A stretch of 64,000 nt of DNA, from assembly GCA_016906335.1 (NCBI GenBank), contig JADEYG010000004.1, positions 868,001 through 932,000 on the forward strand. The letters run 5' to 3'. Shown one piece after another: positions 1 through 64,000 of this stretch (the stretch's first letter is position 1; the number at the start of each line of letters is the position of its first letter). The position numbers and the translations under genes were made by a program. This DNA comes from Novakomyces olei (Eukaryota). The notes under the pieces are model-generated. The model was given only the letters and a program-made list of their open reading frames with translations, was not told where the DNA came from and did no database searches.

Positions 1-288
1 TCTGGGCGCCTGTGCTTCCTTTTGCTTGTGCCTGTGACTGGTGAAAAAGTCGCGTACGAGGGAGGAGAGGGTGGTAGCGGACGCAGAATGATTTTGGTTC
101 AAAGAGCTACCATTATTGCTGCCATTATTGCTGCCACTAATGTTACTCGTGCTGTTTCTCGGCGAGCTCGTTTGAGGTTCCGAGAACCGTACAGCCGCTG
201 CTGCCGCTGCCGCTATACTCCCGGCTGTTGTGTCAGACTTTGCACGTAAACGGGACCGCACATTGGCCCCCCGGCCGGCCTCCGTCAT
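1..288 (-). CDS. 5' part of an unknown low-complexity protein, truncated by the window edge
   Basis: ATG at 288 opens a stop-free frame to base 1 (MTEAGRGANVRSRLRAKSD...SGSNNGSNNGSS...RDFFTSHRHKQKEAQAPR). No family recognised. Confidence 0.55.
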   Translation of the reverse strand, partial: MTEAGRGANVRSRLRAKSDTTAGSIAAAAAAAVRFSEPQTSSPRNSTSNISGSNNGSNNGSSLNQNHSASATTLSSLVRDFFTSHRHKQKEAQAPR

Positions 289-982
289 GGATTCCAGACA
301 AGTGCTGGCGCACAGTTTGCCCTCTCTTTGGGCCCGCAGCTGTTTGCGATCGCGTGCGTGGAGAGAGCAGCCAAACGAACCAGTGACCGCGGGTCGGGTA
401 ACTGCGCGTTTGCTGTGTCAAACTGGGCTGTACCACGCTGCAGTCTCACCCCATTGCGAAGCTGACAGTCCTGTATGGGTTAAGCTTCACTTTGTTAGGT
501 TTGTAGGGTAAATGTAGTGTTTATATATGATGTATTACGTTGGTACTGATAATCGTCAATGTTTGTAGTGAACAAAGTGTCGTATACAGATAATTGTCGC
601 TGTAACGTTGTTTTCGCTATACGTTGTTCAACAAAGTGTGATATGTCGTTGTTATTTTCGCCATAACGTTATTTTCGCTCTTCGTTGTTTAATGTAAAAG
701 TGTCAAACATCGCACGTGCAGTAATACTGCACTATCCATACGATAATATTATGTCACATACGCGAACGCTAAAGTGTGGTGGAGGATTAATGCTGAAAAT
801 AAGTGTACGTATGGACACGAAATTGTACATTATCGGCAATGCCCTCGCCTACACTGTTACAAACGTATTTATTATATTATGCGAGCCTAATGTTGGGAGA
901 GCACGATATACCGAGGATTGATGATATACTGAGATCAAATGATATATTGAGGATCAAATGATACTATGAAGTGACCGCCACA

Positions 983-2358
983 ATGAACTTTTGGTCTTGC
1001 TCAGGGCTTGTTTGTTTCTTAGCGCTGTGGGTGCTCGTGCCGCCCATTTATGCCTTTGAGTGGCCCTTCGCCTACGCCTCACGGCGGCCCGGGTACTTGC
1101 TGGAAAGCAACCTGTACCGGTACAGTGGAGAGCAGATCGTCCGGGTCTGCTCTACCCCGGAGACACCAAACTTGTTCAATCAAGCACGTGTAAGTAGAGG
1201 CCGTTTGATTGATTGATTGGTTAAATAATTAACATGCAGAGCTTGGGAGCCGATGTTTGGGGAAGGCATAATGGCAGCTGTATGGATATGCGAATCAATG
1301 CAGAGCAGAAATCTTGGCTGCAATTGCAAAATGCGTCCTGCCAAACTGTCGCTGACGATATTCCCGCGCTAATAAGCTCTTGTGCAAATACGAAGCATAT
1401 CTCTTTCTTTCAACAGTACCACGATTACGCTACAATTCGTAGCTGGTTGAAGCTGAGAGCCGATTGGTTTCGGCAGCGGGTGGAGTACCAATCTGTCGGC
1501 CAAACTGCTCAAGGCCGTGATATTCCGGCTCTTCAGGTCACTGCGATCAACCTGACACGGCCAACAACAACACCAAATCGTGCTATTTTTATTGTAGCAG
1601 GCTTGCACGCTCGAGAATGGATCGGAGTCTCTACAGCCCTGTACTTGGCAGAACGGTTGACGGCTGATTACGAATCAGGTGATCCGCTTACTCGAGAGCT
1701 GCTTGAAGAGTTTGTGTTCTACATCATCCCCGTACTAAATCCAGACGGGTACGCCTACTCTTGGGAACATGATCGACTGTGGCGGAAGAATAGGCAAAAC
1801 ACTACCCGGCCAGAGTGCCCCGGCATCGATCTGGACGCTAATTGGCCGTACGAGTTTGAGCGGAACCGCGTCCTTAACGAGTGCAGCGAAAATTATGGGG
1901 GAACCCAGCCTTTTGAAGCAGAGGAAGTTAGAGGCCTTCACGAGTATATACGGTCGATACAGAGGCAGCATGGGCTGCCTATAATTGGACTGCTTGACTT
2001 GCACTCTTACAGCCAGGCTATTCTTTATCCCTATGCTTTTGACTGTGATGAAGATCCCCCGGATGAAGAAAATTTACTGGAGCTGGCTTATGGTGCTGCC
2101 AAGGCTTTGCGGCTTCCTCACGCCCAGTATTACGATACAATGAGCGCATGCGAAAACGCGGGCGGCGAAGGCTGGGGAGGGTCACTGCTTGACTGGGCCT
2201 ATGCGCACGCTGGAATTCCGTGGAGTTATAGTGTTAAACTACGCGATCGGGGGGTTAATGGCTTTCTTTTACCTGCATCTGAAATTGTTCCAACTGGCGT
2301 CGAAGCTTACAATATGCTGAGGTATTATGCAGACTTTGTCTCGAAACCGAGAAACTAG
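983..2358 (+). CDS. ECM14: M14 metallocarboxypeptidase-like pseudoenzyme Ecm14
   Basis: Signal peptide in exon 1 and intron 1190-1239. Motifs GLHAREW, NPDGY, WRKNR and LDLHSYSQ. YSVKLRD has Lys where active CPA has the catalytic Glu. Confidence 0.9.
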
Positions 2359-2621
2359 TATGTACCCGTGTATATACAATGTATATTATTTGACTCTGCA
2401 TTATGTCGATATTTAATTAATAGCCGTTTTTTTTTTGGAACTACATGTCCACCGCATACCCGTATATCCACAGGCCTCTTACCTAACACCCTAAATTGAA
2501 TGCTCTTTTTATTATTCTAAGCATACACCTATCGCAGTGAAGAGCAAATTGAAAGATAAAGAGCAAACCACTTCAATCACGGAAAGATAGACGTTACTAA
2601 TAGTATGATATGAGTCTATAA

Positions 2622-3783
2622 CTACCGGTCATTCTCGGCAGTTGCGCCCTGTAACTGCCTACGTTCAATATCCTGATCAACTTGTCTCCGAATTTGCTCA
2701 GCCAATCGTTGAGCTAGTGTACCAGCGACTGAGCAGCACTGCAAAATAGCACCAGCATCGACATCGACTCCACCGGCCTTGGATATTTGACATATATCCC
2801 TATGATTATTGATTGTTATACTAATATCGCCATCACGTAATTGTTCCTCTTCAAGTGTGGCATCCACTGCCGTAATTACAGAGGCACTGTCGCGTTCACC
2901 TACTACTTGATCCAAAGAAGATCGGAAAAAGGAGAATGATATACACACGGGAATATGCATGATTGCAAGCGGTACGGGTACACGCTCATCCGGTGAATGT
3001 ACCTGGACATTGCGGCCTTTGAGAGTATAATCCGGTCGTCGAAAATGCAAAAGTGCTGTTATTACAGCAATACTAGCTGCCTGTACAAAGTTACCGTCAT
3101 GATCAAGATAGTGTACATCCACACGGACACTAAACACTTTTTCCCCTGTTACTATACATAAACTTTCCGTGTCGATTGCGCCTGAACGCCGTACTGATTT
3201 CTCCAAGACTCTCGCCACGAGCATTTCGTCTTGAGATGTTCTATTTGTAAGTATTCAAGAAAACCAAAACTGCGAATAAAAAATAAAATATATTTAAAAA
3301 AAATCTAGAATTGTATGCAGAAAAACATGAAAAAAGAGGAAAAAGTTTTCTCTACGTAAATAACGTACCTCCCTTGCTCAAACATTTCGTGGGCCATTGG
3401 ACTTTGCTCCGTAACAATAGCAAAAAGGCCATCAAATGGCCGATCGGGTAAAGGTTTTACGATTTCACATGCGACGCTGGCGTACACCCTTTAAAGTTAG
3501 AATTTAGGATATTTTCTTACTCCGTTCTCGATTTTTTATCTATATTTAATTGATCTTTTTCTTTCTTGTCTAATTCTTAGATGTTATTTTAGTTTTTAAA
3601 CTCATCGCAAAGTCTATACCTCGTTCGACCGCAACGGACGTCGACCTGCCCATATTGCTCACCGAACGATAATTGAAGCTGTCGCAGATCATCCAGTCCT
3701 CTGCCGTCAATTCGCAGTCCGCGCAAAAGCCCATCCAGAACGATGCGGTGCTGGTCGCGCGACGGTTCAAGAGATTTTGTCAT
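2622..3783 (-). CDS. RRP45: Exosome complex RNase PH-like subunit Rrp45
   Basis: LRIDGRGLDDLR, DRPFDG, SGAIDTESLCIV, DHDGN and ALLHFRRPD motifs across 3 exons. Confidence 0.93.
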
Positions 3784-4040
3784 GCTATATTCATTGCTCA
3801 AAACTTGGATTAAAATTGAAATAATATTGACAGTGCCATTTGTTACATACTAAATGTATAGTGAAGCTTTAAATGACAGTATTTAATGTAAAGCGAGTAT
3901 TTGGTACAAGGCTAATAATAATTACAATATATTGCAATACTCATATTAAAAAATTATGTATTGATTCGTCTTTGTACATTATATTTTAATATAATAGAGT
4001 ATTCCTGATTCTAGCAATCAGAAAACTTATTAGAAAATAA

Positions 4041-4235
4041 AATAAATACAATAAATACAATAAATACAATAAATACAATAAATACAATAAATACAATAAA
4101 TACAATAAATACAATAAATACAATAAATACAATAAATACAATAAATACAATAAATACAATAAATACAATAAATACAATAAATACAATAAATACAATAAAT
4201 ACAATAAATACAATAAATACAATAAATACAATAAA
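4041..4235. repeat. (AATAAATAC)n 9-mer tandem array, about 21 copies
   Basis: Directly visible, near-perfect array between the ALG8 3' end and the RRP45 5' end. Confidence 0.97.
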
Positions 4236-4332
4236 AATACAATAAACAATTATTAGCGTAGGCAAATTTTGAGTTGGAGCAGTTTATTAGTATACAGCTA
4301 TACTTGTAAAGCTTCGCAACACTTGGGTATCA

Positions 4333-6318
4333 TTAAGAGCGGTGCTTGTGCCGCTTGTGAACTAGATGCAATGGCGTTGGTTCCGTAAGGTACAGCCACG
4401 ATAGACTGAGCCATGACCATAGAACGCCCCAGGCACAATAACAGCTGAGGAGCATAAGAGGCAAGAATGCATAGCGGTCTTGCAGGAAATACTCGTGCAG
4501 AAACATGACATAGAGCAACAGTGGGACAAAGCCACCAATGTAAAGGGCGGTTAAACGATCGAGGAACCATTGCCGCTTTCCTGACTGACTGTTTAATTAG
4601 ATATATATATGTGTATTTTTAAGATTATTTTCTGGCCAAAGAATGGACTTACATGGGGACAGTAAGGTCAAGACCCGCTAAAAGCGCCAGCCATAAGCCT
4701 GTGTACACAAGTTTAATGGGTGATTCTAAGGGTCAGTAAAAAAAGATCATTTAAACACTTACCTTGAGGAGTATGCAATAACGGAAACAATGAGACATGA
4801 CCGGCTATTGCGAGAGGTCTAAACGCATTCAAATACCTGCGATCTCGAACACTCAGTAGCCTTATAGTGTTAGCGTATAAGCGAAGAAGTACACAGAGAT
4901 GAAGAGATATCGCACTCACAAGAAAGGTACAATGATAAGCATAACCGCCTTTTCGTGCACGTGCCAACCGAAATTAAATGAGGCGAATGCACACAGTGTT
5001 ACAGCGCCGACGAACATGTCAAATGTAGGATTAAGTGCCAATTTTGTAAGATAAATCTGCAGATAAGTATACGTTATTTTCTGCCCGTAGAGTATTATGC
5101 TGAGAAAAGACGGATAAAGGTCTGATTGTAGGCATTATTTTCGATATAGGCATAGAGCATAAAAATCAATAATAAAACTCATTCTTCCAAGAGATACGTA
5201 CCAATTGCCAAACTAGTGTCAAAGCAAACGTCATTTTCGGCGTCACTTGGGGCATAACAGCAAATACAGTGTCGCCAACTAGTCCACGTGTAGACCCGAG
5301 CGTTTGTGAAGGATCCACGGAGATATGCAGACGCTGTGCCAGAGCTATAAGCAGCCTGTCTGCAAGCGAATATAGAGCCCATACATTAGGCGCCCAGTAA
5401 GCGTGACAAAGGCCACGAGAAAAAGGAAAAAGCCGGCTCATCAATGCAGGCAAAGAGCCATTGGCTGCAAAAGGTGCAAAAGCACAAAGGCCTACAGCCA
5501 AAAGCACCAAGAACAATTGAAAACAATGGCTCAGGTCAAGTAGGAGCGACCGTGGATGCTGCAGGCAGTACCTGAAAAACAGGTAGACCACCCAGGCCGG
5601 GGCCACGTATAAAAAAATATGTTTAAAGCAGACAAGAGCAGCAAAACAGGCGGCGCTGCGAAGAAGCGTCCGCTGACTGCGAGCAAAAGTCAAGCTCAAG
5701 ACAAAGAGTCCAAACAAAGCTCCGTTATATTGGAAATGAATATTATCGATAATTATGAAACCGGGAGACAGCAGTATAGAAACAGCCGCCACAGGAGCCA
5801 AAGGCTGACGGGTCGCTCTTTCGTACAACAAGAGAGCGAGTAAAAGCAGTGTCTCCGTCACCAGGACACTGCCACGTTGGAAGTAAAGAGTCGCAGAGGA
5901 ATTGTAAGGTTCTCTAGTGACCACCACCATGGCGGGATCAACGTGTACCGCGATAAGTGAAAGCGCATATTCGAAATAAGCGAAAAAAGGAGGGTAGTCC
6001 AACGTCCATTGCGAAGTTGCCTTTTGTCAGTACAAAAGGTGACGCGTTTAATTATTATTTTCATCCATTCTTACCTCTGTGTACCATTGCGAGAGTGGTA
6101 AAGAATAGGTGACGGCGAGCCAATTGCGGTGAACCTCAAAGTCTGTTGATTTACTACAAGAGTCAATTAAAAGGCATGACTGTCGAATACAATACCTCCA
6201 CAGGAAAAGAAAAAAGAGGCAATTGATTCAGGGAGGTTGTAACGTACTATGTGGGGAATAGCAGCAGCTTGAAGAAAGTAGCTGCGATGTAAACGTTCAC
6301 TAATATACTGCGGGCCAT
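4333..6318 (-). CDS. ALG8: Dolichyl-P-Glc alpha-1,3-glucosyltransferase Alg8
   Basis: [53 protein letters not shown] and FGWHVHEKA motifs. 5 introns traced. Confidence 0.95.
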
Positions 6319-7033
6319 TAGCCGCAAGCAGTGTGAACCCCACAGGGTAAAAGGTCTGTTCCTAAAGGAGATACGCTAGGCGAAGCTCTGAATACTGGAA
6401 GCAAGTGTCTGGAGAGGTTCAAGTAACTTTGTATTCGAGCCTGTACACTGTATTTAATATAGTGAATAATATGTTAAAATCAAGAATCAAGCGCTATTAT
6501 TATCTATTCGAGGATACAATATTATAATGTATAGGAGTCCGCGCTGGTGGAGGCCAATCGCTGCCAATGCACTCGCTCTGATATGATATGAGCGGATGGA
6601 AACTTATAGTCCTTATACTTGAAGCACGCATAAAAAAGCAAACCAAAAGAGTAATGTTAGAATTAGACCAGAACGGAGACACTTCAGTAGCAGGCATGCA
6701 GACTAATAAGCTCAAGACTGACTGGCTCCAAGCTGTCACTTATTTTTCAAATATAGACTTTGCTTCGGTTCGTAAAGGCAAATCAAAGACGAAAGCAGAA
6801 TAGGAACAAGAATATTTTGCTATTGTATTGTATCGTATTATAAATTTAATACAAAGCCATATTGTTTGAACTTGCCTGCAGAATTAAAAAGCACTTTTCT
6901 CCTACAACTAAAAGACACTCTCAACAAGCGGACGAAAAGTCTATTCAGAATAGATACTGAGCTTGTCACAGTCTTCTTGAATTTTAAACTTATCTGTATA
7001 CGTCTCGCTCCTACCGGAAGACATCAAATTCGT

Positions 7034-7819
7034 TTATGCAGCCTAATGTGTCAAAATGCACTCATTTTCAATCATACCCGCAGAATAAGATGCAAGCCAG
7101 ATTGCGTTTCGATAATGTCGCTCATCTCACCGGGTGTCAGGCTGAATGCAGCTTCTTCGAACTCTTTTTGCATTTCTCCACGACCGAAAGAGCCACTTTA
7201 TTTGTCAGTATTTTAGCGAACAACAAACAGAAACAACCACAAAAACAATAACAAATAAATAAATAAATAAATAAATAAACAAAAAATAAATTGCATAATT
7301 GATGGACTTGAGCCAAATCAAAAAAAAGAATTAACTTTAATACTAGATGCAACAAACACGTACAGGTCTCCCCTATTTTTTGCACTGGAGCAGTCAGATT
7401 CTGTGCTGGCAAGCTCTGGTAAAGTAGTTCTTTCGGCAAGAATACTTTCGCGAAACTCCTCCAATCGCTGGCGAGCCTCTTCCTTTGTACGGGTAATCTC
7501 TTTCTGTTATTTTAGACGTTTGACTTGACAGTAGCACATACTTCCCGCCACGAACTCGGCCGCCTGGAGTCTCGGTGCTTGACAAGCAGATGACTCGCTC
7601 GCACTTTTGCGTTATGCTCAGGCGCCGAGTTTCGTTTACTCAAATAATCGGTCAATGTCTCCGTATCCGTACCTGCAGGCGGCTCCCATAGCGATTCGCG
7701 TGTGCCCGCATTGAAGTAGTAGGGCAGATTGCGTGAGCGCGAGTGCCGTACTTCCCAGCCAGACGGCAGTCCCGTAGACTGCTATTAGCAATGCTTAATA
7801 AATGATTGTTCAGTACCAT
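7034..7819 (-). CDS. ESS1: Parvulin peptidyl-prolyl isomerase Ess1/Pin1 (WW + PPIase)
   Basis: TGLPSGWEVRHSRSRNLPYYFN WW domain, HLLVKH..SRRP and GSFGRGEMQKEFEEAAF...SGLHLI. First exon is only ATG. The last short exon is inferred. Confidence 0.92.
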
Positions 7820-8110
7820 AGCTCGACAGTAAATGCGCGTCTAATGGACCACGGATCGTTGTTGTTTGTGCCTCGATTCCTGTACAGCCAGGACGACCTT
7901 AGTCGTACCCAATCGTTTGGATTGAAGCGAGCTTATTAATTACAATAATGTTTGTAGCTAAAACAAAGGAACCATAGAAGACAATTAACCCTAACCCTAA
8001 GTGGCTATAAATCTCGAGATCTGGTAATAGTAGCGTGTAGTAAATATATTCCAGAAAAACTTACGTATATATCGTAAATGGTATTGCTGCCGGCCTGACG
8101 TAGTACGTCA

Positions 8111-10347
8111 ATGGCCAGCAGCGAGAGCAAAGACGAAGAAGAGAAGAGCCTGCAAAACTGCCTTTCCCTTCTCGAGTCAGCTGATGATACTTCTAAGATT
8201 GCAGCTCTAACGCTTCTACCGCGAATTTTGCAAAAGCGACCAGAATTATGGCGCGAGTGCTGGCCACGACTCGACTTTAGCTTTCTTGACCGAATGCTGA
8301 CGGGTAAGTCTTTGGCTTTTCTCCACAATCTAATGCTGTAGTGACCAGTGCCGACTCCGACGAGTATGAGAAAGCGGCAGTATCGTTGCTTATGCACTTT
8401 GTACGTGCCGACGCTTCAGTCGCATCGTCAGCCAATTATTTGGATCGGCTGTCTGCGCTCGTGGAAATTGCGCTCTCAGGGTAAGTGTATTTGTGGGTAT
8501 ACGTGCGTTGATTTTACTCTTCCACAAGACTATATTTGCATAAAATATAAAATAATTTTTGTTAATTGAAAATTCTAACTATACAGCTCAACGCTGAGCA
8601 AAGATGCTCTCAGCCTTGTTGACGCGGCCGCATCCACACGTGCAGGTGCCCACCGGCTTTTTAAGGACGGGGTTTTGGCTGATCTGGCTGAGGGGATTTT
8701 TTCTTTTTCCGACGGAGAAAAAGATAAACTGAGACGAGATGCTGTTGTTGATGCCTTACAGCAACTGGCAGCAGAGCCACTGGCTCCTCGAGGGCCTGTT
8801 TACCGGCTGCTTCAAAGCGTGATAACACAGAGTGCCAATGCCATGGCCAAGGATTCTGGATCTGTTCGTCTACTCTCTCTTTCTGCGCTGGCAAACTGTC
8901 TCGTTGCTCTGCCTGATGTAAGTTTCTGCTCGTGTTTAGTGTGGCTGTACAAAGCATCGCTAGAGGGTTCTTTTGTTTTACTCAAGTTTTGGAAGCTCCA
9001 CTATTTCGCGAAAGCAAGATTTTAGGCTATGCTTCAAATCTTCAATCTGCAATTGATGTGGTCTTTCTCGTCTCTGAATACTGACCGTAGAGGATTTGCA
9101 GATACCCGATGCAGCCGTTGAAGGCGTTGTCGAAGCTCTGAAGACTTTTTATTTCCACTCACGCAGTAAGTCGAATGCTTCTTTCCTTTGTTTGTCCCAG
9201 TTTCATCAATGATTTCCGTCTTTTATGGTCTGTGATTAATTCCATATTATTTATCATCCCATCTAACGAACCAGACGAGGATATTTTGCGGGACAGCACG
9301 ATTGTTTTGGCCCATTTGCTGCGACAAGTGCCCGCCTCGCGTGTTTTCGCGTCTAAATCAAAGCATAATGATATGAGCAATCGCTTTATTTTCATAGTTG
9401 TTGCCGTGACCGCGGCCTCGGTGAGGAGTACCCTTCCACGCTTAATCCCGGTCCTCAATCAGCCGGCAAAATTTGCACCAATGGCACTTGAGCTCAGTTC
9501 CGACATCGACATTATCATCGTCGCTGTCCAGTATCTGTGTGATTTAGCAGATGAAGAAACTGTCGCGCTCGATCCTGGAGATATTTCCCGAGCTGTTCGT
9601 GACCTTGATCAAATGTTTGGTGAGGCTATCGAGTACCTTCGAGAACGATGGGACCAGGCTCGAGCTGGAGCTGCTGGTTTGCACCCACAAGCTTATGCTT
9701 CACGTCCGCAACTAACGTGGGACACGGCAATTGTCGAAGGGGGAATCCTTGCAGACCCAACGTTTACAAAGATCGTTTTTGCCCTGTGCGTATGGGTTGT
9801 GGAAGACGAGTCATTACGGGCCACTGCTATGGGAATTATGGATATTTTAGTTGCTTACATACCCGTTGCAGCTCAAGATGATAGTGCGTTAGAGAGTGTG
9901 TGTTTGGCTTTAGAGGCGATTAAGGATGCAGTGAGTCATAAAAACGTGAGGGGCTCTTCCTCCCAAGGGGCAAGCTCTACCGGCAATAATTCCGGAACTG
10001 GGGATGAGCAGGCACTCGTATCTGCGCTTATTAATATATTGCCGATTTTAGTAAAGGCAGAGAGAGATGAAGCTATTAGCAGTGTCCTCTCTTTGCTCCA
10101 GTCTGTCTGCGAAAGCCAGGCAAGTGCTGGCGAAGAATGGGTGCCGTTTGTACGTTTGGCTGTTGTAGAAATTGCACAGAGAGATGATGAAAATGGGCTG
10201 TTTGCCTCTGTGGCCTTGAACGTATCAGTGAAATTGACTAGCCCCGTTTTCAACAGGGACAAGTTATTAATGAACAGGCTACTGTCCCTGACTGCCCATA
10301 CAAAGTTCCGGGATGAGCATGCGCGAGTTTTGGTAAGATTACGTTAG
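8111..10347 (+). CDS. Neurochondrin-family ARM-like helical protein
   Basis: N-terminus LQNCLSLLESADDTSKIAALTLL...FLDRML resembles neurochondrin. About 4 introns. Confidence 0.7.
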
Positions 10348-10645
10348 AAAGAGATATTTCGAGCTGTAATCACGGACATGGCATTATGAACTTTGCATAT
10401 ATTAATTTTCATGATAGATTTTGATTAGGCTTTAATTAGATTTTAATTAGGCTTTAATTAGATTTTAATTAGATTTTTAATGAGATTATTGATTGAATTT
10501 TTGAAAAGTTTAAACTAGACTTTAATCAGTTCAAACTAGACTTAAATCAGATCGTTGATGTGTATTGTTTTTGATGTGTATTATTTCAAAAAAGGGGGAA
10601 AAAAAGAGCACGTTTACGCATCGATACCCATCCCTCCGTCCAATT

Positions 10646-11389
10646 CTACGGAATAAAAGGCAGCCAGGTGCGTGTTTGTGCGCGGTAGTCGATATAATCT
10701 TGCCCGAAGAACTGCACGAGCAGTCCCTCCTCGTGAGCAATTCTTCCACGAAAAAACACCCACAGGGTAACAGCGTAGACGAGCGTGGACACGGTATTCC
10801 CCAGCACGCACTGCCCACCCAGTGCCCACAGAAAAAACCCTAAATAGCTTGGGTGACGAAAGTAGCGGAAAATGCCGTGCGTAACGAGCCTGTGGGCCGG
10901 GGATTTCCGTAGAGCGACGTGGTGGTTAAAGTGCTGAGCCGCGTGGGCCATAGCCAATGTCCGCAGTACCTGGCCCGCGCAGCAGAGCGCTAGTCCGGCA
11001 GCCAGGAGGCTATGGCCCACAGGCACGGGCCCCGTGTCTCTTTTATGGGCAGCGGCAGAGCCGATACTTGTACGGAGCAGGTGCTCTGCCACGCCTGCAA
11101 TCATTGCCGCCCAGTAAGCGGCGCCGTTATTGAAGAGGAACGAGTGGCTCGAGGCCACTGAGGGATTGAACTGAGCAGTGACTGCGTACTCGAGGAAATG
11201 GAAGGTGGCAAAGAGGGCCACGAACAGACCGAGGGCGACCAGTCTCCTCGTCGCCAGTGCCAAAGCGCTCGCGAGCAGCAGTCCGACAGCGACAGAGCAT
11301 AGTGCACTTTTAACGCTGTCGCGCAGAGGCAAAACTGACGGAGGCGATACTGTCGGCTCAGTCGCCAAAGACTGCTCGGCTGTATGCAT
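10646..11389 (-). CDS. STE14: Isoprenylcysteine carboxyl methyltransferase
   Basis: FHFLEY, HRLVTHGIFRYFRHPSYLGFF and RIAHEEGLLVQFFG..Y..Y motifs. Confidence 0.93.
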   Translation of the reverse strand: MHTAEQSLATEPTVSPPSVLPLRDSVKSALCSVAVGLLLASALALATRRLVALGLFVALFATFHFLEYAVTAQFNPSVASSHSFLFNNGAAYWAAMIAGVAEHLLRTSIGSAAAHKRDTGPVPVGHSLLAAGLALCCAGQVLRTLAMAHAAQHFNHHVALRKSPAHRLVTHGIFRYFRHPSYLGFFLWALGGQCVLGNTVSTLVYAVTLWVFFRGRIAHEEGLLVQFFGQDYIDYRAQTRTWLPFIP

Positions 11390-11993
11390 TGTTCAGACCA
11401 CAGATCATTGCGCTAAAGACAGAGCGCACAGCTCATTGTTCTTTGTGAATGGCTCGTGAATGAGAAATGTCGACAAAGGCGGTATAGAATATAGCAGATT
11501 TAGTGAGCGATATAACCCTAACTAACCCTAGTTGTCAAACAATAATGAGATTATCGTGTTGTTTATTGGAATATCAACTTGATACAAGTAATGCTGTGGC
11601 ATTGACGGTAGTTTAGCAGTAATTTCTCTGTGGATACTCTATATTTATAATATATATATATATTTATTATATTTAATGTATGTTGAATTATCATTTTAAA
11701 GTTCGAATGGCTGATATCAATTGTCTAACTGTAGAAAAGAACGAAAAGGCACAAGGCTTAGAGGCGCGGTTAGGGATATATATTATTCAATAAATACAAG
11801 TGTAATTTAGATCTGGTAATGACAGAATAGAGAATTTGGAGGAGAATCCAACGAGTAATGTAACGACAGAATAATTATAAGATATTGTCTTAAAAAGTTC
11901 TAGTCAATTTCTCAACAATATATTTATTTACATATATATATACATATTTATTCGTTTAACAATATCGATTGACGCTAATTGCGGGGCCCCACA

Positions 11994-12778
<785 letters not shown>

Positions 12779-13335
12779 CTACGAGTAATTGCCTGCGAGA
12801 AAGCAAGACGGTAATATGCAGCAGATAGTGAAATAGCGAGCAGACCAATATCGACCATATTAAAATCAGACCCCAACAAAGTAGTTTAAAGGACGCGTCC
12901 AATGAAACGAAAAGCCAATACGAGGCTTACGGGCAAGCTCAATGCCACCAAAAAAATCTTTTGCCATTAATTCTGCTTTTGCCATAATTAAAACTCCCGC
13001 CGTCGCTTTAGATGCATTGAGTGGTCAAAGAGGACCACGGACTAAGCATAGGCCAGAAAAGACAACAAACTGAAAAAGACAAGAAGACTGCTGGTGCGAC
13101 CGTGCTGGAAACAAATCCGGTTTGATTACTTTTCCAATAGAACAAAATAGCAGGTTGGCTGGTCTAGAAGATGACATGCTCCAAGTAGAATCAAACTGAT
13201 CGAAATATCAGAAGAATCTGGAAGAATCACTGTAATCTTGCCAATTTTTTGTTAAAAGGCCATTTCGATAAGAATTTATTCCAAAAGGTTTAGACAGCCC
13301 CTTTCCTTGTTTCTTATGGCTTTGCTTGCCGTTCA

Positions 13336-16188
13336 TCACTGACTCCCAATCCATTTAAACGCTCCTCCTTGGAAAGCTCCTACAGAAGACGAAGAGGCCA
13401 CAGCGGCCGGTTTTGCTCGAGATTTCTCTACTTTTGCCTGCGACTGTTGCAATTTAGCGGCCAAATCAGCATTAGAAATCGACTGTCGGCCCCGTGACGA
13501 AGCCGTCCACGGCCCCGTTGCGGAAGCAGAAGCCTCGATCGAAGCTTCCCCATTTCGACCGCTGTGCCTTGAACCAGGAGACGCAAAAGAGCCTGGGCTG
13601 TCGGCCCCTGGGGTCGGAGACCGGCTCTTCAGATCTCCGGCTGCTCGTCTCGGCCGGAAGACGTGCATTTGAGAGGTAGAATGACTGGTTCCGTCCCGGC
13701 TCGCAGATTTGATCCTGTCTGCCATCAAGGGACGTGCATTGCCGCCATTATTGCCACCGGCAGAACGTGAAGCACGTGGAGCAAAAGGCACACGTGCGTC
13801 TGATCTCCAGGGCATCAGCGGATCCTGGCCCTCGGCACTTTGCTGCTGCTCTGTATCATTTACTTGTGGACGCCTCGAAGGAGACACAGGTGCGTCTTCC
13901 GAGTCTGATTCGACTGCAGCTACAGAACTGTGCTTGCCATTGCTTTGCTCTGCTGATTCTGCGTCCTTTTCTGACGCATTTTTACTGTCTACAACACCGG
14001 CTCTGTCTGCTGAACCCAGATTTTGTTCCAAAGACGAGTTTTGCTCCAAAGACGAGTTTTGCTCCAAAGCAACGTCCCTGCTTTTACTGTGCTTTGCAAC
14101 AAAAGGACTACTTGCCACAATGCCTCGATCTTTGTGTTTTACACTTGCCGCTGCTGTATCATTCGTATCGCCCGCACCCGGCTTTACCGCTGATTGTGCT
14201 TTTTTCTCTCCGGGCTCCCAAAGCCGTGAGCCTTCACGCTGGTTGCGAGGGAACCGTTCCTCCTCATCCGAGTCGAACCCGGTACTACGCAGCCGGTCTG
14301 CTTTGGATTTGGTACGCTTGCCATGCTCAGCCGTGCTCGCTTGCTCTGGTGCATTAACAGCATTAGTAGCATTAGTAGCATTAACAGCATTAGTAGCATT
14401 AACAGCATTAGTAGCATTAATAGTAGCACTAGCAGCATTACTAGCAATATTACTAGCATTACTAGCATTACTACTAGCAGCACTAGCAGCACTAGCAGCA
14501 TTACTATTACTGGCGGTACTAGTATTAATAGTACTGGTATTGGCTGCATTCAAAGCCAGTGTAGTGGCAGAGGGAGCAGCAGTTTGCGAGGCAGCAGACG
14601 CTACACTCTCGTCGGCCTTAGCCACGGGCACCTCGATCCGATTGCACGCACCGATAACCAAAACATTGCGGGAGAAGAGAATGTCAATACGCGACTCGGC
14701 CAGAGCACGTTGGCCGAGGGCAATGCTTGCAACGCTGGCGCTCTCCTTGTCTGAGCCGTACCAAGAGTGCAAGAGACGCTGGGGCACAATGAGAACCTCG
14801 ACGCTGATCTTGGCCATCTGCGGACGGTTGTGTGACTGTGATCGAGCGGCCTTGGGTTTGAAACACCAAATATTGGGGAGAAGCAAGCTCAGTGTCGTCG
14901 TACCCTGAACCGTAAAGGTACTGCCCTTTGCCTGGTGCAAAAAGGCAGTAGAGGCTGTACCCATATTCAACGACATCAGGTACTCCCGGGACACAAAGGA
15001 ATCGGCTACAGTTGTGTCTATGCCGGACATGACAAGGTCGTCCATGCTGGGCGAGACGGCAGAGGGCTGTGGATTACTCGCCTGTTCTACCAAGCATTGC
15101 ACGTAAAGGGGCGAGGACGGAGCAGATTTAGAGCTGTTGCTGTTCCCTCCAGAGGCAGAAAAAACTTTAAACTTGGGCAAAGGACGACTTTTGCCTGCTA
15201 CCAATGACGCACCACCGACTGTGGCAGAATCTGGCAGGGCCGAAGCAGTTGCTGTGTGCTTTGACTGTGGACAAGAGAGCTTCTGACCCTCTCTCGCTTT
15301 TTCCCTCCCGTGATCTTTTGCCAGCTTATGCCCACCATTGTCGTTCAGTGCCTCGCTTGACCTCCTCTCCACACCAAATTCCCTGCTAAAGTCACCTTTT
15401 TCTGGTCGAGTGGGCACATTGCTGCTGCGCCAGTAAGAAGGATGAGTAGAGGCTTCGTGTTCCATCTGATCCAACTGTAAGCTTTGCACTATACTCTGTA
15501 CATGATCAAAGTCTGAGCCCTCTGGCTCAGCGTCTCCAAGACTTGCCGTGGAAAAGGCCGAGTCGGCAAACAGGGCAGAGGCGAACGGGGAACCTGTCCC
15601 GGCCATTCCGAGTCCAGGGTTATCACCTGCGGCTGAGGCACTACTGCCCAGCCCAGGTGCAGGAGTTGTGTGCGCATGAGAGCTTATGACGCCGCCAGGA
15701 TTAGGAGTAGATGGTGGACGGTTGATGCTTGCACCGGCAGCGAGTACGGGAGCAGGATCAGCACGGCCATTCAGGTGCCATAGATGTCTCTGAGCTAACA
15801 GCCTTTGATGGAAGGGGTCTTCCAAAGAAGGACTAAGGCCTTCTCCTCCACCGCTGTCCGGGAAGAAAAGGGGACGCGGGGATAAAGCATTGGAAGAGAC
15901 GGGAAAGGCTGCTGTAGAATCGTTTTGGCTGGCAAAAAAGCCTCTGCTATTAGTGTTTGCACTGTTGCTGCTCGATGTTCCTCCCGTAACACCAGCACTG
16001 GTGCCTACGGGGCCCACATGGCTGCTGTTGCTGCTACTTGCACGCAGATCATCAAACGTAAAAGGCGAACGAGCCGCTGGAGAAGGTGCAATGTTAGCAG
16101 TAGCACTGCTATTGCTGCTCCCGAATCCTGCGCCGAAGGGGAAAAAGTAGCTTTGCGCGACAGAGCGGTCCTGCTCAGACTCGTGCAT
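13336..16188 (-). CDS. 950-aa largely disordered protein with a central globular, degenerate retropepsin-like domain
   Basis: Long intronless ORF, rich in S/A/N. Central IDTTVADSFVS...IALGQRAL...IDILFS segment and C-terminal GGAFKW. Confidence 0.75.
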   Translation of the reverse strand: MHESEQDRSVAQSYFFPFGAGFGSSNSSATANIAPSPAARSPFTFDDLRASSSNSSHVGPVGTSAGVTGGTSSSNSANTNSRGFFASQNDSTAAFPVSSNALSPRPLFFPDSGGGEGLSPSLEDPFHQRLLAQRHLWHLNGRADPAPVLAAGASINRPPSTPNPGGVISSHAHTTPAPGLGSSASAAGDNPGLGMAGTGSPFASALFADSAFSTASLGDAEPEGSDFDHVQSIVQSLQLDQMEHEASTHPSYWRSSNVPTRPEKGDFSREFGVERRSSEALNDNGGHKLAKDHGREKAREGQKLSCPQSKHTATASALPDSATVGGASLVAGKSRPLPKFKVFSASGGNSNSSKSAPSSPLYVQCLVEQASNPQPSAVSPSMDDLVMSGIDTTVADSFVSREYLMSLNMGTASTAFLHQAKGSTFTVQGTTTLSLLLPNIWCFKPKAARSQSHNRPQMAKISVEVLIVPQRLLHSWYGSDKESASVASIALGQRALAESRIDILFSRNVLVIGACNRIEVPVAKADESVASAASQTAAPSATTLALNAANTSTINTSTASNSNAASAASAASSNASNASNIASNAASATINATNAVNATNAVNATNATNAVNAPEQASTAEHGKRTKSKADRLRSTGFDSDEEERFPRNQREGSRLWEPGEKKAQSAVKPGAGDTNDTAAASVKHKDRGIVASSPFVAKHSKSRDVALEQNSSLEQNSSLEQNLGSADRAGVVDSKNASEKDAESAEQSNGKHSSVAAVESDSEDAPVSPSRRPQVNDTEQQQSAEGQDPLMPWRSDARVPFAPRASRSAGGNNGGNARPLMADRIKSASRDGTSHSTSQMHVFRPRRAAGDLKSRSPTPGADSPGSFASPGSRHSGRNGEASIEASASATGPWTASSRGRQSISNADLAAKLQQSQAKVEKSRAKPAAVASSSSVGAFQGGAFKWIGSQ
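14350..14560. repeat. Coding minisatellite giving NATNAV/ASNA repeats
   Basis: gcattaacagcattagtagcatta units inside the 950-aa ORF. Confidence 0.85.
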
Positions 16189-17454
16189 TGAACATGCACT
16201 GGTGGCGAGGTAAGAAGAATAGCAAGAAAAAGATCACAGTAGCAAAATTGTATTTCCTTTTTGATTTTTTTTTTCTTTCTTCCAAAAATTGGAGACTTGT
16301 AAAAATTGGGTATGTATTGGTTTTTTGAAGTCACGGGCTCACAAACGATAGAGACCAAGTGCGAAACCCAAGGCTTGATAACTTATTGTCTGTAATGTGG
16401 TACACGCCACTCCTGATTTGCGATCGCCCAAGATAGTTCAGTTTATAGAGGGAGAATAGCCGTCAAAAACAGTGCACAATGCCTATTTAACAGACAGGCT
16501 GTGCTATTCTTGCTTTGCCCAAAGATCTCGAGCACAAAGTTTTCCTTAAATGGACAAGAAAAGAATACTGTAGAGAAAGATGAAGACTCGTGCAAAGTAG
16601 AGCCAAAAGCTAATGAACAACAAGAACCAAAGCCAAAATTGGTGTGGCACGTGCACGCGCACGCGCGACCTAGTGATCAGGCCACGTAAACGACTATAAT
16701 TATTTCCGCTCCTTTCAAAGACTCAAAGGTATACGCAATATCAAATCCTTTTCCAAAAACTTTTGTGAAAAGTCGTGGTCGCCGCAAAAGGCAGCCGCCA
16801 GTGGCCGCCTACCGCCTTGTACAAGACTCTGCAAGGGTAAACGAACGGCGGTTGAAAGCTGATGTACCAGGATGGAGACGAAACGTGGAAAATGATACCT
16901 AAAAATGTGTAGTAGAAAACGGGAGACAGTTCAAGGCTTAGACAAAAAAAAAGCCGGCAAAAAGAAGGATTACAGCCTTAAATTCGTGGTCAAATGCCTG
17001 GGAATAGTTGAAATCTTGATAAAGGATGAATCGGGCAGAGTTGGAGCAGCTAAAGCGCTCCGTGCGTTTGATGCAAATGGATTCACAGTGCCGTCGTCTT
17101 ATAATAATATATACAGTGGAAAAAAGCATTTACTTGTTTTCGTATACAATATTTTATATACAACAAATATATTATGAATAGCATAGCTTGCACGCACATT
17201 GTTTCAATCTATATATTTCTTTATAGTATAAGCGTGGCCGTGCTCCAATGTTTCTCAATGCACTAATTCTCGATCTGCAAAATTTCAAACAATGCTGACT
17301 ATACCGACGCTATTGTACGCTTAATCGCTTTTTAGTCCATTTTTCTAGTTCATTTTTCTAGTCCCGAAAACGTTTACGGACAATCATAATACCAACTGAA
17401 GAATTCTACCCATAATGTATCCGATCTATTTATTTGCTTGACCTGCTTGTAACC

Positions 17455-18470
17455 CTAGAATCGATCCCACGGTGGATAGTGTAAAGGCAGGGAGTCCCAG
17501 TGCAATTGAGGCAGATGCTCTTTCAAAGCAGCCTCAATAGTTTCGAACACCAGTTTGTTTCTGTTATCGGTTAAATAACCACAAATTGAATATTTAAAAA
17601 TTAGATTGAAAAATTATAAGATTGAAAATTGAAAATCACAAATTAAAAAGCAAAAATCAAAAACTATAAACAAATAAAAAGGATAGATAGAAAATCAATC
17701 AATGAATCGAAAAGAAGAGATACCCAGAGCTACTGAAATGAAGTCCATCTATAAGCAGGTTCTGTAGTACTGGATTGCGCGGTGCCTCGATGTCTCCCGG
17801 AAGAACATGTGATGCCGGGTCATACCCAGCCTGTTTCATAAAGACTGTCCAAAGATCTGCTAAAGGCAGGCCTTCCGCCTTTGCCACATGACGTGCTGTG
17901 TCGGAGTACTGCTTTGTTATTTTTTGGCGACGCTGAGATTGCTTGGGGCCCCCGTTCCAGGTCCATTCGTCCATTGGTGGTGGAGAACATAGTATCATTG
18001 GTAATTTAAGAGCTTTAGCCATTTCAACAAGTTCAAGCAAATTCGAAGCATATTGATCGACCGGTACCTATATTTTAGCATTAATTAGCATACGCCACAC
18101 ATACATGCTGAGATGAGTCCGGGTTGGCGTCTAATCGTTAGCATGCACTGAATATCTAACCAAGCTTTTATCTTTAGTAATCAAAGGACGTACCATTAGT
18201 GCCAATTAGCAGGATGAGAAGACTGGCGTGACTAGAAATGAAAGGATCATTGAAAAAATCAGGCGCTATTATTTCAAGCAAGTTCTTTGACGTGTAACCT
18301 CCGAAACCACGAATTAACACGTCCAATTTACGCGTATACTGCTCATTGAGCAACAAGCCAAAGCCAGTTGTGGCCGATTGTGTGGAACTTTTTTTAACAA
18401 GTATTCAAAAAAGAGCTTACTATTGAGTCAGCGAGTCGCCCATCAATATGAGCTGTCGAAACGCGGCCAT
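17455..18470 (-). CDS. IAH1: SGNH/GDSL esterase (Iah1-like)
   Basis: LMGDSLTQ, RGFGGYTS, GTND and DGLH blocks. 4 introns, including a 26-nt internal exon. Confidence 0.88.
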
Positions 18471-18745
18471 CGTTGAGCTAAAACTCTAATCTTTTGTTGG
18501 CCTCTTATCGTTAATCGCAAAAAATTACCCTATTATGTCTCACAACGAATAATACCATTAAATTACATTATAAGCACTATACAAATATCAGGGCAAATGT
18601 ATAAACTCCGTTATAAATTTATTCGTTTATTTCTAAATTTAATGAAATGCTTTGTAACCACTAATCCGATCCAACCCAATTGTTTCACCTTGAAGCTTGC
18701 TCATTGGCCTCAATCAAAAAGAATCAAGGCCACCGTGCAAATCGT

Positions 18746-19627
18746 TTATTTGATGAACTTGCTCATAAACTTTTTATGAAACTCGCTAGATACAGAAATG
18801 TTAGCATAATAAAACTATCAAGTCTGTAAACATACCTGCGGAGCATATCATTCACATAGTCCTTCTTCCGCTCTTCTTTGAGCCCATGAGCCTGATTCGT
18901 GAACACTACATCTTGGTCCCATCTAAAGTGTTAGCAATCAGCTGCCAAGGCATTGCCATTAAAATATTTGGTTAAATACCTTCGTTTGACTTTGAAGTCA
19001 TGCCGTTGACTCTCTGGCTGAAGTAAAGGATTGCTGTAAGCAATTTCTTGTTCGCGCTGCTCTAGCTCCTTTGCCCTACGCTCTTCCTCTTCTCGCTCTT
19101 TCTGTTCGGCCCGTTCACGTTTTATTTTTTCTAGCTCCCTCATAAGCTCGGCCGTCTCGTCCTCATCGTCCTCATCGTCGTCGTCATCTTCACTTTCTTC
19201 TTGCTCATCCTCCTCTTCCTTATCAGAGGCAGACCCTTCGCTATGACCCTCATCTTCATCATCGGCATCAATTTCTCGAGACTCCAACAGAATCCGTCGT
19301 CTTTTCGCGTCGGGCAACTCCGGTACTGGCTCACCATTATGTCCAGACTCGCCATCTTCTCCAGTACCATCATCAACACCTTTCAATTTTGCATAATGAC
19401 GAGCTTCTGCACTGAGAAGCTCGGCACGAAGATCACGGTGCTGCGTCTCTCCCGTAGTCTGCTGACCTTCTTTGCGAAACTTCAACTGAGTATGCGCCGG
19501 CAGATTCTTCGCATGATAGATCAGCGAAGGCTGCGCTGCTCTGCCTTTAGCCGGATTAAAGGTCGGTCTCTAAATTTGATTTAGCAATAGAATAAAACAA
19601 AGTTCAGCGTACATGGGCCGTAGTCAT
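18746..19627 (-). CDS. CWC15: Pre-mRNA splicing factor Cwc15
   Basis: MTTAHRP, LPAHTQLKFR, DETAELMRELEKIKRER, WDQDVVF and NDMLRSEFHKKFM motifs. Confidence 0.95.
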
Positions 19628-19716
19628 TTTGGTGGCAGTTGGATCGGGTGTCTAATAATGTGCAGTAAAGCGTTATCAATGCCTACTATTTGAGTACTTC
19701 CATACGGTCGCTATGT

Positions 19717-19718
<2 letters not shown>

Positions 19719-19771
<53 letters not shown>
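19719..19771. repeat. (ATT)n microsatellite in the CWC15/ERG26 divergent promoter
   Basis: Directly visible. Confidence 0.96.
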
Positions 19772-19793
19772 CAGAACTCTGAGCTCGAACAAA

Positions 19794-21179
19794 ATGGACC
19801 ACGTTCTAGTTGTTGGCGGCTGCGGCTTTCTTGGCTCGCATATTGTAGATCGACTAATTGCTAAAGGTGCTACGGCTATAAGCGTTGTCGATGTACGGAT
19901 TACTGAAACCAAGCGCGAAGGCGTTGAATATTTTGAAGGCGATATTACAGACTCGGATCGCATGCGCCAAGTCCTAGCGAAAGCAAAACCTACTACAGTT
20001 TTGCATACAGCCTCACCAGTGACCTCACTTGGCCGAGAAATTTATGAGAAGGTTAACATTAGGGGCACTAGTGTGCTTTTGGAAACTTGTCGTGAAGCTG
20101 GGGTTCGTGCCTTTGTTTATACAAGCTCTGCAGGAGTAGTGTTCAATGGTGGGGATTTGCGTAACGTGGACGAGACAGAGCCTGTACCGCAAGTCCATAT
20201 GGACGCTTACAATGAAACTAAGGTTTGTTAGACTGAACTTTAGCAGTATTTATTTTGATATATTTGCTTTTTCGTCTGATTTGTTTCCTTTTGTTTGTTT
20301 GTCCGAGGTGTTCTTCATCAAGCTGACTATCTTAAATTTGTGTGTCCCTGTGTTTTGGTTTTATTTGAGTTTTGAATGCCTATAATAAATTTCTATATAC
20401 ATGCTTACATTACAGGCACACGCTGAGGCCCTTGTGCTTGATAACAATGGAAACGGTATGCTCACATGTGCTATACGTCCTGCCGGACTTTTTGGGTATG
20501 ATCTTACATTTGCATTATTTACCTTGGCTTGCCGCGGTGGAATGCTGTCTGACTCTTCTATTTTGATTAATTGTTCTCTACATTTATTTCTATGATCATT
20601 TTCGTTTGAATTATAAGCTATTATTATTATAACTATTATTGTTGCTTCATACTTATAATCAGACCTGGGGACAGACAGGTCGTTCCTGGAATGTTGAACG
20701 TATTGCGTAACGGACAAACGCGATTTCAACTCGGAGACAACAACAATATATTCGATTTTACGTACATTGTAAATGCGGCAGACGCACACATTCTAGCAGC
20801 CGAGGCACTTTATGGCACTGCTGCTGATAAGGTACAAGGCCAAGCCTTTTTTGTGACTAATGATGAACCCGTGTACTTTTGGGACTTTGCTCGTACCATC
20901 TGGGCTCATTTGGGACACATTGACTCGTTTTATATTCGATTGCCTCGCGATTTCAGCTTGGCTCTCGCCTATGCAGCTGAATGGTACTCCTACCTTATGC
21001 GCCGCGAACCGGGCTTGACACGGTTCCGTGTTACCTTTAGCTGTGCCAACAGATATTATTCGATTGAGAAGGCAAAATCTCTTCTTGGTTATCGTCCTGC
21101 AGTACGTCTTGAAGCTGGAATCGCTGCAACTCTTGCCTGGCTTGATTCTGATAGTCCAGACGCAAAGAAACTGAAATAG
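19794..21179 (+). CDS. ERG26: C-3 sterol dehydrogenase (C-4 decarboxylase)
   Basis: VVGGCGFLGSHIV, YTSSAGVVFNG, DAYNETKA, AIRPAGLFG and FDFTY motifs. 2 introns. Confidence 0.94.
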
Positions 21180-21538
21180 TTATACATATATATATATTTC
21201 TGGAATAATTGCAGTTGTGTGGCTCGTTATCGTTTAATTGCATTTTCTTTACGCTTGTGTGTATATGTTTTCATTGGTGCTAAAAGTATGCTCTCTATTG
21301 TAAAAATTATATTGCATATTATTTTGTGCCCGAAAACCTGTAGAGGAGCCAATTATAGTGGAGAAATCATATAATTATAGAGACACCGTTTTTCTTACTT
21401 ATTTATTCTTTTATTTCCCGATATGCGTTAAAAGCAAGTTATTTAGTACCACAAATTTACTGCTTGTGCTAAATCTCGTCAAGAATAGAATCCACCTAAT
21501 TTTCCTCATTAAAGCAATTATTGTGCGTAAAATAGCAT

Positions 21539-23231
21539 CTAAACAAGTTCAACTGCAAAAGAAGTTCCCACCACCACAATGCCAAGTAAGAAAAAAGACG
21601 TCGGCAAAACGAAATTAGATCGGTCGTTTATAATTGCCTGTGGAAGCATACTCTGCACAGCAATAACTACCATCATTCCCGACATCATTGCAAATGCAAT
21701 TCCGTACCAGAGTGAGGAGGTTGGAGACAGCCAGTCGGCTCCGTGATCGGGGTTATGCTGCTGTCTTAGCGTGATAAGATAGCCGATGAGCGCACCGACT
21801 GGTGTCGATGCACAAACGAGAAACGCAGTGGCCAGGATTGCTTTTAATCGTGACTCTAGCGCCAGAAATATGGGGTAGGCCATTGTGAAACCCTCGACGA
21901 AATTGTGGATAGATATAGCGAGAAACACAACCATCCCGAGTTGTGGATCGGCATGCGACGATATGAACATCATAAGACCCTCTAAATTGGTCAGTTTAAT
22001 AAATAAACATATAAATAAATAATTAAAATTAATTACCTGGTAGTTTGTGCATTGCAATCGTAATTGACGTTTGTAGACCAATGCGTAACATTGTAGCTTT
22101 TCGCTGAGGAACATGATGGTGATGAGGAATTTCACCAACTTCATTGCTCGACTCAGAGTCTAGGAAACTATTTGTGCTGCTGGCATGATGAGCATATGAG
22201 GAATGAGCATCATTGTAATGATCACTACCATCTGCCAAAGCACCCCGTGAAAGAGCTCGACGGCCTAAAACGTGGGGGCAAGCAGCAGTTGGAGAGTGAT
22301 GGCAGTGCGAATTGGTTGTAATACACGAAGGAGCATATGCTTCACATATCCCATCCTGCGCTGAGCAGCCATGAGCACCAAAAAGCCAAGTCGTTGACTC
22401 GTTTGAAGCAGCTTCAGACGGTTTCCGCTTCAAAAGCACATCCAAAAAGCTTCGTCGGTGTTCGAGACATGAAGGCTTTTGGCGAGACGGGTCCAGTAGA
22501 GGAGATTGTTCAGTGGTGTAGTTGTGCAAAGATACGGCGGAAGGCTTCCGAGTATAAACTTCACCATTAACAGCATTAACCGTACTTATTTTGGCCTCTC
22601 TATTCCCCGTGTGAATGGAGCTGTTATTGTTCAAATTGTGATTATGACAAGAGCCGCCGTTTTGATCTGGATTTTGCACATTATCTGGATGATCATGATG
22701 ATGCGGATGGTCATGCTGATTCTGGTGCTGATACGGATGCTGATATGAATGGTCATAATCAGATTCATGCTCATGCTCGTGCTCATGCTCCCCACCGCCG
22801 CAGTGCACAATAGACTCTGGCGTGAAATGGTGAAAGAGTGCGCTAATGAGCATGCACAGCAAACCGCCCACAGCGAGGGCAAAAATACCAACAATCTGAG
22901 CCGCTCGTGGGTCCATGACGTTTAAAGGGTATTTAGGATCACGTGTCCCGGAAAGGAATTGCAACGCATCGTCGAAAACCTCGGTCAGAGCGGTAAAAAG
23001 CTGGAATTAGTCTCGATATATTGAATGAGATGCGATTATTATTCTTACCAGAACAGCACTGCTAAATGAGAAAGCGCAGACCATAAACTGGTTGCTTGCG
23101 CTCAGGCGGAAATGCGATTTTCCAGGTAATAGTCTCAGAACGAGATCGATAGTAACGAGAAGACTGCCAGCGATGCAAGTCGCACATGACGCCGCTATAA
23201 GCGCCCAAGCTTGCCGGTCGTTTTTGTTCAT
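21539..23231 (-). CDS. ZIP-family zinc transporter (Zrt3-like) with His-rich loop
   Basis: MHKLPEG and IHNFVEG TM4/TM5 motifs plus a long His-rich loop. 2 introns. Confidence 0.88.
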
Positions 23232-24542
23232 AGTGTAAGATTATTAGGCCGGTCAGACCTGACCCTCAATGCTGTGACTTGAGAAATGACTCTACTAGTA
23301 CATGCAGACGCTTGAAACGCCCAGCCGGCCTTTACTGGCACAGTATGGCCCTTTTTAAGGCGTCCGCTCAGAAATAGCGTGTATCTACAGCAGAAATCGT
23401 TAGCCGCTTGGATTTGAGAAGGGACTGGCGCAAAGCTGCGACTCTCTGAATGAGAATCTCAAAACGGTAGTCAAGAGAGGAAGGAAGAATAGAGATCTTA
23501 CTGGCGACCGATTGAAGACGGATTTCAGAGCCGGAATTTTAACTTGAAAGTACAGTCCTTTAAGGGCACTAAATCGATGCGCATAATAATATATACATTT
23601 TGAACAATGTTACCCGTATTGCATATATATATTACGAATTAGCCGTTAATTATATTGTATGAGAGATCTTGAGGCAGTTGAAACCGAAAAAATGTGTCAT
23701 AACTCTGTAGTTACCATACTGAAACATTTTGCGCAAATGGCTATGAATATAAATGACGCAGTAAACGCCTTTTTACAGTTAGTCAGAGAAAATCTGTGTG
23801 ATTGGCCTTTGCAGGTTAAGCTATTGGATGGCTATCGCCAAGATCTACAGTAAACCAATATTTAAAAGGTGATTAATTTCGGTACGTTTACCGTGCATAG
23901 TTTTCATTCGTGTGTGGTAGGGATATATGGATGGGGCTAAAGTGTGTAAGCCTCTATCCCAAAATTCAGATATTTATATTATCTGGTGTGGCAAATCGAG
24001 TAATATGCGCTGTTTATTGGTTCAAAGGAGCCTTCGCGGGCGCTTTGGAAGGCAGAATTGGCAGAATTTCTTACTACTTTTCTACGAGTATTTATTACGG
24101 CGCTGGAGGCCGCCGTGCTGCAGGTTTAGTTTTCTAGGATTGGTTTTATTTAGATTTATTTAGTATTGATTTTATTTTTTGTAACCTAGTAATTTGATTT
24201 TCGGGACTAGCTATAAAAATAGGTTTAAAGTGAGAATTCGTGGGCCATATAGCGTAGCAGATTTACGTTTTAGCGAATCTATCGACGGCACATACGTATA
24301 GTCGAATCAAATAGACAGACAGGACATAGTCGAATCAGATAATTTCTCGAAATCTTTCATATATACAATAATTATTATTTGTAGCAAAGGTAAATATTTG
24401 GCTGACCCTGCTGCTTGATACGTTAGACACTTGGATTAGGCAGACAGACAGGTGACGGCCATAGTCATTGTTGCCGGTAAGCTAAAGCCATACTGCCCAA
24501 TTGTTTATGATTGATGATTATGATTAATGATATAGGGGAACA

Positions 24543-25732
24543 ATGTCCAAGGCAGCCAGTCTATTTGTCTCTGGCACCGTTTCTGGCGGCGCAATTGGAT
24601 ACCTCGCACTTAATTTTGGGTTATGGGGAGGAGACAAAAAGTCGCAGCCAGCATTGACTCCACCACCATCTCCGCCTTTGGCCCCATACACTTCTCCCGT
24701 TAGTGGCCAAGTGCTACCAGAGATACACGATAGCAATAATATCTTAAAATACGGCTTTCCCGGCCCCGTGATTGATGTTACACCAAGGCAGGGATACATT
24801 GGTGCGTGGGACCGGCGAACGCGAAATCCTCTTTGGGTAGCCGAGCTTATAACGCGTGAAAAACTGGATCAGTCTGCCGGCGTTCATCGCGGCAACCAGT
24901 TCCGAGAAGATTTGGATATACCCGAAAAGTTTCGCTCAACGTTAAATGATTATATGGGCAGTGGATACGACAGGGGACATATGGTCCCATCGGCTGACTG
25001 CAAGTCGTCACAGGCTGAGAATAATGAAACATTTTTGCTATCCAACATCTCTCCACAAGTCGGTGAAGGATTCAACCAGAGCTGTATGTGCTTTTAATTT
25101 GATTTTCCCTTTTCTACTTTTTTTTTGTAAAGTTTTTTGATTGTGTGCTGATCTTGTAGACTGGGCAATGTTTGAACAGTTTTGCCGGGATTTGACTAAA
25201 CAGTACAACGCTGTCCGGATATACACAGGTCCCTTGTGGCTTGCTCGAATGGCAAACGAAGTCGAAGCAGCTGGCTCGTTATCGCGTCCAAGCAAGTCTC
25301 CGAAACGAGTTGTGCAATATGTAAGAAAGCAAATTAGCGATACCGCTTTTTATTATTGCTGTAGTTTTTCCCATTTGTCGCTAATCATTGTCAAAGGAAG
25401 TGATCGGCTCACCTTTACGGCCGGTAGCTGTACCTACGCATTATTTCAAGGTGGTTATTTGTGAGAAACAAGGAGACTCTGTACCCCATGTCGGAGTATT
25501 TGTCATGCCAAATGCCAATATTGAGCTGGACACACCATTAGCTTATCACTCTTTCCGGCTAGAAGATGTAGAGCGAGCTTCCGGTTTGGAATTCCCCGGT
25601 CTCCTGCCTCACAGGCAACTGTGCAACCAAATTCGTTGCGAATTTACGCGTGAGCAGGTGGCGCGTTTCACAGAATTTTCAGAAAAGAGCAAGTCACGAC
25701 GGCTACCACCGCCGCGCCGTGCTTCGACTTGA
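24543..25732 (+). CDS. NUC1: Mitochondrial endonuclease G
   Basis: KYGFPGP, RNPLWVAE, SGYDRGHMVP, ETFLLSNISPQVG and VPTHYFKV motifs. Confidence 0.94.
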
Positions 25733-25896
25733 CACAAAATTTAAGCATACATTAGTCGCAACCCCCCGTGGCATATCCCTGCATCGTTATTCAAATTTAT
25801 GAGTGACAGCTATAGAAAAACTTTTATGAACGAATCAATAGCAAAGTTTAATGGTAGTGTACGATAGGAACTTGAGCAAATGTATTCAAATACGAT

Positions 25897-26301
25897 CTAC
25901 GACAAATTAGATGGCGGGTTCGCGGCCGCTTCTTTTTGAATCCGAGTAATGTAAGCCTTTGACACAGCGTTCCATGCCTCCATGTATCGATCCATGCATT
26001 TTGATACGCAGGTCTTTTAGCAGTTAGCATGCATACTATGCGACTCGAGGCCGGGCAGATATCATACCTGCTCAGAAGAGCTCAGAGAATCACCTGGGCT
26101 CGTGACACAGCTATCAAAGCAATTGCGAGAAATGCTCTAAATTTTATTAGTTTTAATTGTTCCTCAAATATCCATTACGTCAATCAACTCTGTCGCTTGC
26201 TGGTACGCCAACTCTTGCTTTATTTGGTTTTTCAGGAGAGTCTGTTTCGTCGCCTGCTGCGACTGCTGCGGCGATTTGCTGCCACCGAAACCAAAGACCA
26301 T
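25897..26301 (-). CDS. TIM13: Small Tim chaperone Tim13 (absent from the ORF track)
   Basis: Three exons: ...QIKQELAYQQATELID | SISRNCFDSCVTSPGDSLSSSEQ | TCVSKCMDRYMEAWNAVSKAYITRI. Twin CX3C motif. Confidence 0.93.
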
Positions 26302-26927
26302 CTTCAATCGAGATCTTTCTTCCACGTTAGTGCGTACTAATTCTGAGTCAAAAGATTTATTTCTCGTCTGCTACGTACGGCATAATACTGTCGTTCTATG
26401 TAATATTACACCTCAATAGTAGTGAATAAAAGTACCATGCTAATGATTCGTAGCGTGTATTCTTTGGATACAATAATTTATGTAGTGTATAACGTTTGGC
26501 AAATTATAGGTACGAATGCAGATTCTGTAGTGTATAAAATTATGGGTACAAATACAATGATTTATGTAGTGTGTAATATCTTTGCCAGACCTTACACAGA
26601 CAAAAGTGGCCGCTGACTTTACTGCTGTACGGCTCCCATTTATGCATTGTGTCTGCCAGCACATTCGTTGAATTAAAGGGAATTGCAACTTTTAGCACGT
26701 GTGGTGCAGTAGCTGTCGCGGTTCAAGCTGTCTTTCTTGGCATATAAGAAAGGAAGCCTTACAGTCCTATAGGAAGCAGAAGCAATCAATTGGCGCTCAA
26801 CGCCGCCTTGATCCTTCAGCGGCTTGAGCGTCATCTTACGATACTCGACAGGGTTTGGTAAAGCCCGTCAGAGCTGAGAGATATGACTTTTGTCCACGGG
26901 CAGCGTGGCTGCCTGCTCAAGAAAATA

Positions 26928-28495
26928 ATGCTTGCCGTTCTGGCTTTGCTTCTATCCGGCCTGGCTGTGGCCGCTGATTCAAAGGAGGAGAGCAATTCGC
27001 CTCGAAGAACTGCCCCCAATGGCGAGCCTTACCAGTCTGTTGCGCTGCGTATGCATACACTCCAACCGCCGTACCTTGATCAGGATATGGAGTCCCGATG
27101 GTACGTCTTAGACTTGGCTAGTATTTATTTATTTATTTTATTTCTGTTCCTGCATTTGATGTTTATTTTACCCTTTTGCTTTTATTTGCCGCTCATCTGG
27201 GATTTGGTTTCATTATCATCATTTTATAAATTCGAATTGCCCTCCGGTTCTATTCTCTTAATCTGTTTGGGTAAATCGATCGTGTGACACTTTTGACACA
27301 ACAGGTGGGATTTTGGCGGATCGACGGTGGTGGATACATGGAGTTTTGTGCGCCTTACAAACGATGCACCTCATAGATCGGGGTATCTCTTCAGCAGACT
27401 GCCCTTGACGGCTTCAAATTTCGAGGTAAGTATTTATATCTAATTCAGTCCTATTCTAACTTTTTCATCAAAGATCGAAGTAGAATTTTCCGTACACGGT
27501 CATGGTGCTACTATTGCCGGGGATGGAATGGCAATGTGGCTGACACGTGACAGAGCAACACATACTGGTCCGGTGTTTGGATACAAGGACAAATTTGAAG
27601 GTCTTGGAGTGTTTATTGATACTTACAAGAACGGCCGAAGCGGTGTCGGGTTTCCTTATGTCATGGCAATGCTAGGCGATGGTCATACCGAGTACGAAGT
27701 TAATACTGACGGCCAAGCCAATGAGCTGGCCGGTTGTTCCGTATGATCTATATATTTTCTGTTTTCATTTTATTTTTTCTTCTCGTTTTCAAGCTATGAT
27801 TATTTATGGCTTTTTTTTCTTTCTTAATTTTGTTGTCGTGTGTAGATATCAAAGTGTCTATAAATTTTGTTTTAATTTTGAGATTTAAACGTGGACATTC
27901 CCTTTCTGCTGTCTCAACTGCTCAAATTCATGCACATGTCGTTTATGCACAACATGAATTAACTAAAATCAGGCACGGGGACTGCGCAATATGAAGTTCA
28001 ATCCTAAGCTTAAGTTGACGTACTATCGCGACACAGGAGACCTTGCGCTCAGTATTGCGTACAAGAAAGAGGGCGAGTTCACTCCTTGTTTCACCGCGTC
28101 GAATGTGACTCTCCCGCCCGTGTCTTATCTCGGCTTCACCGCATTAACGGGTGAATTGAGTGGTAATTGAGATTTGAAATAATTGAAAAATTTTAAAAAA
28201 ACAAAAAAAAAAATAAAAAAATAAAAAATAAATAAAACACTATCATATAATTATATATTTATATTGATATCTAACATCTAAAGACAATCATGACATTATT
28301 AGCGTGGCGGCGCGTAATTTATATGTTGCACCGTCAGAGACGCCAATGAGACAGCGGCGACGCGTTTCCCGGGCAAATACAAAATCTTCATGGTTTGGGT
28401 TACTGGCAAAGATTGTGATATTCGGCTTTGTTATTGCGGGTGCCTATTTAGGCTATTCTACGTACCGTATAAAGAGTCGTCGTGTGCAGTTTTAA
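26928..28495 (+). CDS. L-type lectin cargo receptor (VIP36/LMAN2-like)
   Basis: Signal peptide, PPYLDQDM..RWWDFGG, GDGMAMWLT, FIDTYKN, YLGFTALTGELSDNHDII and a C-terminal TM. 4 introns. Confidence 0.9.
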
Positions 28496-28876
28496 GACGC
28501 CCCACAACTCGGAGGCCGGCTACACATATTCATGGACGAGATAAAGCATTTAAAAACCGTTATTTATAATATACTGATTGAGATTATAGCGTTCATTCTG
28601 TGCAAGATTGTGCTGCAGGACAGAGGCGTAAAATAAAGCTGCTTAGAATATGCCTAATACTAATTGAATCAATACATAGAACTTAAATGCGTGCATAATA
28701 CTACTCTGGCCTGATAGTTAGCCGCGCAATACGAATATTTGCAATGTCCCATTTTTAACTATGATGAAAAAACTAAAATTCGTACCAGGCGGTCGTTGTA
28801 TATGCAACTTATTTACGGTCCAAACATTATCCTTCCGATCCAAGATCTCGGTCCATATAAACGTGCGTGTCCTCAA

Positions 28877-29785
28877 TTATTGAGCTTCCACTAATTCTGC
28901 TTCCGTAATATCTACAATCTCGTCGCTGCCCGGATATTCTGGAAGCAGAAGCTTGTACTTTTCTGCTACTGCAGGAGGAACAAATCTGCCACCCAAGAAA
29001 TGTCTACCTTTGCCCTGGAAATGACGAGAACAAGGCTTTGGGGCAGTGAGAGAAATCAAAGCGTTTGGTAAGTATCCAGCGCCAGGTCCATGTGTTTGAG
29101 GACCGCCATCAATGTCCCACGAAGACGGATTATCGACTGCTAAAATGGGCTTATCTGTGGCAGCAAGCGCAGCAATAATCCCGACAAAAGGCTCTCGGAC
29201 TTCTCCACGAAAAGAAAACCCAAAAACCGCATCGACAACACAATCCGCAGCGGCCAATTGCTCAGAGACGCTGTTAGTGTTGGACGAAACCGGAATATCA
29301 AGGTTACGCAATTGCGTTTGCAACCGGGTGTAGAGCTCGGGTTTCGAGGGCTTTGGGTATATTAAAGAAGGATTGTAGCCAAAGTGTTTAAGGTGCCGGG
29401 CCGCTACGAGCCCATCTCCGCCTGTATATTAGACCAAATCCTTGGACAGTTTGATAAAGCAAAACATTAGTTTTAAAGCCAGGGACGGAGGGAGCCAAAC
29501 AAACGGTAATAAAGCAAGGTAAAAGACGAAGATGACATTTAAAAAAAGACAACAACGCACCATTATTTCCTGGCCCGGCAATGATCAGCACATTACGATG
29601 AGTCTGTGGCCGGAAGAGCCGGTAAACCGTCTGTGCTACACTGAGGCCTGCCAGCTCCATAAGCTGATCGATGGAGAACCCACCCGCCTCAGACATCAGC
29701 TCTTTGTCAAACGAGCCTGCGGCCGAAGCTCCTAGAAACTATATCTTAGTTGTGCGGTGCTAAAAACGCTTACATTGACCTTCAT
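28877..29785 (-). CDS. NNR1: NAD(P)HX epimerase (YjeF_N)
   Basis: FSIDQLMELAGLSVA, GPGNNGGDGLVAARHL, DAVFGFSF, DNPSSW and SLTAPK motifs. Confidence 0.94.
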
Positions 29786-30073
29786 GTTGAATCTGGGGTC
29801 AGGAGAGTTTGCGCGCTCACGTATACAGCTGCCAATGACGTAGCAGAGAATAATTATACTAATTTCTAATTTATATTATATTAATTTATATTCCTGGGTT
29901 AGTCAGGGTTAGGGTTAACATATAATACGGGGCAGCCCAGCTTACGTGTGCGTCGGTACACAAGTCACATGATCTCTGGGAGGAAGGGAGTGGCACGGGC
30001 AATGTACCGGCAATTACAAAGACGCACGTTTGGCAAAGAGGACTCGGCAGAGTGAGGCAGATTATTAGTAGCA

Positions 30074-31433
30074 ATGCTGCTTCTGCTGCTGCTGTCTATT
30101 CTGCCCGCAATAGCCGGCGCATGGGGCGAACTGGGTAGGGACCTTGTGAATGATTCTCGCGTATAATATTTGGGCCTTTTAACCAACCATTTGTGTGCGT
30201 TTAGGCCACAGTTTGACGGCGGAGGTCGCTGAGCGGTACATTACAAACATTACGGCAGCCCGAATACGCGAGCTGCTGCCGCCATGGGCACATGGCAGTA
30301 TGGCGCGAGTAGCGAGCTGGCCGGATTATGTGAAACGGTACCCGGAGTACCGAAGAACTGGCGTATATCATTACATAAACACGGAAGGCGACCACCCACC
30401 CGACACTTGCGTCGTGCGATGGAACCCGCCTTGGCTGGGAGTCGCTCCAAACAATATTTTGTCAGCCATTGCCTATTTCACTGCCGGACTTGAAGGCAAT
30501 GGTGCTGGTGCAGGTAACCATACAGAGGCACTTTTATTCCTCATTCACTTGTATGGCGATATGCACCAGCCGCTTCACAGTAAGTTTTCTTTCTTTGCAG
30601 TACCTTTTTTTTGATTTTGATTTTGATTTTGTTTGTTTGTTTGTTTTTGAGACGAGTCTGTGTGCAAAAGATGAAATACATGACATCTGGTTCATGCTTG
30701 TATCACTAACTTTTAAGCCTGTGCTCGTGCACGCGGGGGAAATGACCAGCGTGTCGTATACATGGGCCGTATCCACCGTCTCCATGAACTTTGGGACCGA
30801 ACACTCCTCCAGGTACATTAACGCATGCCTTTATATGCTCAAGCTTACGATGTTTTTTGTTTTTAACAGGATCGTGTGGCGGATGTTTACCGGGCGAACA
30901 GTATCGAATCTGCGCAGACAAGGGTTGAGGCTCAAACTGCTGAATTCCATTCTGAAAACGGAATCGAGTCTCAAACTCCGGCCGCTTACTTTTTGGAGTA
31001 CATTATTCGGTTGTACGAGACGGGCCAGTTTACGGAATCGAATGACTGGCTCAGCTGCCAGCTGGAACAATTAGCAGCAGCAGCAGCCACTCCGTCGCCT
31101 TTACCACCAACTGGATTCTCTGGCTACTTGACACAATTGCACCAGAAAGTGATTGGGTACGACATCAAGACTTTAACTGTATGCCCCTTTCGCTGGATAC
31201 AAAACATCTCGCACTATAATTGTGAGCTGACATGGGCCCCTCTCCGCGGGGTCGGTGAGCATGAATTGGTGAGACTAAACGAGAGCTACTATGAACGAGT
31301 AGCGGCAACGTTTACTCTGGAAAGATTAATCACTCAAGGAGGTGTGCGTCTAGCTAGCGCACTAAACGAAATATTTGATCCGGCGGCTTTTGATTCGAGT
31401 TTGGACTCTGCAACCGTAGGTGTGATGGCGTAG
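30074..31433 (+). CDS. Secreted S1/P1 nuclease
   Basis: Signal peptide then WGELGH, ASWPD, YHYIN, HLYGDMHQPLH, GGND, LHELWD and GGVRLA..LN. 3 introns. Confidence 0.9.
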
Positions 31434-31571
31434 CATATGACGATACATTTAGTAATGAAGAACAGTTTGTATTTAAGAATAGCTTATAATGAAAATAAGC
31501 TCTAGTCGGTTGATTGATTATACAAGAGCATGCTGCTCTGTTTGCAATCTATGAATGAATAATTTACATAC

Positions 31572-31636
31572 AGGGCTAGGGTTAGAATTTGATTTAACCC
31601 TAACCCTTTTGCTTTTATAAACCCTAACCCTGACCC
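31572..31636. promoter_or_regulatory. Telomere-like (TTAGGG) box cluster upstream of SPT2, one of about 10 such sites
   Basis: AGGGCTAGGGTTAG, TAACCCTAACCCT and AAACCCTAACCCTGACCC. Confidence 0.6.
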
Positions 31637-31728
31637 CAACTCTGAATTTATCTTTTTGTGCGTAAAGATCAGCGAGCCCTTGCAGCAAACGCTACATGTA
31701 ACCAGCGACGAGGTAGCGCCTATGAGCC

Positions 31729-33066
31729 ATGAACAGAGAGGTAAGCGTTGCAACACAAGATTGCGCGATCTGATACTCAGTTTGCTGCTTTGCTCGCACA
31801 GGCATCGGCATCGGAAGCTGAACAAAAACAGCGGGTTGAAGAGCTGAGACGGAAACAGGTCAGAGAGAGAGCTAAAGAACTATCTGCAGAACGTGCACGA
31901 GAGCAACGTGAACGAGAGCAAAGAGCGCTTGAAAGGGCGCTTGAGCAAAAGGCACAAGCCAATGCTAGTGCCGAGGCTCAAAAGCTGAAGCATAATTTTA
32001 CGCGACCAAATGTAAAACAGACGTCGTTTAATCGAGGGCAAAGGGCACCGCTTTCTGCTGATGAAGCAAAGCTTCGCCGAAGTGCGGCTGAGGAATCGCG
32101 AATTGCAAATAAACCAAAGGCGATCTCTTTCAATGAGCTTCTAAAGCAGGCTCCTACAATAGCAACACAACAGTTTCCACTGTCAAAATCTATAAAGAAT
32201 CCTGTGATTGCTAATTCAAATTCTACAAAACCACCTGCGAAGCCTTTTAAGTCTGCGGCTGCAAGTGTTGCAAGGGAACATTCCGGTCTCAGAGATGCGC
32301 CGCCAAAGGGGAGTCTTGTTAAAAGGGGCTCCCCAGGCTCAAGCGTTGCCCGGGCACCCGCCAACGCAAATGCCTCGGATTTGAAAATGGGTAAGAATAG
32401 CGCTGGGGCGAATGCCAGATTAAAGCCGGCTAGTGCAAATGCGCAAAAGATACAGCAGCATTCTCCGGGCCAGCGAGTACTGCCTTCTGTAGCACAGCAG
32501 TCTTACCCTGCAAAGACTGTAAACTCTTCGAGTAAGACCCTTTTTCATTTTTATTTTTTATTATTTATTATTATTTTTTTTTTTTTGGCTAATCGACAAG
32601 ACCCAGCGACAGCAAGGCCAATGAACGGCAAAAAGGACGTTCAAGCGAAAGAACGGAACTGGGCTGTAGTCAACCCACTGTCTACAAAGCCAGGGCTTCA
32701 AAAACCAAAAGCGGTTACGAAACAAGCAGACGATCAAAATGCTTCTCGACGACCGAAACCTGACAGGAAAAAAATTGAAAAAGAAGAAGAGCCTGATTTT
32801 GATTACCGTAGCGAAATTTGGAAGATCTTTGGACGGCAAAGACCCACGTGCGTTGCTGCAATATTCTGAAATGCTAATGAACATATAGATATGATGACGA
32901 AGATTTCAGCGATGACGATATGGAAGCCACTGGAGGCGAAGTATTTAGAGAAGAAGAGTATTCAAGGCGGCAAGCGCGTTTGGAAGACGAAGAAGAAGAA
33001 CGGCGTGAAAGGGAACATGAGGCAGCGAAGCGAGCACGCAAGGCCAAAAGACTTAAAACAGGTTAG
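31729..33066 (+). CDS. SPT2: SPT2 chromatin protein
   Basis: SFNELL motif and C-terminal EIWKIFG...DDDMEATGGEVFREEEYSRRQARLEDEEEE. 3 introns. Confidence 0.85.
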
Positions 33067-33495
33067 AATTTGAAAAGTTGGACGTGATATATATCGTAAG
33101 TGTATCATCGCCTGATTAGTCTGGTGCCTTGCAGGCTCTACATGTGCCCAAGCTACTAGAGAGCCAAGTGTATTATTAATGCTCAAATCTGAATGATTGC
33201 AATGACCGGCAAACATGAAGCGCCATAAAATTATTGAAGTGACGGGCAATTTAGATGCATAGAACATCTCTCAGCGTTTATGAGCGAGAATTAAACAAAC
33301 TCAGAGAGATCACCCAAAAATTCGACTACGACTACATGCTCTGTTCAGGCATAAATTTGCATGCCGCTTTGTTTCTAGTCTGGTTTATATGCTGTAATGC
33401 TGTTCATCAGCTAATATTATTTCAGCTAATATTTCTTTTCCAAAAACTCCCGAGCTATGACCAAAAGTATCCCACCTCATATTGATCGCACTGAT

Positions 33496-34999
33496 TCACC
33501 GCCGAGCATAATCGACAATCGTCTTTTTCCTTTTATGCTGCACTTGTATATACTTGTTGGCAAGGTGTAATGCATCCTGTTTGATTAATAAATAAAGACT
33601 AAGTAAGAAAAAACAAATGAAAAAACTTAAATCAGAGTAAATAGCATAGTATAATATAACATAAAACCAACAATAATTCACCCACCTTTCCCAGTACAAG
33701 ACCACAGCCGGCGGCAATAGACCAATGGTATCGCGTAAAAGGTAATCTTCGTGCTACTCTGCTTGTCACGAGATACTCACCGACTACACCGCAAGCCCAA
33801 GGGAACATAAGGGCGCCCATAATCGCTCTCATGGTTCTTAAACTGCCTAATACTAGAGACTGTACCATAGACGCTGCCTCCATATTTTCACCCGCATTTG
33901 CTTGCTCCTGCGCTGCTTGATCTACATTATTATCGTCTTCATTATTTTCATTCTCAATGCCCTCGTTATTCTGTCTGACAATATTTATATCGACAGGAAC
34001 CCAGCGCAGCCTTTCACGTTGCTCTCGTGGCCTCAGCAGCGGCCTCAGCATTACACGGAAAGCATAATTTTTCCCAAGTTCCAAGTCCCAACGGTCCTCC
34101 GTACTTTGCACAAATCGCTGATAAAGACCATGATACACTGTCCTTAAAATAGGGAGAGCGGCGGTTGCTGTGGCTGGAGAAGAAAGAGACCAATCCTGAG
34201 CTTCCAATGCGAGCGGAAGCCATACGGACCAGTACATTCGCCTCCGTGTCAGATTAGCCTCGAGCAGGCAAAGTGGGACGATTGTTGTTCGCAAATCATA
34301 AAAATCGGTAAAGAAAGGTGGGACCACCGATACAGAAAAAGGTCTGAAGTACCGTGGCTCATACTCGGCGGCCCCAACAAACACGCTGGCAATATGTCCG
34401 TACTTTGCGAGCCATTGCACTAAACCTGACAGGGTGGCTTTTATTAGATGACAATCGAAAATAATGAACAATAATAAAAAATAAATAAAAATGAATAAAT
34501 AAATTAACTAAATAAACAAATAAAACAAAATGAAATTTGATCATACTTGACATTGTAAAGAGAAAAGCAACAACAAGCGTATAGCTGTCTCCCATCCACG
34601 TTAATGTGAGTGGCAGCCCCGGGGCGGGTGTAACGATATTGTACGTCGAACCGCACTGAGGGCATTTCTAGACCGTTAGAGTTGAAGTAGCATTAAACCT
34701 ACCGGCCGACCCGAAAAGTTAATCCAGCTAATAAGACAAGCTTCATGCGCCTCGAGGCTACAGGCACAAGGCCGTCGCCAACGATGGTGGCTTATGACGC
34801 CATTCGATTCTGCATCAATTGGCTCTTCTTCAAAGCAGACCCAACAAGTTCTCGTTGGATTTGAAGATATGGTACTTGACGAACTGCCTTTTGTCTTTGC
34901 AGTCTCCTCTTTTTCAGCTTCTTCAGCCAGTGTTGAATCTGGAGACGGTTCAGGTGATAAACGGCCGCCGCCATTCGATCGGCGGCTGCCGTTTAACAT
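33496..34999 (-). CDS. RING-CH (RINGv) membrane E3 ligase, MARCH5-like
   Basis: CWVC...WRRPCACSLEAHEACLISW..KCPQC followed by TM segments. 3 introns. Confidence 0.8.
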
Positions 35000-35543
35000 T
35001 TTGGAAGAGCAGTGTGCAGTCTGGTTATCAACAGGGCTTTTGTAATTGCCGTATTAGCCCTTGATATTTAAAACATGCAACGATTGAGACGGGAAAAAGA
35101 GTATAAAAAAGAAAAAGGAATAAAAGAACAAAAGAATAAAAGGCTTTGCCGCAGAAAATACCTGATTGCCGATTAACCTAAAGCTCTTGTATTAAACGGC
35201 AAAATTACAATGTTTGATGACAGCCAAAGAGATAAGCTGAGACTGCTGCACCAGCGTGTTTTCGCTTATATTTGTGTGTAACACAGTGGGAATATTGGTA
35301 CTTTTCGTATTATACGGTGAACTCTATAAATCGTACAATCGTCGTAGAATAAATCGCAAAAACGTTCACTTTTCAATATTATTCTTTGGGGGTTTTGCTC
35401 TGTAAAGTCGATCCACGATATGATTTCAGTAAAAAATAATTATACATAAATAAATAAATATTTATTTATTTATTCAGATCAAAAAGATAGATGTTGTATG
35501 AAATTTGTGAGACAGGCACATTTCGCCCTTTCCGACACGGCCG

Positions 35544-36734
35544 ATGAGCTTTAGTTTCGGCTTTGATGAAGAAGATCAGCCGCTGAACTCAAATGGGCCT
35601 CAAAATGGTACTGAATCGTCGTCACAGCTGCCATTGACGGCCGCGGTAGAAGAGTATGCGTTATCTGACGAGGTAATTATTGATGTGCATATTAAAATTT
35701 GACAAGTCGGGGGAGCGGAAACAAATCGTTGTACATTAGTGTCCGACAATTTTATTTTTTGAATCAAATTTGTATCGGCTTTTAACGTGAAGGTCCAATA
35801 TTTGCCGCGGAGTTTGAGCTACTCTACTCTCGACTTGGACGGCACTAAAGTATGGCGAAGGGAAGTGTGGGACGCGAAGGTTCAGGTGATGGCTGAGGTG
35901 GACGATGATAGAATAGTAGACCAGTATTTTGGCACGCATGATGTAGTGCGAGGCGTTTACGAGGGCGGCTGCAAGACTTGGGAGTGCAGTGTTGATTTGG
36001 CAGAGCATTTGGGGAAAAGTTTATCGCAAAGTCTACCTGACATTACTATCGAGGTTTGTATTTAATTAATTGTTTTATTCCAGCTTTTTTGCGATATTTA
36101 CTGCTTTGACTTGAGAATTAACGTCCAGCTCGGGTGTGGGTCAGCTCTACCAATACTGGCTGTAATGAATCGCGAATTAAAAGCAAAATCTTGTCTGAAA
36201 CGAGCACTAGTCCTACAGGATTACAACAGCCTAGTGCTAAGGTACCTGACTGTCCCTAATTTGTTTCTCAATTGGTTCAAAATCACTCATAGCGACGATG
36301 AGGATGTGGGCGAGCTCGATATTACGGACGATATGCGGCAAGACTTTATCAATTCTCTGCAAGTATACGGGATCAACGTTTTCTTGATCGCTGGTGCTTG
36401 GAGCGACGAAATGCTCAGATTAATGAACCAAAAACTGCTACCTTTTGATGGCAGCAGGCTGCTGTTAGCGTCTGAAACCATTTACGAGCCTGAATCGCAA
36501 CAGGCTTTCATGCATCTCGTGTACGGGTTACTGCAAAGCAGTCAAAAAGGCCCACATAAAGACTCAGTGCTATTGCTTGCTGGCAAATTGGTGTATTTTG
36601 GGGTGGGCGGCAATATCGGAGAGTTCATCACACAAGTTTCCCGCCGAGGTCTTGTCGCCTCTAAAGTAGGGCACACAGGTCAAGACGGTCTTGGCCGTGT
36701 TATTTACTCTGTGACTTTTCCAGAAATGTCATGA
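35544..36734 (+). CDS. HPM1: Histidine protein methyltransferase (Hpm1/METTL18)
   Basis: MSFSFGF, DVVRGVYEGGCKTWECSVDL, ELGCGSALP, QDYN, ASETIY and YFGVGG motifs. Confidence 0.9.
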
Positions 36735-36914
36735 ATAAATTCATTAATGATTTAATTTTGCACAGTCCACGTTTCCAGATTAATATAATATGTACACATT
36801 ATATTATATTGACCATATAAATTATACAAATAATACAAACAATAAATCAATGCCTCAAAAAGCACATTGAGGCCATGAATACTTCGTTTTTGACATTTAT
36901 ACTCTACTTTTTAT

Positions 36915-38368
36915 CTACACATACTCTTGATTTCCAGCCCAGGGAGCACGAAGCGAGTCGGCTTCAGCCCTTCGCTGTCTAATCTCTGGCGGAGTTGGAC
37001 TCCGCGTCGGAGACCGCATAGGCCCTCGTTGGTACCTGCGAGGCGACGGCGATCTGCTCGGCGACGCTCTTCGCCTTTTCTCACTACGAAAAGGGGAGCG
37101 CTCTTCCATAATATGATCGTCCTCGCCGTGGTTGATATTATGGCTGTCGTTGAACCTTTTCCCTCTCCTCCGATTGGACCAATCCGAGGGAGAATGTCGC
37201 CGAGCAAATAGTGCTGGAGAAGGCGAACGATCGTTACGAGGCCGATAAGATCGCTCACGTGATCGGCCGCGAGAAGGTCCGTCATCAATGTGTGAATATC
37301 TGCGCGGTGACGAGTGCCGACTATTAAACGCGTCCGAGTCGCGTCGCGCGTAAGCGGCAGAATCGCGTCGTCTATCCACAAATTCGTCACGTGAAACAGA
37401 GTCGCGGCGCCGAGGCGACGGACTGAGATTGCGTGAATGGAATGACGATGATGGATAATGATCGCGTCGAGGTGATGCTCGGTTGCCCTGGCGACGGCGT
37501 CTGCGTTCAGCTCGTTCAGCACTAAAATCAGGCGATCTATCACGGCCACGAGTACCGCGATGATGGCTGCGTCCCCTGTCCTCACTGCGCCTTAATGTGT
37601 CTGCAATGGCCTCCTGCTCCGCCTGGGATTAGCAAAAAAAGAATAATAATAATTATAATAATAGAATATCTAAATAAATATTAAATATTAAATATTAAAT
37701 ATATATAAATATAATATATATATAAACATAAATATATAATTATATTTGTTTCATTCTAAGTCAAGACACTTACTTGCCGAGACCGGATCTCCTGCTTTTT
37801 AGCCTCCACAAACTCGCGCACAACCCCTCCCGGGCTGGATTGTGCGGAGAGCAATAGTTTCCATAATTCATGGACGAACGGTAAAGTTTTTGCGTCCAAA
37901 AAACCGACGGTGTTCAAGTATACTCGTCGTGGATCGGGCTGTGGATTAGAAGTCTAAACTAAAGCAAAACATAAAAATAAAAATAAACCAAAAACTAGGC
38001 GAATGAACGATTAAGCTATTAAACAAACGATTTTCTTTTCACGTACAGATCGTTCTGATTCCAGCATGCCAATTACGAAATCTATGACAACTTCGTCCTC
38101 GAACCCCAATGTTTCCGTAATACGCTTGGCGATCCACGGTTTCATTACATTCAAGTTGACTTTTTCCATATCGACCTATGGTGAGTACACTATTCTTGCA
38201 TACACGTTGGCGTACCTTTGTAGAAAAATCTGCAGGCAGCTTTAGCTCACGCAGCGTTTTTTTCTCCGCCGTCGTAAACTTGCCGGTCGCTTCTACAGCC
38301 GAAGACTAATCGTTAGGCCGCCGCGTACAGAGTATATATATAGTCAGGCTGCTTACCCGATAAGACAT
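36915..38368 (-). CDS. PWI-domain SR-related splicing protein (SRRM1/SRm160-like)
   Basis: KVDMEKVNLNVMKPWIAKRITETLGFEDEVVI, GFLDAKT..FVHELWKLLLSAQ and an RS-rich tail. 4 introns. Confidence 0.9.
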
Positions 38369-38816
38369 GGCTATAGGTCACACTGAACCTTGCGCCTCTC
38401 AATAAGAATATTGACCAAATCGATCTGACGGCTTTGCTGGGCCTCGACCAGCCCTCTGTACTGCCAATCGTGGGCTTCAGCTTTTGAATATATTTAGATT
38501 GGATTTAGTCTGCGAGTGGATTTCGCCTTTGGATGTTTAATCAGTCTGCCGATTACAATATATATAGAAATTTATATAGAAATTTAATATAGAAATGTAT
38601 TTAGAAAATTACACATATTGTATACAGTCGTTTTAGGATATTTTATTCATACATTCGCCATTCGTACACAGCGTTTACTTGTAAAAGTACCGTTCAATAT
38701 ACGTTGCAGAATAAAGGCAAATCCTGGGCCTTTGACAAAACCGGATCCTTTCTGCAATTAAGCCATCTAATTTACGTTCTGTCGTACAATCGCCGTCCAA
38801 GGATTCGCCAAGTGCA

Positions 38817-39207
38817 ATGTCGGACGTTGTCAAGGAGTACGCCGAGTACCCTCGTGAGTGGTACCACGATGGAGCACAGTTTATTCATCGCTGCCACAAA
38901 CCGAACAAGCGTGGTGCGTTTACGTTACAATATCGATTGGTTCTTTGATTGAATACGCTGTGTGTCTAACAGTCATAGAGTTTATCAAGATCTCGCAGGC
39001 GGTAGCTGTTGGGTTTCTGATTATGGGGTTTATTGGGTATGGAATCGTTTTGTTTTTGATTAATCGTTTGTTTGTTCAATCCATTCAACTATGGCTGACT
39101 GTGTGTGCTTAGGTTTTTCGTAAAGCTAATCCATATCCCTATCAACAATGTATTAGTGTAAGTGGCTGTTCAATGGAATTGGGCTAATAATCAGCGGTGG
39201 CGCTTAA
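38817..39207 (+). CDS. SSS1: Sec61 gamma subunit
   Basis: [59 protein letters not shown] across 4 exons. Confidence 0.94.
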
Positions 39208-39641
39208 AGCAGCTCGATACTGTGACCAAAACGTCGGCGAAGCACAACTCAATGGCTTCAGCTCTTTACAAAAATATAATAGTTTACTGACAATTGACTA
39301 AAACTGGAAAATCAGAGATTCATGGCCATTCATGCTCCACTCATGTTCCTTCATGCTGCATTCTGTAGAGTCGCGGCACACTGAGTCTGCCGTTGACGGG
39401 TGCGTATACACTTTTTGGTGCAATAAATTGCAATAAATCCCGAAACCAGCGCCATAATCTTTGATTCTCAAATTTGAGTCGTGATATTATGCTCAGCCCT
39501 ACAAGAAAGTTGCTATAAGAATAAGCATTTAATAATTATCTATCTAGTAGTTGCCTATACTATTATATTATATCCATATTATTAGCTGCGCATACTAATA
39601 TCCATACTATTATCTACTGGTTCCAGAGTTGTCATATCACA

Positions 39642-39672
<31 letters not shown>

Positions 39673-39736
39673 ATACCAGCAAACGAGTCCGTGCGAGATC
39701 TGATCCTCGCGGCAGAACGACAGGGCAAGCGCAGCC

Positions 39737-40563
39737 ATGTCGGGAGCAGGGCCGAGGGAGAATGTCTTCCCCACGCGAATGTAAGTAGCGGCATACACGC
39801 ATTGAAGCTAATCATGCCTAGGACGCTTACGGCAATGAAGACAAAACTAAAAGGAGCGGAAACGGGGCATTCGCTTCTTAAGCGCAAAGTTGACGCCCTT
39901 AAAACCCGCTTCCGGCAGATAACTCGCCGAATTGATGAGGCAAAACGCAAAATGGGACGCGTTTTACAAGTAGCCAGCTTCTCTTTGGCAGAAGTCGGCT
40001 ATGCTACTGGCAACGATATATCATACCAGGTTATCCAAAGTGTCAGACGCGCTCGGTTTCGGGTGCGTACGAAGCAGGAAAATGTGAGCGGTGTCTTTTT
40101 ACCCGGATTTGAAGCATACACGGAAGAATCTAGCAATGATTTTGGCTTGACCGGCCTGGGTCGTGGAGGTCAGCAGGTGCAAAAAGCTCGCGAGGTTTAT
40201 GCAAAGGCAGTGGAAACGTTGGTCGAACTGGCATCGTTGCAGACTGCATTCATTATTCTTGATGATGTCATCCGTGTCACCAATCGTCGTGTGAATGCAA
40301 TTGAGCATGTAATTATTCCGCGGACGAGCAACACTATCAAGTATATCCAATCTGAGCTCGATGAGCTTGAACGTGAAGATTTTACACGGCTTAAAAAGGT
40401 TCAGGGTAAGAAGAAAAAGGATGCAGAGGAGGCAGAAGAGCGGTATGAGTTGGAACAAAAACAGGAGTTAAGCAACCATGTCAAAGAGGGCGAACGTGGC
40501 GATGCTGCACCCCAGGGGGATATTTTGGGTGAGGCGGAGAAGGATGAAGATGTCATATTTTAA
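39737..40563 (+). CDS. VMA8: V-ATPase V1 subunit D
   Basis: RENVFPTRM|TLTAMKTKLKGAETGHSLLKRK and TNRRVNAIEHVIIPR. Intron 39781-39821. Confidence 0.96.
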
Positions 40564-41323
40564 ACGGTATTCTGCTTCTAACCCAAACGCAATCGCTTTC
40601 GTATAGTGTGGCATTAGGTACACATTGCCCCAGAACGGCGGCTTCTACCTAGGAATCTCGGTTGCTGGAGTATTTAACGCTTTATGTTGGGAGTTTCCAT
40701 TATTAAGCAACGCAGTATCTCGCAGTAATAAAGCAGTGTAATATAAATATTAAATGTATATGTCTGGTTCAGTCGTAGTCGTAACGGTGATCCAAAACAA
40801 ACTTCTTAACTCGATATTTGCCATTCTTTTTAAGACAATACGGACCAGAGCCATAAGGTCAAGAGAGCCGATACGAGTGACTATTTGTATATACACATAT
40901 AAAATTATATAAAATTATCCAGTTTTTATCAATATACCATTAAATGTGTATAAATTGTATGAATGATTACCGTCAGTGAGAACAGTAATATAAAGTGTTC
41001 TTGATTTATTATACGTCGATGGTACGTGTCTAGATTACGCATACTAAATTATAGCCAATGATCCCTGATCGAAAAGACTGCTGCAGACGCTGTAATCACA
41101 AGTTGCCCGGCTTTTAAATAGCAGCAGATCTTTTTCGACCAGCCCAGCAAAATTTGCCTCTGTGGGTAAAACATAAAACCTCAACAAGTGCCGTGGGTTA
41201 AAGTTGCAATTTCTGTTGCCGCTTTTTAGCACTGTTCGACCGGCATCTAACGGCTATACGGCTCACAGCTACGGCGATCCGGGGGAGAGGCCGTTTTCTG
41301 CTTTTCTTTTTGCAAATCTATAG

Positions 41324-43399
41324 ATGCTACAGCAGCATTTAAGCCGGCGCGGTGCTCTGAGTGCCGCGCAATTGCGGATTTTTGCTAATGGCGTAAATTC
41401 TCACTGTAAGATCTTTTCTCTCCGGCTTTAGACTAACCTTGAAAAGCCGCTGTACGTTTCGCAGGTCTGCCGCCTTTGCTGAGCAGGACGGCCTTAGTGC
41501 CATTGTCCCAGCATGTTCGGCTGAATGCGACAAAGTCCGGTGATGTGGGCAACGTTCCGGCCGTGGCTGACGAGAAGAAAGTCGAAGCTGTAAAAGAAGA
41601 CAAGAAGGTGGAAGACAAAAAGGCCAAGAATAAGCCGACGCTTGCACAAAAAATAAAGAAAGAGCTGCACCACTACTGGGATGGAACGAAACTATTGGCA
41701 CTCGAAACTCGAATTTCTTGTCGTCTTGCTTGGCGTATGATGGCAGGCTACGAATTGACTCGTCGAGAGCATCGTCAGGTATGCTTGAATTAGAAAAGAA
41801 TATTATATTTAATGAACAACAAACGAAAAATCAATCAAAAAAAATTGTGGAAAAAGACAAAGACATTCACTGCGTGAGAGGAATCAAAAAAGAAGAAGAA
41901 AAAAAAAGCAACACACAATTAAAACTAAATTGGATTACAACAACCAAAACATATCTCTCGCTATCAAATACAGCATCGACTAACAACACGTGTAGCTGCG
42001 TCGCACACTCAAAGACCTTGGCCGGCTTATCCCCTTCTCCGTCTTTGTTATTATCCCGTTCATGGAACTGTTATTGCCGTTGGCATTAAGGCTGTTCCCC
42101 AATATGCTTCCGAGCACGTACGAGGCCAGAAGCACACGGGATGCTAAGCTAGAGCAACTTCAGAGTACGCGTAAAGACGTGTCCAAATTTCTTCGGTCTA
42201 CTATCGAAGAGACAGGTCTCCCTCTGAGCAAAGCAACTCGCAACAGTGCTGAGTTTAAAAACTTTTTCCGTAAAGTGCGTACGAACGGCGAGCAGCCCTC
42301 GCACGAGGACATTGTCAAGGTGTGCAAGGCCTTTAAGGACGATGTCACACTAGACAATCTTTCAAGGCCACAGTTGGTGGCTATGTGCCGGTACATGAAC
42401 CTAAACACTTTTGGTTCGGACACGATACTGCGGTACAGTGTACGTCTTCGTATGAGGCGGATCAAGGAGGATGATAGGCAAATTGCTTATGAGGGAATTG
42501 AAAACTTGAATGTGCAAGAGTTGATTGCTGCCTGCCAGTCTCGAGGTATCCAGACTTATGCTACGAGCCCGGCCAAGTTGAGGGAAGAGCTGTCTCAGTG
42601 GCTGGACTTGCGTTTGCGGCATGGAGTCCCCTCAACGCTTCTCCTGCTTTCCAATGCTTTTACGTACGGTCACATGGCGGACCGTGTGGAAAACACGTAT
42701 GATGCACTGGCCCTAACCCTGTCTTCGCTGCCGGATCACTTGTACCATGAAACAGAACTTGAAGTCAGTACCGAGGAGGATGATAGCGAAGTGTCTAATG
42801 CACAACGGTTACAAGTGCTTCATGAACAGGAACGTCTTATCCAGGAGGAAAAGGACCGTATTGAACTGGAGAAAAAGCATGCTCAGGATAAAGCAGAGGC
42901 TACAAAGGAAGATTCTGTAAAGGAGGATGCAGATGCTGGGAAGCAAAAAGCAGAAAATGCGCAAGAATCAAAGGGCCCAAGTGCAGCCGCGGCCAAGCTG
43001 GACGAGAAACTCGAGGACGCAAAAGAGCAAGCAGCTCAACATGATGAAGCCCCGATTTCACAAAATGCTAAAGTTATAGACAGGACTCATCAAGAATCTA
43101 AATCAGCTTCAGAGTCTGATGCAGGCGAGGGCGGAGCCAAAGTACCAGATTCCAATACGGCAGCCCATTCCGAGCAGAAACCTTCACTGTCTGCATCTGC
43201 GGATGAGGCAAAGGCGGGTGAAAAGCAGAGTAAAGAGCCCACCATGGAGGAAAAAGCTTTGGCCAGCGAAGAGGAGAATGTCGAGGATGTAGTGAAGCAT
43301 GCGACTCCAGAAGACGATGAAGCAGCTGACGAGAAGGAGGATGAAAAGGCCAGGCTTGCTTGGGAGCGTGCACAAAGGGAGCGAGAACTCAATAATTAG
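41324..43399 (+). CDS. MDM38: LETM1/Mdm38 mitochondrial inner membrane protein
   Basis: KKELHHYWDGTKLL, LTRREHRQ, FPNMLPSTY and LDNLSRPQLVAMCRYM motifs. Presequence-like exon 1. Confidence 0.93.
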
Positions 43400-43791
43400 G
43401 GCGAGATAAAATCCATTTAAATTCATTTTATATCATTTCTTTATCTCAACTTTTGGGTGCGCGCTTGTGTATAGCGCGGCATTAAAATTTACTACTCATG
43501 TTCCAGCCAAAACCTGCTCTGTGGTTTTGTCATTTATATTTATATAGTATATTATTCATGATTTTAATAATATATATAATTAAATATACTGTGCACGCCT
43601 AATTGAGCCATAGTTGCAAATATACAAAGGAAAGAATTCATAAAAAAAAGGCATTTGCTGCTCTCGAATTCCCCAAGACCAGCCCTTGTATTTTGGGTAA
43701 ACTAGCACGATTTTCCAGTATATATATACACATTATCCTATTCAAATGTACGCTTGGCAGCTTCACAAATAAGCTTGACAAATGTACTGAT

Positions 43792-44503
43792 CTAGTCTAG
43801 TTTCTCTGTAACCAGCGCATCTAATTGCGGCCATATAATATCACTGCTCGTTAGTATAAACCATGAATCGGGTTCCAGCAAACCTTGTATCCCCTGAAAC
43901 AGAGGCAAGAATGCCTTGCCGGCCGTAATACTGGACAAGAGGCTCTGTATCGTTATGATATACAGCCAAACGCCGTCTAACCGTGTCTGGCGAGTCGTCC
44001 AGGCGCCTTTCCAATGGTTCACCAGAAATATCATCGATTCCAGGCGTTTTTGGAGGGTTATAAGAGCTGTTGTAGACTCGGCCCGACGCAACATGAATCC
44101 ATCGCTCAGCGATTCGATCAATTATAGCACTTTCGGGTACGACTAATTGTACGACAAGGTTAATGGGACAGTGAGAAGGCTCCAACATTTTATCGAGGCC
44201 TCGTGCCTGAGGCAGACTGCGCGGGAATCCATCCAGCAGCCATGACTGGCAATTGCTCAGCCACCCTCGAGACCGCATTTGCTCCTCCATTGCGGCTAAA
44301 ACATCGGCATCGTTTAGCAAACGGCCTGCTGCTATTGCTTCAGCCGCTCTTTGGCCTTGAGCACTGTTTTTACGAATCTCTGCGCGCAGCATGTCTCCCG
44401 AAGATAACGCCTCGAGGCTGCCCGCATGCCGTTGTAGTAGACGTTTTGTCAGTGTGCCTTTGCCAGCGCCTGGAGCTCCTAATAAAAGGAGCCGAACTCC
44501 CAT
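43792..44503 (-). CDS. ADK2: GTP:AMP phosphotransferase (AK3/Adk2-type adenylate kinase)
   Basis: GAPGAGKGT, WLLDGFPR, RWIHVASGRVYN and spliced GDTSDIIWP. Confidence 0.9.
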
Positions 44504-44726
44504 CGGCAGCGAGTTGTGGGGTGTATACCGCCAAAGTATTTAATATTATTTATTTAATATTATTTATTTAATTATTATTCATATTATTCATATCATTCAT
44601 ATTATTCATATTAATGTTCCATTTATTATAGGCCGTCATTGACGCGAATAAACAAGTATTGTAATTCTTATTACTGCCATTAACGGCGCTGTGTCCAGAG
44701 TCATTTTGGCAAAGCTCTGAACCGAG

Positions 44727-45362
44727 ATGGCAAAGCCACTTGATTTGTACAATGCGGCAGAGCTCAAACAGTCTCTGGATCAGACTATAGCTCCGGTACG
44801 TTATACCTCTTTTGTTCACCGTGTGGTTCTAACGTTATAGCTGCTTGAGCGAATGGGCTATCATCAGTCATACAGGGCAACAGACATTCGTATTGCAATC
44901 TCGAGTATAGCGGCGCTGACTGGCGCAATTACATTTTACCAAGAGTACGCGTACGGGTACGGAGCAATTCGTGCCTGGCTAGTGCCTGCGTGCGCTCTGT
45001 ATTTTGCTTGTCAATTGGCTCTTTATTTCTACACTGAAAACAGCCTTGTCTTTGCCGGAAACTTGGGTGAATTGTCGTTGCGCGTACGGAGCGATATGAG
45101 GACGCACGAGCCTTTCTACCGACTGCACGTCTGTGTTACGCGGCCAACTGGCGTCAGCCATTTACACGCTGTGGAAAGCGTATCGCGATGGTTTACAGAT
45201 AAAGGAGAAAAACTCGATGTTGAGTTTGGTGACTATGTCGAGGCAGTCGTACAGAGAACAATTGACCAAGACGCGCCTCCACAGCCATTAGCTGTGTCGC
45301 CTCTCAATGATAAGCCTGCGAAAAGGCCTGCTAAAAGAGCAAAGAAGCAGGCAGATAAATAA
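44727..45362 (+). CDS. SPC2: Signal peptidase complex subunit Spc2
   Basis: LYNAAELKQSLD|...GYHQSY..TDIRI, two TMs and RWFTDKG. Confidence 0.82.
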
Positions 45363-45646
45363 ATGAATAGTCTAGGTATATTTGACGTTGCTGCTTGCCA
45401 AAAGAATTGGCAGAAATATATACTCGCAGCTTTCCCGGGTCTATGGTACCTCTACTATGAATGGCATTTGCATATTCGCATAGTGTACAAATGCTACACG
45501 GTGATGTTTCTTGATTCCTCCTACACTTCTCTACAAGATCTAGATAGAATGGCTGCCCAGCACGGATTTTAGTTGGCATTAAAAGCTTATATTAACTGTT
45601 TACAATCTCTAGACCTTCATTCTCTTGACCATTGGCAACAAGAAGT

Positions 45647-46376
45647 CTAGTTCAGGCCATGCTCCTTCCTGTAGGCGTTGGCATACTCCCTAATCTTGTG
45701 CGAAAAAGGCTGTTTTGGCTGAAACGTACTCGTATCGTACGTGTAGCCGACAATGTTCAAAAGGGGAGAATTGTTGTCAATCATTCTTACTTGTTAGTAC
45801 GTCAGTTGTGTAGATAACCTTACTCTGGGTTAATGGGACGGTATATGTTGTAAGCGCCTTGGCTGGCCCACAGCTCGTTCTCATAGGCGGCCAGCTTTGT
45901 CAAATAATACTGCTTTGCCTTGAAATCAAGCCAGTCCTTATTTCGTGGTCCGTTTTCGTACGGCGAGTAGCGCTGAGCCACAGTTTTTCCATCATAGTAC
46001 TTGTCAGCCACCAGCTGGTCTACTTGTACCAAAGTCAAAGCTCCGCCCACAAAAACGGCTACTCTGCCCCAAAAGGACGGGTTGAAGCCTAAACACAGTC
46101 AGAAACTTGCTTGACTATTTCAATTGAGTAAGCCCGTGCTTGATTTTCTTTCGCCTTTTTTACAAGATTCCATAGCTTTACTCGGTCTCTTCGTAGTCTC
46201 TCGCACTTACCCTCGTTCTCGTTCCCGGAGGGAGGCGTCCACGACCCGTGGTGGTCTTCACCATGATGTTCGGCATGTTCGGCTTCGGCCGAGTAATGTG
46301 CGCGTGATGCAATTGCAGGAAATTTTCGACCGATGGCCGCTCGGCGGCAAGAGCCGCTGACGAGTGACCTCAGCAT
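45647..46376 (-). CDS. Complex I accessory subunit, 17.8 kDa type (tentative)
   Basis: Mitochondrial presequence, His-rich stretch, single TM and PEMIDNNSPL tail. 3 exons. Confidence 0.65.
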
Positions 46377-46917
46377 TGTCTGATCGGATCAGCGTTGGTG
46401 GACCGAATAAATTGTGCCAGTATAGGTGTTTTACTATGGATGCCGCTCGTGATTATACTGTCGATTTTACAGGCTGAACAGCTGTAAGAATATACTGCTT
46501 AGTAAAGCCAATAAAATAATAACAATTATTATTATTATTATTCTTATTATCGTAAGTATCAGAATGATATAAACCCTAACCCTTTCTGTTTTTGCAGAAT
46601 CGTTCGAGTGGTGTCCCTTGAATTAGAACAAACCTAGAATTGAAGCGCTCATATCCAGATGACTCAATCTTTTTTCGTCTAATATCGTTGCTGCGCGATA
46701 TTACGCTTATTTTTATTGACGCATACGTGTAGTCAAACGATCCCTTTTCGGGGCAGTCTACTAAAAATACTAAATTATTGTTATTTGTTCATGATCAATT
46801 AAACTCGTAATACTTTAGGTAATATGAAACGCGTGAAATTCGTAATCTGTTAATACATAACACTAAAACATATATGGTATAGTTCGTTTTAAGACCTTCA
46901 GATATCATTAATCTTGG

Positions 46918-49151
46918 CTAGTCCGTTTTTGAGCGTTTTACGCGATGCAACCGATGCCAGATACGGAGTAAAGTCCATAGATAAACTTCGATAAAGGAAG
47001 CGCACGAGACAATTACGTTCAGCACAACGTATAAGTCTGGTCTGTGTGCAGGTAGGGGCCTTAATATTTCAAGCAGATGAATAACAGCTGCAGAAGCGTA
47101 CGATAGGAAAACCCCAGCAGAAGCAAATCGTGACTGGGGCAATCGCCAAAGTGAGCCGAGCCAAGACCATCCGAAAAGACACACAAAATATTGCAAAATC
47201 AATCCATCGCGCTTTAATAAAGGCCACATGCTATTGAAGTTAGGTAAATATTGAGCTAGTTATGAGAGACAATAACATGCAATTTAATGCAGGACACTGT
47301 CGGTCCAGAGAATAAGTCAATCATTGCTGGAACAAAAGCAAAAGATAAAAGCTATAATCACAGATAAATCGACAGGAATCAAAATCACTTGAAGAAATGT
47401 ATGTTCGTTTCATACCTAAACAAGCCCATATTGTTAGCAAACCCGACCCAAGCAATCGTGTTGTCATTCCCGTCTGCGAGCATAAGTGTCACAGGTAGCA
47501 AAGGCAGAAGAATGCTCTTTTCATGCACTTGAAACGAGAAAAGGAAAAATGCATAAGCGCAAGATGCAAAACATAGGGGAATCAGCGCCCTTGATGGTCG
47601 CATAAAGGCGCAGTAGCATGCAGGAAGCATGCCTACAAAAGTTGCGAGCAAACTAGAATTAGAATACAATGCATTTAATTATTAAAAATGCAAATAAGAC
47701 GAAAACAAAAATAAAATAAAACTGAATTAAATTAGATTGAACATAAAAAATTAAATAAAATATCAATGCGCTAATGTATAAATACGTACCTAATCAACTT
47801 AAGCTGAGTCAGGCTGAGCATTTGTCTTAGCTTGATGACCACATTCAGTGCGCACCAAACATTAGCGACTTTATCTTCATAGAGGCCACGTTCAAAAGGA
47901 AACATGCGGTAGACGACCTGACGGATACCTCGAAAACCATCAAACCAGAAGAAAGGTCCGAATACAAACGCAAACGTGGCAACAGTAGCCAGAGCAATAC
48001 TAAGAAAGCGAGCTAATCGCAGGCCAGCGCCATCGATAGATACGCCAAGCAAGTAAGCAAACACTACGGGTGCATAGTAAAGTGCCATTTGCTTGAAGGA
48101 AATAGCCAATACGAAAATAATAGCACTCATTGCATACGTAGTATCACATAAATTGCATATAGTGCTGAGAACAAGGCCGAGCATTATGTTGTTATACTGA
48201 AAATGCCCATGGTCAACTAGTATTAAAGCTGGCTGCTGTATGATCAGAGCCACACTACTGGCAAAGCGAATAAGGTCGAATTTTTTCCGAAGCCAGCAGT
48301 ATCTGCAATACCACAATATTCCGGGAATGTAAAGCAACGCCTCAGAAATAATAACAGACCAGCGCATAAACAGTTTCAGTTCCGGTGTTTCTAGGCCGCG
48401 CGAAGATTCAAGCGCAATCCAGGCCGGGTTGATCATGTGGGCCCTGTTTACAGTTAGATGAGCCTCGAGATGAGAAGCGTAGAGGTAAGGATGTTGTTTA
48501 AAGACAAAATTAGAACCGACAATCGTAAATTAAATAAAAGAATATTTAAAGGACGCGATCGCTAATAGAATATCATAAAAAGCATTCAGCAGAATAGTAA
48601 AAGGCTTCGAGTAGTCCGACAAGCGACAAGGAACGTCACGTAACAACAATGAGACATTCGAAAATCCATTGCATAAGCAAGTCTCTATATCGAAATAAAA
48701 ATGAATAAATAAAAAAAGGTAAAAATAGTAAAAAAAAGACGATGAATAAAAGTCGACGAGCAAGAGCAAAACATACACTTCACCACAAATCCATGAGGTA
48801 TACGCAGTCAGCGGCGGATAGTCGAGTCCCCAATACTGTAAGTCGAAATGATACCACACAGGCAGAGGCAACCAGTAAGTAATTTCCATCCAATGCCGCT
48901 GCGCTTCAAAATCGCCATACATTGGCGGCCGACCCTGGCCTTTTTGGAATTGTTAGACTCCTTTCTTTTCCGTAACAAATAAGCTGCTTACCGGAGTAGG
49001 GACCCAATGAAACGCACCAGCGCACGAGAAACGATATTCCTAGCAGACATGGCAAAAGCAAGTATCGAAGAGCAGGTTCGCGAAAAGGCTGTAGCAATAA
49101 TGCAATGGGCGTGCCATCAAAGACCTTTTCCTCCCCGCGCCGCCGAATCAT
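46918..49151 (-). CDS. ALG6: Dolichyl-P-Glc alpha-1,3-glucosyltransferase Alg6
   Basis: [55 protein letters not shown] and [11 protein letters not shown] motifs. Confidence 0.96.
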
Positions 49152-49214
49152 CAGTGGGGGTTATATAAAATAACAATAAATTGACTATATTGTCATATAA
49201 TGCAGCTTTTATTC

Positions 49215-49216
49215 AT

Positions 49217-49267
<51 letters not shown>

Positions 49268-49272
49268 TTTTA
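49215..49272. repeat. (TTTA)n microsatellite in the ALG6/SPC3 divergent promoter
   Basis: Directly visible. Confidence 0.95.
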
Positions 49273-49361
49273 TTTTGTTATTTTATTAATTTTCATTTTT
49301 ATTATATTGTATTATATTGCATTTAAATGACAGAGTTCATAATTTGTTTTCCTCATAGACA

Positions 49362-50054
49362 ATGCACTCAGTATTAGCTCGCGCTAATGGCGTGTTTGGA
49401 GTGTTTAGCAGTGCAGTATTGTTCTTGATGCTTATTGTTGCAGCATCTAGTGCTTTGCTAAGGTCTGGACCTATCTCGCCGGCCATTGTTTCACCTCAGG
49501 ATGTCCAGGTGTAAGAGTGTTTTATGGAGTGAGACTAACTGTATAAAGCAAGTTTGGCCGCATTGCAGGCGCGTTTCGAGGCAAAAGCCAAGAATACGCT
49601 TTCGTCACTTTTGACGTGGACGCTGATTTACGGCCTCTTTTCCATTGGAACACAAAACAAATTTTTGCCTATATCGTTGCGGAATACGCTTCACCACAAT
49701 ATGTAAGGATCAAACAAAAATAACGAAAAACGACAGTGAAACGGCTTTAAAGCCTGTCTTTTGCCCTAGCACTATAAATTCGATCCATATACTAAGTTTA
49801 AGGAATCAAACACCGTCACTATATGGGACCGGGTAATTACGAAGCGTGATGAAGCTCGTTTACGTCTCAAAAATGTCCGTGGACAGCAGGCAGCTCATCC
49901 CTTTAACGAGGCTTCCGGAAGCAGTTTTCAAGATCTGAATGCTACTTTATCCCTTTACTGGAACGTAATGCCACACGTGGGTTTGCTCGACTGGGGTCAT
50001 GGCCCACGCAGCGAGCCTTTCAAGTTTCCTGCTAGTACGCGTGCCAATGCGTAA
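49362..50054 (+). CDS. SPC3: Signal peptidase complex subunit Spc3 (absent from the ORF track)
   Basis: MHSVLARAN, FDVDADLRPLFHWNTKQIFAYIVAEY, VTIWD and WNVMPHVG motifs. 2 introns. Confidence 0.92.
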
Positions 50055-50319
50055 ATTTATACCCGATCAGCTTCATGAAGTACACATATACATGATGGTG
50101 AAAACACGTCTAGCTTTATAGTTTAAAGTCAAAATGAAAAGTAGTGGACCTGTGATAGATATTGAACTGCAATACATATTCTACAAAGTCTTTATGGTTT
50201 ATTCATATTATGGTTTCTTTTTCGGCGAGCATTGTCGCTTACCGACTGGGGTGTTGCAATAAAAGGCATGTCCTGACAATCTTGCCACGATCAATACTCG
50301 TTTCCACCTTGATATTGAA

Positions 50320-51327
50320 TTACATAAAATCATCTTCGTCCCAATTATTTCCACCACGCATTGCATCGTCTGTGAATAGATCTGCGTACCCGCGTTGCTT
50401 TGCCTCTGCTGCTGCCCGATGCTCCGCTGCCACACTTTCTTCCTCTTGTTTCTATTTACGTTAATACGACAACTGATTACAGGGAAGAAAGATTCAGAAT
50501 TTGTGAAATTTTGTAACAAGACCAAACCCAGACAATTCTCAAATTGACAGAAGAAAAGAAAAAAAAAGGCAAACGATTGAATATCAATTGCCAAGAAAAG
50601 TAATGGCATGGGCAATCCAATTTTGAAATAATTAAAATATAATGCTTACCCTTTTCCACTGCTCCTGCTTTAACCGAGCTCTTACATTGCGGTCGTGTTC
50701 CATTCTCTCTGCCACCAAATCGGGCTGTCGCTCTACGCGAGTCTTGTTCAGCCGATTTACGATAGCATTTTCCCTTTTGGCGATAAATATCTTTTTAACC
50801 TATCCAGTATTAAAAACGAGTTTACAGGTACACGCTTGCCATCTTGGGCTTATGAAACCCGACTTGCCCAGTCTGCATATCGCCTGTCTTCATCAGGTTC
50901 GACCTGCAATGTTTAGCAAAGAACAAACAGAGGCAGATTTAACGAGATAACAGGATAATTCATATAAAGAGGCATTCAAATGATATTAAATCTCGTACCA
51001 TGGCGTGTATATAACCGTGATGTTATCCTTTTTATTGCCTTCAATAGAATTGGCTTTTGTTAATTGAGCACAATCTATCAAAGCATGCTGCGCGATCTGC
51101 TCCCAGTCTGTTTCGCCCTCTGTATCTGGCATGCGTAAATACACATGCGCAGAAGACAAATTGTCCACGTGGAACCATACGTCCGTCTCCCATCCGTACT
51201 TGATCAGGCTTTCGTCTTTTCTATAAATCAATCTGGCGTGATGAAACTTACTCTCTTCTTTATTCTTGCCCATATATATTTGCACTGGCTCCGCGCCATC
51301 TTGACGACTTGTAAAGTAGTATACCAT
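50320..51327 (-). CDS. CCDC25/Jlp2-like NFACT-R (DUF814) protein
   Basis: [46 protein letters not shown] and a DDFM end. Confidence 0.9.
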
Positions 51328-52014
51328 TTTCAAAAAGTACTGGTAAAACTGCAATTGGCCTCCCGACCAAGAGTCTAAAGCATGAATACTCTATCGAAGC
51401 AGCTGTACCGTAAACCGCTACCACCGAACAGCTCTCGCTGCCTCTTGTAAATATTATTCTTATATTAGGCATGTGCAGTCATATTAACGGTATAGTGTCA
51501 TCTCAATATCCGGAACGGGTAATTAATACCCAATTATTCTGCTACGAATAACGCTGTACTAACATATGTCTATGGGCCACAGAAAGATAACCCTAACCCT
51601 AAATTTCCAACCACAACCAGCTCTCTAGCTTACAATAGACAAAGGCAATGCTTCTCTATTCTGTTGCTGGACGTCTGCAGCGAGTATATCAGAAAATGCT
51701 TGAATGTTACCTCGACCTTACAGAACTGCCATGAATTAATTGATGCTGGTGTATAGCCGAAAATAAGTATCCGCCACTAGACACAAAAGCAAAGCAGCAA
51801 GCATAAAAATATTAAAAATTGACACTAAATATTGAAGGTTTAAGTACTCTTATTAAAGCTAGCGTACAAAAAGCCAACGACTATTTAAAGCACAAAAACC
51901 GTAAATACAGAGCAAATACACAACCACCAAAGTCAATGAGAGCCAAAACTTCCAAACAAGCACTGAAAAAATAACAACACCTGGTAAGCCCCGCCATTGG
52001 CGGTTGTGAACATC

Positions 52015-52899
52015 TCAGGCAGTATCGACTTTCTTTACAAGCTTCTCCGAGGCGTCCATAAACTGTTGCACAAGAGAATCGGTAAATTTCGAGGGTATAA
52101 TAGCATTGCCCTTGCTATCAAACATTGCACCGCTGTGGTTCTCAATATCGGGAGAAACTAAGAGCGGCAGCATTCGCTTCGCATAAGTCTCTGCACTCTG
52201 GCAAAAGAACCCGACCCCCCATTCAACGACTGTCGAGAGCCATGAGCTTTCTCCAAGATAATTGTTCCGTATATTCGTCTTGATCAGACCTGGATTCAAT
52301 CCATAGACATCCAGGTCTGAAAATTTCGTCTTTGCCCCCAGAGTTAAGGCCTCATTGGCTGCGACTGTGTTCATGTGCGTTGTCAAAGCCTTGTATGGCT
52401 CTTTGTCGGAATTCAAATCTTCAGGATTTCCGAGCTGGCCAGCGCCAGGATATGCCATTACAAACACTCGAGGCTTGAAACTTTTTTCGCTCCTTTTGAC
52501 ACCCAATTTTGGAGCAATTTCATTGAGAATTACGTATCGGCTCAAGTAGCTCACCGCCATATCTTTCTCAAGACCCTCCTCTGTCGTCTGTCGCTTGGGG
52601 GAGGCAAAAATACCATTGGTAAATATTACGATATCCGTATTCTCAACATCGAGCTCTTTGCCTACGCGTTGCGCGTCCTTGACAAGGCTTAAATCGGCTT
52701 TAAGAAAGTCGATCCCCTTGGTGTTGGCATCGCGAAAGGTTTGGCCGACCACTGTGACTTTTGCACCTCTCGAGGCAAAATCACGTGAAATTGCTTGTCC
52801 CAGTCCGCCTGTGCCTCCAATGACGATAGCTTTGAGGGCGGAAAGTTTGAGTGACTCGGGGTCTTTGCGGGTCCAGTTGATAGAGTTGTCGCGCGCCAT
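52015..52899 (-). CDS. Atypical short-chain dehydrogenase/reductase, intronless
   Basis: VIGGTGGLG Rossmann motif, ADLS, AVSYLSR and GLNPGLIKT. No clear YxxxK motif. Confidence 0.85.
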   Translation of the reverse strand: MARDNSINWTRKDPESLKLSALKAIVIGGTGGLGQAISRDFASRGAKVTVVGQTFRDANTKGIDFLKADLSLVKDAQRVGKELDVENTDIVIFTNGIFASPKRQTTEEGLEKDMAVSYLSRYVILNEIAPKLGVKRSEKSFKPRVFVMAYPGAGQLGNPEDLNSDKEPYKALTTHMNTVAANEALTLGAKTKFSDLDVYGLNPGLIKTNIRNNYLGESSWLSTVVEWGVGFFCQSAETYAKRMLPLLVSPDIENHSGAMFDSKGNAIIPSKFTDSLVQQFMDASEKLVKKVDTA

Positions 52900-53038
52900 A
52901 ATCAGGATGTTGCGAGTGCCTTACTGTGTTTGAGACGAGTTTGCGGAGCAATTATATTCTGTCGTCAGTTGCCCCATATATATTTGGCAGACGTAATCAA
53001 TCCTTGAATTTGCCCGAAATGGATAATCAGATCGAAGC

Positions 53039-53088
53039 TGAGTCACGTGCGCTTTCGCTTTAGGTTTATTAGTAATTACTATTAGTAA
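53039..53088. promoter_or_regulatory. Cluster of bZIP/bHLH-type sites upstream of the SDR
   Basis: TGAGTCA at 53039-45, CACGTG at 53044-49, and TTAGTAA at 53069-75 and 53082-88. Confidence 0.4.
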
Positions 53089-53741
53089 TTGATTTTCACC
53101 CAGTGAAAAAACGAATGAACTGTATGGCGATCAATAGAGCAGCAAGACGGCGTATCCTGAAATGGAAAAAATGATTAAATGCTACGTCAGCCACTAGCGT
53201 AGTCTTTCCTTACAACATGAAAAGTGCAGATGTAATAAAGGCACCTGCAATGATAAGCATCCATTTCTATACATTTCATTGGATAATAGATAATACGGAA
53301 TCTGAAAAAGGACCTACCGCAGGGTTTGCAGAAGCAAAATTATTGCCACTCACATTGCCAAAGTACCTTGGTGGAAGATCAAATTGTCTTCCAATCACCA
53401 GCAATTCTAATATAATAGCTTGATTAAAGTACTAAATTATTAATAAAGGGTTTGCTCTGTCATCAAAATGTTGAAAATCGTCTCGTTCACTTTTAATTTT
53501 CGTATTAGTAATTTGGGAAATCAGCTGTACGAAATTCCGCGTTGCAGCTTCGCAATGTAGAAAGCAGCCCTACATATATTCAAAGATATGCGTATAGTTA
53601 ATTAACCGTTTTATACTAGTTTAGCCTATTTTATACTATTTTGTACTATTTCATACTAATTTATACTATTTTACACTTCTATACTATTTTACACTTTATA
53701 TTTATTTATTTATTTATTTATTTATTTATGTAGTAAGAGCT

Positions 53742-55550
53742 CTATCGGTCAACCTCGCCGAATACAAGATCCATGGTACCAATAATGGCTACAACATCCG
53801 GAAGGTAGGCATTACGTGCGACCATATCGAATCCACCCAAATGTGCAAAACCCGGTGCTCGAATCTTGCAACGGTAGGGCCGTTCAGAGCCATCCGAGAC
53901 CAAATACACGCCCATTTCGCCCTTGGGTGCTTCAATTGCACTGTAAGTCTCACCCGGTGGTACGGGATATCCCTTGGTAAAGAGCAAAAAGTGGTGGATC
54001 AATGCCTCCATGTCCTCCTTCATACTGGATCGTGGTGGGGGAGAGATCTTCCAGTCCTCCACTTTGGTCGGTCCCTCTGGCATTTTGTTCAGACACTGAT
54101 GAATGATGCGCAAAGATTGGCGGAACTCTTCCATACGGCAGAGGTACCGATCATAACAATCACCCTTTTGACCAACAGGAACATCAAACTCGATCTGGTC
54201 ATATGCATCATAAGGCTGAGACTTGCGTATATCCCAAGGAATACCGGAACCGCGGAGCATAACACCGGTAAAACTTTGATTCATAGCATCAGCGGCCGAT
54301 ACGACTCCGACATCTTGAGTACGCAGTTTCCAGATACGATTATCTGTCAACATTTCCTCTGTCTCATCTATACGATCACCAAACTGGGTAGCCCATTGAT
54401 AAATGTCTTCGAGCAACCCGTGCGGAATATCCTGCGCGACACCTCCAGGCCTGACGTAAGCAGAGTGCAGTCGTGCTCCGGAAACACGTTCATAAAACTC
54501 CATGAGCTTTTCACGCTCTTCAAAGCCCCACAAGAAAGGCGTCAGGGCACCAACGTCCATGGCGTGTGAAAGCACGGCCATAAGATGGTTGAGAATACGT
54601 GTAATCTCACCAAACATAGTTCGGATATATTTTGCTCTCACTGGAATATCCACGTTCAATAGCTTTTCTACTGCCAGAGAGAAACATTGCTCATTCGTCA
54701 TCATGGACACGTAGTCCAGGCGATCAAAGTAGGGTAATGCTTGAAGATAGCTAAATGGTTAGCAAATGATTAAACAAGCGAAAGAAAAGCAGTGTGGGAT
54801 TTTTATTTAATTTTTATTATATCGGTAATGAAGAATCGATCAAAAGTTTGATTCATGAAAAAGAGTGCCCAAATCTTGACAGAATGGTCCAAGAATAACC
54901 CGATATACAGCATACAGGCTACATCCTGCTAGAATGTTGAACCAAATGTCGTATGACATGAAGTAAGAAAACACAAACAATGCAGCAAAGCAACTTACGT
55001 CTTGTATTCAATCAATTTTTCTGTACCACGGTGCAATAAGCCAATATGCGGATCCGCACGCAATACCTCTTCACCATTCAGCTCCAAAATAAGACGCAGC
55101 ACTCCGTGCGCTGCCGGATGCTGCGGACCAAAATTGACGGTAAATGCTCGGAGTTTGGGGTCAATAAGACTCGGTGGATCTTTGATTAGTCAACACTGAA
55201 AACAAAAAAAAAAATACACAATTCAAAAGTAATTGCAACAAAATAAAAACATATATATTTGAAAACGTATATGTAGAAAAAGATTCTTGATTTATCAAAT
55301 CTTTCATACTCATCAAAAGGCCCTCTTCTGTAGGCTTATCCGGCTCGAGCCCCAATGCCTGGCGCTGGTAAGGCGTAGTCCTCGGTGCGTCAGGGTTAAT
55401 ATCGTCCTCCGTGAGACGGACCCCAAAGGCCTCATTACGATCTGGTTCCAACACGTGCCGAGTGTGAGTGAGTGTTCTAGCATGGAACGGTAATGCTCTG
55501 CCGCATGAATGCCGGTGACGCACTGTTGTGCGGGCAATTCGGCCCAACAT
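53742..55550 (-). CDS. Complex I 49 kDa subunit (NDUFS2/NUCM)
   Basis: [40 protein letters not shown] and DLVFGEVDR motifs. Confidence 0.97.
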
Positions 55551-56237
55551 GTTCCAAAGATGGATTTATTTGACAAACCCTTTTTCTGAAAGTGAATCAA
55601 ATATCCTCCGTGGGACACCCACCTGCGCGACAGCAGCTGCTCGTACTGTTTATCCTACTGCGAGGATCGTGCGTTCCGAGTGATGCTTTATTTTATGGCT
55701 TTATGCGCCGATTCTTACTGGCCGCGCCCGTAGAAAACCCTAATCACTTGTGCCTGTAGAATATAGATTGTGTCCCTCTGTGTATTGAGCTTTATTTTGT
55801 CTTTTTTCAATTTATTACTTAAATTCATATTAGCGGTAAACCCTAGAAACGTTAAACCCTTGAAGTAATTCTAGATATAAATTCAGAATGAGTATAAACC
55901 CTAAAGACGCGTGCAAATGCTTCCAATACGCGTTCCAATAGGGCTATTTGCAGGACTGGATCAAAATCGGATGCTCTATATCGGATCTACATTAATCAAT
56001 TTTGTCAATTTTATGCAATCTAATTACCAAGGCGCTGCTCACTAAAAGTGTAGAGTTTGGGCCCAGAGCTAATATAAATTTCGTGACATTCACGATAAAC
56101 CATACGGATAGAAATGCAAGATACAGTAGCGCCTATAATCCGTACAGGACACTTTTGATGCAATATGAAAACACAGACACAAACGGAAAAGGGAGATTAT
56201 AAGACATAAAAATGAAAATAAAAAGACAGAAAATTGC

Positions 56238-58360
56238 TCATGTTGATCGCGACGACGTGCCAGACGTAGACCGCGATATTTTCAAGCGGAACAAGCGCTT
56301 CGCGCCACCAAAACGCGACGTGTCCGCGGGAGACGATGGCGAGGATGTTACATTATCTTGCCGGCTGGGATCAGGATCATCATATTTTGCCTTGTGTATC
56401 CACGTGTTACCCGGCGTATATAAGCCTTGGGCCTCAGCTTGCCTGTAGTACCGTGCTGCTTTGCGTAAATCTTTCTTTGCACCAGTTCCTTGCACGTAGC
56501 AGTTGCCGCATTCGCTAAACGTTAGAATGTGAAGCAGAATTTGTAACGTAAATGTTGCACGAGTGACACAAAGATGTTGTAGACGAAAAAAAAAAAAAAA
56601 GAAAAACAATAAACAGGCCAAGAAGGAATCAGAAATCAAACGAATTAAATATTAAATGAGCCAACCAAACGATGGCGGTAATTTATTGAAAAGACCTACT
56701 TTTGCGCGTCTGCATCCCCCCAACAGGCACTTATTTCAAAGCAGCGCAGCCCCATAACTTTATCCTTTTCCGTGCCCCAGCCCTTCATGTAGCAGACACC
56801 CAGTTCAAAAATAGCAAGACCAATCTGGGCGCGTATCTGTTTCACCAGGGGATCATGGGTATCAGCAAAAGAATCTCCTCTTGCTAGAGCAAGCATCTCT
56901 GTTGCCCTGTCTGCAGCCCTCTGCAACCAAACGACCGATTCCTTTTGATTACTAGCACAGCCCCAGCCATGCCTGAGGGCGAGAGCATAGAGCAGTTGAC
57001 CAGTAGCGTTCCCCCGCTCTGCTGCCACTTGCAAATGGTGAAAAGACTGGGCTAATTGGCCTTGCTGGTGCAGTTCGATGCCCCGGCTTACATGGTCTTC
57101 GTCGTTCAGTTCATTGTCCGTTTGCCGATGAGGATGGATCAGACGATGAGACGGTTTCCTGTCTCCGAGCCTTGGGGGAGAGTTGAAGGCGACTAGTCTT
57201 GGTACATTCGGGTCTTCGCTTGTTGTGAGCGACGGCGTAGCGGTGCGTACTATAGACGGCTGCTGGTGCTGATACTTGCCAGACGCTATTTGCAGTTTTA
57301 TATCGTTCAAGAGTAGAGTACTTGCCCTCCGAACGTCCCCTCTTCCCACGGAGGGCTCTGTTGCTGTAGGCAAAAGATGACTAGAGTATAGGGCAGCAGC
57401 AGCAGTAGCATTTCCAGCATTTCCAGCATTTCCAGAATGTAAATGGCCACTAGTAGGCGACTGTGCGGGACTTGCGGCACTCAGCGTCGGGCTAGTAGCG
57501 GCAAAAGTCGGCTGCCAGTCCTGTACCGGAGTACTGGGCCCGCTCGGGTTCATTTGGTGGCGCATGGGCCGTGAAAAGTTTACACTTACCCTCGTCATTA
57601 TCGAGTCTGGCTGAGACGTGTACGACTGTGCCGAAGTAGGGCGCGCAAGATAGTGAGTTCCGTGTGGCGGAGACGCCACCTGCGGAGTAGAAGAAGAAGC
57701 AGCAGAAGAAGAAGAAGCAAAAGCAGAAGAAACAGCATTATTTGCAGACGGCGACCACGGGTTTTGCGTATCAATTGCCGCTGTCGGAGTCTCTGGCGAG
57801 TCTCCACCTTCAGACGTATCATCAGAGACGTCCTCGTTCAAGCTGCTTGTGCGGTCGCGCTCAGCCATTAGCGAGACGGGCACTGAAGCCCGGCTGTCGC
57901 TGTGGTAGTGTGCAGTCACAGCGTGCGCTGCCGCTGCCGTGTTTTGCCAGTACCTACTGGCCTCACTGCCTCGAGTCCCGAAACGGCTGCCACTTCCACT
58001 TCCACTGCCACTGCCGTCTTCGCTCAGCGTAGACGTGGTAATACTCGTGCGCATACTCGCTCCATCATCGTCGTCGGCACTCTGGAACCTGTTGGAGAAA
58101 AGCGATGTTGGTGCCAGTCGGCTTTTGCCGTCGTCCCGTTCAGCGGCAGTAACAGTAGCAGTAACTGTGCCAGATTTGCCAGTAGCAGTGGCAGATTTGC
58201 CAGTGCCCTGAAAGTCAATGCCGTAGGCTGCTCCATTAGCTCTGCCCTCCTGTCTTTCAAGCGTCTCTGTCTCGGCAGTAGCGCCCTGCCGTGCTCTCAG
58301 TTTGCGTCCCTGTGAGGCTACTGCGTCCAGAGGACTGAGACCTCGGAATCTGTCGTGCAT
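56238..58360 (-). CDS. Sel1-like repeat protein of the Nif1/Dsf2 type
   Basis: Disordered N-terminus, then DHVSRGIELH, LLYALALRHGWGC, FELGVCYMKGWG, WGDADA and GNTWIHKAKY. Confidence 0.82.
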
Positions 58361-59231
58361 TATGCGGGACAGGTACCACCTCTGTAACGGGATACGCTGC
58401 TTTTTTGTCCTCTCTTGCCTTTGCCCTCTTGTCCTTTTCTTCTTTTTTGCTCGCTTGCTCTCTTCTCTTGCTCTCTCTCTCTTACTCTCTCTCTTACTCT
58501 CTTGCTCCTATTACACTCTTCCTCTCTTTCTATGGCGGGCAAGAGCCAAACTTTATTGGCTGCCGCCTGCTGGCTTCTTTCTCGTGGCTCCTGTTTCTCG
58601 TGTCTCTTTTTTTAATAGCTCTTTTTCTAATGGCTGTTTTATTGATCTGCGCGTAACGCGTTACCAGGCGTAGTACATGTGTACCCCATAAATATACAGT
58701 CTGCCCGCCTTTTCCCAAGCGTTTAGTGTGCGCTACCGTGCGATTACATGGTACATATCCAAAGTACTGTTTATTAGTGTAAGGGCAGTAACCACTTGTG
58801 CCCTGCTTACTTGCACAGAAGCCCGTAACTAAGCGACGTTACCAAGTAATGTATATATATAAATATATATATAATATATATAAATGTATATTGCTATACT
58901 GAGGCCTTGATCCTTTTTTCTATTATTTTTCTGTCATTTTTCTATCCTTTTTTCTTTACCAGCTTTATTTACTTTTCATCATTTTTTTGGATTAATCCAA
59001 TTTGGCTGTCTACTAGTTTAACGATTCCCAGTCACGTGGAGTGAGGGACAAGCAACAAAGGTACCAGAGAATCAGAATGCGTATACTACAGATTTGTATT
59101 CCAGTCACCCGGGCCGTCGTCTCACACTATTGCTTAAAGACGCACTGCTTAAATCGACTTTTAACCTGTTTTGCAACAGCCAAGGCCATGAATTATGATC
59201 GACTAATCAGTATGCTTCTACACACAGGAGT

Positions 59232-60377
59232 CTAATCAAACAGGCCAAAGCCCATATCCTCGTCAGACTCCTCCTCTGGCTCAGCCGCCTTGGCCTCTTC
59301 GGCAGCGGGAGCATCAGATGAGGCAGCTGCAGCTGATGGTGCAGCGGCAGCCGCAAACGCGGACGGGTCAGCCAGATACGCTTTCGCCTAGTTTCAACGT
59401 TAGCAAAGGAACAAGATACATGTGGCAAAGACGGCGCCAACCCGCCAAAAGCTCAGTAAAAAATTAGAGTATATTTTGATCTTCACTGTTACAATCCGTA
59501 TTTTCAGTGTATTTAGCATCACAGCCCTGGGTGGCGGCCACAAAGCAGGCGGTAAAAAGAGAAAAATAAAATAGAACGCAAGACTTACCTGCTCAGCATA
59601 TGACACGGTATAATCCGTAACGAGGGAAACGCCAATAGCCTTCTTGAAGTAGTTGATAAAAGTGTGCGGCACAGACACAAGAGTTGGGTAGTCGACGGCA
59701 AGCGAAATGCTGGCGATAGCACGAGAAGCAGCCAAAAAGTGTCCCAAAAGCTCATCCTCAGTGATGTCCAGAACGTCAGGACCGAATACATTGCCGCTAT
59801 CATAAATGGTCTCGACCTTGAGACCATACGTGAAGGGCGAGATGTTAAGCATATTCAGCAGGGTCGCTTCAGAAGCACCGACACGGTTGTCCTTGTGGAC
59901 GAGATGGACATCGCTCACAATTTCAATGGTACCACGGGTAATCTTGGTGGGGACTTGCAGAGCCTGGAAGAAAGAGGTCTTTCCAGGTTCCATACCAGTA
60001 TTACCAGCAGGGATGAATACATCAATGGGAGCAATGGCTCCAGCCTTGGCCGGGGCAGCTACGACATTGCTAATAATTCTGTCACGGATGGACTTGAGAT
60101 CACCGTGAGTGAAAACGAAACCAACGTTTCCACGGACCAACGGTAAAAGGCGCTCCAGCTCCGGGATCTGGCTGATATAGTCCCGAATAGCACGACGGAT
60201 CATTGTGTTTTTACCGAGCAGGACGACGGCTTCACCGCGCAGATCCTTACGGACAGTGTGCATTTGCTGCGAGGAAACATTGTCGACGTTAACAATGAAC
60301 AGCGACGTGAACTCTGAAAAGAGTGCATGAAGCTTGTCAAAGTAAGCCTGTTTCTCGCTCTGCTTTGCGCCTCCCAT
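59232..60377 (-). CDS. RPP0: 60S acidic ribosomal protein P0 (uL10)
   Basis: [26 protein letters not shown] and [13 protein letters not shown]. Intron 59388-59588. Confidence 0.98.
59448..59527 (-). ncRNA. Intronic box C/D snoRNA in the RPP0 intron (double guide)
   Basis: Minus strand: C GTGATGC (59522-16), D' CGGA (59498-95), C' GTGAAGA (59486-80), D CTGA (59456-53), with complementary flanks. Both guides match recalled rRNA segments. Confidence 0.8.
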
Positions 60378-60594
60378 GACTTGATCTTTCGCAAGTAAGG
60401 ACTTTAAAGGCGGTAAAGTTCTGATTGCTGCTCTGTACGGCTCTGTTTGTTGTGTATATGGTTTGCGTGACTGCTCTAGGGTTTACTCCTCATAATAATA
60501 CGATATAATAGTAGTACTTGAAATATTTAGCATTATAACGTAGATTACATTAGGGATGGCAATTATTCAGTACTGAAGTATTGAAGGACCAATT

Positions 60595-60730
60595 ATTATT
60601 ATTATTATTATTATATTTTATTATATTTTATTATATTTTATTTTATTTTATTTTATTTTATTTTATTTTATTTTATTTTATTTTATTTTATTTTATTTTA
60701 TTTTATTTTATTTTATTTTATTTTATTTTT
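60595..60730. repeat. (ATT)n/(TTTTA)n tract in the RPP0/MRPL7 divergent promoter
   Basis: Directly visible. Confidence 0.95.
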
Positions 60731-60872
60731 TGCTTAATATTGTCAATAGAATAATAAAGCCAAATATTCAATACTATACGTATTTCTAAAATTCAGCATT
60801 AAATGCGAAAAATATCAAAATATTTGGTCAACGAGTCAAGACTTTTCTGCTCCAATCGAAGATTAGCAGCTC

Positions 60873-61757
60873 ATGCAGCGAGCGTGGCGGACTTTGCAGT
60901 GCACGAGCGCTTGCAGCAGACAGTCGCTCACGCCACAAGCTCGCAATGTAACAATGAAACAAAAACTGGGCAGCCATGCTCCAGTCCCCATATACGATAT
61001 GCGACACCCCGAATGGCGGCCAGGCCCATTGTTTCCCGACCGGCTGCGGGACTATATAGAAGAACAAGTTCGGCCGGATATGCTTTTAATGACGTTTAAG
61101 CACGAGGATCCAGGTGAGCCGAAGCCATTGACGTTCCGGCCCTGGGACAATTCTGAGCCTTGGTCTCGCGGGATGCCTAATCGGCCTCCGCCGGGAGGAA
61201 GGCCAGTGCAGCCGGCTCGCAAGATACGTAACGCTACAAACATACCAGAATTAGAGAGTGTTGTGGTACAGTCGTTCTCCAAACAAAGCCTGGAAAACAA
61301 GAAACATTTACTAACGTTACGGGCAACGCTGCTAATGATGACGGGCAAAAACCCGGAAATATTAAGGGCGAAAAGTAACGTGGCCCGGTGGAAGCTGCGT
61401 GAGGGAGTCGCGTGTGGAGCTAAAGTCGAGCTTGTCGGAGAATCAATGTACCAGTTTCTCGCAACCCTGTCAGAGCTAGTCTTACCTCGCATCAAGGACT
61501 TTGGTGGGTTGCATCCTTGGTCGGTAGATTCTATGGGGAATGTGAGCCTGGGTCTCTCCCCTCAGGCCGTGGCACTTTTCCCTGAAGTAGAGTCAATGTA
61601 TGACCAACTGCCTTCGCGGGTAGAGGGGCTGAACATTACCGTGCGGACCACCGCCCGGACGGCGGAGGAAGGTAAACTTCTTGTGAGCAGTATTTTCCCC
61701 TACTCCAAAGAGGCGCGACCACGCAAGGCAAAGCGACGGCAATTGAGTATGGCTTAA
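60873..61757 (+). CDS. MRPL7: Mitochondrial large ribosomal protein uL5m
   Basis: NIPELESVVV, WKLREG..CGAKVEL.G..MYQFL..L.ELVLPRIKDF and FPEVE motifs. Confidence 0.92.
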   Translation: MQRAWRTLQCTSACSRQSLTPQARNVTMKQKLGSHAPVPIYDMRHPEWRPGPLFPDRLRDYIEEQVRPDMLLMTFKHEDPGEPKPLTFRPWDNSEPWSRGMPNRPPPGGRPVQPARKIRNATNIPELESVVVQSFSKQSLENKKHLLTLRATLLMMTGKNPEILRAKSNVARWKLREGVACGAKVELVGESMYQFLATLSELVLPRIKDFGGLHPWSVDSMGNVSLGLSPQAVALFPEVESMYDQLPSRVEGLNITVRTTARTAEEGKLLVSSIFPYSKEARPRKAKRRQLSMA

Positions 61758-61957
61758 TCTTTAGCCATGAGACTGTGTGGAATTGACTGCGCTAAACGTG
61801 CCTTTACTATTAGTTGACACGGTTTATACTGCTAATAGCATGTACACTTTGAAGACTCAATCGCCATTTTGCAAAGAGTAGTACTCCAAACTAATAACTA
61901 GTCAAATATTTTTTTAGTTTAAGCAACTCTTTCAATAAAAATAATGCTCATTTAAAA

Positions 61958-62200
61958 CAAATGTTGAAAAATAGAACAGTGCTGAAGATGAGCATCCCTA
62001 GAGTATTGAGGTCTAGTGCACTGTGCAAATCTTTTTCAGTTGAAACAAATCTTTTTCAAGTAAAACAACACTTTCAATTGAAACAACTCTAATTTAAAAC
62101 GACTCTCATTTAAAAACAACTCTCTTTTAAATCAAATATTGAAAAATAAGGTCAGTGCTAAGATGAACATCCCTAGAGTATTGAGGTCGAGTGCACTGTG
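61958..62200. repeat. Two ~68-bp direct repeats (61958-62025, 62133-62200) separated by degenerate ~19-bp units
   Basis: Both copies share CATCCCTAGAGTATTGAGGTC.AGTGCACTGTG. Confidence 0.9.
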
Positions 62201-62446
62201 ACCCACAGCACCTTTGCACTATTATCATGTTTTACATTCGAGTCCGACGATCGGGCGTCCGTACAAAATTCATTACAAATTACGACGTACACTATATGAC
62301 ATGATGGCAAACAAAAAGGGGTAACCCGCTAGTCAAATGTATTGTTCAAGGCATCTCCATAAAAAATCTAGACAAAATCTAGACAAAATCTAGACAAATC
62401 TATTCAAAATCTATTCAAAATCTTTGAAATCTTTGAAATCTAAAAT

Positions 62447-63490
62447 CTAAATTTGAGGGTTCTCCTTCCACGGTACCCCAGCGTCACCGACCTTTTGTGT
62501 GTTTGCATCCTTGACGGTTGCGGCTACTTCGTCCTCCTCTTCAGCAAGCAGCCTCTCCGCTTCCAAGGCAGCCATGCACCCAGTCCCCGCGGACGTGATA
62601 GCCTGGCGGTACCTCTTATCCTGGACATCGCCAGCGGCAAAGAACCCCTTGACTGTGGTAGAAGCAGTTCCCGGGATCGTCTTTATATACCCATCTTCAT
62701 CACACTCGACGGCAGTGCCGCGCAGCAAGGAGGTAGCTGGCTCGTGCCCGATAGCATAAAACAGGCCGTTTACTGCCAAATCGTGGACCTCTCCAGTCTT
62801 GACGTTCTTGACAGCGAGAGCGTTGAGCAGGTTCCCATCGCCCTTGCACTCTGTGGCCACACTGTTCCACAGCACTTGGACCTTTGGATGAGAGAGCAGA
62901 CGCTTTGCCATAATACTGCTCGCTCGTAACTGGTCCCGGCGCACCAGGACAAAGACCTTTGAGCCATACTTTGTCAGGAAAAGTGCCTCCTCAGCAGCAG
63001 AATCGCCTCCGCCAATCACAGCGAGAGGCTTATTGCGAAAGATGGGGACAGCCCCATCGCACACGGCACAGGCACTGATCCCGCTCTGCCAGTAAGTCTC
63101 TTCGCCCGGCAAAAACAGTCTCTTTGCCGTAGCGCCGGTGGCGTAGACAATAGCGTCTGCCGTGTGAGGCTCCTCCTCCTCTTCGCCCTCGAGCCAATAG
63201 CGGAAAGGCCGTCGGGACAGGTCTAAACGGGTGACAGTCTCGCTCACGATCTTTGTCCCAAACCGCTCACTCTGAGCGCGCATATTGTCCATCAGATCTC
63301 CGCCCATTATCCCGGCGGGGAACCCGGGAAAGTTTTCCACTTCTGTAGTCGTAGTAAGCTGGCCGCCCGCGGCTAAGCCGTTCGCCATCATTCCCTCATA
63401 CAAAACCGGCTGCAGCTCTGCCCGCGCGAGGTAAATGGCGGCAGTGTGGCCGCCGGGACCGGAGCCGATCACGACGACTTTGGAGTGCAT
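62447..63490 (-). CDS. TRR1: Thioredoxin reductase (low-MW type), from the first ATG
   Basis: [35 protein letters not shown] and [16 protein letters not shown] motifs. Confidence 0.97.
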
Positions 63491-64000
63491 TTGCCGGGCC
63501 GCAATTGGTGGCAGACGCGGAGCAGAATAGGAATAGAGAGTCGCTAACGGCCCACAACGGACGGGACACGATCGGGAAAAGATGTGCCGTGCAAGCAGAG
63601 TTTGCTGAAGATACAACTTACTCGGAATTTTAAAGGCGGAAAAACGGAGCAATTGGCCTCGCGTACTCACACCTTTGTTAGTTTTGTTTGGGCTGTTATG
63701 GTCTGTTTGGCGAGTCTTGCCTGCTTTATATACCGAGCAAGCACTCTATTACAAATTCAGAGGCCGAGATTCTTCGATTATAAAGCGTATTATTATTATT
63801 ACGTGAGTACTGGGGAAATGGGAGAAGTTCGGAAAGAAATTTGTTTGAAAAAGAATGGGAAAAGGAAAGCTGCAGTATCATTTTGAGTGTTGTGTATTGA
63901 GTGTTGTACTGAGTAGTATTGTAATAAACCCTAACAAACCCTATTAATAATAGTATGGTCTAGATGGCTACGGTGTAATCCTGCGCGTCTATATCGCGTA

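What the first reader, a model, noticed from the sequence alone, without database searches (positions are those of the whole stretch)
59448..59527. Double-guide box C/D snoRNA in the RPP0 intron, with a possibly novel 18S target
Seen: the 201-nt intron reads GGGCT-GTGATGC-taaatACACTGAAAATa-CGGA-ttgtaaca-GTGAAGA-tcaaaatATACTCTAATTTTTTa-CTGA-GCTT. This is a C, D', C', D layout with a terminal stem and GC-rich complementary flanks. From recalled S. cerevisiae rRNA sequence: the D' guide pairs with 25S AUUUUCAGUGU, and the +5 rule selects the third U, equivalent to Um2724 (an snR67 target in S. cerevisiae). The D guide pairs 13-15 nt with 18S AAAAAAUUAGAGUGU and selects the fourth A (about A755), which I do not know as methylated in S. 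cerevisiae. Inference: a reshuffled guide combination and a possibly lineage-specific 2'-O-methylation, co-expressed with a ribosomal protein gene.
Basis: partly seen in the sequence, partly recalled or inferred. Interest (0 to 1): 0.75.

Follow-up and report, generated by a model that had tools for sequence, protein, structure and literature searches.

The report
Known-family snoRNA in RPP0 intron
A genuine-looking small nucleolar guide RNA sits in the intron of a ribosomal-protein gene; it belongs to a fungal family that is already described, but one of its two guide sequences has been replaced by a guide for a different, known ribosomal RNA methylation site.

Summary
An 80-nt box C/D unit (minus strand, 59527..59448) lies in the middle of the 201-nt intron of RPP0.

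It is a divergent member of a described family: Rfam RF01507 Afu_298, which is AM921940 and snoStrip CD_41. A scan for its C' box plus D guide found 117 metagenome loci (64 distinct). Twenty-six distinct ones lie just downstream of, or inside, RPP0, which was not part of the query. A. fumigatus Afu-298 also lies beside RPP0.

The D guide forms 15 bp with 18S and selects the fourth A of the A-run (A755, S. cerevisiae numbering). This target belongs to the whole family, so it is not lineage-specific. It may be the S. pombe site Am768 (snR84), mapped by primer extension, but I could not prove this.

The D' guide is the unusual part. Most relatives carry a guide for 18S A619. Here the guide forms 12 bp with 25S and selects U2724. 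No other homologue has it.

I could not test expression, methylation or the species' own rRNA. Overall this is an ordinary feature with a modest twist.

The parts
59589..60377 (-). RPP0 (uL10/P0) exon 1, 263 codons
   Evidence: ORF and translation. 7,997 of 8,000 scored candidates are homologues with E <= 1e-30 carrying PF00466/PF17777. The best named ones are Saitoella 68%, Taphrina 67% and S. pombe 66%.
59388..59588 (-). 201-nt spliceosomal intron hosting the snoRNA
   Evidence: GTAAGT at the 5' end, GCTAAC 12 nt before the TAG at the 3' end, and exons in frame after removal. Inferred from sequence; no RNA data.
59232..59387 (-). RPP0 exon 2, 51 codons plus TAG stop, acidic P-protein tail
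   Evidence: The translation ends ...[13 protein letters not shown]; the stop is read.
59448..59527 (-). box C/D snoRNA unit, about 80 nt
   Evidence: Box layout. The weak Rfam matches are nearly all box C/D families, best Afu_298 at 22.7 bits. Homologues in RPP0-linked introns.
59516..59522 (-). C box GUGAUGC
   Evidence: Read from the sequence. The last base is C instead of the consensus A.
59500..59511 (-). D' guide, 12 nt pairing with LSU AUUUUCAGUGUG
   Evidence: This is the best duplex found in 6,865 nt of rRNA; the next best is 9 bp. Position +5 falls on L024 sense position 470, which is the U2724 equivalent.
59495..59498 (-). D' box CGGA (degenerate)
   Evidence: It follows the duplex after a one-base spacer and lies 9 nt before the C' box. 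Relatives use CCGA, CAGA, CUGA, CCAA or CUUA at the same place. Inferred.
59480..59486 (-). C' box GUGAAGA
   Evidence: UGAAGA is shared with the Afu_298 consensus. It was part of the scan pattern, so it is shared with all retrieved loci by construction.
59458..59472 (-). D guide, 15 nt pairing with 18S AAAAAAUUAGAGUGU
   Evidence: 14 Watson-Crick pairs + 1 G-U in all six SSU pieces scanned. 0 of 300 shuffles reach this duplex. Position +5 falls on the fourth A, A755.
59453..59456 (-). D box CUGA
   Evidence: Read from the sequence.
59399..59404 (-). branch-point motif GCTAAC
   Evidence: It starts 48 nt after the D box. A comparable RCTRAY motif lies 46-58 nt (once 85 nt) after the D box in 21 of 22 RPP0-linked loci examined.

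Best explanation
This is an intron-encoded box C/D snoRNA, released from the spliced RPP0 intron by exonucleolytic trimming and assembled into a fibrillarin snoRNP. It is a divergent orthologue of the fungal family known as Afu-298 (GenBank AM921940), Rfam RF01507 and snoStrip CD_41. The family's constant features are a UGAAGA C' box, a D guide against the 18S A-run, and a home in an intron in or just after RPP0. Its D guide should direct 2'-O-methylation of the fourth A of the 18S stretch AAAAAAUUAGAG (A755 in S. cerevisiae numbering). Its D' guide carries a guide for 18S A619 in most relatives. Here it has been replaced by a guide for the U2724 equivalent of 25S, a site known to be methylated and known to be served by different snoRNA families in different fungal lineages. 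The following are shown here: the sequence layout, both complementarities and their registers, the shared D half, and the RPP0 linkage. The following are inferred: that a stable RNA is made, that either methylation occurs, and that CGGA acts as the D' box.
For: Layout and intron geometry. Family: the best Rfam match is Afu_298, which shares the C' box and the whole D guide with the same one-base spacer. Afu-298 was cloned three times, gave a 90-nt northern signal and maps 'Intergenic; Afu1g05080/Afu1g05100' (PMC2377427 Table 1). AFUA_1G05080 is ribosomal protein P0 (PMC6529585). The metagenome scan gave 117 loci and 64 distinct sequences. Twenty-six distinct ones have RPP0 on the same strand within 1.5 kb upstream. 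In the main class that is 23 of the 35 with at least 1,200 nt of upstream sequence. RPP0 was not in the query. RF01507 scores above its gathering cut-off in 6 of 12 of these loci tested. A branch-like motif lies about 50 nt after the D box in 21 of 22 RPP0-linked loci, as in the window. Targets: 15-bp and 12-bp duplexes, each one base from the box. Shuffles reach them 0 of 300 and 8 of 300 times. Position +5 falls on A755 and U2724. Guidance of 25S-2724 by snR67, snR51 or snR54 family members in different lineages is stated in PMC5824354 section 27. N. crassa assigns the site to CD49.
Against: Rfam's curated cut-off for RF01507 is not met (22.7 against 40 bits, E 0.38), and the window has no Rfam match at gathering level. 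The scan pattern was derived from the window, so the shared C' box and D guide are by construction; only the RPP0 linkage, the C boxes and the branch spacing are independent. No RNA run was available. The species' own rRNA could not be read. The rRNA pieces used come from other eukaryotes, as contaminant contigs. The D' duplex alone is not rare for this A/U-rich guide (8 of 300 shuffles). CGGA is a degenerate D' box, and a canonical CUGA lies inside the proposed guide. The terminal stem is weak and the flanking complementarity is at chance level. A755 is not in the N. crassa predicted list. The Arabidopsis RiboMeth-seq list shows nothing between A623 and A780.
Confidence: 0.75

Rival explanations
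1. It is a single-guide snoRNA. Only the D guide (18S A755) works. The real D' box is the canonical CUGA inside the supposed guide, leaving 8 nt between C box and D' box, which is too short to guide. The 25S complementarity is then a coincidence or a decayed remnant.
For: A CUGA lies at snoRNA positions 21-24, and the Rfam alignment to Afu_298 places it on that family's D' box. 8 of 300 shuffled guides give a duplex as good somewhere in rRNA. PMC5824354 reports that most fungal box C/D families are single guides (passage).
Against: The 12-bp duplex starts exactly one base from CGGA and puts +5 on a U whose equivalent is a known methylated site. That coincidence is on top of the 8-in-300 chance. 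CGGA lies 9 nt before the C' box, the same spacing as in many relatives whose D' boxes are equally degenerate.
Confidence: 0.18
2. The D guide binds 18S pre-rRNA without methylating it, acting as a folding or processing chaperone. This would explain why A755 is unmethylated in the best-mapped organisms.
For: A755 is absent from the N. crassa predicted list, and no site lies at the equivalent place in the Arabidopsis list. By my recollection it is also absent from the S. cerevisiae and human maps. The duplex is long (13-16 bp across relatives).
Against: The one-base spacer and CUGA/AUGA box give a canonical +5 geometry in the window and in the Afu_298 consensus. In the scan hits the spacer was fixed by the pattern. 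S. cerevisiae lacks the family according to PMC5824354, so absence of the mark there is expected. S. pombe has an 18S Am768 mapped by primer extension that could be this site.
Confidence: 0.05
3. It is a chance arrangement of short box motifs in an intron, and no stable RNA is made.
For: No expression data. Folding is no better than shuffles. There is no Rfam match at gathering level.
Against: The same D half occurs with C boxes in RPP0-linked introns of many fungi, and a family member was cloned and seen on a northern blot.
Confidence: 0.02

Closest known systems
Afu-298 of Aspergillus fumigatus (GenBank AM921940; Rfam RF01507 Afu_298; snoStrip family CD_41 of Canzler et al. 2018)
   Same: Box C/D layout, UGAAGA C' box followed by UCAAAA, identical D guide core ACUCUAAUUUUUU with a one-base spacer, and position next to RPP0.
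   Different: The 5' half does not align. The family consensus and 46 of 64 distinct metagenome relatives carry a UUUU(U)AACC D' guide, whereas the window carries ACACUGAAAAU. The window's unit lies in a coding-region intron. In 22 relatives examined, the RPP0 stop lies about 180-340 nt upstream of the C' box. The Rfam score is below the gathering cut-off.
snR84 of Schizosaccharomyces pombe, guide for 18S Am768 (PMC4138321)
   Same: [quoted passage not shown] S. pombe numbering runs +3 at position 562 and +15 at position 1024 relative to the S. cerevisiae-like numbering. Am768 therefore corresponds to 753-765, where the only A residues are A753-A757, A760 and A762.
   Different: Equivalence is not shown. 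I saw neither the snR84 sequence nor the S. pombe 18S sequence, and the paper's supplementary tables are closed.
snR67 of S. cerevisiae, with Nc CD49 (snR54 family) of N. crassa and snR51-family members of Onygenales: guides for 25S U2724
   Same: Same predicted target nucleotide.
   Different: Functional analogues only. No snR67, snR51 or snR54 family appears among the 8 weak Rfam matches. There the guide is a D guide; here it is a D' guide in another family.
snR47 of S. cerevisiae / U36 of plants and animals: guides for 18S A619 (Arabidopsis A623)
   Same: They serve the site that the D' guide of most relatives of this snoRNA is complementary to.
   Different: The window's snoRNA has lost or never had that guide. 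No UUUUAACC-type guide motif occurs anywhere in the 64-kb window.

Membership tests
box C/D snoRNA (general class) | C box (RUGAUGA) near the 5' end and D box (CUGA) near the 3' end, brought together by a terminal stem | tested here: met
   GUGAUGC and CUGA with a 4-bp GGGC/GCUU stem that has two G-U pairs. The stem is weak, and the longer flank pairing is at chance level.
box C/D snoRNA (general class) | Internal D' and C' boxes | tested here: inconclusive
   The C' box UGAAGA is clear and family-conserved. The D' box is either the degenerate CGGA or the internal CUGA.
box C/D snoRNA (general class) | At least 10 bp of complementarity to rRNA ending next to the D or D' box, with +5 on the modified nucleotide | tested here: met
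   15 bp for the D guide and 12 bp for the D' guide, both one base from the box. This was tested on rRNA of other eukaryotes, not the organism's own.
box C/D snoRNA (general class) | Stable ~70-100-nt RNA bound by fibrillarin/Nop56/Nop58/Snu13 | not testable with these tools
   No RNA run is listed for this organism.
Rfam RF01507 Afu_298 | Covariance-model score at or above the curated gathering cut-off (40 bits) | tested here: not met
   22.7 bits, E 0.38. 6 of 12 metagenome relatives tested pass, with 42.5-67 bits.
Afu-298 / AM921940 / snoStrip CD_41 | D guide against the 18S A-run with +5 on the fourth A | tested here: met
   Identical 13-nt core and spacer in the window and the Rfam consensus; 15-bp duplex.
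Afu-298 / AM921940 / snoStrip CD_41 | Position in an intron within or just downstream of RPP0 | tested here: met
   The window's unit is in the RPP0 intron. A. fumigatus. 26 of 64 distinct relatives are RPP0-linked. Twelve class-A relatives with enough flank are not linked; some lie in introns of other genes.
Afu-298 / AM921940 / snoStrip CD_41 | D' guide UUUU(U)AACC, complementary to 18S GGUUAAAAA (A619) | tested here: not met
   The window has ACACUGAAAAU instead; 46 of 64 distinct relatives have the family guide. Whether the family's authors count this guide as defining is unknown, because Table 1 of PMC5824354 is not held.
snR67 family (snoStrip CD_26) | Sequence homology to snR67, a D' guide to 25S G2619 and a D guide to U2724 | tested here: not met
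   Only the U2724 target is shared. There is no snR67 match among the weak Rfam hits, and the guide sits at D', not D.
S. pombe snR84 | Guide for 18S Am768 | tested here: inconclusive
   Numbering offsets allow Am768 to lie in the same A-run, but no sequence was available.

The most novel reading that the evidence does not exclude
The 18S A755 guide may be an old, widely kept eukaryotic guide that has been lost in the three best-mapped organisms (S. cerevisiae, human, Arabidopsis). It occurs in fungi and in a separate set of 31 metagenome loci not linked to RPP0. In fungi it has stayed tied to the RPP0 transcript, while its D' slot has acted as an exchangeable cassette. The D' slot reads 18S A619 in most relatives, a 5.8S site in L092, and 25S U2724 in this genome. 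The window would then hold a fourth, undescribed host family for the U2724 guide, in a deep-branching ascomycete whose RPP0 is no more than 68% identical to any named species.
Probability: 0.35. Interest if true: 0.5.

Novelty: new member of a known kind. Interest (0 to 1): 0.33.

Why it matters
It gives a clean natural example of guide turnover. One half of a snoRNA and its host gene have been kept across very distant fungi, while the other guide has been exchanged. The exchange involves a site (25S U2724) already known to move between snoRNA families. It also flags 18S A755 as a predicted methylation site that is missing from the standard maps of budding yeast, human and Arabidopsis but is probably common in other fungi. 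For annotation, it shows that RF01507 is too narrow to catch divergent members.

Tried and rejected
- Whole genome: none is held for this window.
- Sequencing runs: no RNA holder is listed.
- Reading the organism's own 25S: I tried laying runs X1-X4 on the LSU fragment L024. The organism's own rRNA therefore remains untested.
- Viral contigs: the 18S motif was not found.
- A family search for LSU in five contaminated assemblies returned a machine error. Pattern searches replaced it. One hit, L023, lies inside a 220-kb bacterial contig and was dropped as chance. Searches gave 2 of 5 and 0 of 5.
- Literature:
  - 'Afu_298' as a term found nothing.
  - The guide and target strings found only unrelated papers.
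  - A search combining RiboMeth-seq with fungal names was badly framed and returned nothing useful.
  - Term look-ups found nothing in PMC8583080, PMC8351944, PMC12309372 and PMC7671301.
  - PMC5824354 Table 1 and its supplements, and the supplements of PMC4138321 and PMC4605285, were not visible. These probably state the CD_41 targets and the S. pombe site list.
- Earlier findings of this scan: nothing for this genome or sequence. A word search gave only unrelated snoRNA notes.
- Read-through protein P0001 (89% identical RPP0): its 30-residue tail ends before any guide could be read, so it says nothing about the D' guide in a relative.
- No snoRNA-like match lies downstream of the RPP0 stop in the window.
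- I considered a covariance model built from the retrieved homologues but did not build it. The homologues were fetched with a pattern taken from the window, so its score would not be independent.
- An alternative complement of the relatives' D' region to an LSU stretch (13 of 64) needs one or two G-U pairs and runs over the putative D' box. I judged it less likely than 18S A619.

Full report
**Observation.** RPP0 lies on the minus strand.
- Exon 1 is 60377..59589, the intron is 59588..59388, and exon 2 is 59387..59232.
- The intron is 201 nt, with GTAAGT at its 5' end and GCTAAC 12 nt before the terminal TAG.
- Removing it restores a P0 protein that ends in the usual acidic tail.
- The quoted 80-nt unit is present exactly as written, at 59527..59448.
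- It sits 61 nt from each splice site, and its D box ends 48 nt before the branch motif.
- The 4-bp terminal stem has two G-U pairs.
- The GC-rich flanks do not pair better than chance: 404 of 1000 shuffles pair at least as well.
- The region as a whole folds like its shuffles (z -0.64).

**Which family.**
- Rfam finds nothing in the window at gathering level.
- A permissive scan of 271 nt gives 8 weak matches, five of them box C/D families spanning the unit. The best is RF01507 Afu_298 at 22.7 bits against a cut-off of 40.
- That alignment shows the same C' box and the same D guide with the same one-base spacer, while the 5' half hardly aligns.
- Afu-298 (AM921940) was cloned three times from A. 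fumigatus, gave a 90-nt northern signal and was listed as an orphan. Its location is given as 'Intergenic; Afu1g05080/Afu1g05100' (PMC2377427, Table 1 passages).
- AFUA_1G05080 is ribosomal protein P0 (PMC6529585, passages).
- Canzler et al. 2018 call the family AM921940 (CD_41). They say it has paralogues in Leotiomycetes and 'no trace' in Saccharomycotina (PMC5824354, passages).
- Their Table 1, which assigns targets to former orphans, is not held in the text I could read.

**Relatives.** One metagenome scan used the C' box, a 5-35-nt gap, the 13-nt D guide core and NNTGA.
These reduce to 64 distinct sequences. Because the pattern came from the window, these shared parts are by construction.
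- Three features are independent of the query: C boxes at the right distance, the RPP0 linkage, and the intron geometry.
- tblastn with the window's exon 1 finds RPP0 on the same strand within 1.5 kb upstream for 26 distinct sequences. In the main class that is 23 of the 35 that have at least 1,200 nt of upstream sequence.
- Twelve class-A sequences with enough flank are not linked to RPP0. Several lie in introns of a patatin/NTE1-like gene or an oxidosqualene-cyclase-like gene.
- In 22 relatives examined, the RPP0 stop lies about 180-340 nt upstream of the C' box (11 of 64 by one motif; 11 of 13 further loci). There the snoRNA intron is downstream of the coding region.
- In the window and in L092 the intron instead interrupts the coding region after codon 263.
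- I hand-picked 22 RPP0-linked loci, leaving out L058, L067, L073, L092, L114 and L128. In 21 of them a branch-like RCTRAY motif lies 46-58 nt (once 85 nt) after the D box. The 22nd has no downstream sequence.
- RF01507 passes its cut-off in 6 of 12 loci tested.

**Targets.** No genome is held for this window, so rRNA came from eukaryotic contaminant contigs in prokaryote assemblies.
- There are 22 contigs with the 18S motif and two with the LSU motif, L024 and L025. All were confirmed as SSU or LSU by Rfam.
- The D guide forms 15 bp (14 Watson-Crick + 1 G-U) with all six SSU pieces scanned.
- The D' guide forms 12 bp (11 + 1 G-U) with L024. The next best duplex is 9 bp.
- Shuffled guides reach these duplexes 0 of 300 times (D) and 8 of 300 times (D').
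- For numbering I used my recalled list of S. cerevisiae methylated sites as a check on base identity. On L024, all 7 sites from G2619 to G2815 carry the right base at one offset. The 7 upstream sites fit an offset 3 nt different. This places +5 of the D' guide on U2724.
- On the yeast-like SSU piece L018, 6 of 7 recalled sites fit offset 580. The two recalled pseudouridine sites 759 and 766 are U. This places +5 of the D guide on A755.

**Is A755 known?**
- It is absent from the N. crassa predicted list (PMC2780460 Table 1).
- The Arabidopsis RiboMeth-seq list shows nothing between A623 and A780 (PMC8053127, one table passage).
- By recollection it is also absent from the S. cerevisiae and human maps.
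- S. pombe has 18S Am768, guided by snR84 and confirmed by primer extension. [quoted passage not shown]
- S. pombe numbering is +3 at position 562 and +15 at position 1024. Am768 therefore maps to 753-765, where five of the seven A residues are in this A-run. This is a good lead, not a proof.

**The D' guide.**
- Of the 64 distinct relatives, 46 carry UUUU(U)AACC followed by a CNNA box.
- For 22 of them the best rRNA complement is 18S GGUUAAAAA(GCU), with +5 on A619.
- A set of 31 loci (5 distinct) not linked to RPP0 carries a different D' guide.
- L092 carries one complementary to 5.8S.
- None carries the window's guide.
- PMC5824354 section 27 states that 25S-2724 is guided by snR67 in Saccharomycotina, by snR51-family members in Onygenales and some Dothideomycetes, and by snR54-family members in Sordariales.
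- The window would add a further host family.
- The rival parse uses the canonical CUGA inside the guide as the D' box. It cannot be excluded.

**Organism.** The best named RPP0 hits are Saitoella (68%), Taphrina (67%) and S. pombe (66%), with Saccharomycotina yeasts at 65-68%. One unnamed protein is 89% identical. The lineage is a poorly sampled ascomycete, and I could not place it further.

**Verdict.** This is a real and well-described feature. It is a divergent member of a known family with an exchanged D' guide. The 18S target belongs to the whole family and is not novel to this lineage. Expression, methylation and the organism's own rRNA remain untested.

Noticed in passing
window 60593-60731: A long AT-rich microsatellite, (ATT)n running into (ATTTT)n of about 140 nt, lies about 220 nt upstream of the RPP0 start codon, in its presumed promoter region.
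   Followed up: no
L037, L050, L066, L068, L101, L129; and L043, L135: Copies of the same snoRNA family (A619-type D' guide plus the A755 D guide) sit in introns of non-ribosomal genes. One group is in a patatin/NTE1-like lipase gene, at one conserved intron position. Another is in an oxidosqualene/lanosterol-cyclase-like gene. Gene names were judged by eye from the translations; no family search was run.
   Followed up: partly
L029, L031, L048, L056, L136 and their duplicates (31 loci): A set of loci not linked to RPP0 carries canonical C, D', C' and D boxes, the same 18S A755 D guide and a different D' guide (ACCUACAUUCU-CUGA). Its organisms and D' target were not identified.
   Followed up: partly
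L092:1290-1400: This is the only retrieved relative with the snoRNA in the same coding-region intron position as the window (after RPP0 codon 263). Its D' guide is complementary to 5.8S GAAGAACGCAG (11 bp including one G-U).
   Followed up: partly
P0001, P0008, P0039, P0048, P0089, P0091: Public protein collections hold RPP0 entries that read through the intron after the equivalent of codon 263. They have tails of 30 to about 150 residues and lack the PF00428 domain. Several tails share a conserved motif (...DRKSLI.MKD...), which suggests a conserved intronic element translated by mistake.
   Followed up: no
L001-L022, L024, L025: Short, low-coverage eukaryotic rRNA contigs are present in 21 public prokaryote assemblies, both isolates and MAGs. 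This is contamination.
   Followed up: no
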